NCBI GenBank assembly: GCA_020536535.1
Contig: JAHLWZ010000811.1
Coordinates: 1 to 64,000, forward strand
DNA: 64,000 nucleotides
DNA from: Pelomyxa schiedti
Taxonomy: Eukaryota > Protista > Evosea
Direction of reading: 5' to 3'
Shown: piece by piece, positions 1-64,000 of the stretch
Position numbering within the stretch: the first letter of the stretch is position 1
Layout of the letters: each line of letters opens with the position of its first letter
Translations under genes and position numbers: made by a program
The notes under the pieces: generated by a model
Told to the model about the DNA's origin: nothing
What the model saw: the letters and a program-made list of their open reading frames with translations, nothing else
Databases searched by the model: none

Positions 1-36
1 CCCCCCCCCCCCCCCCCCTTTTTTTTTTTTTTTTTC
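1..36. repeat. C18/T18 homopolymer tract, probably the pyrimidine tract of an intron
   Basis: The window opens with a poly-C run then a poly-T run, followed by 'tttgttcag' (acceptor-like) just before the first coding segment. Confidence 0.6.
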
Positions 37-52
37 TGATTTGTTTGTTCAG

Positions 53-1116
53 ATTCACGATAACGGAGGAGGGGGCATATACTGGAGGATGTAGTGATTA
101 TGTAGACAACAAAGTATACATAGTGTATGGCGGTTATAATGTACGAATCGATACTCTTGACCCTGTCACTGGTGTCGTTACTACGGGGTATATCTTAACA
201 AAAATAAAATTCTTTTTTCTGGGTTTTTATTGACTATGTCATTAGCACTAAATTCACACTCCCTGAGCAAGTGGCTGATATTAAATGCGATTCTGTGTGG
301 CACACAGTAGTGCTATTTACTTTGGCCGTTGGTCAAATGAGTGCTTCTGTGTATAATGTTGTTCCTGCCACAGGAGAGTTCACATTAAAGTCATATTATA
401 ACTCATCAGACTCCCAGCTTTGGTTAAGGTAGTACTCTTTCACAAGACGTTGGTTGGAGTTTTCACTTTTTACAGCTATGGAGACCAAACCTACGATAGT
501 GAGTCACATCAATTCTTTTTCCCGAATCTCTATGGCGAAAAACCTCCTGGACCCACTTATATTGGAGATATGATTGTGTTCAATTTGGATACTGGGGATG
601 TTTCCCTTTATCCTTGGGAAAATCAAGCCTTCCTCTTTGAGGTATTTCCAAAAAGACCTGTTACTTCCCGTGTCTAATTACTTTTAGTCTCCGTCTGCCA
701 TTCCTGGGGGAAAAACCCTCATCGGAAATAACATGTCATTCATTAGATCATTTGGAGACCGCAACATTAAGCGATCCTTCAGGAATCCAAGTAAGCTCTT
801 AGTAAATCCGTCACATCATAACCGGCATTCCACAATAGAACCACAGGCCGTGGACCAGTTTTTCACCACGTTGATGGTGAACGACTACAACGCCAACACA
901 TTCACCAACATTGGCCCCACTGACCCCCTCGATGGTGGAGTATGGGGAGTGGGTTCTGTGTATGATCCAGCAAGCAACCAGTATTACTTGTTCGAGGATG
1001 CACCCGCGGCCTTCAGCTACCTTCTGACTTGGGATGTTACAACCGGGGTCAGGACTCAGTCTCAATCTTTCGTATTGGACCCTTATATCTGGATGGGGTA
1101 TCTGACTGAGGCCTAA
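53..1116 (+). CDS. Multi-exon hypothetical protein, 5'-truncated, beta-rich (possibly secreted or propeller-like)
   Basis: ORF fragments 45-233, 420-677 and 733-1116 are separated by GT..AG introns and share a Tyr/Asp/Gly-rich beta-strand character (e.g. YDSESHQFFF, YDPASNQYYLF). No family recognised. Confidence 0.55.
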
Positions 1117-1229
1117 ATGTAGTTGTTTGGCGAAACGGTGATAACACTGTCACGTAATTTATTTCTCTTGTTCTAAACACCCTTTTTTGGTTGAAATTAT
1201 TGTTATTATAATGTGTTGACAAAATTGTT

Positions 1230-3647
1230 TCATGAAATGATACAGCTGTCTTCTTCGGATTTTGTTGCAGAGGATGATGTGGTTGCTGCAACCACTTCCA
1301 ACAAAGACTTGGCGTTCTTTGAAGGTTTAGTGGGTCCAGAGTTTGTATACACTCCATCAAGGGTTTTCTCAAACCTACGGAGTTGTGCAACAAATCCAAG
1401 GTTGGGGCACACAATTGGCCGCTTTTCCCTGACCAGTGTGAAGGCGTCTTCATATCCCACATTACAGTGGTGCATGACGTAGGAAGTCACAATGGTAGCA
1501 GACCGGGATATTCCGGCGGCACTAGGGAAAGTTTGTTGGTTTTATTTATGTGGGTTTCAGAACGTGGGATCAACCAATGAACAAGGACACAGCCACCTCT
1601 TTGAAGTGCGTTGTCAATATACTGGTGGCATTTGGTGAAGTATGAGAATAAGTTCACTGTCGGTTGATCGTCCACTGGAATTGAAAGGTAGTCGAAAAGC
1701 TGAAATTATTGGGATACAGGAGAAAAAAGCCCGGAGATGGGAAGTACCGGAGGAAAGTATTTTGTATCCATGTCACAAACAGAAAGAATGTGGGTGATAC
1801 CACTTGACTTTTCGGGGTGTAAATTGCACGTATATAGGATGAATGACAGCATTGGAAACCTTGAGGAAATGCTTGTTTTGAGCTGCCCATATAGACCCAA
1901 GCCACAATCCAGGTAATATAAGATCGGCATCATGGGAAGTTGTCTCTATACATTGTGATGGAAGGGGAGTTTGTGCTCCGGGCATAGTCTGTGGAGGGGT
2001 TAGAATGATGGCACATCGAAAAGGAGAGTACCTTATTTCCTACAAAATTACATTTTCTGAGTGGTAGAAGCTTCAGCTCTTCAGGGAAAACTTCAATATC
2101 ATTATAGCTGGTTATAAATAAGAAGTAATGCAATTAATATAATTTAGTCGAAGTACCTCAAATCTAAGTTCTGAAGAGAAACAAGATCGGAAATTGTTGA
2201 GGGTATACTGGTAATACAATTTTTATTGACTGAAAGATGAAGCAACTTGGTGGCTTGTAGTACTTCGGGAAATACAGAAAAATCGTTGTCACTGGACTTT
2301 GGTTAGAAATTCACACCCAACATAATTGACCTACTTCAAATTGAGTGTTGTTAACAAAGGGATAAATCGCATGGTATCAGGGACTCGTTTAAGGTGATTG
2401 CAGGAGAGGTCAATGCTGTTTGATTGATTGAGGGGGTGGCGAAAGGATCACTAGAACTCACCTTCCTAGATGCATTAAGAGCCGCATATCTTCAAATGGT
2501 GGGGAAAATTCGGTTATATTGTTGTATTGCAGTTTCAATGTCTTTAGGGAGCTCAAGGAATACAAACACGATTCCACCATTGATAACTGGTTATTTGATA
2601 GATCCAATTCCACGAGAGAGGTGAGTGCCCCTGTATTCTGTTAATAATTCGGAAAGGTCTGTGAATTTATCAACCAAAGGATGGAGGCAGTGATGCGATG
2701 CTATTGTGCCCCGCCATAAGACTTTTCAATTTCGTCATACTACCTAAATACTCTAAGATCAAGATTAGTATAACTTCTACCAACCTATGTTGGAGGGGAT
2801 ATCTTGAATGGAATTAAAGGAGAGCAGTAAATGCTGCAAATTGGTAAGAGTCGCTATATTGAAGTGATTGAGTTTCTTTTGAAAAGGAAAGAAGTAGGTG
2901 GAATAAAAGTAAAGAAGAGAGCTGTACCTATCTGTTCTGGGATGTGAGTTATCTTGTTACTGCTTACAGAAAGAGAATCTAATGCTGTGAGTGAGAAGAC
3001 AGTACTTGGTATCTCGGTAAATGCATTTAGTGAAACTGACAATCTTGTCAATTTGGAAAGACTCTAATATGAAGGGTAGTTTGAATACTCTATTCAGTAG
3101 AAAATAGGGAAGAACACACAGAAATGGATTCTGGAAGGCAAACTAAGTTGTTGTCATTGAGTTCAAGGACCATTAAGTTGCACAACATGGACACAGAATC
3201 CGGTATCAAGGTTATCTTGTTGCTTGGTAACTGCAACTTAGCAAGTTGTTGGTCTTGCCAGAGACTTGGCGGAAATTTATGCGGAAGAGAGAAGTCTCTA
3301 AGTTGTAGGTTTTTGTTATTGTAAACTGTCTATTTCTTATAAGTACTTCATATAAATATAGTTTGTTGTCACGGACGGGCATTCTGGGTTTGTTTTTCCC
3401 CAGATAAGCAGACAAACCTGCAATAGACACGTAATTCACGTCTCTCCACAGTTTCGGCCACGCATGCTGCACGACCAAAGCCACCAGGGTCAGATGCAGC
3501 AGATGTAGTAAATGTAGTAGTGCTTGCGCTTGTGATTATGGGAGTACTCGTTGACGAGGAGGAAGAAGAAGACGTCGTGGTTGTTGTTGTAGTTGTGGTG
3601 GGTGCTGGTGCTGAATGTTGTGATGATAATGATGGGGTCGAGGCCAT
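1230..3647 (-). CDS. Leucine-rich-repeat dual-specificity (MAP kinase) phosphatase, Dictyostelium MPL-like architecture, C-terminal CaaX (CIIS)
   Basis: Ser/Thr-rich N-terminus from ATG 3647. LRR exons (LSVSLNAFTEIP, LSVSSNKITHIP, LELNDNNLVCLP) precede a DSP domain: ILPGLWLGSIWAA, catalytic HCAAGISRS assembled across intron 1522-1574, and RPIVCPNLGFVAQL. Stop at 1230. Confidence 0.85.
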
Positions 3648-4260
3648 TCGGGGTTGTGAGAACTGTACACCAGTGATTGTTGTGGTAATTGATTTCACAA
3701 GCGGGCGGAAATCAGCTGTTGTTTCAGAGAAGGGACCATTCGGAAGAATGCTGGATTACCCTGTTCTCTCCTGAACCAAACTTGCACAGCGCACTCGACA
3801 GCCGCAGCTGGCAGCTGTGTGCTTTGTTAGTGTCCCTGGTAATGCTTGTTTCCGATCTCTCGGAGGACACGGAAAAAAGTCGCGTTGAAACGTGCACTTC
3901 ATTCATATCAGAAAATACAAGAAACAAAATTTTAAGTCCGGGAAGGTGGGTAGGCAGTTGTGGGTGGGGAGATGGGAACGGAGGTGAGGGGCTCTTGGGA
4001 AGGAGCTCCTTTCAAACCTCCTCGGATCAAGGGGGTGTCCGCCAGATATACAATACAGTACAGACCCAACAACAGTTCGCCAAGAGTGCGGCGAGCGGCG
4101 TCGTGGCGTCGAGGTTTGTTGTTGTTGTTTCGTTGTTGGCTCCTGTTGTTTGGGTCTGTTCTGCGTGTCACCTGGCTGAATTTATCCCCTTTGCTTCTCC
4201 ACTCACGCACCACACATTCTTCCTTGGTACCTCCCTTCCGTCGGCGTGTGGCTCTGGTGC

Positions 4261-7200
4261 TTAATTGAGAGGAATCTTTTGGCTTCCTCTCTCTCCCAGG
4301 GCCTTGTGCGCGCTCTTCATGACAATAAATGTCACGATGTCGTACACAACTGCGGCTCCAAATAGCATCCAGCACCCTTGCTCCAGTGTGGCAATGACAT
4401 CAAAGCATGTATCATAACCGCCGAGAAGGGGGTCCATGTACTTGGCTAGTAGGACATCAACCCCGACGCAGTAATCCGCGACGATAAACAGCGCCAGTTG
4501 TTCGATTTCCAGAAGCGCAGCGAGAATAGACACAACAAAGACCTTGGAGGTGTTAGCAGAAAACTTGAACAATTCGATTGTGACATACATCCAGGGATGC
4601 CCAAGCATTCAGAACCTCGCAGAAGGTGTACCAATGCCGCTGAGTGCGTCTACTCATTGGGATGAGCCATAAAACTAGCAGGGCTATCAGATGAATGACT
4701 GGGAGGCATATTGCTGTGAGCAGGAATACAGCTTGCACTGTCCTTACAGTAAATGAATTGGGCTCTGCTGTGGCACCGGGCACCTTGAAGGCTATACTGA
4801 TAACGGAATATGTTGCTTCACTAAAAGCTGGGTGAGAAAAGGCATGGACAGAGATGTTTCCTACCTCGGTGAAGAGTACGGTTGCAATACGTCTAAGAGC
4901 CAACCGGCAGCCCCCTTGAAAGAGAATGAAAATGAGGGGGTAATGAGGCCAAGAACGAGAACAGCGAGAGTGAATATGAGACCAAATACAACCATCAGAT
5001 TAAACAGCACACGGACGAAAGTTGTCTTCGTGTGCATCACGTGGACACACAGTGCCTCGAGATTTGAGGAAGCTTCATCAGCTTGCTTTTTAGAAGGTGA
5101 TTCAGCATAGCGATGAAGTGCCACCAGGATATGTGAGAGAATCAAAGAAAACATTGTCCCCAGCATTAAAGTCAAGAACCCGTACAAAGGATCCACGAAA
5201 ACAACGATCTGGAAGGGATCTGTGTTTCCCGCAGGCTCATAGGGGGGGAATTCAATGATCATGTGAAAGGCCACAAGCATCATAACCATGACATAAGAAT
5301 CGAGCATTGACCACTTGCCAAAAGCGTCTATACAGATATTAACATATGTTCTCGTAACAAGGATGGAGGTGTTACCTAAGAACATGAGAAGGTACTCCCT
5401 GGATTTCACTGATACGATCTTAACTGGGGCAACCCATGCGGCAAACATCAGGACTAATTTCAAGTAAGGCCAAGCTCCAGAGAATATGCAAATCAAAAGG
5501 GACAAAGGCCATACTCCCGCCAGCCACATATCCTAGATATGAATAAGAATGAGGAGTATTAATGAAAAGCATACATGAACACTGTTCGCCAACGTGAACG
5601 CAAACATTGGTGGAAAGTTTACAGAACGGCCAAGACCAGTGATCAAAGCTAAGTAAACTGATGCTCCACCAGATGTATTGGAAGACACAAATATCATCAT
5701 GTTGAGACAAATCAAAAGAGGCATGAGGTATCGCATCCACGCAGGTATCTTGGGATGGAGAATAAGGCAAGGGTGTTGTTCTTGCTCAGTTTTGAGAGGA
5801 GACATTTCTGAATATGGACTGTCTGCCTCTTTTTTAGCCTTCTTCCTGTACCTTTGAATGCAGATACATATTCCTGTAACAATAAAGAATACAAGGAAGG
5901 ACCCAATGATGGAACTGTAGGTTGCGTAGGGGTTGGGCCTGTCCAATTTATATGGAACGTCCTCTTGATATTCGCACTCTGCCTCATTAAGCCCAGTGGA
6001 CATCAGATCGTTCAGCATTACAACCACAGGACCTGCAACAAAGCCATTCAAGAAGGCGGGGACACACTGCTCAAAAGATGTCGTAAGTAGAAGAAGTACA
6101 TCATCTATTGCTTGGTCGACGTCATCTTCAAGATCACCAGCTGAAGCGACAAGCCCTAGTTGCGCTATGGTGATATTAAAAAGCAACTCTGTAATGGCGG
6201 TGCTGTTTGCTCCAAATATCCCCAGTAGGCACTGTGGATCCATGCACATTGTATTTGTGTAATTTTCTGATCTCTGTGGATATACCGTAACTTGGAAGGT
6301 ATTGTCTAGAACATTTTCTTCCAGCTTCAGTGTGAAGCGAGCTTCTTCGTATAGCCAGTGAGAATCATGAATGACATCTGAGGCAACAGAAACATTGACG
6401 GAAAAAGTAGCATTCAGGGAAATGACCCCCAGATTCGTTTCAGAAACAAGCGTATACAATTCGTGTGGAATAAGCAGTTGGAATGTCTTCCATGTGTTAA
6501 GCCCTCCAATGGAGAGGTCTAAGATGCCCAAGTCGAGTCTCCCGAGGCCTGGGATCTCAATAGGGATCATGATGTCTAAATCATCGAAAAAGAAACTACC
6601 TAGTTCAAGGTCAGTTCAAGAATTATGAGCAGGCTAAGATACCAGTGCCATTTGTAATAACATTGATGAGATCATTAAGTCCTAAAGTACCATTGATGCC
6701 GATAAATTCATTGAACATATAATCCAACATGTTTACTAAAGCACTTTCACTCAAGTTGAAAGCTCCTGGCTTGAGGAGAGGAATGGCATGTGGTGGTTGG
6801 GGGAGGATGTATGGATATATGACCGAATTGAGGTAGGTGAGAACTTCAGTGAGGTTGTCGTTTACGAGAACGTGAAGAAGATCACATATCACAACCTCCA
6901 AGGCCTTCTCAAGAGCAGGAATGGTGTTGTTCTTCATAAGAATTTCGTCCATCTGCTCAGCAAAGTTGCCTCCTGTGAAGTTGAGCTCAGAGATCACGAT
7001 GTCGCTGAAGCACTTGGTGACATTGGCAGCAGTTGCTAGCCCCACGTCATCTTGCTGCAGAGTAATTTCCACATCCACAGATGAATTTGTTACCGTTGCA
7101 ACGAGTGTTCCGGCGCCGTAATCCACTGTTCTTCCGTGCTTGTTTATTGCGCTGAATGCAGCAAAGCAGGAAGTTCCCAGCCCAAATACACCAAGCTCAA

Positions 7201-7486
7201 CGCTGTTTCTCTCCAAATCCACGCTGGAAGAAACTTCTTCTAGCGATATTCCATGACAAGTAATGTTGGTGATGTTACACCAAACCTCGTGAAAAGTGAC
7301 AAATGTGTAGTTGAAGTAGAGCTGCTGATCAGGAACCGTAATAGAGAAATCGGCAAGCCAACACCGTAAATCGCACGGCCCGTCATCAGTTGTGTGGGCC
7401 TCTCCGGATCTTGCGGAGGAAACACAAAGCAAAGAAACAAGGCAAAACACGAACAAACAGAAACACGACTGGATCTTGGCCTGCAT
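4261..7486 (-). CDS. Large signal-peptide membrane protein with two C-terminal PqiA (paraquat-inducible protein A)-like modules
   Basis: Signal peptide MQAKIQSCFCLFVFCLVSLLCVSS, then a long lumenal region. PqiA motifs follow: SLLICIFSGAWPYLKL...GKWSMLDSYV, and a second copy LNAWASLDV...ALLEIEQL. Exons joined by GT-AG introns. Confidence 0.8.
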
Positions 7487-7810
7487 CTCCGGTGCACTGG
7501 CACAACAAAGTTGCTGCCGGGCTTACACTTTTTTGTTTTTTTTTTTTTATGCTGCTACGGGGGAATTTCGTACCACCAACTTTTCTTCGTAAAAAGGGGC
7601 AATAATTACTCTATTTAGTATCGGTGCACCAAAGATGCCGTGGTGATCCAAAGGTGCAATCTCATTATCTCCGAATCTAAAAATTCTGGGTGGGAACAAC
7701 CACGAATTACTGTCGCGAAATTTCCTGTGAAAAAAAAACATCGAGAATGAGACAAAGAGCATACCAATAATAGCGCCAAACACACCCCACAGCGACATCG
7801 TGATATCAAC

Positions 7811-8586
7811 ATGTCCGACACATCCGCGGAAGAAACGTTGTACCAAATGTTCCCTGCGTGCCCTAGATTTATGGTTAGGTGTGCGCCATCTGCTATATCT
7901 GTTTTTGTTGTTGTTTGTGGGGGTTGATGTTTCTTTGGTACCTTGTTTGTTTTACCCATAATAGAGAAGCATTGAGGAGTCACCCTAATAGCGTGGAGAG
8001 CGCTGCGGTGTCGTTGCTGTGCCTCGATTCGTTGTCTCCAGCTGAGCTTCATCAGAGGCGCAAGAAGGCGCTCGAGGACGAGATTGGGATGCTGGAGGCC
8101 GAGGCGGAGGATTTGAGGAGGGTGGCTCTAGAAGTAAGGCCGACGTCGGTTGCGACCCCCCAAGATCCGGTATGAAAAATTGATGCCACTCAATCTCGCG
8201 AAGCCTGACTTGTGTAACTAGGACCAAACTAAAGACCATGAGAAGTTGGTTGAGGATTTGTTGAAGGTGAGTAGTAGGGGCGGATCTCACACCTGCTGTA
8301 AGTTTTTTCAATAACGCGAAAATTGTAGGAACTGTCCCACAAGGAGGAAGAAGTGTGCAGCCTGCGCGCCGCGGCTTTGTCTGTCATTGATGACCACAAC
8401 CAAGGGGGTTCACTCAAAGATCTGATGAAGAGGCTTCCGTATGCTGAGGAGCTCGTTGTGCGCGCCGGACGTGGCGCCAAGGACGCCTGTGTGCAGATCC
8501 AAGGCTGGTTTGAGATTATGGGAGCTATGGCACACGAGTGGTACTACGACGTGATTGCGAACAGGGCTCACATATCGCCCGACTGA
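7811..8586 (+). CDS. CUE-domain (ubiquitin-binding) coiled-coil protein
   Basis: ATG 7811 plus intron 7879-7964 gives MSDTSAEETLYQMFPACPRFMVREALRSHPNSVESAAVSLL, which has the CUE MFP...LL signature. Further exons (DQTKDHEKLVEDLLK; ELSHKEEE...HISPD) run to the stop at 8586. Confidence 0.7.
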
Positions 8587-8978
8587 GACCAAAAGCACTG
8601 CATAGTACCCAGAGATCAAATATGTCTGTTTGTTTTTTGTTTTGTTCTTTTGGTGTTTATTTCCGTTGGTGTCACGGTGGTCCGTTCTGGTCAGTAGGCA
8701 GCCGAAAAAAAAAGTGAGAATCGCAGGCAGTGCCTGGTTCCTATTGGTTACCAAAACCCCAACTTGCCGTAAATTCAGGAACCCAAAACTCAGAGTCCCC
8801 AGTTGTTGTTCCAGTTCTTCCTGGACCTGAGATCAGATGCTTGTAAGTACTCCCCAACGGGATCAACGATGTGCACATCAGTCCGGACTGAGGCCCAGAT
8901 CGCAGGTGCTAATCTGATAAGTACAGTTCATCGTAGATCGGAGAATACCAAACGAAAAAAAGAGAAAAGCGAAGAGCC

Positions 8979-11337
8979 ATGGCTCGTTTACTCGGCCTAG
9001 TTGTCATTTCTGTGCTCTTTGTTTGTCGGTGTTGTTGTGACCAAGACGAAAAAATCATTGTGCTGCACACTAACGATTTTCACGGCAATTTGGAACCGTA
9101 TGAGTTCTCGTATTAATTACTTTAACGGGCCACCGTTACGCGTATTAGTTTTACTATATGGCGAGATCTAGCTCCTTGTGTAGCGCTAAACAAGGAATAA
9201 CAACTAGGGACGACACCGGGGCTGGTGGATCTGCACATATTGCGTGGTTGGTGGAACAAATTCGAGGATATGAGGATGACCACACCCACGTATTGTTGGT
9301 GGATGTAGGCGACGTATTTTTTAGCGCCCCGGCTATTTCCGAACTTGTTGAGGGCGAGAGTACCGTTGAGATCTACAATACTATGGGTGAGTATTTCAAA
9401 CAAATTTCCTCACTGAGTTTTTTTTTTTTTTTTTAAATCCCGGGATATTTATATATTTATTAGGGTACCAAGTCGCTGCTATTGGCAACCATGAATTTGA
9501 CAAAGGAATAGATGTCCTTGCAGGTTTTCTACATTCATCACAAATTATCACAGCAAATAAACCAACAAAAGATAGAATAAATCAGTCCAACTTTGTCTGG
9601 GTTTCAGCTAATATCATTCTTGATGGCACTGAGTGGGACCAACCTTCCTGGATACAACCATATACCTTTCTACAAGCTGGCTCCTTTACTGTTGGCATCT
9701 TAGGGCTAATAACCACTGAGACACCTATCGTTGCAGCACCAGGTGTTCTTGCTGGTATGGAAAATGTGACCATCCCTTTTGCCAATTACCTAGAATGAAT
9801 ACGACAGGCCTTCATTTCCGGGATATGCTAGAAACTACTCTGCACTACTATGACGAGATTGAGGCCGCCAGTGACATCATTATCATTCTGGCACATTGTG
9901 GCACTGAAGACTCCTTGACAAATGGCGTAACCTACTCAGTAAGCATCCAACGGAATGGTGCACCACTAAATATCCAAGGGAACGAAAACTCTTGCCCAAG
10001 GTCTTGCTGATGCCTCCAAACCAGTTGCTGCGATACTTGGTGGTCATACCAATGAGGTCATACAACCACCCATGTATGTTGATGGTATCTATATTGCAGA
10101 GGCTGGGTATAAAGGGTACTATGTGGGCCAAGTAAGTACTTCTCAAACTGTCTTTCAACACTTAGGAAGTACTAGATTGAGGTTAACATTTCCCCTGACA
10201 CACAAACCTATGAAGTATCCAATGGGTGCCTCCATGCAATCTCTGATAGCACTTGTGGTGAAGATACTGCTGTAGCCACTGAAGTTGCCTACTGGAATGC
10301 AGAAGTAGAGCCCCTCACGAGTACTGTACTTGGTACTACAACAGTAAACCTCACGAGAACTGATTCTGGTGAAAGCCTCATGGTGCATCAAACTCGGTCC
10401 TATCTTGCAACTTTTTTACTTTTATAGGGTGACTTTTCCAGTGATGGAGTATTGTGGGCAGCAGATTGGTGGGATAATGACAAAATAGACCAGAGTATAG
10501 ATATTGGCTTCAATAATCCTGGTGGTCTCAGAGCAGATATCACGTGTCCTCATACAAGTAATGCCCTTTAAGTATTCATTTGCATTCATCTCCTTAGGTA
10601 TATGTAATGTAACTTGGGGTGACACGTTTGAGGTTTTGCCATTTGGAAATACATTGTATGTAATGAGTCTTACTGGACAGCAGGAAGGCAAGACTTAACT
10701 CAACTTCGTATCTAACTTGTACAATTTAGATCATCGACGTTCTTGTTCAGGGGGCATCGTTATCTAAGGGAATGATCCAGGTGTCAGCTGGGCTCTCTTT
10801 TGAGTGGTGGAACACTGGAACCGATTATGGTGTACAAAATGTGCAACTTAAGGGAACGGCTATATCTCTTGTCAAGTCCTACAAGTGGGTGCCTACCAAT
10901 GACACATTTAAATTCACCTGCGGTGTAGAATAGCAGTTAATTCTTTCCTTGCCGAAGGGGGTGACTCTTGGCTCACATTCTTGAATGGCACTGACAGAAC
11001 TGACACACAGGTATTTTTAAAAATTTATGAGTGAATGAGTTACTTCCTACAGTATAATGATCAAGAGAGTCTAAATGCGTACATCACTGACACTGCTGGT
11101 CTCTCTACACATATTGACTCTGTGGACATAGCATGGGGAAGGGCAACAGAGGTTTCCGGGCCCTCAAAAACACCTGCCTACAGTAGTGCCCTGTACCCAA
11201 GGAAGAGCAAACGCCCCAAAGTTTTCTTGGGAGAATCACCCAACAACTGTACCATACTGACGGGTTCCTCTGCACACCTGTCACCCTTATTCTCTGTCCT
11301 CATGTTTGTCATATTTAATGTTGTCCTGTACTTGTAA
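8979..11337 (+). CDS. Secreted or GPI-anchored 5'-nucleotidase/apyrase (calcineurin-like metallophosphoesterase plus 5'-NT C-terminal domain)
   Basis: Signal peptide; metal motifs LHTNDFHG, DVGDVF, GNHEFD, LAHCG and LGGHTN; C-domain FNNPGGLRAD and VLPFGNTL. Ends in a Ser-rich spacer and hydrophobic tail typical of a GPI signal. Confidence 0.9.
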
Positions 11338-11434
11338 AAACGAGGAATTATTTTTCTTGTAGTTCCAAAAGAAAGAAGTTTGTTTTTGATCTAGGACACT
11401 GTACACAAAAAAAACATTTTTTAACACCAACACG

Positions 11435-14400
11435 CTAGATGAACTTTCCCACCCACCCAGGATTGAAATCATCCCGTAATTTCAAAAATACAAGCAACTC
11501 CTGCAAAGAACTGTGAGAAAAGGATACGATACTACGAGTACAAACAAATTACCTGTTTTTGCATGAGCTTCAGATAAGAGGACTCTTCAATGACGGCATG
11601 GATGGCACCCGGTGATAGGAGAAGCAATTTTACAAGTTCAAGAAGAATTGCAAAGCGGCTGGAAACAGAAGGTAATTCAAACAATTCCACAAGGTCACGG
11701 ATTTGGACCAAGTCACTAGTTTTTGGTTGGTTTGGCATTAAGGTGAGGGGAAAAAGCTAAATGGAAGACTTACTTCATAAGGTTAATGCCACCAATTCCG
11801 GGGGTAACAGTTAATTTTTTCACGTGTTCAGTGATTTGTCTGAAAAGTGAAAGGTTAGGGTAAGTGACTTTTCAGAGAGGACGGACATACAGGTGTAATC
11901 TTTTCCCGAATTCCTCCAGGTATGATTCACGGTTTCGGCCATCCAAGGCTGTCAAGATCATTTTGTGTTGGCGAGCAACGAATTCTGCCAATTCCTGGAA
12001 CACCTAAAAGAATTTGAGTGGTTGGAAGTTGAAGGTAAACAAAACAGTGAATTACCTTGGAGCCAGCAACTGGCACTGGACTTTGCTCTACCACTTTATA
12101 TTCGGTTTTCTTTTGGTCTCCAAGAATTTTGGTAATCTTCTTCGTCGTGGCTTGTTTTTTGTTAGAGTTCGGTGGAGAAAGAGATGTTTGAGAAATACAG
12201 TCCAGGCAAGCCATTAACCCGGAAGATATCTTACTCTCAAGATCACCTAGAAGTGAATCCATCATCTCCATGCAAGAGCTATGTTCATTGACTGCAAGTG
12301 TAAGCAACGGCAACTACAGATAAGAATCAGCCTGAAAAAAAACTTGGTGGTTTCCGCACCACATGTTCGTGCATGTGCTTCATGAGAAGGACAACAGCTT
12401 GATTGATCTTTCCTACCATTCCCATGAAATTTGACTGTGAGGTTATGTTGTATGTGCCTGGAGAGAGAAGTGATCCAACTCTGTGCTTGGCGTTGGACTC
12501 AAAGGAACTTTGGGAAGAGAGAACCTTGAAATCGCATCAAACATGTACTCTTTACCAACTGCAGAAATCAACATTTCAAATAGTGCCTTCACGTTAGCAA
12601 ACCTTTGGTCACGTTACAGTTTGGTATCGTCACGTTAGGTACATACGAATCTGACTTACGAGAAAGAACAATTGCTCTCTGGCAGGCTTCTGCATTCATA
12701 TGTAAACACATGAGAATCACTTCAAGAGAAATGACAGATTCACAAGTTCTCTCATTCCATTTCTAGAAGTTACTAAGAATAGTAATTGGGTGAATCATTC
12801 CACAATACACTCGGGTTAACAGCTCTCAGCTTGATATAAGCACCTAGAGATTCCTGGTAAGCCACCTTGACAGAGTTCTGTTCACTTAGAAAATAACTAG
12901 AATTAATTTAGTGAAATTGTCATGTGTTTTGGCAATTTACGAATCGTGGTATTCTTGGAAAAGTGACTCAAAATTCGAAGTCAACTGGTCCCCAAGTTTG
13001 TAGGGTTCGAGTCCTTTCATCTTGGAAAGGGAAAACATGTGTCAAATAAAAGTAAATGTTAATACTCATACAAATAGGGATTGTGTCTCCACGAAAGCAT
13101 TTTTGAGTATGAACAGTCTTGTGTGCTCATCTTCACATTTTTTTAAAAGTAGCCCAAGAAATTGGTGAATCTTAAGATAAAAGGGAACATGTAAAAAAAA
13201 ACGAAAACGAGGAGTAAAAAGGGATTACACACTCTGAGGAAAAGGATTTTATGGACGAGGTTATTCATCACAAAAACTGGGTTAGGGAAGACTTGTGTAA
13301 TTGTATCCCATTCCAGTTGACAAGCTTTTAGCACTCGTTTGTAGAATTCGACTACACGGTGGTCGGTGAAATTGCGATTACTGTAGGGGAAAAAAACTGA
13401 GAGCTGGAGGGAAGGCTTTGTTTGAACTCACTCTAAGGGAGGCGTAGGAAGAGAAGCCAAGTCTCGGTCTTTCTGAATAACTTCTTGGCTTGTCAGCACT
13501 TCCTGGCAGCTAATGTATTTGGCAATGCAACTTTCCCCACCATTCAGCTCAAAAAGTAGGTGTGCTAACTCCTACTTGAGGAGTGAGCTATTGGAAATAG
13601 CTTGGTAAAACCTTCATTCTTGGAAAGTTGCGAGACCCAATTGCTGATGAAAATTTTGATAGCAAACGTTCTTCTACTCTTCGAAAATATGATTCAACTT
13701 TTGCCCTGCCCTGGAGCAAGTAAAGGGATTGTGAAATTGTGAATTCTAAAAAGGAATTCTGGATTACTTTGTCAGTCACAGATCCTCGTTCTTCTGTTGG
13801 TAGCTCTTGGCAGATAGCCATCAACTGTTTCAGCACATACACCAGCTTGTAACACTTAGCTCTACTTGAAATGAAACGAAATCTCTAACCTCAATGGGTG
13901 GGGTAAAATCTGGAGGTAGTTCATCCAGTTCCAACTTAGAAAAGAGTTCACTCGCTTCAGGAGGGTCTGCGCCCTCTGGTTCATTTTCGGCAGTAAAATT
14001 TAGCTCACAAAAGTACTGCAATAAATCAATGGCCTCTTGCGCCTTATTTTCTTGCTGATCAAGAAGCTCCAGCCTATCAGCTGCGATATAGCATGGCAAA
14101 TCAGGATGCATACTGAGAGAAAACTAAAATACCAATACGAACAGCTGTATTGCCTGCATGACTAATTCGTTGATCCAGGCCTTGATACTCTTCCACTCTG
14201 CTCTATAAGGCGATTATTTTGAGAAAAAGAGCAAGGTTAAAAAAAAAAAACACAAAAGCCTGCCTGAAAAATTTGGGATAAATCCTCCAAAGAAGCACAG
14301 TAGTTTCTATGATTTTGATTACACTGGGCCGTTTTGGCTGGAATGACGTCACGCTCAATTGCAATCATCTCCATCGTGAGCCACTTGACAGTATCGCCAA

Positions 14401-14777
14401 GTGTATCAGCAATTGGTTTGGCATCATAAATCCCCTGATCCATTTGCAAGTGCACCATTTTGTGCAACGCACACTCCACGACGTCATCAACTTTGAACCT
14501 GGATGTCTAAATTGGCCCCCCCCACAATTTTGTGTGAGCGCCCAACCACACTCGACACTACAATCAAACAACGACAATAATAACAAGACAACAGATGGTG
14601 GTGACTACAGAGACGAGACAGTACTTGGTAACTCTCCTCAGTCTTTGCTATGCTCTTGGTGTCTGCCGCGTGCTTTTTGGACCCTTTGGTGCCCTTGGCC
14701 TTGGTCGCGGGCGCAGCAGCCGCAGTTGCTGGTGCTGCTGGGGTTGTGGTTGCGGTCGTTGCCGGTTTCCTACTCAT
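11435..14777 (-). CDS. EXOC5: Exocyst complex component Sec10
   Basis: Many short exons including AQEAIDLLQYF, EWDTITQVFPNP, C-terminal RFAILLELVKLLLLSPGAI and FLKLRDDF, matching Sec10 patterns. Ala/Lys-rich N-terminal extension from ATG 14777. Confidence 0.8.
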
Positions 14778-14969
14778 GGGTGTCGTTCGACACGAACAAA
14801 CGGAAAGGTGATTTCCTGGAAGTGGCAAACTGAAGACCTCCCAGGGGATCAACTCTGAGAGCACACCTCGAGGCCAGAGTCCCACTTAAAAACCCTGAGT
14901 GGGTCAGTCTGTTGTTGGTGTTCTCAGCAGATACCAAGAACAGTTGAAACTCCAATTTATTACGGCCAC

Positions 14970-17716
14970 ATGGGAGACGAGGCAGCGGAGGAGCGACAAG
15001 AAGTTAATGGTGATGTGGTGGCGGTTGGAGATCTAGCGGCAGATCCTAATGGCTCAAACATTGGTTCCGAGTTCCAGAGAGACGGCTTCGGCACCACAGA
15101 CGACTCAGTTCCTGAATCAGGCCAACAAATGAACGACTCATATTCGAGCGCGACTCAATCCGACGACCAAAATCAAGATCAATATCAGGATCAAGAACAG
15201 GAGCAATACAACGAGGATTTTGCGTGCAGTAGTGATTCCAGCGCTGGCCCCTGTGAGTTAGTCAACGCCGAGGAAAACGCCACTAGCCACGTGATTATGG
15301 GCGAGGGTGTTGCACAGTTTGGAACAAATGCAACTGCAACTGCGAATGCGAAGGCAAATCCTCAGGGAGGAGAAAGAGGGGGTTTTGGTGTGACCTTCAC
15401 ATACATGTTTTGGGTGTGCCTGGTGCTTTTAATTGCAATTGCAGCTGGAATAGCTGTTGTTGCGATCAGGAGCGGTAACGGTGAGTGATTGCAATGGTTC
15501 TATTGGGTCCTTACTTGGCAAGCAGATTTCGAAGTAGCTGTTTTAGCTCCTTGGTTCTTACTTGGCACACTCTTCGTGCTTGGGTTACTCTACACATACT
15601 GGGGGATTGGAGAGACCATTGATCAAGACATGTCTCTGTGCATTTCTGAACTCAGGTGAGCCGCGTGTTGATCGTCGTTCTTTCCCTGAAAGCCTTCTTC
15701 CTGCAGAGAAGGAATTGTTAGGGCTGACGAAGACTGCAAGGAGGCCGTTTCAGAAGCGATTAATGAATACTCCTGCGCCTCCAAAGCGCAAGGTGTAACT
15801 CCAGAGGAGCGACAACAGAAGCGACAGAGTTTCATTGATAATCTTCAGCACTCTGTTTATACCGTTGCTGGAGAGGTAGACAGCGATCCTGTCTTTATTA
15901 AAACCAACTTCAATAGGATATCAAATCTATGAGCAACGAGGTTTGTCGAACCCTCAAAATGTACCTTTGCCTTAGCTACGGCCTATCCTTTTGTGCCTTA
16001 TTTCCCGAACAGGTATATGGAACATCAAGTGCAAGCAAGCAGAGATTCCGTGTATGCCCCTCACCCCTTTTACCTCCCCCCACCTTCCCTCCAGCAAGAG
16101 TTTGGAAACTAAGATGGACAAAGAAGCTCACCAAATGTATACAGCTCACAACTCCTACATTCTAACTGTGAAAAGTCTGGAGGTGCAACAGAACCTATCT
16201 AAACAATGGGAAGACTTGCAAAGAAGGAATCAAAAGCAACTGTATACAGTAGATCAAAGTATCGAGACACTGATGAGAAGTCTTGATCAACTTAAACAGA
16301 GAATCAGTGAAAACAACACGCAAATTAAAGTAGACAGTGAAATTTCCACTCTTTATTAACGGTTATCCAGGCATCTATTCAAGACCAAGCGAATACTAGA
16401 ATTCAACTTACTGCTTGTTTGACAGAAACGGGTGCTGCCATTGCAAAACTCCCAGAACCTCGGCAATTTCAAGGGTTCGCACGTTTCTAATCGACTGGTT
16501 GACTAATCGACTAAAAAGCCTTGGAGAAACCTGCTTTACTAGACTCTCCTCCCAGCTTCAAGGATCAACCAAGGAGTCAGTTAACACTATCTTCCCTACT
16601 GCCCACTAAAGATTGAATAGGATTGGAGAATGTGTGTCAATGCAAACTTCATTAATGCAAAGGTTCACAGTTGATCAAGTTCCCGTTACAGTGGCAAAGT
16701 GGGCATTTTGTTTCAAGCTGGTACTTATTCTGTTCATTTAATCACTTTTCAGATTTGTCGAAGTTGTTCCTAAGATAGATGAAACATTCAATGAAGCACT
16801 AACGAAATCTGGACGGTAATTTCACTTCTCTTCCACATTCATAACGAACGCTGTTTAGCGAAACTCAAGTCACTCTCAAGAATGACATAGATGCCTTAAA
16901 GCGTGCTATTACATCAGCAGTTACTTCAAATCACACTGACGCCACTGCTAAAGCAGAGACAAGGTTTTCTTATTCTCAAGGCAAATTTCCAAATTAATTC
17001 ACAGTGCAGGAAAGACCAGCTAATTAATAGAATTACGGAGTTTGTAGTATTTTTCTATGTACGTTGTGTCTCACCCTTATAGGGAGACAAAAGAAAAGCT
17101 TCTTTTATTACAAAAAGACCTCCAAACCCTCGGGGCTTACTTCAATCAACTGTAAGTTTATCATTGCCTGAAGAAAAATTGGTAATTTGTGCAAATAAGG
17201 AACATACAATCGTTCAAGTACTTCAATGAAACCTACCCAGTGATCCATTCCCTAGCTACCAAAACAATTGATGATCTCAGGAAAGTAACCGCGGATATTG
17301 AGAGGTACCATTACTTTTCTTTTCTTCTCCGTCATAATATTACATAGAAGTACTTTTGCATACGAGCAAGCCTCTAAGCAAATTACACAACTCCATGCGA
17401 CTCTTGCCGGGGACATTAACGAAAAGCAAACTGACGTGGTTTGTCACCTCGACACTCTCATTGCACAGTATGCCGCTTCCTTCAAATTATCGACCTTGTG
17501 ACCAACACTTATTGCAACAGCTTTGGCCTCGGAACCCAAGCCCCGACACAGACTCCACCTTCGACTTCTTTGGCATTTGGTTCACCACCCGACTCTAGCC
17601 AACCCGCTCCCAATCCAAATAGAACTAGCGCAATCACAACAACTGTGCCTGACTATTCTTCCCCTGCTATCGGCACACCCACCCCACCACAAACACCCAC
17701 TACTCTCAGACTGTAG
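14970..17716 (+). CDS. Hypothetical membrane-anchored coiled-coil protein (multi-exon, structure approximate)
   Basis: Acidic N-terminus, one TM segment (FWVCLVLLIAIAAGIAVVAI), downstream heptad-rich exons (LSKQWEDLQRRNQKQL...) and a Pro/Thr-rich last exon ending at 17716. Confidence 0.5.
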
Positions 17717-18107
17717 GAAGCTACCACATGCACTCCCTTTCAGCCGTGAAAAAAAAAAAAAAACGGGACTTTGAGTCCTCCAACCTTTTGAGGGTGGACA
17801 AGCCAAGCTTAGAATTTGCCTTGTAATGTCAAAGCCTGGATTTCTAAATTTCTATCCTCTCCTGTCGCCCCTGTTGGAGCTTAACCATCACTCGGCTTGT
17901 TCATCACTTGGGGGGAATGAGAAAGAAAGAGAATCGTCCTAGGACGCTAGAGCACAGAAAGAGAGTCTGATGGAAGGAGATTTGGTTCCAGAAAAGTGGA
18001 GAAGGAAAGACGCACCGCCAGAGATGATCCGCCGCCCCGCCCCTTTAAGTGCCCAAATTAAAAAAACGCACACAACAAACAACTCAAGACAAACCAAAAA
18101 AAAGAAA

Positions 18108-18807
18108 ATGCCGAATTGTTGCACCAGAACGTTCAATAAGTACCCTGGATGGGCTGGGTGGGCTCGTGTGTCAATACTGTCGTGTCTGTTTGTGAGCACT
18201 ATTCCCATGACTGCTTTCTACTGCATGGACAGAAGCATAAGACAGTCGAACAGCTCGGGGAAAGAGAGGTGCGTGGTCTTCACTGCCGAGGTGGCTTCTC
18301 AGTATATCACAACCAAGTGCGGTGCCGACAGTGATTCAGGCTCCTGCTGTGCATACCAGTGTTCATGCACAATCGGCACCGTGTGCATTCATTTTCTTTC
18401 TTTCTTTGCTAACCGTTTCCAACAACTAACGCGTCTACTGTAAACAGGTCACTGGCAGGTCGATACAGGCACAAGAAATTGTTGTCTCCAGACCCATCCT
18501 GTCGGTCGACTTCCCTGAGTGCGGGATCCCTGAAGAACTGTTGTGTGGTCCAGTTGAGTGCAGTGATTCTTTGAGTGGATTGGAAGTTGGTGATACCTGG
18601 GACTGCTGGGTGAGCAACGAAGACTTGATAAGCACCACAGCGTTTATGTCTCCTTGGGTATGGGCATGCTTAGCTCTTGGGATTCTGTCTAGTGTTCTTG
18701 TCCTCCTCCTTGCCGCTTTTTTTGCCTTCACACTGATTGTTCCTTTTGTGGAGGATAGGTTCCCTGCAATGGGGGAACTGCTGAATAATATGCACAATTA
18801 TATTTAG
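18108..18807 (+). CDS. Two-TM protein with a Cys-rich extracellular loop
   Basis: ATG 18108 after an A-rich leader. TM1, a Cys-rich loop (KCGADSDSGSCCAYQCSC...CGPVECS...WDCWV) joined by one GT-AG intron, TM2, stop at 18807. Confidence 0.7.
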
Positions 18808-18858
18808 ATGACCACCATATCCAGTCTTGAGAATGTTGATTCTCAGGAAATATAATAT

Positions 18859-19053
18859 TATTTGGGACTCACACTTTTTTGCATCAACGGGGCACCAGTA
18901 CCTTTTCTGTGCCCTGTGAAGGGAAAATTCTGAAATGTCTGGACCACATCTGGACCAGGCACACTCTACCGTTTCGTGGTCTTTCCAGCCTCTGAGGAGC
19001 ATCACATAGCAAGATCCAAAGACCCAAAAAATAAAAAGTGTGAGTCCCAAATA
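18859..19053. mobile_element. Putative MITE-like element: 21-bp perfect inverted repeat including a possible TA target-site duplication
   Basis: TATTTGGGACTCACACTTTTT at 18859-18879 and its exact reverse complement at 19033-19053. The outer TA dinucleotides could be a TSD. No transposase. Confidence 0.45.
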
Positions 19054-19269
19054 TAAATATGGTTTTGTTTTCGTTCTTCGGAATGTACTTGATTTTGGGG
19101 TTTGGATATGTTCCAAATTAGGTTAGGAACCTCGGGGCCTGGATTACGTCCAGCAGCAGGGAACTCGGTCCACGTGCAGCGTTCTCATTCACACGAACAC
19201 TTATTTTTTTTATTACGGAACAAAACTTTACACTTAGTACCACAAACCAAGGGGTTCAGGGGATTTGTA

Positions 19270-22200
19270 TTACGAGTGATGTCGGTTCGTTGGGGGGCGC
19301 CTGTTGGCCGGCCCCTTGGGTCTTGTTGCCATTGTGGGTTTGGAATCATTTGGGACTGATGTGGAATGTTGCGGCGGACTATCTACGGTATCAGTGATGT
19401 GGGAATCGGTCTCGGCGTCTTCGGCGGGAGGTTGCGGAGGCTCCGCGGCAGCCGAGGTGGCTTTGGCTTTCTTGATTTGGCTTAGTGAGGGAGATCTGCT
19501 GCCGGGTAACATTCTGGTGGGGTCAAGGTTGAGCTTGATCTGAAGCTTTCCCGGAGCCGGCTTGGCAACTGGTTCTTGCTGCTGTGGTTCGTCCTCGGGT
19601 GCAGAGGGGGGAGCTGGTTGTGTTTCTTTCTTGAGTTGCCGCATTGGGGGTGCCATGCCGGGCCTCATCTTGGTGGGATCCAAGCCGAGCGGAAGCTTCA
19701 ACTTTCCAGGCATTGGTTTGGCTGGGGGTGGTTGTGTGTCTCCCTCGGCTGAAGGGGAAGAAGTAGACTGTGTTTCTTTCTTGAGTTGCTGCATTGGGGG
19801 TACCATGCCGGGTATCATTTTGGTAGGATCCAAGCCAACTGGGAGCTTCAACTTTCCAGGCATTGGTTTGCTTACGGATTGCGGCGGTGAAGGCAATTCC
19901 CCTGTAAGGGAGAGTGGCTCAGATGCTTGTTGACTTTCAGTTGGTTCAATACCACTACTGGGGTTTGTAATTACTGGGACCTTGGGAGACTCCACAGGGG
20001 TGTTGTCTTTTTCAGGGATTAGATTCTGTTCTACCTCAGGTGCTGGCACAGATTCTTGTTCAGGCATGTCTTCTGCTTTTGGTACCTCTTCCTTTGTTGG
20101 TACTTGCTCAGCTTCTGGTTCTATTTTTTGATCTGATATCGGTACTGGATCTACATTTGGGCCTAACTGCTCCGTTTGTGACGGGAGAGATTTTAGTTCT
20201 AACTCAGACGGTGCGATCGTTATTTCTGGTTCAGTTTGTAGCTTTTGATTTACTTCCATATTTACTTCTAGCTCCTCATGTTCATGAGTTTCTTCTGATA
20301 TTGACTTAGCTTCTACAACCTCATTGGGTGCAGCCGTGTTGGGCGCAGGTTGTTCTTTTTCAATGTCGGGAGGGTTTACAGACTGTGATTCCAATGAGGA
20401 TACTGGTGATTCAGGTGTTTGTGGGGAAATTGATATAGTTTCAGCTTCCTGGTGCAGGAGTGTGGGGTCCTCGGCTGGTTGTAGGGGCGGTAGCACCTCT
20501 GCCAGAGGCTCTGAGTGCAATTCGGGCACTTGTTGGCTTTGCAAGTTGGGTTGTGCTTCTTCAGTTGGTTTTAATTCTGTTTCTGTAGCTTGTTCTATTT
20601 CTCCCACTGGTGTTAGTTCTAAGGGTTTTTCTCCTGCAAAATCTACAAGTTGGTTCGGGAGTTCTTCCTTTGGTTTTTGTTCCGTTTGCAAGGCTACTTC
20701 TTTGTCGGGGGTCAAAACTTTTACTGGCTCTGGTGGAACTTCGGGTTCATCTTCCGACCTTCTTCTGTCCACTTCATCGAGGTTTCCTAATTCGGGTTGT
20801 ACTTGTTCTGGTGTTGGTTGTGGGCTGGCCCCTGATTCTGGTGAATGTTCTCGGATTTCTGTAGGTGTTGTTTGTCCCTCTACTATACAGGCCGATCCCT
20901 GCGCACTATCACTTCCCAGTTCTGTGGAGTGTGGTTCTGGCTCCATTGTACCGCCTTCTATTGTTTGTTGTGGTGCAGGGCTTAGATCATCTGTATCTTG
21001 TGAGTCTAGTTTTTGCTCTTTGGGTTCTGTATAGCGGTCGGCCATATCCACTGGTGAGTTTTCTCCCACTTGGGTTGCAGATTTAGTTTCTGGTTCTGGG
21101 GCTATCAATTCATTTGTTTCTGTGTCTTTCAGTTGTATCTCTGGTGGAATATTTAGTTCTAATGGAAGTACTTCCGGTACATTCGGCACCACTTCGACAT
21201 TGCGTTCAAGCTTTGTTTCCACTGGGTTTTCTTCCTTCGGTTCTTGGTGATTGGGACTTACAGTAATATCTTCACTGGAGGTGGATGGTTGGTGAAGTAC
21301 ATCAGCAATGGGTTCACACAGTCGCTTCTCTCTGCTATCAGAAAAACCTTGTTCCTCTTCACTATTGCGTGGAGGCTCTGCCCCAAGTTCGTGTAAGGTC
21401 TCTTGTGTAGGGTCAAAATCAGCATTGGGTGGCTCATGCACTTGCGCAGACTCAGTTTCGTGACTTGCAATCTGTGTTGCTCCAATATTTTTTTCAGCTT
21501 CTAATATTGCTGTTTCTTCACTTGATGGCTGGGATTCTGGTACTAACTCCCCTACTGGATTTGGTGCTGGCACAGGAACCGGTTCGGTTTCTGGTTCTAG
21601 CACTGGTACAGGTACAGGAACTGTTTCCGAAATTATTTCCTGCTTTTGTTTATTGTCTGCCACCGGATCAAATACTGGTTCTTGTTTGGGGTTAAGGGAA
21701 TCTAGAGGAGTCTCTGGTTTAAACTGAATTTCTGGCTCAGGAGTGGTAGGGGTTAAATCGCAGGTCAGTTCTGGAACGGGTTTTCGTTCCTCTTCCAGTG
21801 TGTCTTCCAATTTGATTTCGGGTTCTGACACGGGTTTAAAGTCAGACTCCACAAACTCGTCCTCTGCTGGTTCTGGAGGTGGGCCCTCTTGCCCAGGCTG
21901 CTGTACTGAGTCTTGGTTTACGCACTCCTGGTCTGTTTTCTGGACAAATTCGCCGGGAGTTTCATTTTTTTGTTCTATGACTTCTGGTTCGAGTTTAAAG
22001 GTAGTTTCTGGTTCCAGTACCTGGAGTGGCTCCTGTGTTTGAGATTTAACTGCAGACTCTGTTATCTCCGTTAGTTTGTCACCCACTGCTCGTTCTGGTT
22101 CTGGTTCTGGTTTCTGAGCAGTTGAAAGTGCGGAGTTTAGGTCCGATCCCAGCTTCAGATCCTCATTGCCCAGGAGCACCAAGTTGACTTCCTGGAGACT

Positions 22201-23859
22201 TTCGACCGATTCTAATTTGGTTTCCCTTGGAATAGGTGTACACTCTGGCTTTTCTGCTTCCAGCTCAGAAGTTAGATTTGCATCGGAATGTGGTTCCAGT
22301 AATTGGTCTACTGGCGATATTTCTTTCATTGATGGTTGTTGCTCTGCTAGAGGCTTCACGGTTTCTAGTGCCTGGTTTAGACTGCAGTCTGTATGGAGAG
22401 TATGTTCTTGTTCTAGCGTGCATGGCTGTTTGAAAAGCGCTTCTTCTTTTTGTTCTGGAAGGTGTTGGTAATCATTTGTTTCAGTTGGTTTTTCATCATT
22501 GGCAGCAGCGAACTTCTCTTGTAGTTCCTTTGTAGGGGTGTTCTCCACTATTTGTGTCGGAGGTAGCGTTGTACTTGATTCATGAGTCAACTCATGGCTC
22601 TCTGTCGGTGTGTTAAGCACGTCTGAATTCGTTAGTATTGGCTTTGCAAGAGGCTCGTGATCCACTTTTACTGTACAGGGAGGAATGACCGCTATGCTGC
22701 CTGGAGCACAGTATTCCTGTCCTTCGATTGGGTGGCTAGGGGAACTGGAATGTTCCTTGTCATCGTGGACTAAGGGTTGCGCGATTTTTGGTTTCTTTGG
22801 CAGAGGAGAATTTGTATCAGGTGGTATATTTTCACTTGACTCCATAACCTGCTTGTGGGGAAGTACAACCTCAACGTCTTCTGCGGCCGTAGTTTTTTGG
22901 TGATGGGCTTTCTTTTGTTTTTTGTGCACCTTGAGTACCGAATGCGCTGGGGCATCTGAAGGACTAGTAATATTCTCCGTGATCGCGCAGGTAGTGGTGC
23001 CCTCTGAAGGTGCAGATACTGGCTGAATACCGGCTACTTCCCGCTCACAAATTGGTGCGGCAGTTAAAGGAGCGGCAGCTGTTTTCTCAGAAACTCCACA
23101 CGAAACGGTATTCGACGCGCCCGTTGTGTCCCGGCGCGCCGCCTCGCCCTCATCAGTCCCCTCAGCAGCTCCATCAGCACCCAACTTGTCAGCAAACTCG
23201 TCATCGAAGTAGGCCTCGCCGACAGCCTCGGCCTCCGCGCCGGGCTTTTTGGCCTGGCCGGGCATATGGGTGAGGCTCCTCCTCGGCTGCGGCGCCGCAG
23301 GCACGAAGACTGCGGGGCACGGGGCGCCGTTGTCCACGTCGATGGTGTCGACGGCGACGGGCCTGTGGGCAGGGCGGAAGCCCGCCCCCGACCACGTCGC
23401 GTCGTACTCCCACCACTCCTCCGTGTCGTCCACGAGCTCCCCGCTGCGGTGCTGCTGGGGCTGGTCAATCCGCGTCCGCGTCACGCCGTCGCGGCGGCGC
23501 GACTTGTTCACGCGTCGGAGGGCGGCCGTGGAGCCCGTGCTGCTACTACTAGTAGTAGTGGTAGTGGTGGTAGTGGTGGTGGCAGTTCCAGTTGCAGTTG
23601 CAGTTGCATTGGCAGTTACGGGTGCGGGGTTGTTGGTCTCACTGCGAGATTCTGTCACCTCGGGTTTGGTAACAGCTGGGGTAGGAATGGTCGACGACGA
23701 GGTGTCGGGGTGTGGGGCGGAGCCAACTTGGGGCTGTGGTGAGGGTGCCGATTTGCGACGGAGGACCAGTCTAATGACCCACAAGCACAAACGTAGGGCA
23801 CCCGCCAGTGCCGGACATAAAAACCTAACAACGGCATACAACACGCGCCTAACTCCCAT
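19270..23859 (-). CDS. 1529-aa intronless Pro/Glu/Thr-rich disordered protein with C-terminal CapZIP/FAM21-like repeats and a CPI-like motif
   Basis: Single long ORF with an A-rich leader and hydrophobic N-terminus. Three KP(M/A)PGKL..L.LDPT.M.PG repeats, then the terminal KPTMATRPKGPANRRPPT. Confidence 0.85.
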   Translation of the reverse strand: MGVRRVLYAVVRFLCPALAGALRLCLWVIRLVLRRKSAPSPQPQVGSAPHPDTSSSTIPTPAVTKPEVTESRSETNNPAPVTANATATATGTATTTTTTTTTTSSSSTGSTAALRRVNKSRRRDGVTRTRIDQPQQHRSGELVDDTEEWWEYDATWSGAGFRPAHRPVAVDTIDVDNGAPCPAVFVPAAPQPRRSLTHMPGQAKKPGAEAEAVGEAYFDDEFADKLGADGAAEGTDEGEAARRDTTGASNTVSCGVSEKTAAAPLTAAPICEREVAGIQPVSAPSEGTTTCAITENITSPSDAPAHSVLKVHKKQKKAHHQKTTAAEDVEVVLPHKQVMESSENIPPDTNSPLPKKPKIAQPLVHDDKEHSSSPSHPIEGQEYCAPGSIAVIPPCTVKVDHEPLAKPILTNSDVLNTPTESHELTHESSTTLPPTQIVENTPTKELQEKFAAANDEKPTETNDYQHLPEQKEEALFKQPCTLEQEHTLHTDCSLNQALETVKPLAEQQPSMKEISPVDQLLEPHSDANLTSELEAEKPECTPIPRETKLESVESLQEVNLVLLGNEDLKLGSDLNSALSTAQKPEPEPERAVGDKLTEITESAVKSQTQEPLQVLEPETTFKLEPEVIEQKNETPGEFVQKTDQECVNQDSVQQPGQEGPPPEPAEDEFVESDFKPVSEPEIKLEDTLEEERKPVPELTCDLTPTTPEPEIQFKPETPLDSLNPKQEPVFDPVADNKQKQEIISETVPVPVPVLEPETEPVPVPAPNPVGELVPESQPSSEETAILEAEKNIGATQIASHETESAQVHEPPNADFDPTQETLHELGAEPPRNSEEEQGFSDSREKRLCEPIADVLHQPSTSSEDITVSPNHQEPKEENPVETKLERNVEVVPNVPEVLPLELNIPPEIQLKDTETNELIAPEPETKSATQVGENSPVDMADRYTEPKEQKLDSQDTDDLSPAPQQTIEGGTMEPEPHSTELGSDSAQGSACIVEGQTTPTEIREHSPESGASPQPTPEQVQPELGNLDEVDRRRSEDEPEVPPEPVKVLTPDKEVALQTEQKPKEELPNQLVDFAGEKPLELTPVGEIEQATETELKPTEEAQPNLQSQQVPELHSEPLAEVLPPLQPAEDPTLLHQEAETISISPQTPESPVSSLESQSVNPPDIEKEQPAPNTAAPNEVVEAKSISEETHEHEELEVNMEVNQKLQTEPEITIAPSELELKSLPSQTEQLGPNVDPVPISDQKIEPEAEQVPTKEEVPKAEDMPEQESVPAPEVEQNLIPEKDNTPVESPKVPVITNPSSGIEPTESQQASEPLSLTGELPSPPQSVSKPMPGKLKLPVGLDPTKMIPGMVPPMQQLKKETQSTSSPSAEGDTQPPPAKPMPGKLKLPLGLDPTKMRPGMAPPMRQLKKETQPAPPSAPEDEPQQQEPVAKPAPGKLQIKLNLDPTRMLPGSRSPSLSQIKKAKATSAAAEPPQPPAEDAETDSHITDTVDSPPQHSTSVPNDSKPTMATRPKGPANRRPPTNRHHS
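19620..19870. repeat. Coding direct repeat, ~100-bp unit with 150-bp period
   Basis: 19620-19720 and 19770-19870 are near-identical (tgtttctttcttgagttg...cttcaactttccaggcattggtttg) and encode the first two C-terminal motif repeats. Confidence 0.9.
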
Positions 23860-24020
23860 CTTTCTTCTTTGTGGCTGCTTTTTTTCGTTTTTTGTTGTTT
23901 TTGAGCTCCGTGATTATCGACGAAAGAAAAGACGGTTGGAGGGGCGCAAAACGGGGCAAAGCACAAGCCACGGCACCAGAAGAGGGCCAGGGCGAGCCGG
24001 GGGACGTAGGAGAGGAGATT

Positions 24021-24673
24021 ATGGGTCTCGCAAAGTCGCCGTGACCTACGCCAACGGGGCCACGTACGTCGGCCCGGTCGACGCCGAGGGCGAGCGCCAC
24101 GGCTTCGGCACCCTCACCTACGCCAACGGCGACGTCTACCGCGGCGGCTTCTCCCGCGGGCGCCGGCACGGCCCCGGCGGCGAGCTGCTCTTCGCCCGCG
24201 GCGGCTGGCACCGCGGGGCCTTCCGCGGCAACCGCGCCCGCGGCCCCGGGCGCGCCGCCTACCCGTGCGGCGCTGCCTACGCCGGCGCCTTCGCCGCGGA
24301 CCTCCCGCACGGCGAGGGGGTCCTGGCCACCTGCGGGGCGAGGCTCCCGCCTCACGAGCCGTGCTTCGCGCTTTGCGTCGACGGCGGGAGAGGGAGAGGG
24401 AGAGGGCGCGGGCGGGGAGTCGGGGGGGAGGCCGAGGGGGTTGTTTACAGGGGGCAGTTTGTGAGGGGGCGGGCGCATGGGAGGGGGTCGGTGGACAGGG
24501 CGAGGGACGGGGCGCGCTTGGTGGCTGCGGGGTTGTTCGACTCTGGAATGTATGTGGGGGACGCCACCAGCGCCTCGTTGGGGGATGATGAGGGAGCTAC
24601 CGCAGTCTCTGTGGAAGAAGGGAGGGAGGACGAGGATGAGGACGAGGGGGACTGCATGGGTGGTCATGAATAA
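24021..24673 (+). CDS. MORN-repeat protein (start codon unresolved)
   Basis: Repeats such as YANGATYVGPVDAEGERHGFGTL, YANGDVYRGGFSRGRRHGPG and YPCGAAYAGAFAADLPHGEG, then an acidic tail. The nearest ATG (24021) is out of frame. Confidence 0.8.
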
Positions 24674-25006
24674 AGATGGATGGACCATGAAGCATTACAC
24701 TACCTTCAATAAATTCTCTCATCTCTGAGTTGGGGAAAAAAACATCTCCATGATATATCTAGATGATAGTGGCACTGGCAATTATTACAGCCCTGTTCTC
24801 TGGTCCCACATCTCACTCACAACCATGTCCACTTACCGAAGTTCACAATCAGTACAAGAAGCGGAACCTGTTGCACACAAAGCTCGCCTCAACGAAAACC
24901 ACGACCTAACGGATACCCAAGTCTTGCTTTAAAAGTTGAAAATAAATTTTTTCTTTTAAAAGAAGAGGGTTTCTTCGTAGTCTACGATTTGCCCACGGTT
25001 CGGGTG

Positions 25007-27154
25007 TCAAGAAAACTGAGCCCAAGGTTGTGTGGTTGGTCCTAACAAAACAATAAGGCAAGACTGTAACAGAGTGAGGCAATATACCATATTGTGAGTA
25101 GTCAAAAGTATTCATCATTGACTGTGCTGGTGGGTGAAGAAGAGATGGGTCCAGTTGCCCTATTTGGCCATCTCCTTCCAGGAGAGGCGCTTCATGCAAC
25201 GGTGCTTGTTGTGGTGGAGCAAGGTGTTGAAGGGATGGTTGAATCTGCTGGGTGGGAGGTAATTGTGGGGGTTGTTGTGAAGGATTCAGTGGCGAAGGCT
25301 GAAGTGCTGGGGGTATTTGTGGGGGAAGCTGGTTTTGGTCTGGAGGTAAAGTGCTCTGGCGCATTTGAGGTGCATTCTGTGGGTGTGTCTGTTGTGCTTG
25401 AAGTTGAGATTGCTGAGAAGCCAATGATTGGTCGACAGATGACGAACTTGCATTGGTGATGCCCTAATTTGGATAAGTTGGAATTTGGAAAATGGGGTTG
25501 TATGTACTGTAGGAGGCGGAGAATTAAGAAGGGGTGAGAGTGTTGGCGCAACAGGTTCGAAATTGGGCAATAGTTGTTGGTTGTCCACCTGCCACAAAAT
25601 GAGTGCGCGTGCCCAAAAGAATTTGTGTACACACGTCTACAGCTTTGGTTTCACCAAAATTAACTGGTGGTGTGGGTGGCAAATCATCGAACTCCGATAA
25701 TGTCCGTACATCCACAGAATCAGCAATCCTATCAAATGTTACCTGGTTAAATTACTTCATTATAGACAGGTCATACAATTTGCGCACACCTCTGTCTTTT
25801 GGGAGCCGGTTGCTGATATTGCATCGCGGGTATGGTATCAGGTTTGGGAGGAACAGGTGCAGTGAGAGCATCCAGAGGTGGTTGATAGACGGGATAGGAC
25901 GGTTGGCTTGTCACATCATAGATTGGTTCCGAGGGAGGATGATAAGTATTGCTAGATCTCTGGGGCAGAGTTTCATACAAATGCTGTTTGGGACTAAGGT
26001 ATACAATTATCACATAAGAACACACCTTCATTTTAGGCTTCAAAAGGTCAATGCTTGAGAGTGTCCTTTTTAGATCCTAATGAAAAACAGTCATTACTTA
26101 TAAACTGTTGTTGTACGTGCCTGTGTAATTATCTGATGATCACTGATTAGCTTTTGTTGTAGGGCCAATTCTTCTGAGAGAAGGCTTGCAAGTTTCATTC
26201 TCTGGGAAATATTGTCGTCAATACATGTACTGTACTCTTCTGTAACTTTGATTGCGTCATCAAGTGCTTGAGCTAATTCTGCAATATCTTCCTGACCTAA
26301 AAATATGAGCACTAAATTGCTGAGATACAATAGGAACATGTTGCAGATGGTAGATGCTCTCCAGTTATAATTGTGCGTGGGATTTGACGGTATTTATCAG
26401 AGTGCATCTGAAGCATGGACTCGGTTGCTTCCACATTCATAAGTGCTGCCGCAATAGGATGCTTGCTTGCTTGCTTTGTTGTGTTAATGGATTGAAGTAG
26501 TAGTGGAATACATACAGGTGAAGGCATCCGTTGATCTGTCTACAATATGTACTCTTAGTTTTTACTTTATTTATGTCTGGTAGAACATACCCCAAATTTG
26601 CCCAGTACTGATCGCAAGTCACGTATAAATTCAGGGGGAAAAACACTTCGATCCTCCCAAATCTGCACAATTCGAGAAATTTGTCGCCTGATATCGGGAT
26701 CAACTTCCCTGAAAGGAGTAAAATGCAACACGCGATAGTCTTCATAAATTTGACCTGGATACATGAGCCAGGGCATCCGGTAGAAAGCGGCCAAATTCCT
26801 TGATGAAATCGGGTCCCTTGCGACGGCTGTTTTGCAACACATCATTAGCCAGATACAAGTACAAGAGTTTTCTGTCAGGTTGAGCTAATGCAGAAGTTAT
26901 GTGAGGTCTACACCTTGCAGGTAAAAAAAAAAAAAAAGTAAACCAGCAAAGAGCTCCCTGTTCCATATATGAGCACTCTCAGAGGCCCTTTTTCGGTGGA
27001 AGCAAATCCAATGCGACAACGCTGTTTCCGTAGTTGAGAACGAGCCAAAGAGGAAGGGAAAAAAAAGGAGATCCGTTGTACTTTGGATGCTCTCCTGCGT
27101 GCCGTTCATATGGTTGAATTTATCGAGCAAAACACTCTCAGAGTAGGCCGCCAT
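25007..27154 (-). CDS. RNA Pol II CTD-interacting-domain (CID) protein, RPRD1/Rtt103-like, with coiled coil and Pro/Gln-rich tail
   Basis: MAAYSESVLLDKF..TQESIQ..LSHWICFHRK, RKLLYLYLANDVLQNSRRKG and RIVQIWEDRSVF are CID hallmarks. The 3' exons were joined by eye and the 3' end is approximate. Confidence 0.8.
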
Positions 27155-27243
27155 CGCCTCTGTCCCCTCTTGTTTTTTAAATAAATAAATAAAAAAACTA
27201 AATCTCGGCCGATCTGGACCTCATAACGATCAAAACACAAAAG

Positions 27244-28666
27244 ATGCGTGGAGTCTACAACAAGTTGCTGGAGGAGAGGAAGACGTCAGTTACCCCCGCC
27301 GTCCCCTCGCCCTCTGTGGTCGCCCCCTCGAGGTCCACCTTGGGTGGTGGGGGTGCCCCGGCGGCGCCGCGGGCAGGAGGAGGCCCCCCGCAGCCGCAGC
27401 CACAGCCACAGCGGCAGGCACAACAGGGCGCAGCGGAGGAGCAGGGGAAGCAGGGAGCGGGGAGCGGGGAAGGCCCGGGGCAGCAGCAGCAGCAACAGCA
27501 GGCGGCCAAGCCGAGGCAGGTCAAGAAGAGGACCCAGCTGACCCTGGAAATGCTGGCCACCCCGCAGCTGGGCCTCCCCGCCTTGTTGGGTGCGCTAAAG
27601 GAGTTCAAGGCCCCCGCCAAGCCCAAGTGCTACGAGGACGAAGAGGGCCTGCGGCTGGGGCTGGGGCTGGGGCTGGACCAGAACGAGAAGGAGGGGGGAG
27701 AGGGAGAAGGAGAAGGGGAAGGGGGACGCGGGGGGCTGGGGATAGCGAGCGGGGCAGAGGTGGCGGAGCAAAGGGGGGCACTGAGGATGCTGGTCAGGCA
27801 GTATGAGGCCTGGGGGGCTTCTGTGTGCCAGAACATGCCCCTCGACACTCTCGTGGCCCAGCTGGAGAAGCTGACTCCCAGTCTCAAGGTGTGTGTCTAT
27901 GTGAGAGATGTTTGTGTTTGTTTTGCTTTTCCTTTTTAAATTATGTGTGGTCACATTTATCAGATAATGGTGGCAAATATTGAACAGGGGCTTGATCCTC
28001 TTAATGGAACAGGTAACTCTCCTCTCCCAAGTAATTATGGGAAATTTATGACCCTAAGAAAATGAAGAAAAGGCAGAAAATGGGTTTGTTGTTTCACACC
28101 TTCTGATACAATTTTCCCTGCTTTACCTTTTTTTTTTCTGATTTGCCCCCTCCCCCTCCCTTCCTTTTCTTTCATCTTTCAGCTGAATTAAATCCTTTTA
28201 ATTTCTTTATTTTATTGTTATGTTCGTTTACAGACTCAGACCATTGGATCTACCTTCTGAGTCACCGCTTGTCACTACGGAGCCCACAGAACCTGCGATC
28301 GGCTCCGCATCAATTCCTTCTGGCCCAACTACTGACTCCACGGAACCTATTGCTGTCTCAAATCCAGAAAAACCCCCAACTAACAAGCCAAAAAAAACAA
28401 AAAAACCCAAACCCATAACAAAGCCACGACGCAAAACCAATGCCCCATCACCACAAGAAACACCAAACCAAAGTGAAAGGGATGCTGATTCTACAGAACA
28501 ATCCACAGCAATCACACAACCACAAAAGAGGTCACCACCCACAACACAAGAACCTTCCAACAGCATCACACACACTGAAACTGACCAAGCCACAACAAAT
28601 TCCACTGATGTCCCAGCCACACCTTCAAGAAAAAGACGTCTGGTTAGACATTCCACCCAATCATAA
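27244..28666 (+). CDS. TIPIN: TIMELESS-interacting protein (Tipin/Swi3/Csm3)
   Basis: KKRTQLTLEMLATPQLGLPALL...LRMLVRQYEAWGASVCQNMPLDTLVAQLEKL matches the Swi3 domain pattern. Low-complexity N- and C-termini. Confidence 0.65.
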
Positions 28667-28740
28667 TTTGTTTCTTGTTGTGAAACAAACACAGAGAATC
28701 CAAAAATCAACTGCAGTTTATGCAAGTACGAGGCAAACCA

Positions 28741-28765
28741 AGAAAAGAAAAGAAAAGAAAAGAAA
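28741..28765 (+). repeat. (AGAAA)5 microsatellite
   Basis: Direct reading of the sequence. Confidence 0.9.
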
Positions 28766-28779
28766 AAATAAGCCAATAC

Positions 28780-29298
28780 AGCACCTCATAGAGTTGCTGA
28801 ATTCTTTGGTTTGTGCAACAAAATTACAACAAAAAGCCAACTGTTGCTGGTTACCAGGTGCCATTTCAATAGATCAATGAGATTGAGCCGGAGGAGACAA
28901 TGGTGGTGGGTCTCTGATAACAACAACAGCGTGTGTTACGTTTTGTACCTAAACCGTGTATCCTGGACTTAGTTATGGGAACACACAAATGACCTTTACT
29001 AGTACAGAATATATTGGTTGCAGACACACACCGTCGGTAGCACAGGGATGATGAAGTTGGAGTAAATGCTCGACTTGAGCACAAAGTACCCGTCGCGCGA
29101 CTTGGCCACGCCAAACGCGTGCCTCTTCCTCTCCTCGGGCGTCTTTTGTTGTTGCTGTTGCTGTTGTTGTTGTTGGGCGGGAGGTTGTTGCTGCTGAGGC
29201 ATCGGGTGGCCTGTTTTGGGTCCAACGTGGGGCCGCCGGTGTGGCCTCATTGGGGACTGGTTGGTGCCTCCTTGTGGCGGTGGTTGTGGCTGCTGCAT
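28780..29298 (-). CDS. Small Gln/Pro-rich hypothetical protein (exon structure uncertain)
   Basis: ATG 29298 begins MQQPQPPPQGG...QQQQ KTPEERKRHAFGVAKSRDG, followed by several plausible GT-AG junctions. Downstream frames are ambiguous. Confidence 0.4.
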
Positions 29299-29543
29299 AA
29301 TTGTGGGTGCGTTGTTGCGCCACACCTTGAGAACAATAAGGTGATGGAAGCTTGGAGTCCATGTTGCTACAAAGAGGCAAGACCACAGACAGACAGCGAC
29401 CAGCATAACCCCCAAAGTGTCATAGTGACGTCTGAGGGATTGGTGTCAGAGTCTGAGTGACCAACCCGTCTCAACTTGGGAATTTCCAGGTGTTCTTCGC
29501 GGAAGAGCCAGTTTCTTCTTATTTTCGCAAGGCGTTGGGGGAG

Positions 29544-30618
29544 ATGTCGTCGTGTCCGGTGTGTCGTAAGTGGTTGAACAACGACTTGCGGAACTCGGGT
29601 ATAAACAGGCACATTGACGAGTGCTTGAACACGTAAGTGCCATATCAGCGACTGGGATCTCATTTCTTTTGGGGGTTGCTTAGCGCTATGCGAATCACGA
29701 CTCTTATGTTGAAATATAAAGCACGTTTCTGCAAGAAGAAGACGCTCATAAGCACCCGCACCTGGGCGCCGCTGCGCCGGACGCAAATACACAACACCCA
29801 ACTGACGGCACGTCCGTAGATACAAATGTGGTGTCAATAATCGCTAATGCCCATGGCGATGCACAGCAGAGTAATACTTCATCAACTAATGAAGCAGCTA
29901 CGCAGCCGCCTCCGCTGCGTGGAGAAGGAGAAGAGGATCCTAGTACAGGGTACTTTTAACTTTCGCTTCTCTCCTGCACTCATTTTTCCCCCGCCAAAAA
30001 AACTGTCTGTTTATCTGTAGTGGAGCACTCTCTGTTTCCTGCCCGTTCCCACTTTGTCACTCTGTGTTGGAGGAAAGGTTTTAGACTTGTTACTTTCCCG
30101 TTTATATTGTCAAGTAGCCATTCGACTTTGTCGAGCATGCCTTGACTACCCACGCAACGGAAACACTTTCTATAAGCTGCCCTGTTTGCAAACTTCAAGT
30201 GTGCATAGTGTACAAATACAAACCGCCCACCACCGACATTGACCACAACCATAAAAAAAAGGGGGAGGCACTGCCACCAAGCAACCTGATTGAACACCTC
30301 ACTACTTCTCATGGGGAACTTCTACAACCCGAGGTTGTTGTGCCTGAACTTGGTTCTGGATATGTTGGTAGATGCCATTCACCACCTCCCGGGACAATAG
30401 GCTGCGGGTGAGGGAGCAATTCCACAGCAACTTATTCCTATATAGAACGAACTCTCGATGCACCGGCCGGAGCTGAGTGCTCGATATGCCTTGCAACTCT
30501 GTATACCAACGACGTTGTTGCGACACTAGATTGTTTCTGTATGTTCCACAAAGAATGCATCAACAATTGGTTTGCTAAGCACGGAGCGCGGTCTTGCCCT
30601 CTGCATGAGGCCCATTGA
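29544..30618 (+). CDS. E3 ubiquitin ligase: UBZ4-type zinc finger, Di19-like C2H2 pair and ZNRF-type RING-H2
   Basis: Exon 1 is MSSCPVCRKWLNNDLRNSGINRHIDECLN. Middle exons read CPFPLC..EHALTTH..ISCPVCKLQ..NLIEHLTTSH. The last exon is CSICLATLYTNDVVATLDCFCMFHKECINNWFAKHGARSCPLHEAH*, stop 30616-30618. Confidence 0.8.
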
Positions 30619-30701
30619 ATTCTATTCTATCCAAACCAAACAAAAAAAAAAAGATCTCGCAGATCCAATTTTCAAGATTTCAAAAAAAGGAAATTAAAAA
30701 A

Positions 30702-32471
30702 ATGGCAACGAGTGGCATGCAGATGCAGCCGGTAGCGGTCCAGCCCGGATCTACGACCTCTGTTAGTAACCCTCCGAACACGTTCGCACCCAATGATGCC
30801 AATATGACCGGAAATCCGTCTGTGCCCACGCAACGGCAGGGACGTCCGGGCAGATCTACGAGCCGCGATTCCATGAGCAGGAGCCCTAGCCCACGGGAAA
30901 GGAATTTCAAACGCAGCGCGAGCCCCGGAAGCAAGTCGCACAGTCCCGACAAGTAATTTTTTTCTTGCGATTATATGAAATGGGCGATGCATTGTATTTT
31001 TTTTTTTTTTTTTTCCTTCGTAGAGGACTCATTAGTGATTTAGAAACCTAGACAGTGACAATACCACCATCTATGTTGGAAATTTGGATTACGACTCTAC
31101 CGCCAAGGAAATATAGTAAGAAATCCTCACTTTAAAATGTGTTCTTATTTTTACTTTTCCAGCAAGGAGTTTTCTGAGTTTGGCCCAATAGTTTATACTG
31201 CTATTCCACTGTTTCCTACTGAGACATCCAAAGGTTATGGCTTCATACAATATGCCAAGTAAGAGTAATTCTCCCTTTCCTATTTTACTTAGTTCACATA
31301 GCCCTGCCTCAGCTGAAAAAGCTGTCAAGTTAATGCGTGAGTCAACTTCCTTACTTATTATTCTATGTAATGCGCAATGCATTCAATCGCTGCCTGAATC
31401 GACACACAATCCACACTTCTTTTCTTTCTGAGTGTCCTACAAACGGCTACCAGTTTATTATGTTGCCATATCAATTCATATTCAATTACTTCACTCCTAT
31501 ATACATACTCCATTTTCATTGTTGCATGCCCCTGTACTGCTTTCCCTCCAAAAAGCTTCTCGCTTTCCACAGCTTTAATTCCCTTTGATTCTTTTATAGA
31601 TCAATCGAGATTGCATGGACGTTGTATAACTGTACGCTGGGCCACCCGTGGGGCTCACAGAGGCAGGGTTGATGAATACAGACCGAATCTTGATGGGTAT
31701 TACTGCTCTGTCCTTTGTATTTGGTATTCACACATTGCAATGATTACAGTGAACTTAAGCATGAACGTGACCGGTAATACTTCACTCTATAAAATCGTAA
31801 TGACACATCCAGAATTGTTCGTGTAAGTGGTGATTTGTCACCTGAGCCGCGCAGATTCAGTGGTTATCAAGGCCGACCCCCTTTCCGCCCTGCATTCCGC
31901 CGATCTCGTGCATACTCCAGGTCTCGTTCACGCTCATGGTCTCGTTCAAGGTCGGGGTCGCGTTCGCGTTCACGCTCTTTTTCAAGACGCCGTCGTTCTT
32001 CTTCACGCTCCCGATCTTCACGTTCACGCTCCACCTCACGCTCCCATTCTAGATCGAGGTAACCGAATACATCCCTTTCTTCGTATTAACTCCCACCTCA
32101 GATCACCTCAGATCCCTAAACCAGGCCACCAGTTAACATCCATTGGAACGCAGCCTATGGGCGCAGTTTCCGCTCCCTTACCGCAACAGCCTCAACCAAT
32201 AGTCCAATCTATGCCTTCTGTTGCCCCTGTTCCAATCCCAATGCCGGCAACAACGCCCTTACCTGTGCCAACCATGCCAACCATGCCCATGTCGGCACCT
32301 ATGCCCTCGCCCATGCCACCCACAAACACAACTACACCCACACAATCTGCTGCTCTTCCCCCAACCGCACCACCCCCTGTTAGTTCCCACCACAGTTCCT
32401 CACACCACAACCATGGTCATGGTCACCACCACCATCATTCCTCCCATGATGGTAGGTCACACCGCCACTAG
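30702..32471 (+). CDS. RRM-containing SR-type RNA-binding/splicing factor
   Basis: RNP2 IYVGNLDY and RNP1 KGYGFIQY, a long RS dipeptide tract (31835-32062 frame), and a Pro/His-rich tail. Confidence 0.85.
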
Positions 32472-33195
32472 TACCCATCCCCTTTCCCACAAGAAGAAAG
32501 GCAAATGTTTTTTTCTCTTTATTTCTTGTGAATTCTGGTTTTTTATCAGCTGGTTAATGTTAGCGGTATGGATAGAAATAGAACTTTAGATGATCAACAT
32601 GATGGCCGCGAAGCTAATGCGCGAGAATGGAATCCACAACTTGATCACGTCGGCACCGACATCAAGGATCGCGCCGAGACAGCAGCGAAATCCACGACGG
32701 CGTCACCGAACTACGTTAGCCGCAGAACACCGCACCACCGCACGAGAAAAGTCGCGCGCTCTTAAGCCGAACCAAAATTGTTTAATTGGGGCCAAAGTCG
32801 AATAGAAAAACATTATTCATCTTGCTGTTTCTAACCGTTAGAGCGGGATGGATAAAATTAAATCACTCCACCATGTTCGAAAAAAGTTCCACAGTGGTTC
32901 ATGATGACCACATGCCCAGGTTTTGTACTATTTCAAAAAGTACTTCACACCCCAGCAACCTCACTGCAGACCAGGTGCTCTTGATATACTCTATCAACCT
33001 CTCCAGGTACTCAAGGAATTTGGAGACAATTTCCCCGGAGTGCTGGTTGACTCCACTGACAATTTGAGTTAAAGTTTGGTTCCACTGCTTTTGATTACGA
33101 TACACAGTTATTGCACTGAGGAGGAGAAATCAAGAGTGGAAAAGAACACAGTCGACAATTACAGCTTCAATTCGAAGAGGACTACTGAAAGAAAA

Positions 33196-33920
33196 ATGCC
33201 ATCATCATCCTCGGCTCACCCAACAGTGCACTTTGACGTGCCCCCAGTGTGTCCCTCACCACCAAATTCGTTGTTACATTCAAGAAGCGACTTCCTGTTA
33301 CGTGATGGCCTGAATGCTCTAGCAAATGGGCCCAAAATTAGGGCAGGTGATGGGTACAACATTGGGCAGCTCATGTGGTGGACACATGGTGAAGCACTAC
33401 TTGCAGCGTGGCAACTGGATGTGGAAGATGACAGCATCCTTCCAAAGGAAGATATCATCTCCGCCTTGCCAAGTTTGGGCCACAGCAACCTTATGAATCC
33501 AGTAGGAACAAGTTCAGCCCGGGCAACAACAGTGCACCAATTGCAAGTGGAAGTTCATCAGTCTGTTTGTTGTCAGAGAGCACGCACCCATCCCAGCATA
33601 ACACACAACAAGTTCAGACGCAAAAACGAGGGAATTGGAGCACATGACAACTGGTTGATAGACTGTTTGCAATTGCCAACGGGATATCGAAAGGAGATGG
33701 TTACAATATGGGGCAACTCATGCGGTGGACACATGGTGAAGCGTTGCTTAGAGCGTGGCAGGAAGCCACAGGGAATCACAGTCTCGTTACCAAAGAGGAA
33801 ATTATTTCAGACTGGCAGAAAAATTGGAGTTCAAGAGAACATGAAACCACACCGCACCACACCACACCTCACACAAACAGTCAATCAAGACCAAGAAAAA
33901 AACAAAACAGAAGTAATTGA
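33196..33920 (+). CDS. Hypothetical protein (or decaying gene) with two copies of an unknown ~55-aa domain
   Basis: GDGYNIGQLMWWTHGEALLAAWQ..KEDIIS and GDGYNMGQLMRWTHGEALLRAWQ..KEEIIS differ mostly at synonymous third positions in the + frame. The copies are in different frames, with a TGA at 33645-33647 upstream of copy 2. Confidence 0.5.
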
Positions 33921-34079
33921 ACCTTTTTTTTTTTTGTTCTATGTTTTCTGTACATTTTGGGGCATAACGAATTCTTGCCAAAGACACAAAAAAAAAATTC
34001 TATTACATTTTTTTCCAACTGTCACTGGGAGTGACTTGCTGGCGGCACAGTTGGACTTTGCTTCCCGGTTTTGAAATAA

Positions 34080-35104
34080 ATGACTTCAGTGAAGGGTAGA
34101 ATAACCAGAGAGGCTTATTGATTGAGGCCACACCCACTCCAGTATCCAGAGGTTACATACATAGCACACAAAGTCATATCATTACCTAGGATCGATCCAG
34201 TTATGTTTTTGGTGTGTTGGAAGAGGCACAGCTCTTGTGCCATTCACTCCACATGCCAAATTGCCGTGGCCATTCACATCAGTGTTATTCCCCTTCCGCA
34301 CACTGCTGACCAAATAGCGCCCTCATCCTCCCTAGTCACGTGAACATATTATTAGAACAAAAGGAATTCAAAAAGTGGAACCCATTTAACCCATTTAACG
34401 GCATAGTTCCTGTAAAAAGATGAATCATCCGATTAAAGTCCGACTGTAGTACAAATTGTGCTCTGCTCAGTGAAGTAAATTGCACCGCCATTCCTGTAGG
34501 TACTCCCCGTCGATAAAGGCGGCTTTCTTTCGGCATTAATTAATTACATACTGAAGATTGATTGCACCACCGAATTCAGCAGGATTTTGCCAGAAGGTAC
34601 CATATCTTAAATCGAAAATTGTCACAGAATCGAAATAGGCAGTGCCACCGCCAGCTTCGGGTAATCAATCATTCACATCTAAGCAGCAGTCACTTCCAAC
34701 ACCGCACTGCACAGTTCTCAGATGGATATAGTCACACACATTGATACGTCACCACTCAACAGGCATTGCCTGAGATAGTCAAACAAAGGCGCTCAATTAA
34801 GACGCGTTCGTTGTACGAAATAACACACGGTGAACGTGATAAAGTGGAAAATCAAATACTGCAAACTCGAAGTCTTGGCTGTCCCACTCGTGTCCGCTGG
34901 TGTGCTCATTTTTCGGGTAGTATCACCTCTGGGCTTTTTTTCTACATCAGAACAACACGCCGTTGCCGTCCAGGGACACCGAGGGAGGCCCTTGGGCAAC
35001 CAATAGAGTGCGTCCTGGTCCTCCACTTCAGATTCCGTCCTGATACTCCAGTTCAGATTGGTGATTGGTTCCTCAGACCCTGGGAAAAAAATCTAAAATT
35101 CTAA
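34080..35104 (+). CDS. Hypothetical multi-exon gene (poorly resolved)
   Basis: A protein-like last segment (ECVLVLHFRFRPDTPVQIGDWFLRPWEKNLKF*) is followed by a T-rich 3' tract. Upstream exons could not be assembled reliably. Confidence 0.3.
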
Positions 35105-35189
35105 TTTTCTTTTTTTTTTTGTTTTTCCGCAAACAAACTTAAATTAAACTATGATTACAAAAAAAAAAAAAAAATTAACGACAGCGGAG

Positions 35190-35815
35190 ATGGTAGCAGA
35201 GACGATACCGCGACACAAGGCAGATCTTACATGGGTGCTGTGTTCCACTGTACGTTGTCGTAGAGTGTCTGGAGTGTGGTGTGGTGGTTGGCGTGCGATT
35301 CTGAGTGAGGTTGCGATGTGCGACACACTGAGGGATGGATGGGAATACATTTGGGAAGCGGTGATTCAATTCAAGCACTCTCAATTCTACAGCAAAAGCA
35401 AAATCGGGGGCAGCAGCAGTCTTCAAACCCAGTAGGTTCAGCCAACAATTAATTTACACTCACTTTGCTTAGGCCGTTTCCACCAGAGAGCACTCTCAAT
35501 CCCAGCGGGGGATAAAATGGGGAATGAGCCTCTTGTGTGTTGTGTTCATCAAATCACGCACTTTTCCGGCTGCCTCTATTGCTGTTCAGCTGGGAACTCA
35601 TGGACACAACAATTTTGGACTCTGAGCCGTGGCACTCCCTTTCCCACCACCAGGAAGAATACAAATGTTTTTCTTTTTTCTTTTGTGAATTCCAAAATGA
35701 TTGTGCTGTCAGTGGTCTTCAGAACCTGGTGTTGCCAAAAGGCTTGCTACCTCATCACCTGGGACTTCCGGAGTCGCTGGTTTTTGATGTTAGAGGTAAT
35801 TGGAAGGATTGTTAA
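35190..35815 (+). CDS. Hypothetical small multi-exon gene (poorly resolved)
   Basis: ATG 35190 after an A-rich leader and ORF pieces separated by splice-like sites. Frame connections are uncertain. Confidence 0.25.
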
Positions 35816-38050
35816 AATACCTGGGCTTAGAGGCAAGAAACTGTGGTGATATATTAGTGGAATGTAGAGAAAGAAAGGAGGGAAGGTACCCTAACGCCAT
35901 GATAGGCACATAGGTGTTGTACAGTGTGTAAAAGAATACCAGTCCAACGGCTGTTGATGTCGAAGTAAGTTTGCCAAACAAGGTGCTTAAATTTAGTCTG
36001 TCCAACCTGAACTGCCTAAGGCGATGAAGGACCCGGTGAATATACTAATTATGGAGTATGCCATGAGTACAATAGTTGGTAGGAAGAGATATAGGTATCT
36101 GTGGGTGCTATTAGTGAAGGTGAAGTGCGCATTACTGGGTTAAAACCGAACAAGTAAAAGTCTATTTCGGTAAATGTCTTTTATCGTTAGCAGACTGATG
36201 AAGACCAACCATAGAATTATTGCCATGTACATTAAAACGACCAGAACAAATAGAATCTACAACTGTTGAAGAAAACTAAGGAATAGAAGAAAATACCAGA
36301 ACTCCAGTGATGTCAAAGGAAACGCCATACACAGGATCCCGGACCTCAACAACACTGCGAAATTAAGAAACTCAAAACCAGATAAGAGGGGAGGTTACCT
36401 TTGATAAATATACATTGTTAAGCCCAGAACCAAGAATCCAACAACAAGAAATATCTGCTCAAGAATTAGTACATTTCTCAGTGGAGAGAACAGACTTTGA
36501 CTGGAGCAGCAAAGCCGAATTCTTTTTGTATGGGGTGGTCCTATTAAATCGAAATTTAATTTCCCGTGAAACCTTTCATCCATACCTTTGACAGCTTATC
36601 AAGACAAAATAGCCAATATAAACATAGAAGAGACAAGAACCCCTGAAAATACGTAAATTAAATAACCAACTTGATTTGCAAGTACAATTTTAAAAAAGGC
36701 ATTCAAAAATGCAAAGAACCCTCCAAAGGGGAGGAATTTAAACGTGAACAGTGGATCTGAGGATTTTTGGGAAGAGACATTAATCTCAACGTTAAGTAAT
36801 CGAGGAAAAATACTATTGTACAGAATCAATGCCGCTTGAAGTACAACAATAAATCTTTAAAAAAAACTCTGGTGAGGTAGCTTTGAAGAGTAAGGGTAGG
36901 ATTTACTTGTGTTCCAAGGACCAATCCCTCAAGGGGAACTGTTTTGAATGATACACAACAAAACCAAGCGCCACAAAGGTAACAATGAGATAGAAAATGG
37001 TGACAATAATCTCGAGATAAGTAAACTTTATTGCCCCAGTAGAGAACTAGGATACGGCAGATAGTTTTAGGTGTTGCACATTCAGGTTAAGTATTGTGAC
37101 TTTTTTGTTTGGATGTCAATGCATTGGGTGTCTTGTTGTGCATGTGTACAGGGAGAAGGACTCAAGACTGACTTCGAATGCGACATCACCAATGAAATTA
37201 GATTCGTTCAAGAAGGCAACACTAACATTCCAAATTGGGGCTACAACTGGCATCTTTGTGCATATGTTTGCTTATATCTACCATTAATTTTGCTATAAAA
37301 CCTGAAAAATCAGTGTAAATAGGTCACAGGCAGACTGAGTCTCATCCTTTTTAAGAGTGAGTCACCAAAAAATAAGCTTCTATGTGCTCTATAAGATAAT
37401 AAGAAGAGGCTAGATGACTAACTGCTCACCGGAGAACAGTGGACATAAACTTCATCTATCAGATTTTCAACTCGCACATGCCACACCCCACTATCAGGTA
37501 CTGGGAGATAAGACATATTGACAGCAACCAGAAGCTCTTGAGACCTTTCCCTTCCTGAAAAAAACCTTACTTTCAAAAATGAAACAACTGCACACCATCT
37601 GTATAATTCCTATTGTAGGGTTGCAAGCTCAAACCCCAAAATCTGTTTGCTTCTTTTATTTCGGGCATTTGTTTTGTCCAAACAGATCCTGGCTATTACA
37701 ACACTTACGAAAACTCGTAACAGACAAAAGGGGGGCTCTTATACTAACAATTGCCATCTGCTCACCAGTGCAAGACTCGCTCCACACGTGGGAGTCACGT
37801 GGGCACTCATAAGCGAACCACTTAGTTAAGAGGAGTGGGGCAGGACCTTAAATGGGTGAGGTGGCACAACAACAACACAAAAAGAAATACCTAAGAAGCC
37901 AACAAGTAATCCACCCATTAGAGAAAAAGCCCACACAAGAAGCAACAGTCCCAAATGCCATCGTTTGAACCTATCCACCCTTGGCTTTGTTTTATTGCTT
38001 ACAGTCGTCAGCGCCTCCCAAAACAACAACAGCTTGTACTTCCACCTCAT
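35755..38050 (-). CDS. TMEM181: TMEM181/Wntless-like multi-pass membrane protein
   Basis: RFKRWHLGLLLLVW..VGFLGP; FTYLEIIVTIF; FPLRDWSLEHK; RDPVYG; VGLVFFYTLYNTYVPIMALGYLPS parallel the TMEM181 motif order. The 3' end is approximate. Confidence 0.7.
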
Positions 38051-38226
38051 CGCTGGGTGGTCGTAACTTGAGTACTATTTTTTAAATAAATGATTAATGT
38101 TCGGCGATTTCGATCACTGTCACAGAAGCAGGGAATTGGTGCCAATGCTGTTTCCAGGGTTTTGACAAAAAAGGTGTTGGTGTTATTACATGGAAGGATC
38201 CAAGGAGTAGTATCGTGTCTCTGGGG

Positions 38227-39452
38227 TCAGTACTGCATGGAGCAAGGTACTGGGATGGTCCTTTTATATTTAGCCTTCTGTTTCAACCAGGTGATGTCCC
38301 CTCTCAAGTCCGCAGTGAGAACAAAGGTGATAAATGTTATGATTCCTAAGCTTGGAAGTGTGAACTCCAAAACTTTTGCATAAGTAGGAGTGTCATGCCC
38401 ACTGGTGGGATCCTCTAAGAGCCCAACAATGGTACAAGGTAGCCAAACCATTGCCATACCTACACAGGTTAATCTAACCCCATGTAATGAGAGTGCAACC
38501 AATAGGGTATAATATGAGCTGTCTGAGACCCCTTGAAACTCTTTGGACAGCATCTTCGAGGCCAACACTTTCAGCATTGCCAGTCAACATGTACTTGAGG
38601 TAACGTCGTAATTTAAAGGCAGCATGGATATACAATATTGTTACAACCTAAAAGAGGTTGAGATGACTTGATGAAGGTATGGTGGCAAACCGTCATGATA
38701 AACCAATCAATTAAGTAAAGGGAAAATACTCTGGCCCATAAGAACTTGGGGCCAATCCAACACCAGCCGCACATCAGCGGCTCGTACTGAACCCCGCTCG
38801 CGGGGTGGTATAGCGGAATGAGGCCAATACAGACTGTAAATGTAAAGGCGCAGACAACTACAAAAGCTTCTGCCTTTGGGCCCAATAACGATTTCCCTTG
38901 TGCCAATCTATTCACTATGAAAATGATAAATAGTTGGTATGTCATCAAGAAACCTGTGAAAGCTGATAGCTATCATAAAAACCCAGATATCATTTGCAAG
39001 CTGAAACGTAGCTATAAAAAATCCTTGTACCGAACAAGAGGTGCTTTTAGTATGGCTTGCACCGGGCCACACAATATATCCTACAATCATTGTGGTGGCC
39101 ACTACACTTGAGTTATAATAATTATCGAGAGGAAGAACTCAAGTTAGTGACACTACCAACTTTTGTGTTTAATGTAGATTTCGCGGATCTTACCAACAAC
39201 GTCTGCAATAGCGACCAGCAACACGTATCTCCAGAATGGCTTCTTGAATTTCCGAGCCACGAATATCCACACAATAACGAACAGCGCTCCAGCCAAAGAA
39301 AACGAACTCAGCACCACAACAGGCACCGTAGTAATATCCCCAACGCCATCAGAACTCGCCGACGCGGACAACGACACAGCGCCACTATAAGATCTCCCGC
39401 TCGCTTCCTCACCCCGGAACCCCGTGATGGGGGCCTCTGCCCCATTAATCAT
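38227..39452 (-). CDS. cAMP-receptor-like (CAR/Crl/GCR1-type) 7TM GPCR
   Basis: SSFSLAGALFVI, LLVAIADV, CSVQGFFI, GWCWIG and MVWLPCTI mark seven hydrophobic segments over several exons. Confidence 0.85.
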
Positions 39453-39512
39453 TTTCTTCGAAGAATGAGTGCCACTTTCAGCAATAATTAAAAAGTTTGA
39501 AGGAGTTCTCTC

Positions 39513-40697
39513 TCAAAAGGAAGTTACGCTTGGTGTGACTGGGAGTGTTGTCGGGAATGTCGCGGAGAAAATCTGCACGCCTGATAGTGCATCTGTGACG
39601 TGCAGTTGCTGGCCCATAAGTTGGAATATGAAACCCGCGTGCAGGGAGATGCTTGGCTTCTTTTCTCCACTGCCAACAGCGGGGAACGGAATGACCTTCA
39701 GTGGGCGATTTGTGTCATTGCAGTCCCACAATTCGCACAGCCATCTTTTTGGTGCGAACGATACCAAGAACTGTGATTCATTGAGTTGGGACAGCTCCAA
39801 GCTGGGTCCTGTGGCAATTTGCTTTTTCGTTTCTCCACTAGAGTCATTTTCCTCCACTTGAAATAGAACGTAAGTATCATAATCTAGCCTCCAGCGCGTG
39901 AGCACGACTAGAACTCTGGTATTATTTTGCCTCCTTAGTATCAGGGTTGTGACTGGAAGGTCTGCTCTTTGGAATACACATTTCGTAAGACTCAAAACTG
40001 CAGGGCTTTGGGTACAATGAGTCTTTTCCAGGTCAAGAACCGTGAAGAAAACTGTGGGAGTAGGGGAACGGCAGATGACCGCCACTACACTCTCATTCGG
40101 CCTATACGTATTGAGTTTGATATCTAGTAGCCACCCCTGAGGAAGACTGACTTCAGTCAGCTTCAAGGGCTGCTGCATAAGGTCACAGACACGTAGTACA
40201 ACGAGATTCTCAGGTAGAAAAGGTGTGTTCCTTCCTGTAACAACCCACCGAGAATTAGCATCCCTTCGGGACTCTTCGGACGGTCCCACAATTCTGTCCT
40301 CGGCACCCGCCGTTTTGATGACCATTTTGCTTTCACCCGTGGCCGGGGCTCTTGTGGTTAGGAAACGATTGGCGTCCAGCCAGGTGCCATTCGGGTCGCC
40401 GTCAGCATGAGAGCCGCCAAGCACGCGCTGTCCCACAATTCCAAGTAGCGTGGGCGACACCGAGAGAAAGAGCGTGATGGGTGCCTCGACAGTACGAAGG
40501 CGCACGACCAGGGTAATACACGACGACTTCACCCACTCCCACAAAAGAGCGAGGACCGAGGGAGACAGAGATCGAGCTGGGCTCGTGGCGCCGCACCGAG
40601 GATCGTTGGCCACAGCCAACGCACCAAGTTGGTGCAGGGCGCGCAATGCCGTTTCCGTTTGTTTTTCTTTTTTCTTGGGGGAACACCCGGATGCCAC
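39513..40697 (-). CDS. Intronless hypothetical protein, probable member of a lineage-specific expanded family
   Basis: 394-aa single ORF. N-terminal LGALAVANDPRCGATSPARSL...LWEWV and SVSPTL motifs, followed by a beta-strand-rich C-terminal region. Confidence 0.75.
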   Translation of the reverse strand: MASGCSPKKKEKQTETALRALHQLGALAVANDPRCGATSPARSLSPSVLALLWEWVKSSCITLVVRLRTVEAPITLFLSVSPTLLGIVGQRVLGGSHADGDPNGTWLDANRFLTTRAPATGESKMVIKTAGAEDRIVGPSEESRRDANSRWVVTGRNTPFLPENLVVLRVCDLMQQPLKLTEVSLPQGWLLDIKLNTYRPNESVVAVICRSPTPTVFFTVLDLEKTHCTQSPAVLSLTKCVFQRADLPVTTLILRRQNNTRVLVVLTRWRLDYDTYVLFQVEENDSSGETKKQIATGPSLELSQLNESQFLVSFAPKRWLCELWDCNDTNRPLKVIPFPAVGSGEKKPSISLHAGFIFQLMGQQLHVTDALSGVQIFSATFPTTLPVTPSVTSF

Positions 40698-40848
40698 TCC
40701 TCAGGCTTCAGAGAGGTGAGCACACAACACCACAAGGTCGACACTTGATACCATGTGGCCCAGGTGATCAGTAGGGGGCTCGGAAGAGATGAGCAGCAAG
40801 AACTTCAGAGAAAAACAAATACAAAACAAAAAAAAAAACCTTACGTCA

Positions 40849-41835
40849 ATGCGGAAGTCGGCTGTGTCGTTGCTGGCCCTAGTGGTCGTTGTCATTGGAT
40901 ATATGGGAAGTACTGCGCGATGTGCTAGCGTGCCGTACAACGAGCTCGCTAACGAGACCGCAATCGAGACGCAGACCGAGTTTAAGATCGGGGACCGCAC
41001 TCTGGTGTACCTGCATTTCCGTAGCAACGCGACGGGGCTAGGGTGGGAATACTGGCACGGAAAGTACTTCCCAAAGGTGGACGAGTTTTCGAGGATGGAC
41101 CTGCTCAACAGTGCGTTGGTTTTTTTTTTTTTTTGTTGTTGTTATGTGCGTGGAATTATTCCAATTCTCGTTTGGATATTAGTGAGATGTAATTATTATT
41201 GTTGTTGTTGTCTATATACTAGTGATAGACTATATTGGTTAATAAATACTAGCTTCTTGGGCAATAAATGATACCTCTGCTGAAATGTGGGTTGACTATG
41301 GAAATTACACAACGCGCCACAGACTGTTCAGCATGGGGGATCGGTTTGTGCCGAGCTGGAGTATAGTACTTACCTACAAGAAGGTATGCAGAAATTATTA
41401 TCTCCTCTTCAACTTTAACTTCCCACTGAATGCAACGCAGGGGAAACCTCAGGGAATTGCGTTCGATGGTGACTGTGACCAGTGCATTGGCACTTGGTGT
41501 CTAAATGAGACCTGCACTATGGAATCCTCCCAGAAGAATTGTAACATGAACGATACTTCGGTTAGGACCTTGGTACTCAAATTAGCCTAACCTGCATGGC
41601 GATAGGCACTAAAAGACGACCCTGGCAGGTGTGGAGTAAAAGTGTTTCTTGCTTTTGATGGCGATGACAAGGAAGGAACACCAATGACCTCAACTAGTAA
41701 GCGTTAATGCCTTACCTGCTGTTCCCCCTGACCTTCACCTTAGGTTCTCTGCCCTCACGATTCCAGAGGTGGTCTGTTGCCGGTGCCCTCTATGAATCTG
41801 TGTCAGGTTTCTGGAATGACTTCTTCCCTTGGTAA
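40849..41835 (+). CDS. Secreted Cys-containing hypothetical protein
   Basis: Signal peptide MRKSAVSLLALVVVVIG. Exons include DCDQCIGTWCLNETC and VFLAFDGDDKEGTPMTS, ending RFQRWSV...FFPW* at 41835. Confidence 0.7.
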
Positions 41836-42079
41836 TCTTCCAACCACGCCAATGTAAATACAATACATTATGTTCCATGAGAGACAATCCAATCCAATTC
41901 AGTTGCTTGCATCAATCAATGCACCAAACCGCGGTGCCGACGATTTGCGTTTTTTTTTTCCTTTCTCGCCCAAACGCCATGCACCTTCAAACACGGACAC
42001 GCGATGTCCTCCGGCCAGCCAGTTTTCGGTAATTAGGAGAAGAGCCATCGATCTCTAAAAAGCAACAAACCCAACAAAA

Positions 42080-43469
42080 ATGGCGGAAGCGGCCATGTCG
42101 GCTGTGGTGGCTCTCAAGTACGACTGGTATGCCATTTACGGAGAGACCAATAGATACCCGGTGTGGGGTCGTGGCGGATGTTTTCTCTTATCAAATACAC
42201 ACACCAACAGGGTTATAATGAGGGGCCAACCAGCTGGCAAATGTGTTGTGCTCGAGACTGGCCGCGGGGGCTTGCAATCCATGATTCCTAATTTGTCACC
42301 TTCGGAGGTACTGCTGTGCTTCTTTCACGCCTCGAAAAAGGGGAAGCGACTGTTTTTCTTCTTAACTTGGTGTGCACCAGTCCTGCCTCTATTTTGAGCA
42401 GTATTAATGAGAAAATTCAAGGGTAGGTGACCAGGCACCCCACGATGCCATTCCGAAACTGGCGTCTGAACACCCACCGTTTCCAACAACAGTAAGATTT
42501 CTGCATCTCCAACTTTTTTTTTTTTTGTTTCCCCTCCTATTGTTTTTCTAATGTTTCATGACAAACGGATTGGCAGACACCACCTATTGTCACTCTCCAA
42601 TGTGGGAGTTATGAGGAGCTTGCGTTAACTGTGGATGAATACCTTCAAACAGTGCAATTACCATTGTCAAGCTCCGCGTCAGGCAGTGGGAGCCACAGAT
42701 CCCACGGTCACAAGCACCATCACCGTTCAGATAAATCTGAAAGGTCAGGAGAAAGGTTATTATCCGAGTCTACGAGTAAAGTGGAAGCCCCTGGGACACC
42801 AGCAAATGCTGTATCGTCATCCTCCACATTTTTCTTACCTTTTCTTACAATCTGTAGCACAAACACCACAGTCGTCATAGCTCAGAACCCCGCTTGGTAC
42901 CATGTTGTTTCTTACTCCCTTCATTTACTTAGTTCAAGCTGGAAGAACTGGAAAAAGCTAAAGAAGAAATTCGAGCTTTAAAAGAGCAACTAACACATGT
43001 TGTACTGGAACACATAAAACCATCTTCTAATATTTACAAGGCCGAAGCCACCTGCGAAGAACTCCGAAATAATGGCACACAAGGGATGACTACTTTGCAA
43101 CAAAAATATCAAGCCTTGGCCCAGGAAATCCAGCAGGCATACCTCGCTCCCCTACCCTCTGTTTAACTCTGTGAAGTTTAAGGATCAGAGAAGACATGAC
43201 AGTGAAACAATCAAAAGTATTCAACAGTCCCCACAAAACTCACAACTAAGTCTGCTTGTAATATTCCAGGCCTTCAAGTGGACATGTCCACACTGCGAAC
43301 TGCGAACGCCAATCTGCAGCAAGAAAAAACTGAAATAAATGCCCAGCTGTGTGCCCTTTTGCAGTCGCAGCTAAATGATGTACATGACCATGGTGAACCA
43401 ATCATTACAACTGGTTTGGACCTCAGTGCAATGGCGAGTGGCTTGGACTTGGACTCTTTGTCATTTTGA
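42080..43469 (+). CDS. Hypothetical coiled-coil protein
   Basis: ATG after an A-rich leader. Multi-exon, with heptad-rich segments (LEELEKAKEEIRALKEQL; LQQEKTEINAQL). Stop at 43469. Confidence 0.55.
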
Positions 43470-43573
43470 CCTGCTACCTCATTTCAACTGAGTGGCTGAA
43501 ATTTGTGTTTTAATTTAGTGTCTTTACCCTGTCTTTTTTTCTTTTTCTTTCTTTACGCGTACATAGAGTCCTA

Positions 43574-45978
43574 TTATTTCTTGGGCAGTGTCAGCTGGGA
43601 TGGCCTGTAGAAAAGAGGGAACTCTTCAATTGGTGTATCAACCGTGACCCATTGTCCAGAGAGAAACGTGGCATTTGAGAACCAATAGTACCACAGTTCT
43701 CCAGAGGATAACTGTGGAAGATAGACATCCCAGGATGACGCAAGGTATGTAGTAACTGGAGCCACGAGGAAGGCTGGTCCAAACATGTATTGTCCATCCA
43801 CCTGAAGGTGAAATATGAGATGAAAAGGGGAATAGAATGATACCTTTCCATCATTGGCTGTGCACACTGAGTCACTGGGGAACTCTAGAAACATAGGCCG
43901 GAGCATTGGGAGCCCAGTATCGGCAGCCAATTGGTTAATTTGAACTACATACGGTCTCAGAGATTCACGCAGTAGCATCACAGTCTGTATTGCTGTATAA
44001 TGGTGCTCCTCCTGTGCCAGTGTCCACACTTCGTTATCCCCGTTGGTTGGTCCGCATTCATTTGCTGCTGGACCGCCTGCACGGTGCCCGTGTAGCCGGA
44101 ATAGTGGGCAGAAAGCACCGAATTGGAACCACCTGACAATAAGATCTTGGAAGACAGGGTCACTTGGATCCCCATTGCTGTATCCGCCGATGTCGGTTGT
44201 CCAGAGAGGTATTCCACTCATCGCCACCCCTTGGGCGACGCGAACCTTCTTGACATTAGGTTTTTGAATACATAACAAGTTCACACCTGCAACCAAAATT
44301 CGTCGAATGTGGACTGTATATCTCCACTCCATAAAGCTGTTGAGTACTGCCATGTCCCAACCCATGCACTCCGTGCAAGAAACAGGAAGTCAGAGGGTCC
44401 ATAACCTTGAGCCAGCATGCCATTAGACAAGCCAAGTATATGCTGCTGAACCCAGGCTTCGCCAACCTGGATGTCAGAACCTCCTGCAAAGTTCCAAACA
44501 TCGCTGCTTGCCTGCCACCTCTCTGGCTCTGCAGCATCCAGCCAGAATGACCGAAAGCCATATTTCCCATAGCCTTCCCACATCCCATTAGCTGTCGCTT
44601 TCTGTGCCCCCAAATTGAATTCGTCAATTAAATAGTATCCATTGTCAAATGGCATCAATTCTTGCGATGCCCCATATGTTGCCAGATAGTCTTGTGACTC
44701 GAATTCGCTCCAGTGAGTGGAATTCTCTGACTGAAATGGCCAAAATGTAACCATCGGTTCAACCCCAGCTGCTTTGATTTCATCAACCATTCCCTGTGGG
44801 TCGGGCCTTTACGCTGTCAAAGAACTGCATTGGATGGCTTGTACACACCAACATAGCGGATTGAAACTCCAATCACCTGAAAAGTAAATTAATCCTCGGT
44901 AAAATCCTGTATTCAGTCTTATAATAACCTTGGTTAACCCAGTGCTGCCAATCAATCACGATTATCTACTAATGTTAGCTCTCACAGCAATACACAAGCA
45001 AGTTACTGATATGGGTAAGTTCCTTTCTATGTAACCATACATTACATCCAGGAGTTGCTGCTGGTCTCTGTACCTGTCCTTGCACTGAATGAACCCTTTT
45101 GTTTTTATTTACTCCCCAAGAAGGTGAAGAGTGTTTGTCGGAAAACCTGTGGTGTAATAAGGCATAGCAGGAGAGTGGCCAACAGCATTAACGAGGTGAT
45201 TCATGAGAGATGGGTATGGTGTCCCCACATTCTCTGCGGTAACTGTTGTTATCCAGAAATCTACAACCTGGGTCGATTCCGAATACCACTCAATTCCAGC
45301 CTCTGATACATTGACATGCCCATAAGAAGCCAAATCCCACATAAAGCCATATCCAAGGCTAGAAATATACCACGGTATAAACACATCACTCCCAGATGAC
45401 TGGGAGTAAAGTTGACTGTGCTAACCAGTTAATAAAAAATACCAGTGGAAAAAAAGGGTAGCAAGACCTGTCCTCAAAGTTTTTAAAGAATGATGGAAGT
45501 AAATTGACTCTCCCAATTCTGTGTTCTCCCAGACCATAAATTCCTTCAGTAGCGATTCCAGAAGGAGCAAAAGATGCCAAGGCTGTGAAAGAATTATCTC
45601 CCTATGTAGACCACAAATTAGGAAGCGCAGTTAGTCCAGCAAACAAACCTGGCTTGTGAAAGAAAGCGCAGTTTGCTTCAAAAGAGTGGCACCATCACTT
45701 ATCCTCTTGGCAACAACGAGACCAGTGTCAGTATCAATTTCGACGTACAAGTTTCCATTTGTCACACTCGTAACGGTAGCAGATCCGGGCGGCGCGTCGA
45801 CACCAGACAAGGGCAACAAGGGGCAGTAAGGCGTAGTGTAGATCTCAGATCCGGCCGGAGAAACACGCACCCTTACCGAGTTGTCAGTCCAGGGCTCGAG
45901 AATAAATTCTCCTTTACATCTACTGCTACTGCACAGGAACCCAATCAACACAACAAACTGCAACCACCCAGTCGCCAT
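43574..45978 (-). CDS. Secreted glycoside hydrolase family 31 (alpha-xylosidase/alpha-glucosidase-like)
   Basis: Signal peptide; MPYYTTGF, WPDPQGMV, nucleophile motif FWLDAAEPE, acid/base motif LWSGDI, WTTDIGGY, RWFQFGAFCPLFRLHG, QYMFGPAFLVAP. Confidence 0.92.
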
Positions 45979-46379
45979 CACGGCTGTTGAAAAGACACAC
46001 TTCACTTGCTTCGCAGAAAACCTCTTCAACTGAACTTGCCTCAAGAGTCCCTCCGGTGCTCTTCCTGGGTACTAGTACCTGTGCATTAGACAATACACTC
46101 AATGTGGGGGGGAGTCCCCCACAATGGCTTGTGGGAACAGGAGAGGCCGGTGAGAAAACCAACCAATCAAAACAAAAATGCAGTCGAGTACAACGAGCAA
46201 GGCCACGGGGAGGTGCGTCGTGATCGAGGCAGGCGTGTTCAAAAAGTTACCCATTCCCCAGAAATTGGGTGTTGATTATCAACGGCAGTCCAACTTTCAG
46301 CCTTCGTCATTCTGCTACGGTACTCGACCCTAATCTCTTCTTGCCCTGTTGATTGGTTGATGGGTTTTTCCCGAAGTCC

Positions 46380-47378
46380 TGTGTGATTTATTGAATGGGC
46401 TTGCAAACATTTGTGTTCTAACGCGAACGTAAAAGCACTTGTGGAGAGGAAGGGAGACAGAGGCTGTGATGTCAAAGAGCACAAAATCGAGTACGACTCT
46501 GCCACTCTCCTCAACAACGAGCTGAGGGTCGAAATTCCTGATCACCCTCGTGCTGCCTTAATACAGTATTGGTACAAGTAGGTATTCTTGTTTCCTGTAG
46601 TTTTATTATTATTATTATTATTATTATTATAACCAAACACCCAAGGTATGTAGCAGTTTTTTTATTTTTGATGTGTGAGAATTTTGTTTATAACTGAAAA
46701 GGTACCCAGTACTTTTGGAAGGCTTGTTAGAAATTCAATCTAAATTCATTAACACGGAAACTCACTACTGCCGCTTTGATGACCCAAGTGGAAAACTTGT
46801 GCACCTCCCTGTTTCTTGGTGTTATGTCAACCCCCCTCTTCCTCAAAATGTGTGTTTTAGACAGAACGCTACCGTTGTTAATACTTTACCTAGGAACAAA
46901 CATGTCGAGTTTCTATTGAGCAGACATCAGCCCCTCGTTTCAGTTTGGTCAACTCCAAGATTGAAGTGAATCTCTACTTCACCTTTTAACAACCTCTGGG
47001 GTATTATCTTAATATAAGTAAAAGTCTATCATCTACGGATTTGTGCCAGAAGCAGAATGCTCTGGGGATATGCAGAATCTCGCTTGGTATGAAATCAGCA
47101 GGTAACTCCTTTTTTTAAAAATTACTTTCAGGCGTGATGTTAATGGCAACTTCTGCATGGAAGGGCTACTTGTACCTCACCTTAGTGGTGGCAAGCGGGT
47201 AAGTTCACAAACCCAAACCAAACCAACACACAAAAAAATCCAGGTTCAGGGATTTATGATTGATCTGTGGGTTCATGTACCACTGGGTTCCAGATGCATT
47301 TTCCGCATAATCTACCGCTCTGGTACTTCAAGTCAGCTTCTGGAAAGTCCCTCTTTCCTGACAGCACCCTCTTCTTGA
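46380..47378 (+). CDS. Hypothetical multi-exon protein (start uncertain)
   Basis: Protein-like exon pieces (KIEYDSATLLNNELRVEIPDHPRAALIQYWYK; HYCRFDDPSGKLVHLPVSW; FMIDLWVHVPLG..) bounded by GT/AG. No family recognised. Confidence 0.35.
46603..46630 (+). repeat. (TTA)n microsatellite, probably intronic
   Basis: Direct reading of the sequence. Confidence 0.9.
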
Positions 47379-47466
47379 AGGCACAAACAGAAAAACTCCA
47401 ACAAAGTGTGTTTTGGGTTTTGGTAAAAAAAAAGACAACAATTACTTCTTCATCCATTTTGAACGT

Positions 47467-49037
47467 TTACTCCTGGTCGTCATCGTGGCCATGCTCTAGC
47501 AACCAGTTGGCGGTCAAGTTCTCATTCTTGTCACAAGCAAAAAAGGCTTGCATAACAGTAGTCCTGGAAAAACCCAATGCTTCCAACTGGAATTTCATAT
47601 GAGAAAAAATACAAGGTTGATACTGGTTACCCGTTCTATGGCTGCCCTTTCTTCTGCAGTAACTTGAACAGAACTATTGAAAAAATGTCAGTAGAGCTTG
47701 CTGAAGAGGAAAACTCACCCCCTGGGCATAGCAGCTTCACCCCCTGTGGGTGCACCACCGGTGGCCCCACCAGTGGCCCCACCAGTCCCTGGGGATGTCT
47801 CTCCCATTATACGCAGGAATTCAGCTTGATTCTGTTGGATAAGTTGCAAAATATCCGGACTTGTTCGTGCAAGGGAAGCGATAGCGGGTTGCATTAAACG
47901 GGGGTCATGTTGAATCATATCGCGCATTGTTAAGAATTGTGGATCATTGCGCAAGAAGTCAAGTGGGCCACCACGACCACCTAAGAGAAAGGAAGAAAAA
48001 ACCGTGATGTGCAGAGGGAAGCATACTTCCAGTAGGGCCTCCTGTTGCTGGGACGCCACCAGACCCACGACCTGATAGATGTTATTCATAATAGATTTGG
48101 AAATGAGAATACCTCCACCAGGCACGGTACCAGGAGCTGTGGCTGGGATGGGAGTCCATGCTGGTGTCGGAGTTGGAGTTGCTGGAGTTATTGGAGGTGC
48201 TGGAGTTGCTGGAGTTGGAGTGGGTACGGTGGGAACAGACGGGGTTGTGGGCTGAGCACGAGGGGCGAAGCCAGGCATTTCTGGGACATTTGGAATACCC
48301 TCTCCCTGTAACAGAATCACTGAATGTTGAAGGAATATGAACATACAGATGTCAAGTATTCCACAGCCCTATCGGGATTGTGATAAGCAGCCCTAAGTGC
48401 CTTTATAACCATGTCACGCTCAAAACCCATATCACAAATACTCTTAATGGTGTTCTCGTAATCACTTCCCATTACAAGCTGATTACCTTGCCTGTCACAT
48501 GTTTAAAGTGAATTATTAAAGCGAGAGCTTACTGTGCAGCGGGTGACGAAACGGGCGTAGAAGGAGGCGCTGTAGTGGGGGGAGGAGAAGGTTGAACAGG
48601 GGTAGTAGGGGGAGGAGGCTGGGCGGGGGTTGTTGCTGGAGTTGGGGTAACGGTCGGAGTGGGGGTGGGTGTTGCAATTGGAGTGGGAGTGGGAGTGGGC
48701 TGAGCAGGGGTGGGCGTAGGGGCATCAACGGGCTAAAGAAGTTAGACAAAAGTTATATCTCACTACAACCAACCTTCTTAACCATAAGTACAAGGAAAGC
48801 ATTGTCGGTAACGCCTTGTTCAACGAGGGTGCCATTGTTGTCCAATATTTTGCCAGCAAAAATCAACTTTTGCCAAGAAACAGGGAACGATTGCTCTCGT
48901 TCAATTCTCTCTTTGATCTCGCTCACCTTGCGCCATAGGTCATGTGACGTTAAGTGAAAGAAGTGCAGTACCTTGACCGTAGGTTCCACTTCCAGCGGGA
49001 ACTCCTTCTTCTGCAACGTCTTTATCGTGATCTTCAT
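47467..49037 (-). CDS. RAD23: UV excision repair protein RAD23 (UBL-UBA-XPC-binding/STI1-UBA)
   Basis: [23 protein letters not shown] (UBL); Pro/Ala linker; [28 protein letters not shown] (XPC-binding); [26 protein letters not shown] (UBA2). Confidence 0.95.
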
Positions 49038-49210
49038 CTAGGTTGTTGTCCGGTTACGCAACACTACCGAGCTTTTTTTTATTTTTTTTTTTTATTTTTT
49101 GAGAAATCAGCTCCAGTCACTCGAGATCTCAACTGACCTTGAAATCTTAGTACACCATTGCCCTGCGCAGCGCTCAATGACAACCCCTGCATTCTTTTCA
49201 TATCTTCCCA

Positions 49211-51079
49211 TCACAAACAAATGGCAAAAGTGAAAATAGCTTTATTCACGTCTTTTGGGTATCGAGAGGGGTTGTCTTTCTTGATCCTGAGGTCTTGGTG
49301 GTGATTCGGTTTATGTTTGGCAGACAGAAAAGTGATTCTGTCCGCGTTCAGTCCTTTGTGGTCCAGAAAAGAAGGGACTTGGATGTGGTGCATGTTGAAG
49401 TGATTGTAGTTGGTGACGACCACGTCATGTGTGTCTGTGGAATCGGATCTGTGGGGTCGGGGTAAAAACCCAGAGAAGTTAGAATGATGGGAGGGAAAGA
49501 TTTTGGGATGGAAACACACAGCCGTTGAAATAGGTAACCTCTTTGAGATACGGCACTGAGTAGACGTGAATTGAGGGGCCTGTGTGGGTGTGAGGGATGA
49601 GTGAGAATTCTTAGAGTGAAAATTTGGTACCGAAAAGCACTGCTATGGCATCATTACTAGGGGAGAAGCTGAGAGAAATTGGGGGAGGAAGGTCTGCTAT
49701 GGATATGCGTGTGATTTCCTTGGCCGACTCCGAAGAGGGCGCCGTGTACGGCACTGTGGAATTGAGTGTGCCGAATAACCTTTATGTAAGGCGCTTACCA
49801 TTTACATTCCACAAACGAAGAGTTCCATCTCTACACAAATGAGAAATAACGAAAATTAAGAGACATTATACTTGCTGGCTGTAGCGAAAAGTTTGCCATC
49901 CAAGCTGAAATTTCCACAAAGAACTCCCCTCTGCAACAATTAGTAATATTCAGGGAATTCTCAACTACAGTATGCCCAAGGGCCAACAAGGCTTTCTCGA
50001 TTTTGTGGAATTCACCAGTTGGGCTCGACTGAATACCCCAAATCTGGTCATTTGTGAGGGAAGTTACAAGTTTCAACTGATTGGGTGCACCCTCGTATCG
50101 GGCATTTCTGCAAGTACACACAAAAATTTGCTGCAAGAGCAAACACTGTTTGGCAATGAATAAGAGGGGAGTGGATTTCAGGCAAGTACAACCTGTTATT
50201 TGATAGCTGGCACGGATTCCACTTATGCAATACATCTAAGCTTGTACTCCATAACTTTACACAAGTTTCTTTTAGAAGATTAGAAATGTGCACAAACAAG
50301 AGAAACATGCCATCACAGGTGACAACAACACTGTTAGAGAGGAAATGGAGAGTTCTAAGAGATGAGTGTCCTGATGGGGATGAGGCAGTTTTGTTGAAGG
50401 CGGATGCTTCTTTCTGATGTAACAGTCAAACAAAGCAATAAGAAGTGTAAATTTTGGCTCACGGTATAAATTTCCAGCTCCTTTGTGAAGGCTTTGTAAA
50501 TGGCAAGGTAAAAGCCGTTTGCAGAAATGGCAATATTAGATACAGTGTCATTCCCAAGACCGATGGAAGTACCACTATACATTACAGTAAACAAGTGCCC
50601 AAAGCAAGAAAGTAGAAAAGCCAAACAACAAACAACAAAAATGCAAAAAGCCACCTCTTTGGGTTTTCAGAAAGTACAACTGTTGCGGTGCCGTCAGCGC
50701 AGGCAAACGCAAGGAACTTGGCGCCAACCGACGACGCCATGCACGACACGTAGTCCGAGCACGGCACCGCCGCCTGCAGCCCCAGCGCCGTCCACATCGC
50801 GGGCGCAGCCTTGGCGTGCGACGACGACGACGCCTTGTGGTGGTCCTGCTTCTTCTTGGCCGCCGCCGCCGCCGAGGTTTTTTTGGCCGGCTCTGCGTCG
50901 GTGGACTTGGGGTGCTTGGAGGACGCCGACGCCGAAGACGAAGACGAAGCCGCGGACTTGGGTTTTGGCTTCGAGGAGTTGGGGCTGCGCGACCGTTTGG
51001 TGCGGAAGAAGGCCAAGTAGAGCAACGGCACCGCCAACAGAACGCACAAGCACGCGCCGCCGATCAGTAACACGTTCAT
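49211..51079 (-). CDS. Membrane-anchored WD40/beta-propeller protein, TBL2-like (3' end approximate)
   Basis: N-terminal TM (LLIGGACLCVLLAVPLLYLAF) plus a Lys/Ser/Ala linker, then WD-like blades (VSCMASSVGAKFLAFACADGT; VSNIAISANGFYLAI). Confidence 0.6.
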
Positions 51080-51909
51080 GGGTCACGTTTCTTTACCTGA
51101 AATTTGGGTTTTCTCTAAGCAGACTGAGGGGGCAAGAAGCAGTCGAAGGCTTTCCGTCAAAGTCAACCCTGAAAGGTTCCGGCACATGTGAATCGTGATC
51201 AAGGGGGTACACCGCTGAGCCGTTGTGGAAACTGGATTTTTTTCTTTGTTGGGCCAAGCCCCTCATGACGAACAGGAAGAGAAAGGACATAACCGCACCA
51301 AGTTCGTGATTTGCGCAACTAAAGACCAGCCGATGCGCAGACATGGAAGCTAACTAAAGTTGCACTTGAGCCCACCCGACCTCCCTAAAAGCCATCTGAG
51401 ATTGCCCGGAAGGAAATGTGGCACCGTACCCATCCATACCGGGAAGGCAGGGATCTCTCGCACGCCGAGAAAATCCTCGAAGTTCGGAATTTCGCGCGAA
51501 CCGAGACGGAAAACACAAAAAAAATACACAAAGGCAACATCAAAAACAACAACCGCGCACAACACCCGTGAGGTTCCGCGCCAAAAAAAACATCAAAACA
51601 GCACTCCAAAGCGAAACACCAGAATTATTATAATCCCACTGCATAAATCCACCACCCACAACAACAAACAACAACATACACCTCCCAACGCCTCCAACCA
51701 CCGCCAACCATAAAAAACCAAGAAACCAAACCCCCCAAACCAATTTTTTTTTTTTTTTCAAGACGCATCCACACCCCCAGTCCACCGAATTTGCACCAGG
51801 GCCCATATCTGGGTCCTGTCCAATCCCCACATCCTCTGGTTCATCTCCTCCGCCTCCTCCTATTCAGCAACAACAAACCCAATCTCAGCAACAGCAGCAG
51901 GCAATTACA

Positions 51910-53473
51910 ATGACCTCCACAATTACTGTAACTACTACAACAACTACTACTACTTCCAGTACCACTACGGACAGCACCATCCCTGTTGATAATGTTCAAG
52001 GCATTCAGGCTACAGACACGACCTCTACGACTTCCTCTTCTACTATTGGAACTGCTCCTCCTCCTCCTTCTTGTGCCTCGCAGAATGTCACAGCACAGTC
52101 CGCCTCGTGCTTTCCAGTTTCCGTGTATACCTCGGACTCTTCCTCGGGGTCTACAGTTGCAATCAGATCGTCCTTTTCGGAGCCTGAAGACTGGCCCGCT
52201 TGGTTCCCAAAGTCGGCTTCCGAGAGGTTGCTGTCCAAGGTGCAGACACATAGGCACAGACACTCCACTAGCTCTTCTCGTTCTCACACTACTACTACAA
52301 CAAATTCACAAACCTCTAGTTCGTCCACTACTGCAACTCCCAATTCTCCCTCGCACTCACACTCCTCATCACACAGCTCGTCCTCTCGAAGTTCTTCTTC
52401 GCATGGGTCACCATCTTCCTCTTCACACACTTCGTCCTCTCACTCATCACATTCAACCTCTTCAACAACCACTCCCTCACACTCCTCGGCTTCCCCTACA
52501 TCAGCTTCCCATTCTTCAGCATCATCCCACAGCAGTGGCAAACACCATTCGCATCACCGGTCCTCACACGGCCCCTCACATGGGCCAGCGCGGCCTGCTG
52601 ATTTCGCACGCCGCATGTTTGGGGATGACAAAGGCACCCCTAATGTATCTGTAGAATGGTATCTGGGGCGCATTGTGCAATATAGTGGCTCTACCTTCTC
52701 CTCTATGGTGGCATCCGTAGTGCTCATAGAGCGTGCTTTGGACTCTAACCCCGATTTCCGGCTGACCAATGGAAACATACACCGTGTTGTACTCGCAAGG
52801 TATGCAAATTTAACCCACCACAAACTAGATTTAACTCTCTTCTCGCAGTGTCCTGATCAGCTCAAAGTTCTTTGAAGACCAGTTCTACCCCAACTCTTAC
52901 TATGCACGAGTAGGGGGTGTCAGTGACCAGGAAATGAACGAACTTGAGCTGGCCTTTCTAGCCCTCGTCCGCTTTGATCTGTATATCACCACAGCCCAGT
53001 TTTGCATCTACGAACGAGAGCTCACCAGCAGCCCCGACCTCAGCTCTGGTGCAACTTCCACCCCACCGCCGTCCCCGTCAACGCCTCCGCCCACGTCACC
53101 CCCAGCACATGATGATGATGACGAACCCCCACCGGGAGACCAGAATCAGAATCACCATCCAAACCCAGATCAGAATCAGAATCAGGATCAGAACCAGGAT
53201 CAGGACCAGACGCAGAACCCACCGCACTATCACGATCATGACCACCACAGCCACAACCGCAACCACAGCCATAGCCACAACCATAGCAGCAGTAATACCC
53301 GCAACCACACCACAGACACCAGCACGAGCGTAAGTTCTGTTGGTGATTGTTCAGCAAGAACCAGTTGTTTGATGGCCACCTGTGGTGACACATGCTTTGG
53401 TCATACAGTGGTCCCTCAACCTTCATCCTCAAGAGGGGCACACAGTGTAATAACTTATCTAAATGTTAATTGA
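51910..53473 (+). CDS. Pho80/PCL-type (CYCU/P) cyclin
   Basis: PNVSVEWYLGRIVQY, LTNGNIHRVVLA..SSKFFEDQFYPNSYYARVGG..EMNELELAFLALVRFDL form a Pho80-family cyclin box. One intron; long Ser/Thr/His-rich flanks. Confidence 0.9.
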
Positions 53474-53775
53474 ACAATTTTTTTTTTGAATTTGTGTGTT
53501 CCCAGAAAGCAAAAAAAAAACTTGCTTGGGTCGCCCAGCAAAGCTGCATCCAATGTGGCCAAGGATTGGCAAAATGGTCGGGGCACTTTAATGCAACCCA
53601 TAATTAGACAACACCCAGGGTTTGCTCGAACTGCCTGTTTACAAGAATACAGGTCATACCACTTATGATGATTTAAGTATATGACTCCCAGTGATTCAAT
53701 TTCATAACCTTTCTCCAACTGAGGAGACTTTTTTTAATTGTCCAGGCCACATTCGTTAATCATAGATAGATGCTA

Positions 53776-55886
53776 TCAGTTATTATCATCAGGGTCGGCA
53801 GTCATAACTGGTTGCTCCTCCGGTGATGCCACTTGCTGGGCTCTTTTGCCTCTGTTTGTATTGATGAAGACTGCAGCCACTGCAGAGCAAACAGTAAAGC
53901 CACAACATAACATAAAGACAGCCTGGTATTGGTAATGAGGGAAGATAGGAAAACGAGAAATCAAAGTGTACACACATTGTATCCTGTCCTGGAATAATGT
54001 TCAGTTTCTTCAGAAGAAAGTGATGCTGATGTTGAAGATGACGGAGATAATGCTGACAATGAAGACGACGAGGATGAGTAAACAGGACAACTTGTTGAAG
54101 GTGTGTTGAATGCCTCCAACATAAAGCCTTGGTAAATGTTTTAGGTTTTTCTTTTATTCACTCAGACATACCAACTATTACTTGACTCAATGTCGTTCCA
54201 CAAATCATCACAAGGGTGCCCATTGCCATATATTTTCCACTAGCAACTTTCGACGGTAACGTGTCGCAAGTTACTGCGTAAGACAACTGAAATCACCAAT
54301 GAGAGGAGCCAAAATGAAGGGAGCTACCGTCCGGAAAATTCCGTTCCCAATTCCGTATCCCGTTGCTACAAAGGTGAGATTGCAACTAGGAGGTTAAAGG
54401 TGATATACCAACCACATACACCCAAGTCATATCTGGTACAACTGCGAAAGAAGCCAAGGCAACAGCAACAATAAACAAGGCAACGAGTATTAAGGGTCTT
54501 CTTCCAAGCTTATCACTAAGTGGGCCTGTTGGGAGAGCGGCAACAAGAGAAGCAAATAATGAGATCAATGAAAGAATTGCTGTAACCTTCATCAACAGTA
54601 AGTGCAAGGTGAAAAATCGCAAGAAAATACAGAGGCTGGTTCAGGTGCGCAAATTATATCTCCGATCCAATATTGGAGATAGACCATAACAGATGCACTC
54701 ATGAAAAAGCATCCTCTGAAGGATGTTAGCCTATATCATTGTTATCGGTACCAATACCCCATAACAAGTGAAAGAAGGAAATCGGGGTGCTTTTTTGGTG
54801 AGAATCTTCATCAATATAAGCAGAAAGGGAGATAAGACTAAGTGCACACAGATAGGCCTTGAAAAAGTCTCTAAAAGCGAATACAGATGCCTGGCATCCA
54901 TTCTTGATTTTTCGTGCCACTTCATTTCCCTGTAACTTATAAGTGATCCATATTTCTGTTGTATTGCAGACCTCTTGGATTTCACCTTCCTCACCCAAAA
55001 GTCTTTTTCCTTGGATAGTTGAATCCCTCAACTTCCACTGTTTTTCTTTTGCAAAAATTATTGTTGGTACAGTAAATACGATGAGGACGATGATGTATAT
55101 AATACAAATAACAGTAGTAGGCAGCGCAAATGCTGCAAATGAATAGCCTGTGTGATTGTTGGAAGGTCAAATTGTAGTTTAGAGTGACCTATGGCACTCC
55201 CTAAAAGGGAATGCGTAGTCATTAAACCAGAGGCCAATCCGTGTTGTGATTGTGGAGTAAGATCTGGGAGTAAGGCAGACATGACGGAGGTACCAAGTGA
55301 TAAGCCTGAAATTGCAATCATGTAGCTGTTGGTAATTGAGCAAATGGGCTGTTCAGCAAAGTGCTGTTGAGAAAGAGAACCCTGTGATGAGAACGCCAAC
55401 GCTTTCGGCAACAGACCCAATAAGGAAGCCAAACACCCCTATAATTGCTATTACTGTTGCTATCAGAATAAAGGGACGCCGCCGGCCTAATGGAATTGTG
55501 AACCATTGTACAAGAGAACCCCACAATATATTTTATACTAGTCTCATCAGGTTGTGAGCTATGTAATTTTACCTAATCTAGATGTGCAGGTATCACTCCA
55601 GTAGACAACAATAATGCCAGTCAATGAAAATATAATGCTAATTCCACCCACAATTGAAACAAGTGCAGCCGCGCCAGTCGGCTGAATCTCCCTGATTTCC
55701 AAGGGCAACAAAATCGAAGCCAAACTGGGGGGAAAAAAACATGCAGCAGGTTAACGCCGGGTCACCCAAATGGAAGAACGTCATCAAAACAAACCTGGTT
55801 TGAACCACTGCATAGCCAAACATCCAGGACATGAAAAGCAAAATGATGTACCATGACTTGGGCTCAACGTCACTGTGCTTCTTCAT
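53776..55886 (-). CDS. MFS transporter, SLC45/sucrose-carrier-like
   Basis: PLGRRRPFIL in the N-half, LSDKLGRRPLIL in the C-half, LLPDLTPQSQHGLASG, and multiple TM exons. Confidence 0.85.
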
Positions 55887-56144
55887 CCCCCTTTTCTGTT
55901 TTTTGGCGAAATTGGCAAGCACTTCTTGATTGTCGTTATTGGTTTGTCGAGTGCCTGAACGAGCCAGCTCAAAGACCCATCTACACAACGGAGCAGAGAG
56001 AGAGCCCCTCAGAGATTCGATATTCCATCTCCCCGGAGGTCGTGTCCGCCTAGGAAAGAGAAGAAGAAATGCAGAGAAGTCCCACAATCCCGAATAAGAG
56101 AAAATCGGTGCTACTATTCGGCTCCGGTCGAGGAGAATTTTTCC

Positions 56145-56675
56145 GAGGAGTACTTGGCTTTCTTAAACCGAGCTCAAATGCAGTCACGGTTATCCAAAAT
56201 AATACCTATCCAATCAACTTGCAATCCAGATTTTCCCCAGAACCTTCCGGGTAGGTTTCGGCTCTCTCCCTTGAGGTCTGAATCGAAATCTATCCACTAT
56301 GGAGGGCCTGGGGCTCGAGGGCCAGGGGGAGCCTGGTCTCTCAGTTTAATTTCCAGTCTGGAAAGTCCTGAGGGGGCGCCTCAGAACTTCCAGATCACAT
56401 TCCAGAAGTAGGGGGAAACCCAAGGGGGCTCCTTGGGTTGTGGTCCTCCTCAAAATTTGTAGCAGGACAGTAACAGGGGGAGCCTGAGCTGACCTGCTCA
56501 CTCTTCAAAGGGAAAATTTCCACTTGACTAAAAGCGAGCGGGATCACCGCGAAGTTCCCTGCCCCCAACTCCCATCCCCGGGAGGTGGGGCATTTCAGGG
56601 AGGCGCGGCCCCGCCCCACTGTTCCGTGTTGTTCAGCCTCTGGGTTGGAAGGTTGAGTACTCCTCATTTTTTTTT
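56145..56675 (+). ncRNA. Candidate structured non-coding RNA (~520 nt) with terminal long-range stem and oligo-T terminator; family unassigned
   Basis: 56145-56162 pairs with 56648-56665 over 18 bp, including G-U pairs that form only on the + strand. T9 at 56667-56675, many internal hairpins, and no credible ORF in an unusually long intergenic spacer. Confidence 0.55.
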
Positions 56676-56833
56676 CTATTTTTGAATAAATTACCCACTA
56701 CAGTACCTTCATTCTACTGTGCAGATGGGGAAAAGAGAAAGGCGGGAAGAGGTAAAAAACCATGTGTTGATCACAAATGCATATCTCACTTTCGAGAGCC
56801 CAGGCTCCAATCAGCACAACACATGACACACCC

Positions 56834-57649
56834 TCATATTCCACCAGATCCAACTTGGGCAAAGTTTGTGTGGCCAGTCTTTGAGGCATGGTCAATGGCA
56901 CCCTTCTGTCCCACAAGTCCAGAGCCACACACAAGGCACTGTAAGTCAAACTTGGATGTGTCTGTGAACTTGCGGGCCGATTTCTCCCTCGCCATGAATG
57001 CACGAACCTGAGCTTCAGTAGATTCAGCTTCGCGGCCGCGCCGCGGAAATACTGTCACATCACACTCCTCAGGTGCTCCTTGTTCTAAGCACAGTGCCAG
57101 AGCGTCATAGTGTATGCCGTCATAGATCTGAAGTTGGTTGGTGTGGATGTGATTTGGGGGATTATGGGATAACTCACAATGTAGGCTATGTCATTGTATC
57201 CTTCTGATTCCCCAAAGGGGACGATTTGACTTGATTGAATGTCGCATACAGCAATGACTGTGTGATAGTGCTTGCATAGAATAGAAAGTTCAATGGCTCC
57301 TCCCCAGCTGTCAGCCATCTAATCTAATTCGTAAGTCCAAGTGTGCTTCAATAGGTAGCTCCAACAAAGAAAAAAAGGGTTCTACCAGAATCCACATTGT
57401 GTAGTCTTCAGGTTGTTTCCCCAAAAATGCTTCATTGTAAGTTTCCGGGTCATTAAACACGGTCTCGGCAATCAAATGCCTCAGTCTATCCACTTCACTT
57501 CGAGAGTGGCCTCCAAGAACATACCTAAATTGGCACGCAAACACAACACAAAAAACAAATGAGCACCATGGATCCCAACATGACACAAACCCTACAGCAT
57601 TGAACAGACAACCATTGTCCGCAGGTATCACTCGACGCACCACGCTCAT
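56834..57649 (-). CDS. OTU1: OTU1/YOD1-type deubiquitinase with C-terminal C2H2 zinc finger
   Basis: RRVIPADNGCLF (catalytic Cys), SWGGAIEL, YDGIHYD (catalytic His), LQCLVCGSGLVGQKGAIDHASKTGHTNF. Confidence 0.92.
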
Positions 57650-57793
57650 CACCTCGAATTAACCGGTTTTTATGATGGAATTAGTAAGCAAAACCCTCTT
57701 TGACAAGTCGAAAGGGAATAAAAATGTTTTGAATAGTGGAGTGAAAAAAATCAAACAGGATAGGATTGTGTGAGGGGTGTGGTGCGCGGGTCC

Positions 57794-58422
57794 TTAGTCA
57801 AAGAGGCCAAAACCACCCAAATCGACTCCTTCCTCCTCGGCGGGTTTTTCCTCCTTCTCCTCTTCCACCTTGGGTGCTTCCTTCTCTTTTTCCTTTCCCT
57901 TGCCACCCTTGCCTTTACCTTTGGGCTCTTCCTCTTCTGCAAGCAGCGAATTAGCAAAAAGAAAAAAAAAAAAAGTCAGATTTGCATAAGTGTGGTGCGG
58001 ACAGAAAAAGAAGAGAACGTAGAGCTATGTGCCAGAAAAGAATGAAAGAGAAACGAAGTAGAGTGTACCTGCTTTCGCCTCCTCTACTGGAGCAGCAGCG
58101 GGAGCTGCGGCACAGACCATGCTTCCCATCTTTGTTCTGCCCTCAGCAATGAGGGTGTTGATGTCCTTGCCTGCAAGGTTACTTTCAGACAAACACATAG
58201 TACGGAGTTGTTTTACAAACAATAATTGTGGAGAGGTTGTTATTGACTCTACAATAATAACAAACAAAAGACACACACACCAGCGAGTTCTTGAAGGAGA
58301 AGCTCGATTTTAGCTTCATCAGCGGAGGCACCGGCAGCGGTGAGGACTCGCTGAATGTCGGCTGAGGTGACGTTGGTGTTTCCGCCGAGGGCGAGGAGCA
58401 GGTATGCGGCGAGGTGCCTCAT
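57794..58422 (-). CDS. RPLP2: 60S acidic ribosomal protein P2
   Basis: MRHLAAYLLLALGGN..SADIQRVL..G...KDINTLIAEGRTKM, an Ala-rich hinge and acidic tail ending GFGLFD*. Two introns. Confidence 0.95.
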
Positions 58423-58721
58423 TGTGGGATGGATCACAAAAAAAACGATCGAGCGAGAGTGACGGCCTAGCGGCGCCGAGTAATGCGAAAAAGGTTTGTT
58501 TGGAAAGAAAAGAGCCGCCGAAACTTGAAAGGGAAAAAAAATGAAGAGCAATTGGTTTTCGGACTGACGTACTGAGTTCAGATGGCGCCTGCAGTCGGCA
58601 GTGGATCTGCCGCAGTCCTTCGTCTCCTTTGGGCGTAGACAAAGTGCTTGAGTTGAAGTTTGGGACTGGCGGAGGATAACAGAAGCTGAAACAGGTGATT
58701 AGGTGAAACAGTATACGCCGT

Positions 58722-61700
58722 ATGCCGGACACGTGCCGAATCGGCAGCCTGCAGGCAACTTGTGTGAAATTTTTGGCTACCAACGAGAAAAGCCCGCTGT
58801 TGAGTGCTGATGTTGTCTCCCTCCGCGGCGGGTGCTTGCCGTCCTCTGCGCTTCCGCAATTATGGGACCAAGCTGAAGCAAACTCTTCTCGTGGCTTGGG
58901 TGCATTCCTTTTTACAACTTTCACTCGATTTGAGTCCAATCAACATTACCCAACGAAAATAACAAAAACCAAAACCAAAAAACACCAGATTCCGTAGGAG
59001 CACGGGTGATTCTCAATTTGTTGGAAAATATCCCGTCTCTGGCATCTCAACTTTGTCAACAGACTGGAGGTCCAATACATATGGCCCATTGTTGTCACAT
59101 TGATATCATGCAGGCATTTGCTCGCTCACAGATTGTTCCTTCCACAGAAACAGTAACTTTCTAGTATCGTTAATAATATCTCATTAGCAAGTTCTTCACT
59201 GGTTAGATCAAACTTGATTTCTCCAAGTCTGTTGATCTTTCTGATTCTTGTGTGATGGCCCTTCTGTGCTCTGAGCGCATTTCTTTACTGAGAATTGCTT
59301 CCCTTCGCTTCTCTGAATGCAATTCCATTACTGACTCAAGCTTCTCTTGTAAGTCTAGCATTTTTAAAGACTGTATTCACATTTTGTTGCAGTTGTTCAA
59401 AATCTAAGTGGTCTGCTTTTTTTTTTTCCCCACTTTCTTCCTTCTTTTGCCGTTTACTTCTCGTAGAAACTCTAGAGGAACTTGATTTCAAAGGATGCCA
59501 ATTTCTAACTGACCAAAGCATTAGTTCTGTACTTCAGAACTGTAGACAGTTGATGTACCTTGACCTATCCAAAACATGTGCTTCTAATACTTCTGTACGA
59601 ATAGCTATGGAGAGGTAACCCCGTTGTTGGTGGTAAGCACTGATAGAAAACAGATGCTGGAACATGCAGTTCCTGACCCTAGAGTCAGGCTTTATAACTG
59701 ATTCCATTCTTCCTACAAGCCCTCATCCTAGACTCAGGTCATTGATTATAAACAGAAAGTAGGAAAAAGCTGCTAAAGATACTTTGTTATGTTAATGAAA
59801 TACCTTCACAGTGACGATTTTGTTGAGGCAAAAATTTCGGATAGATTCCTTGAATTAATTCCTGCAAGGTAATGTGTCATCTCCACATCTATGAATGAAT
59901 GCAGAAAATGACTCCATATAAATCTAGTTTCCCTATGCTGGAGAAGCTAGAAATATGTGATGGTCATTTCACAATCCCCGTAATATTAAAGACTGTACAA
60001 TCTCTGACCCACCTTGAAGTCTGCTGCTTTCCAACCTTTGCAGACCTTAAACTGCATATATCTCTGCTTGCTCGTAACACGACAACACTAAAAATTGATG
60101 GAACTTGGAATGATGAGGGGACACTTGACTTGCAATATATACCTTGTGGACACCTTGCCCAATTGTTGTGTGTTAATATCAAAAATATCACTGTTTTGAA
60201 CCTTGAATGCTTATCTCTCTGCCGGAGGGCATCTACTCTCAAACTTTATTCTGTCACTGGTAGTGAGAAGTCACCACTATCTTTAATGCAGTCCATTGCA
60301 CAATCAGTACAAGGCATTACTAAACTTTCTCTGGGAGGGTGTTGTATGGCTTATGCTGATAGTCAATTATTACTGGACTTGTTGCCTTCCTTGAAGGAAA
60401 TCACTTTGGGTGTTACTTGTACTGGAACTGGAAGACCCTTTTTTTTCACCCACCAATGTGTAGAAAACATTGACATTACATTGAAACCGACACGGGCGCG
60501 GGATGTGGCTCCTGTAGTGCAATTTCTCTGTTCGCGGCTCACCACCCTGAAGTTCCTTTTCATAGTAAAGGTAACCAGTCACGTTCTGCAAACAATTGTT
60601 GGATTACTTCCAGTTAATCTGAGTTGTTTACTGTTGTCTGGATACAATATGCCAAAGACCACTATTTCACTGCGGCGCCTTACTTCACTGAAAAGGTTTG
60701 AGGCGCCATTCTCTGTGAACTGTTATGACTACAGCGCATTGCATATTCCTGGCACATTGGAGTTCGAGGAAAAAGATATCACGACTTTCCCACTGGATTC
60801 CGTAGCCAACTTACATACATTACACCTTTTTAATGCTCCGGTGCGCGAAACGGAAATTCAAGCTTTGGGGAAGATGCTTTTTCTCAGGGATCTGGACATT
60901 ACCAATAATTGCATTCTGAAAAGTTTTATATTGTCACATCCAACTCTCCATCACATTAGGCTCCTCCACGTCAATGAAGCGGAAGTGTTTATGCTGGATT
61001 GCCCACAACTTATTTCTCTAGATATAGATGGTTGTGCAAAAATAGCCAATCAAGTAGCTGGGAATATTGTGCATTACAATACTCCAAATTTGAGATACCT
61101 TCGTTGTATAATGACAACTTCTTTTGTAAGCCATTTAGTTTCCACTATCTTATGGGTTTTTTTTTATTTATGCAAGGAATTTGACGGAAATGAATACAAG
61201 AGTTGGCACCTCCCTCCCGAGACTTTCTCTATAAACGCTCTCCCAACCAATTTAATATCGTTGGAGTTGATGAATACCATCCGAATTTTACCTGAGGTTC
61301 AGTCCTCCTTCTAACGAGGTTACTCCAACTAACCTTCACCCAGATCAGGCTCACCAACCCAAACTACAAAATTGGGTGTCTGACACTTTGCGGGTGCTAT
61401 ATGCTTGAAACAATAACAATAGCTCTGCCGCACCTTTACGATTTCAATGTGAGGAGATGCCCCCGGCTCAGAGACATCACGATTCTGGCTTCCGGCGAAA
61501 TTGTGAGGATGGGTATATGCCAAGTGCAGGAGAATTTTACACTGAACCTCGGCGAAGACGTTTCATGCCTCAGAGTTCTGGACTTCCAGAATCCCTTTGT
61601 TTTCACTCCAGAATTTGTTGCTCATTTGACATCACACCCCACATTGGCACTCTCACTGGAGTACCTTGAAATTCCACGGCCCCCAGAAACTATGGACCTC

Positions 61701-61763
61701 CAATCCTGGTTCCGAAATATCTCTGGGGTATGCCCCTTGGCCAAGATCCACGTAAACAGTTGA
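58722..61763 (+). CDS. Cysteine-containing-subtype LRR protein (FBXL/RNI-like) with possible N-terminal BC-box
   Basis: LRRs such as LEELDFKGCQFLTDQSI..CRQLMYLDLS, LRDLDITNNCIL and CPQLISLDIDGC. N-terminal SLQATCVKFLA. Start and first exons are approximate. Confidence 0.7.
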
Positions 61764-61949
61764 ACAAAACAACACGCTTTCGTTTTCTCAACATCACGAT
61801 CGACCTAAAGCCAGGGCTGACCCCGAAATACATTTCCTTTTTGTCTATTATCAGATTTTGTGCTGGTTAAAGTTAACTTTTTCTTTCCCGGTTATCCGAA
61901 GTGAAGAATGTTCAACAATTTTTGATTAATCGGGGAACAAAGTACACGA

Positions 61950-64000
61950 ATGAGCACCAAGCCGATGTCGCCCAGGACCCCACAACCGGGGAATAATGCC
62001 AATCCGACTCCAATTCCCTCTGTTGCTTTGTGTCCTCTGACGCCACAGCAACAGCAAAATTTCCTCATGCTTCAGCAACAACAGCAGCAACGGCTGTTGC
62101 AACAACAACTTCTGATGCAACAAGCAAGGCAAAACATGTCTCCGTCATTGCAGCAGCAACAAATGCAGTCCCAAGCCGTGATTTTGCAGCAGCAGTTGCT
62201 CATTCAGCAGCAACAGGCCATGTTGATACAACAACAGCAGCGCCAGCAGCAAAGCCAGGTGCTAAATTGCTACGGAGTGGATAGTGGTGCCTTCAACAAT
62301 TTCAGCACCTACGGCAGCACTGCGTCGTCCGCGTCGCCGTTCGGGGTTATGGGAGTGATGCCGCAGATGTCAATATGCAATTCCATCGGACCGCCGCCCA
62401 GTTCCACCTTTCTATCTTCAGTGGGCCCGCCTCCTTCGGTCTCGTCTGTCTATGGCCGACCCACAATGAATTACAGGAGGGCACCGCAGCTTCAACAAAT
62501 TGCTGCTACAAATGGGTCCGCACTTATGTCAGTAAGGTAAAATATCATCTTCTATACTTCTCGGTCCCTGAGGCCAGGTAACTTCAAAAAAAGATTGGTC
62601 AACAACGCCTCTCCTGCAACTATTCCCTCTGGCTTGTGTATGCCTTCACCAAGTAACTCTTCGTATGTCCGACCCATTTCCATTTCGTCTGAGCATGTTC
62701 AGGGCTTTCCAACAAAAGTTCTCCCAATTTAGTCAAATGACCCAAATGCGTCAATTGCAGCAACAACAAACTCCAGCAGCGGTAAACAAAATAGCACCCA
62801 TCTTCTTTGCTTCTTACTATTATTCTCAGACACCCACCAATACTACTCCTGTTCGTGTTCATTCAACTCCAACTGCTTCAAGTGCACCAGTATGTTACTG
62901 ACTTCCTCCAAGAAATCTAATAGTAAAAATCAAGATAGCTATACCTAAAAAAAAGGAACCAGCTAAGCCTGGATATCCTACTACTAGTAGACCTGCCTCA
63001 CACCCACCAAATCCCCCCACCAAATCTTCAACACCCACACTAGCTCCTTTGAAGATGTCTGCAAAAGAAGTACTTTGCTCCTCCATTCAGTGAAAGTACT
63101 TACGTATGTAGGTTAAAACTTTCGATTCTGTCTGGTTGAAGTTAATCAAAAAACTGGAAAATACAGTAACAACAGAATTTTGGCCTATCTTAACCGAAAT
63201 AGGAAGGTACTATCCCCCAGTCTTTGGCATTAACATCTAATCCACTGTACCGTTAAGACAGGAGAACCATCAGTTGAATGAACCCATGTTGGCAAACCTT
63301 GAAGACTGTAAAAAAAAAATACTTGCAATTCCGAAATTGGGGACTGTGGGAGCAGCACCCACTGTACTCGATTGTGTATCTAGTTGTACAGGTATGCCCT
63401 GACAAAAAAATGTGAATATTCATTGGTAAACCAAGAAAAAACTGTTGAGGATTTCCTCAAATTATACAAAGACTTGAGATCGGCTGGCACATGGCTGGAC
63501 GACTCCATTTTTGAATACACAATGGAGCAACTTCACGCCACGCTGTGGCCAAAGTATTGTAGAGAAGTATCTTGCCTCTAATAATTTTGTTTGTTCTTAT
63601 TCTTTAAGTATGTAGATGAAGACCATAAACATAACACTAAAATTCGAAGTTTGCCTGAAATAACACCAGCACACCTTGGTGTTGCCCAAAAATTTTGGTT
63701 ATTTGACCCAGACAAAGGTGAAATGGTATTTGTGCAAAAACTTCACATAAATATATTCAATGTCTACCTTTAGAGTGCAGACAATTCTTACGCGAGCGCT
63801 ATTGAGGGTATGGATATGGCTCTCTTCTCTCAGGAGTAACGAATATTAACCTGCAACACAGCTATCCACCTTATCTCGAAAAAGGATTCACCTGCGAAAA
63901 AAGTAGATTGCCTAGTGAAAGTTGGTCATGAAATTTCCTGTTGCATTCGTGAATATTGGGGAAATGAATACTCTTCTGAAAAATTTTCTCTGTTTGTCTG
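61950..64000 (+). CDS. Gln-rich VPS9-domain protein (Rab5-type GEF), 3'-truncated by the window end
   Basis: PolyQ N-terminus. Late exons read MEQLHATLWP, KIRSLPEITPAHLGV and DSPAKKVDCLVKVGHEISCCI, as in the helical-bundle/VPS9 region. Confidence 0.65.

Follow-up and report, generated by a model that had tools for sequence, protein, structure and literature searches.

A candidate family of large structured RNAs with repeated G-loop hairpins in the archamoeba Pelomyxa schiedti

Introduction

Several RNA polymerase III (Pol III) products are scaffold RNAs with a terminal closing stem, among them Y RNA, vault RNA, 7SK and SRP RNA, the last including the 522-nt yeast scR1. To our knowledge, few Pol III products exceed 500 nt and are at the same time strongly conserved in structure, and nearly every known case is a housekeeping RNA such as SRP, RNase P or MRP RNA. 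Multivalent protein-binding RNAs of a design comparable to the one proposed here are the bacterial CsrB/RsmZ RNAs and the repeated motifs of 7SK, and exposed G-rich loops in general are commonly bound by proteins of the zinc-knuckle or qRRM type. In Dictyostelium, Pol II and Pol III genes for noncoding RNAs have an element known as the Dictyostelium upstream sequence element (DUSE), some 60 nt ahead of the gene start, and the authors of that work did not expect the element to be conserved outside Dictyostelia (PMC7919456).

Here we describe an RNA gene found in a 64,000-nt stretch of the Pelomyxa schiedti genome (the window). The gene combines a DUSE-type box, a 5'-3' closing stem and a terminal T-run with an array of hairpins that present the same kind of G-rich loop, and it belongs to an undescribed RNA family with at least four diverged copies in this genome; the family may be larger, with distant members. 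The literature on noncoding RNAs of Pelomyxa, Archamoebae or Entamoeba contained nothing on such an RNA.

Results

The locus in the window

The window copy (copy A; Table 1) is a complete promoter-to-terminator gene model for a noncoding RNA of about 521 nt, flanked by two minus-strand genes that encode OTU1 and an MFS transporter. The first-pass annotation had proposed an unannotated structured RNA gene on the plus strand here, in a spacer that it described as GC-rich; the GC content is indeed 0.52-0.57 around the RNA gene, against about 0.40-0.45 in neighbouring sequence. Every feature that it listed is present in the sequence at the position it gave. The closing stem, described as 18 bp with four G-U pairs (56145-56162 with 56648-56665), exists as such and extends to 19 contiguous pairs (56145-56163 with 56647-56665), with five G-U pairs over all 19. 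The T9 run said to follow it directly is also there (56667-56675), but an intervening A at 56666 separates the two. Four of the listed internal hairpins (56320-56338, 56357-56394, 56419-56437 and 56461-56498) are real and constitute the G-loop array described below.

Two other elements fare differently when the paralogs are considered. A second long-range helix with a bulged U, likened to P4 of RNase P (56273-56282 with 56632-56640), can form in copy A, but its 5' arm is conserved in no paralog, which makes it a chance feature; the 3' strand pairs instead with the invariant GAGCU of the terminal rod. Similarly, the CR-I-like GGAAAGUCC at 56360 is present, but it lies in the variable outer stem arm of hairpin 2 and is not found in the paralogs.

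Table 1. Coordinates of the RNA gene, its parts, its paralogs and other loci discussed in the text
Feature	Coordinates	Strand	Length	Parts, evidence or remarks
Gene model, copy A	window 56080-56675	+		promoter to terminator
DUSE-type promoter box TCCCACAATCCC	window 56080-56091	+		starts at -65 from first closing-stem base; at -65 in 4/4 paralogs
Terminal rod, 5' strand	window 56145-56189	+		RNAalifold and pair counts, compensatory pairs; P1a 56145-56163, P1b 56165-56174, invariant internal loop CAAAU 56175-56179, P1c 56180-56189
G-poor segment	window 56190-56249	+		predicted unpaired, two UAUCC(A) motifs; composition, alignment
Hairpin module 1	window 56310-56348	+		core stem-loop 56319-56339; pentaloop GGGAG 56327-56331; paralog stems differ and still pair
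Hairpin module 2	window 56355-56396	+		core 56368-56384; pentaloop GGGCG 56374-56378; core-stem U-A to A-U change; outer stem includes GGAAAGUCC
Hairpin module 3	window 56410-56450	+		core 56417-56439; pentaloop GGGCU 56426-56430
Hairpin module 4	window 56463-56498	+		core 56474-56486; pentaloop GGGAG 56478-56482; outer stem 56463-67/56494-98
Long irregular 3' hairpin	window 56540-56617	+		5' arm C-rich, 3' arm G-rich; six pairs changed on both sides
Terminal rod, 3' strand	window 56624-56665	+		RNAalifold and pair counts
Pol III-type terminator	window 56666-56675	+		A + T9; T-run after rod in all four paralogs
OTU1 C-terminal zinc finger	window 56837-57058	-
Negative GC-skew stretch	window 51500-53450			strong skew (to -0.65)
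Low-complexity ORF	window 52934-53473			rich in His, Asn, Gln, Asp, Pro and Ser; inside the negative-skew stretch
Copy A	window 56145-56665	+	521 nt	A + T9
Copy B	C1061:10612-11128	+	517 nt	T7
Copy C	C854:48634-49164	-	531 nt	A + T6
Copy D	C815:61266-61858	+	593 nt	A + T10
Segment of copies B and C lacking in copy A	window 56518-56540 against L003:1870-1905 and matching part of copy C		15-19 nt	CCAUCACCUUCUGAA
Inverted element near copy C	L002:1430-1451 (C854:48556-48577)	+	22 nt	family 3' end + T-run, 1 mismatch
RNase P RNA gene	C676:50003-50354			91 bits; same 12-mer as TCCCACAATCCC at about -69; 3' flank T8
RNase MRP RNA gene	C811:110023-110515	-	493 nt	81 bits; DUSE at -64; 3' flank T11; internal T4 tolerated
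U6 genes				DUSE at -66 in 2/3, at -54 in third; 3' flank T8-10
U2 genes (4 checked)				DUSE at -59 to -64 in 3/4; 3' flank A-rich, without T-run
SRP RNA genes L011, L012, L013	C455, C794, C817			DUSE-like CCCATAAGTAT 18-23 nt before start of Rfam match, not ~65
TERT-like gene	C931:32777-33290; C931:35196-35301	-		Telomerase_RBD 30-32 bits, two exons; U6 gene about 2 kb away
Short (GGGATT)n array	C1969:907-972			about 11 other loci

Diverged paralogs in the same genome

We searched the P. schiedti genome (52,367,397 bases in 5337 contigs; the published assembly is given as 52.4 Mb in 5337 scaffolds, PMC8887013) for relatives of the locus. BLAST returned two copies that have their 5' and 3' ends in common with copy A at 81-86% identity, and the 26-mer GAGCUCAAAUGCAGUCACGGUUAUCC, allowing up to three mismatches, occurs in exactly three copies (A, B and C). 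A fourth and more distant copy, D, was recovered by a 3'-end pattern search; matches to that pattern on contigs C354, C4437 and C837 are without the features of the family and were taken as chance. Among the paralogs, the DUSE box and the T-run bound the conserved region, beyond which the DNA is unalignable on either side, and identity is 81-93% in the rod and 24-69% in the interior. Copy A is without a short segment, common to copies B and C, that lies between hairpin 4 and the 3' hairpin.

Two metagenome scans gave no homolog from outside P. schiedti. In one, a degenerate 26-mer based on the invariant rod strand had 0 matches. In the other, a three-module hairpin pattern matched at least 120 stretches; among the matches listed, about 80% were near-identical tandem repeats, none had hairpin stems in variable context and none resembled the family. 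The covariation evidence presented below is consequently drawn from four paralogs of one genome.

About 50 nt downstream of copy C lies an inverted 22-nt element that, tail-to-tail with the 3' end of that copy, makes a palindrome of about 90 nt. The element may be what is left of a fifth copy, or it may act as a two-way terminator, and the palindrome accounts for weak miRNA-like Rfam matches there.

Pairing, covariation and strand

Taken alone, the closing stem is no more than chance: each strand of the window has roughly 15-20 runs of at least 16 contiguous Watson-Crick or G-U pairs at spans of 300-800 nt. The single-sequence fold of copy A has a z-score of -4.9 on the plus strand and -3.9 on the minus strand. 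The judgement that the structured RNA is real comes from the paralogs, through their pairing and compensatory changes, and not from the stem by itself.

In the alignment of copies A, B and C, 91.1% of 384 paired cells form pairs. Both sides have changed in 23 pairs, against 10.6 +/- 2.2 in shuffled alignments (0/500 shuffles reach 23), and sliding the partners by 1-3 columns leaves only 3-9 such pairs. The alignment fold has a z-score, by column shuffle, of -11.1 on the plus strand and -8.3 on the minus strand. Since G-U cells number 60 against 10 A-C cells, and the consensus energy is lower on the plus strand (-128.5 versus -102.1 kcal/mol), the RNA strand is assigned as plus. Paralogs, covariation, strand bias and T-runs all support the proposed plus-strand gene with its closing stem and Pol III-type terminator, and we consider it very probable that these loci form a genuine family of plus-strand RNA genes.

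These data also bear on a foldback or MITE-type non-autonomous transposon, the terminal inverted repeats (TIRs) of which would mimic a closing stem. Such an element would have 18-19-bp terminal inverted repeats in several copies, as seen here, and could have left the inverted copy of the 3' end beside copy C. However, only four copies were found in 52 Mb and none has target-site duplications, whereas many dispersed copies with such duplications had been named in advance as the mark of a transposon. Conservation moreover continues for 65 nt outside the left 'TIR', as far as a promoter box whose distance is constant, mismatches in the stems are strand-biased towards G-U as counted above, and the internal hairpins covary. 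We regard a transposon origin as highly improbable.

A protein-coding reading is unlikely: from copy to copy the longest ORF changes strand and frame, and indels come in lengths not divisible by three.

A terminal rod with an invariant internal loop

RNAalifold, applied to copies A, B and C, pairs the 5' and 3' ends into a terminal rod of about 38 bp that consists of P1a (19 bp), P1b (8-10 bp), an internal loop CAAAU/UC and P1c (9 bp with one bulged U). The rod encloses, in order, a G-poor stretch, the hairpin array and a long covarying 3' hairpin. Two near-invariant blocks, GAGCUCAAAUGC.GUCA.GGUU on the 5' strand and CCGUGUUGUUCA..CUC on the 3' strand, are found in all four copies and together make the internal-loop region. 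The loop itself, with GAGCUCAAAUGC on its 5' side and GUUGUUCA..CUC on its 3' side, is invariant in all four, and positions 56166-56197 and 56623-56641 are identical across copies A, B and C.

Pairing in the rod is kept through compensatory change at columns 8, 13, 16, 17, 18 and 22 of alignment A4. Column 8 has A-U, A.C and G-C, column 16 has U-A and C-G, and column 17 has U-G, U-A and A-U; at columns 13, 18 and 22, both sides are changed once copy D is added. Copy D contributes compensatory changes from A-U to G-C, from U-A to C-G and from U-G to A-U.

The stretch between the rod and the array is 50-60 nt long, contains 4-11% G and is predicted to be unpaired in all copies. UAUCCA occurs in it twice in copies A, B and C, at variable spacing, and is absent from copy D. 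A segment that is predicted to be unpaired in every copy could, like the G loops, pair with another cellular RNA and make the molecule a trans-acting antisense or guide RNA. We think this unlikely, as the segment is only 36-43% identical between paralogs and a crude RNA-RNA duplex screen against the genome's own U2, U6, RNase P, MRP and SRP RNAs found no complementarity above the shuffled background, bar one marginal value.

Four G-loop hairpins on variable stems

In each of copies A, B and C, exactly four hairpins carry a pentaloop GGG(A/C)(G/U); they stand at matching positions (about 170-181, 211-228, 264-280 and 317-332), spaced 41-54 nt apart. The stems are closed by G-C, G-C and then usually A-U. 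Below this closure the lower stems vary in sequence among copies while pairing is kept, and a second, outer stem under each hairpin completes bipartite modules of 36-42 nt, joined by linkers that are not conserved. Copy D has three canonical modules together with degenerate ones, so that 'four' is not universal in the family.

The module motif is specific to the four-copy family. A two-module pattern had eight matches genome-wide, seven of them in the family, against two for a reversed control; in the 64-kb window, the single-module pattern matched five times on the plus strand (4/5 in the RNA gene) and never on the minus strand. A loop that stays constant while its stems vary, recurring four times at even intervals, points to a multivalent protein-binding design.

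Regular spacing of about 50 nt and self-contained bipartite hairpins would also suit a precursor made by Pol III and then cleaved to give four hairpin RNAs of about 50 nt, or small RNAs from a rod long enough for an RNase III-type enzyme, the full-length molecule not being the working form. Against this, the rod is conserved in sequence and not only in pairing, the linkers between modules are not conserved, and we recognised no processing signals. The invariant internal loop of the rod points to recognition of the intact molecule, and processing into small RNAs is, in our judgement, quite unlikely.

Promoter, terminator and polymerase

A box [AT]CCCA[CT]AA starts exactly at -65 in all four paralogs, as TCCCACAATCCC in copies A and C, TCCCATAATCCC in B and ACCCACAA in D; the interval from box to stem shows little other conservation and is gap-free. 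Transcription of copy A probably starts at or near 56145. After the rod, each copy has a T-run (Table 1), and copies A, B and C contain no internal T-run of five or more, T4 runs being present.

The same arrangement is seen at other P. schiedti genes for small RNAs. RNase P, MRP and U6 genes have the box and a T-run; U2 genes have the box and an A-rich 3' flank. Thus the T-run separates Pol III from Pol II genes in this genome and places the four-hairpin family in the Pol III class. As the DUSE serves both polymerases, it is the T-run and not the box that carries this assignment, and we consider transcription by Pol III probable. The published P. schiedti transcriptome was generated by poly(A)-primed Smart-seq2 (PMC8887013). 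Four ORFs inside the RNA, looked up as a possible sign of expression, had no entry in the protein collection.

Matches above Rfam cut-offs number at least 32 for U2 and at least 20 for U6 genome-wide (including L155-L162). The A-rich element of the U2 genes lies 8-25 nt downstream, in place of a T-run, and is possibly a Pol II 3' box. In three SRP RNA genes, the short distance between the DUSE-like box and the Rfam match implies either a 5' extension of SRP RNA by about 40 nt or a different promoter arrangement.

Comparison with known RNA families

The first-pass annotation had suggested a divergent RNase P or MRP RNA, another housekeeping RNA such as SRP or telomerase RNA, or a new class. At gathering score, Rfam gave no match on the RNA gene in a search of the whole window; at E<=10, copies A, B and C gave only scattered miRNA and lncRNA noise, with nothing recurring between copies. 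The models for nuclear RNase P (RF00009) and RNase MRP (RF00030) found nothing at either setting, and those for Y RNA, vault RNA and 7SK found nothing in copies A, B and C at E<=10.

The RNase P/MRP proposal does have points in its favour, in that the gene has the promoter and terminator layout of the genome's RNase P and MRP genes, a closing stem and, in copy A, the CR-I-like GGAAAGUCC. However, canonical RNase P and MRP RNA genes are found elsewhere (Table 1), and neither GGAAAGUCC nor the bulged-U helix occurs in the paralogs. SRP RNA is likewise accounted for, by five canonical genes of about 280 nt above the cut-off and a sixth just below it, and the SRP models do not match the candidate. 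With six SRP RNAs, RNase P and MRP all in place and no Rfam match at gathering score or, for copies A, B and C, at E<=10, a divergent member of any of these three is next to impossible, and a new RNA class is the best fit among the options originally listed. The MRP RNA gene lies on the same contig, 54 kb beyond the four-hairpin RNA gene.

Telomerase RNA is an unlikely identity as well. On this reading, the rod would be the core-enclosing helix and template boundary, and the single-stranded UUAUCCAA after it the template. A TERT-like gene is present (Table 1), no telomerase RNA is known for P. schiedti, and the conserved unpaired stretch directly follows a conserved helix. Set against these points are the four diverged gene copies, repeat-like strings that are not the same from copy to copy (periods 16, 7 and 9) and that copy D does not have, and the lack of any match of at least 8 nt to templates of four common types (TTAGGG, TTTAGGG, TTGGGG and GGGATT). 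Overall we hold this specific arrangement to be very improbable. Short (GGGATT)n arrays are several times commoner in the genome than (TTAGGG)n arrays, of which there are three; all of these are short and interstitial, and neither repeat was seen as a long terminal array.

Discussion

The best overall explanation, which we hold to be slightly more likely than not, is that these genes make up a new orphan family of Pol III RNAs that serve as multivalent RNP scaffolds or sponges. In such a scheme, the DUSE at -65 would drive transcription and the T-run would end it. The four-hairpin RNA would then be a stable RNP scaffold or sponge, in which one G-loop-recognising protein would occupy the four G loops, either as four copies or as two dimers; a second factor would bind the invariant rod loop, and La would bind the U tail. 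The scaffold or sponge role taken by itself is tentative, its entire basis being the repeated invariant loops on variable stems. A more specific version is somewhat doubtful: a new class of large (520-590 nt), archamoeba-specific Pol III RNA in which the four invariant GGG loops act together. They might make up a tetravalent trap for a G-loop-binding regulator and so titrate it, as a eukaryotic counterpart of CsrB/RsmZ or 7SK, or might each give one G-tract to an inter-hairpin G-quadruplex core that bundles the modules.

If expressed, the family would represent an undescribed abundant RNP of an anaerobic amoeba, in a lineage that includes Entamoeba, and the four-hairpin RNA would be a convenient bait for its protein partner. 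Its four precisely spaced boxes add to the evidence that the Dictyostelium DUSE system operates in Archamoebae.

Y, vault, 7SK and SRP RNAs resemble the Pelomyxa RNA in several respects: the promoter is external or of the Pol III kind, the 5' and 3' ends pair into a closing helix, a U tail is present, and the loops that proteins bind are conserved whereas the stems vary. The Pelomyxa RNA does not match their Rfam models, and at 520-590 nt it is about as large as Pol III products get; we know of none among these RNAs that has four repeated G-rich pentaloop hairpins. The bacterial CsrB/RsmZ sponge RNAs offer a parallel in another respect, as they too have several hairpins whose stems vary but whose short G-rich loop is the same each time (GGA in those RNAs, GGGNN in the Pelomyxa RNA), followed by a terminator; this is how a multivalent protein sponge is designed. 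They bind CsrA/RsmE, which eukaryotes lack, and they are without a rod domain; the likeness is one of analogy and does not imply homology.

Closer in promoter are the DUSE-controlled noncoding RNA genes of Dictyostelia, which have the same box [AT]CCCA[CT]AA about 60 nt upstream and, in many cases, a T-run downstream (PMC7919456). Their Class I RNAs also have a 5'-3' terminal stem, yet measure 42-65 nt against 517-593 nt, carry an 11-nt motif and differ in architecture, with no common sequence, and their hosts are Dictyostelia rather than an archamoeba (PMC7919456). In gene layout the likeness is with the RNase P, MRP and U6 genes of P. schiedti itself, which have the same promoter box, spacings of -64 to -69 and terminators of T8-T11. 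Unlike RNase P and MRP RNAs, which have one match each in the genome, the four-hairpin family is multi-copy and diverged and has neither a CR-I/CR-V/P4 core nor an Rfam match. SRP, RNase P and MRP RNAs are thus all accounted for elsewhere, yet a further family of four genes has their promoter and terminator layout.
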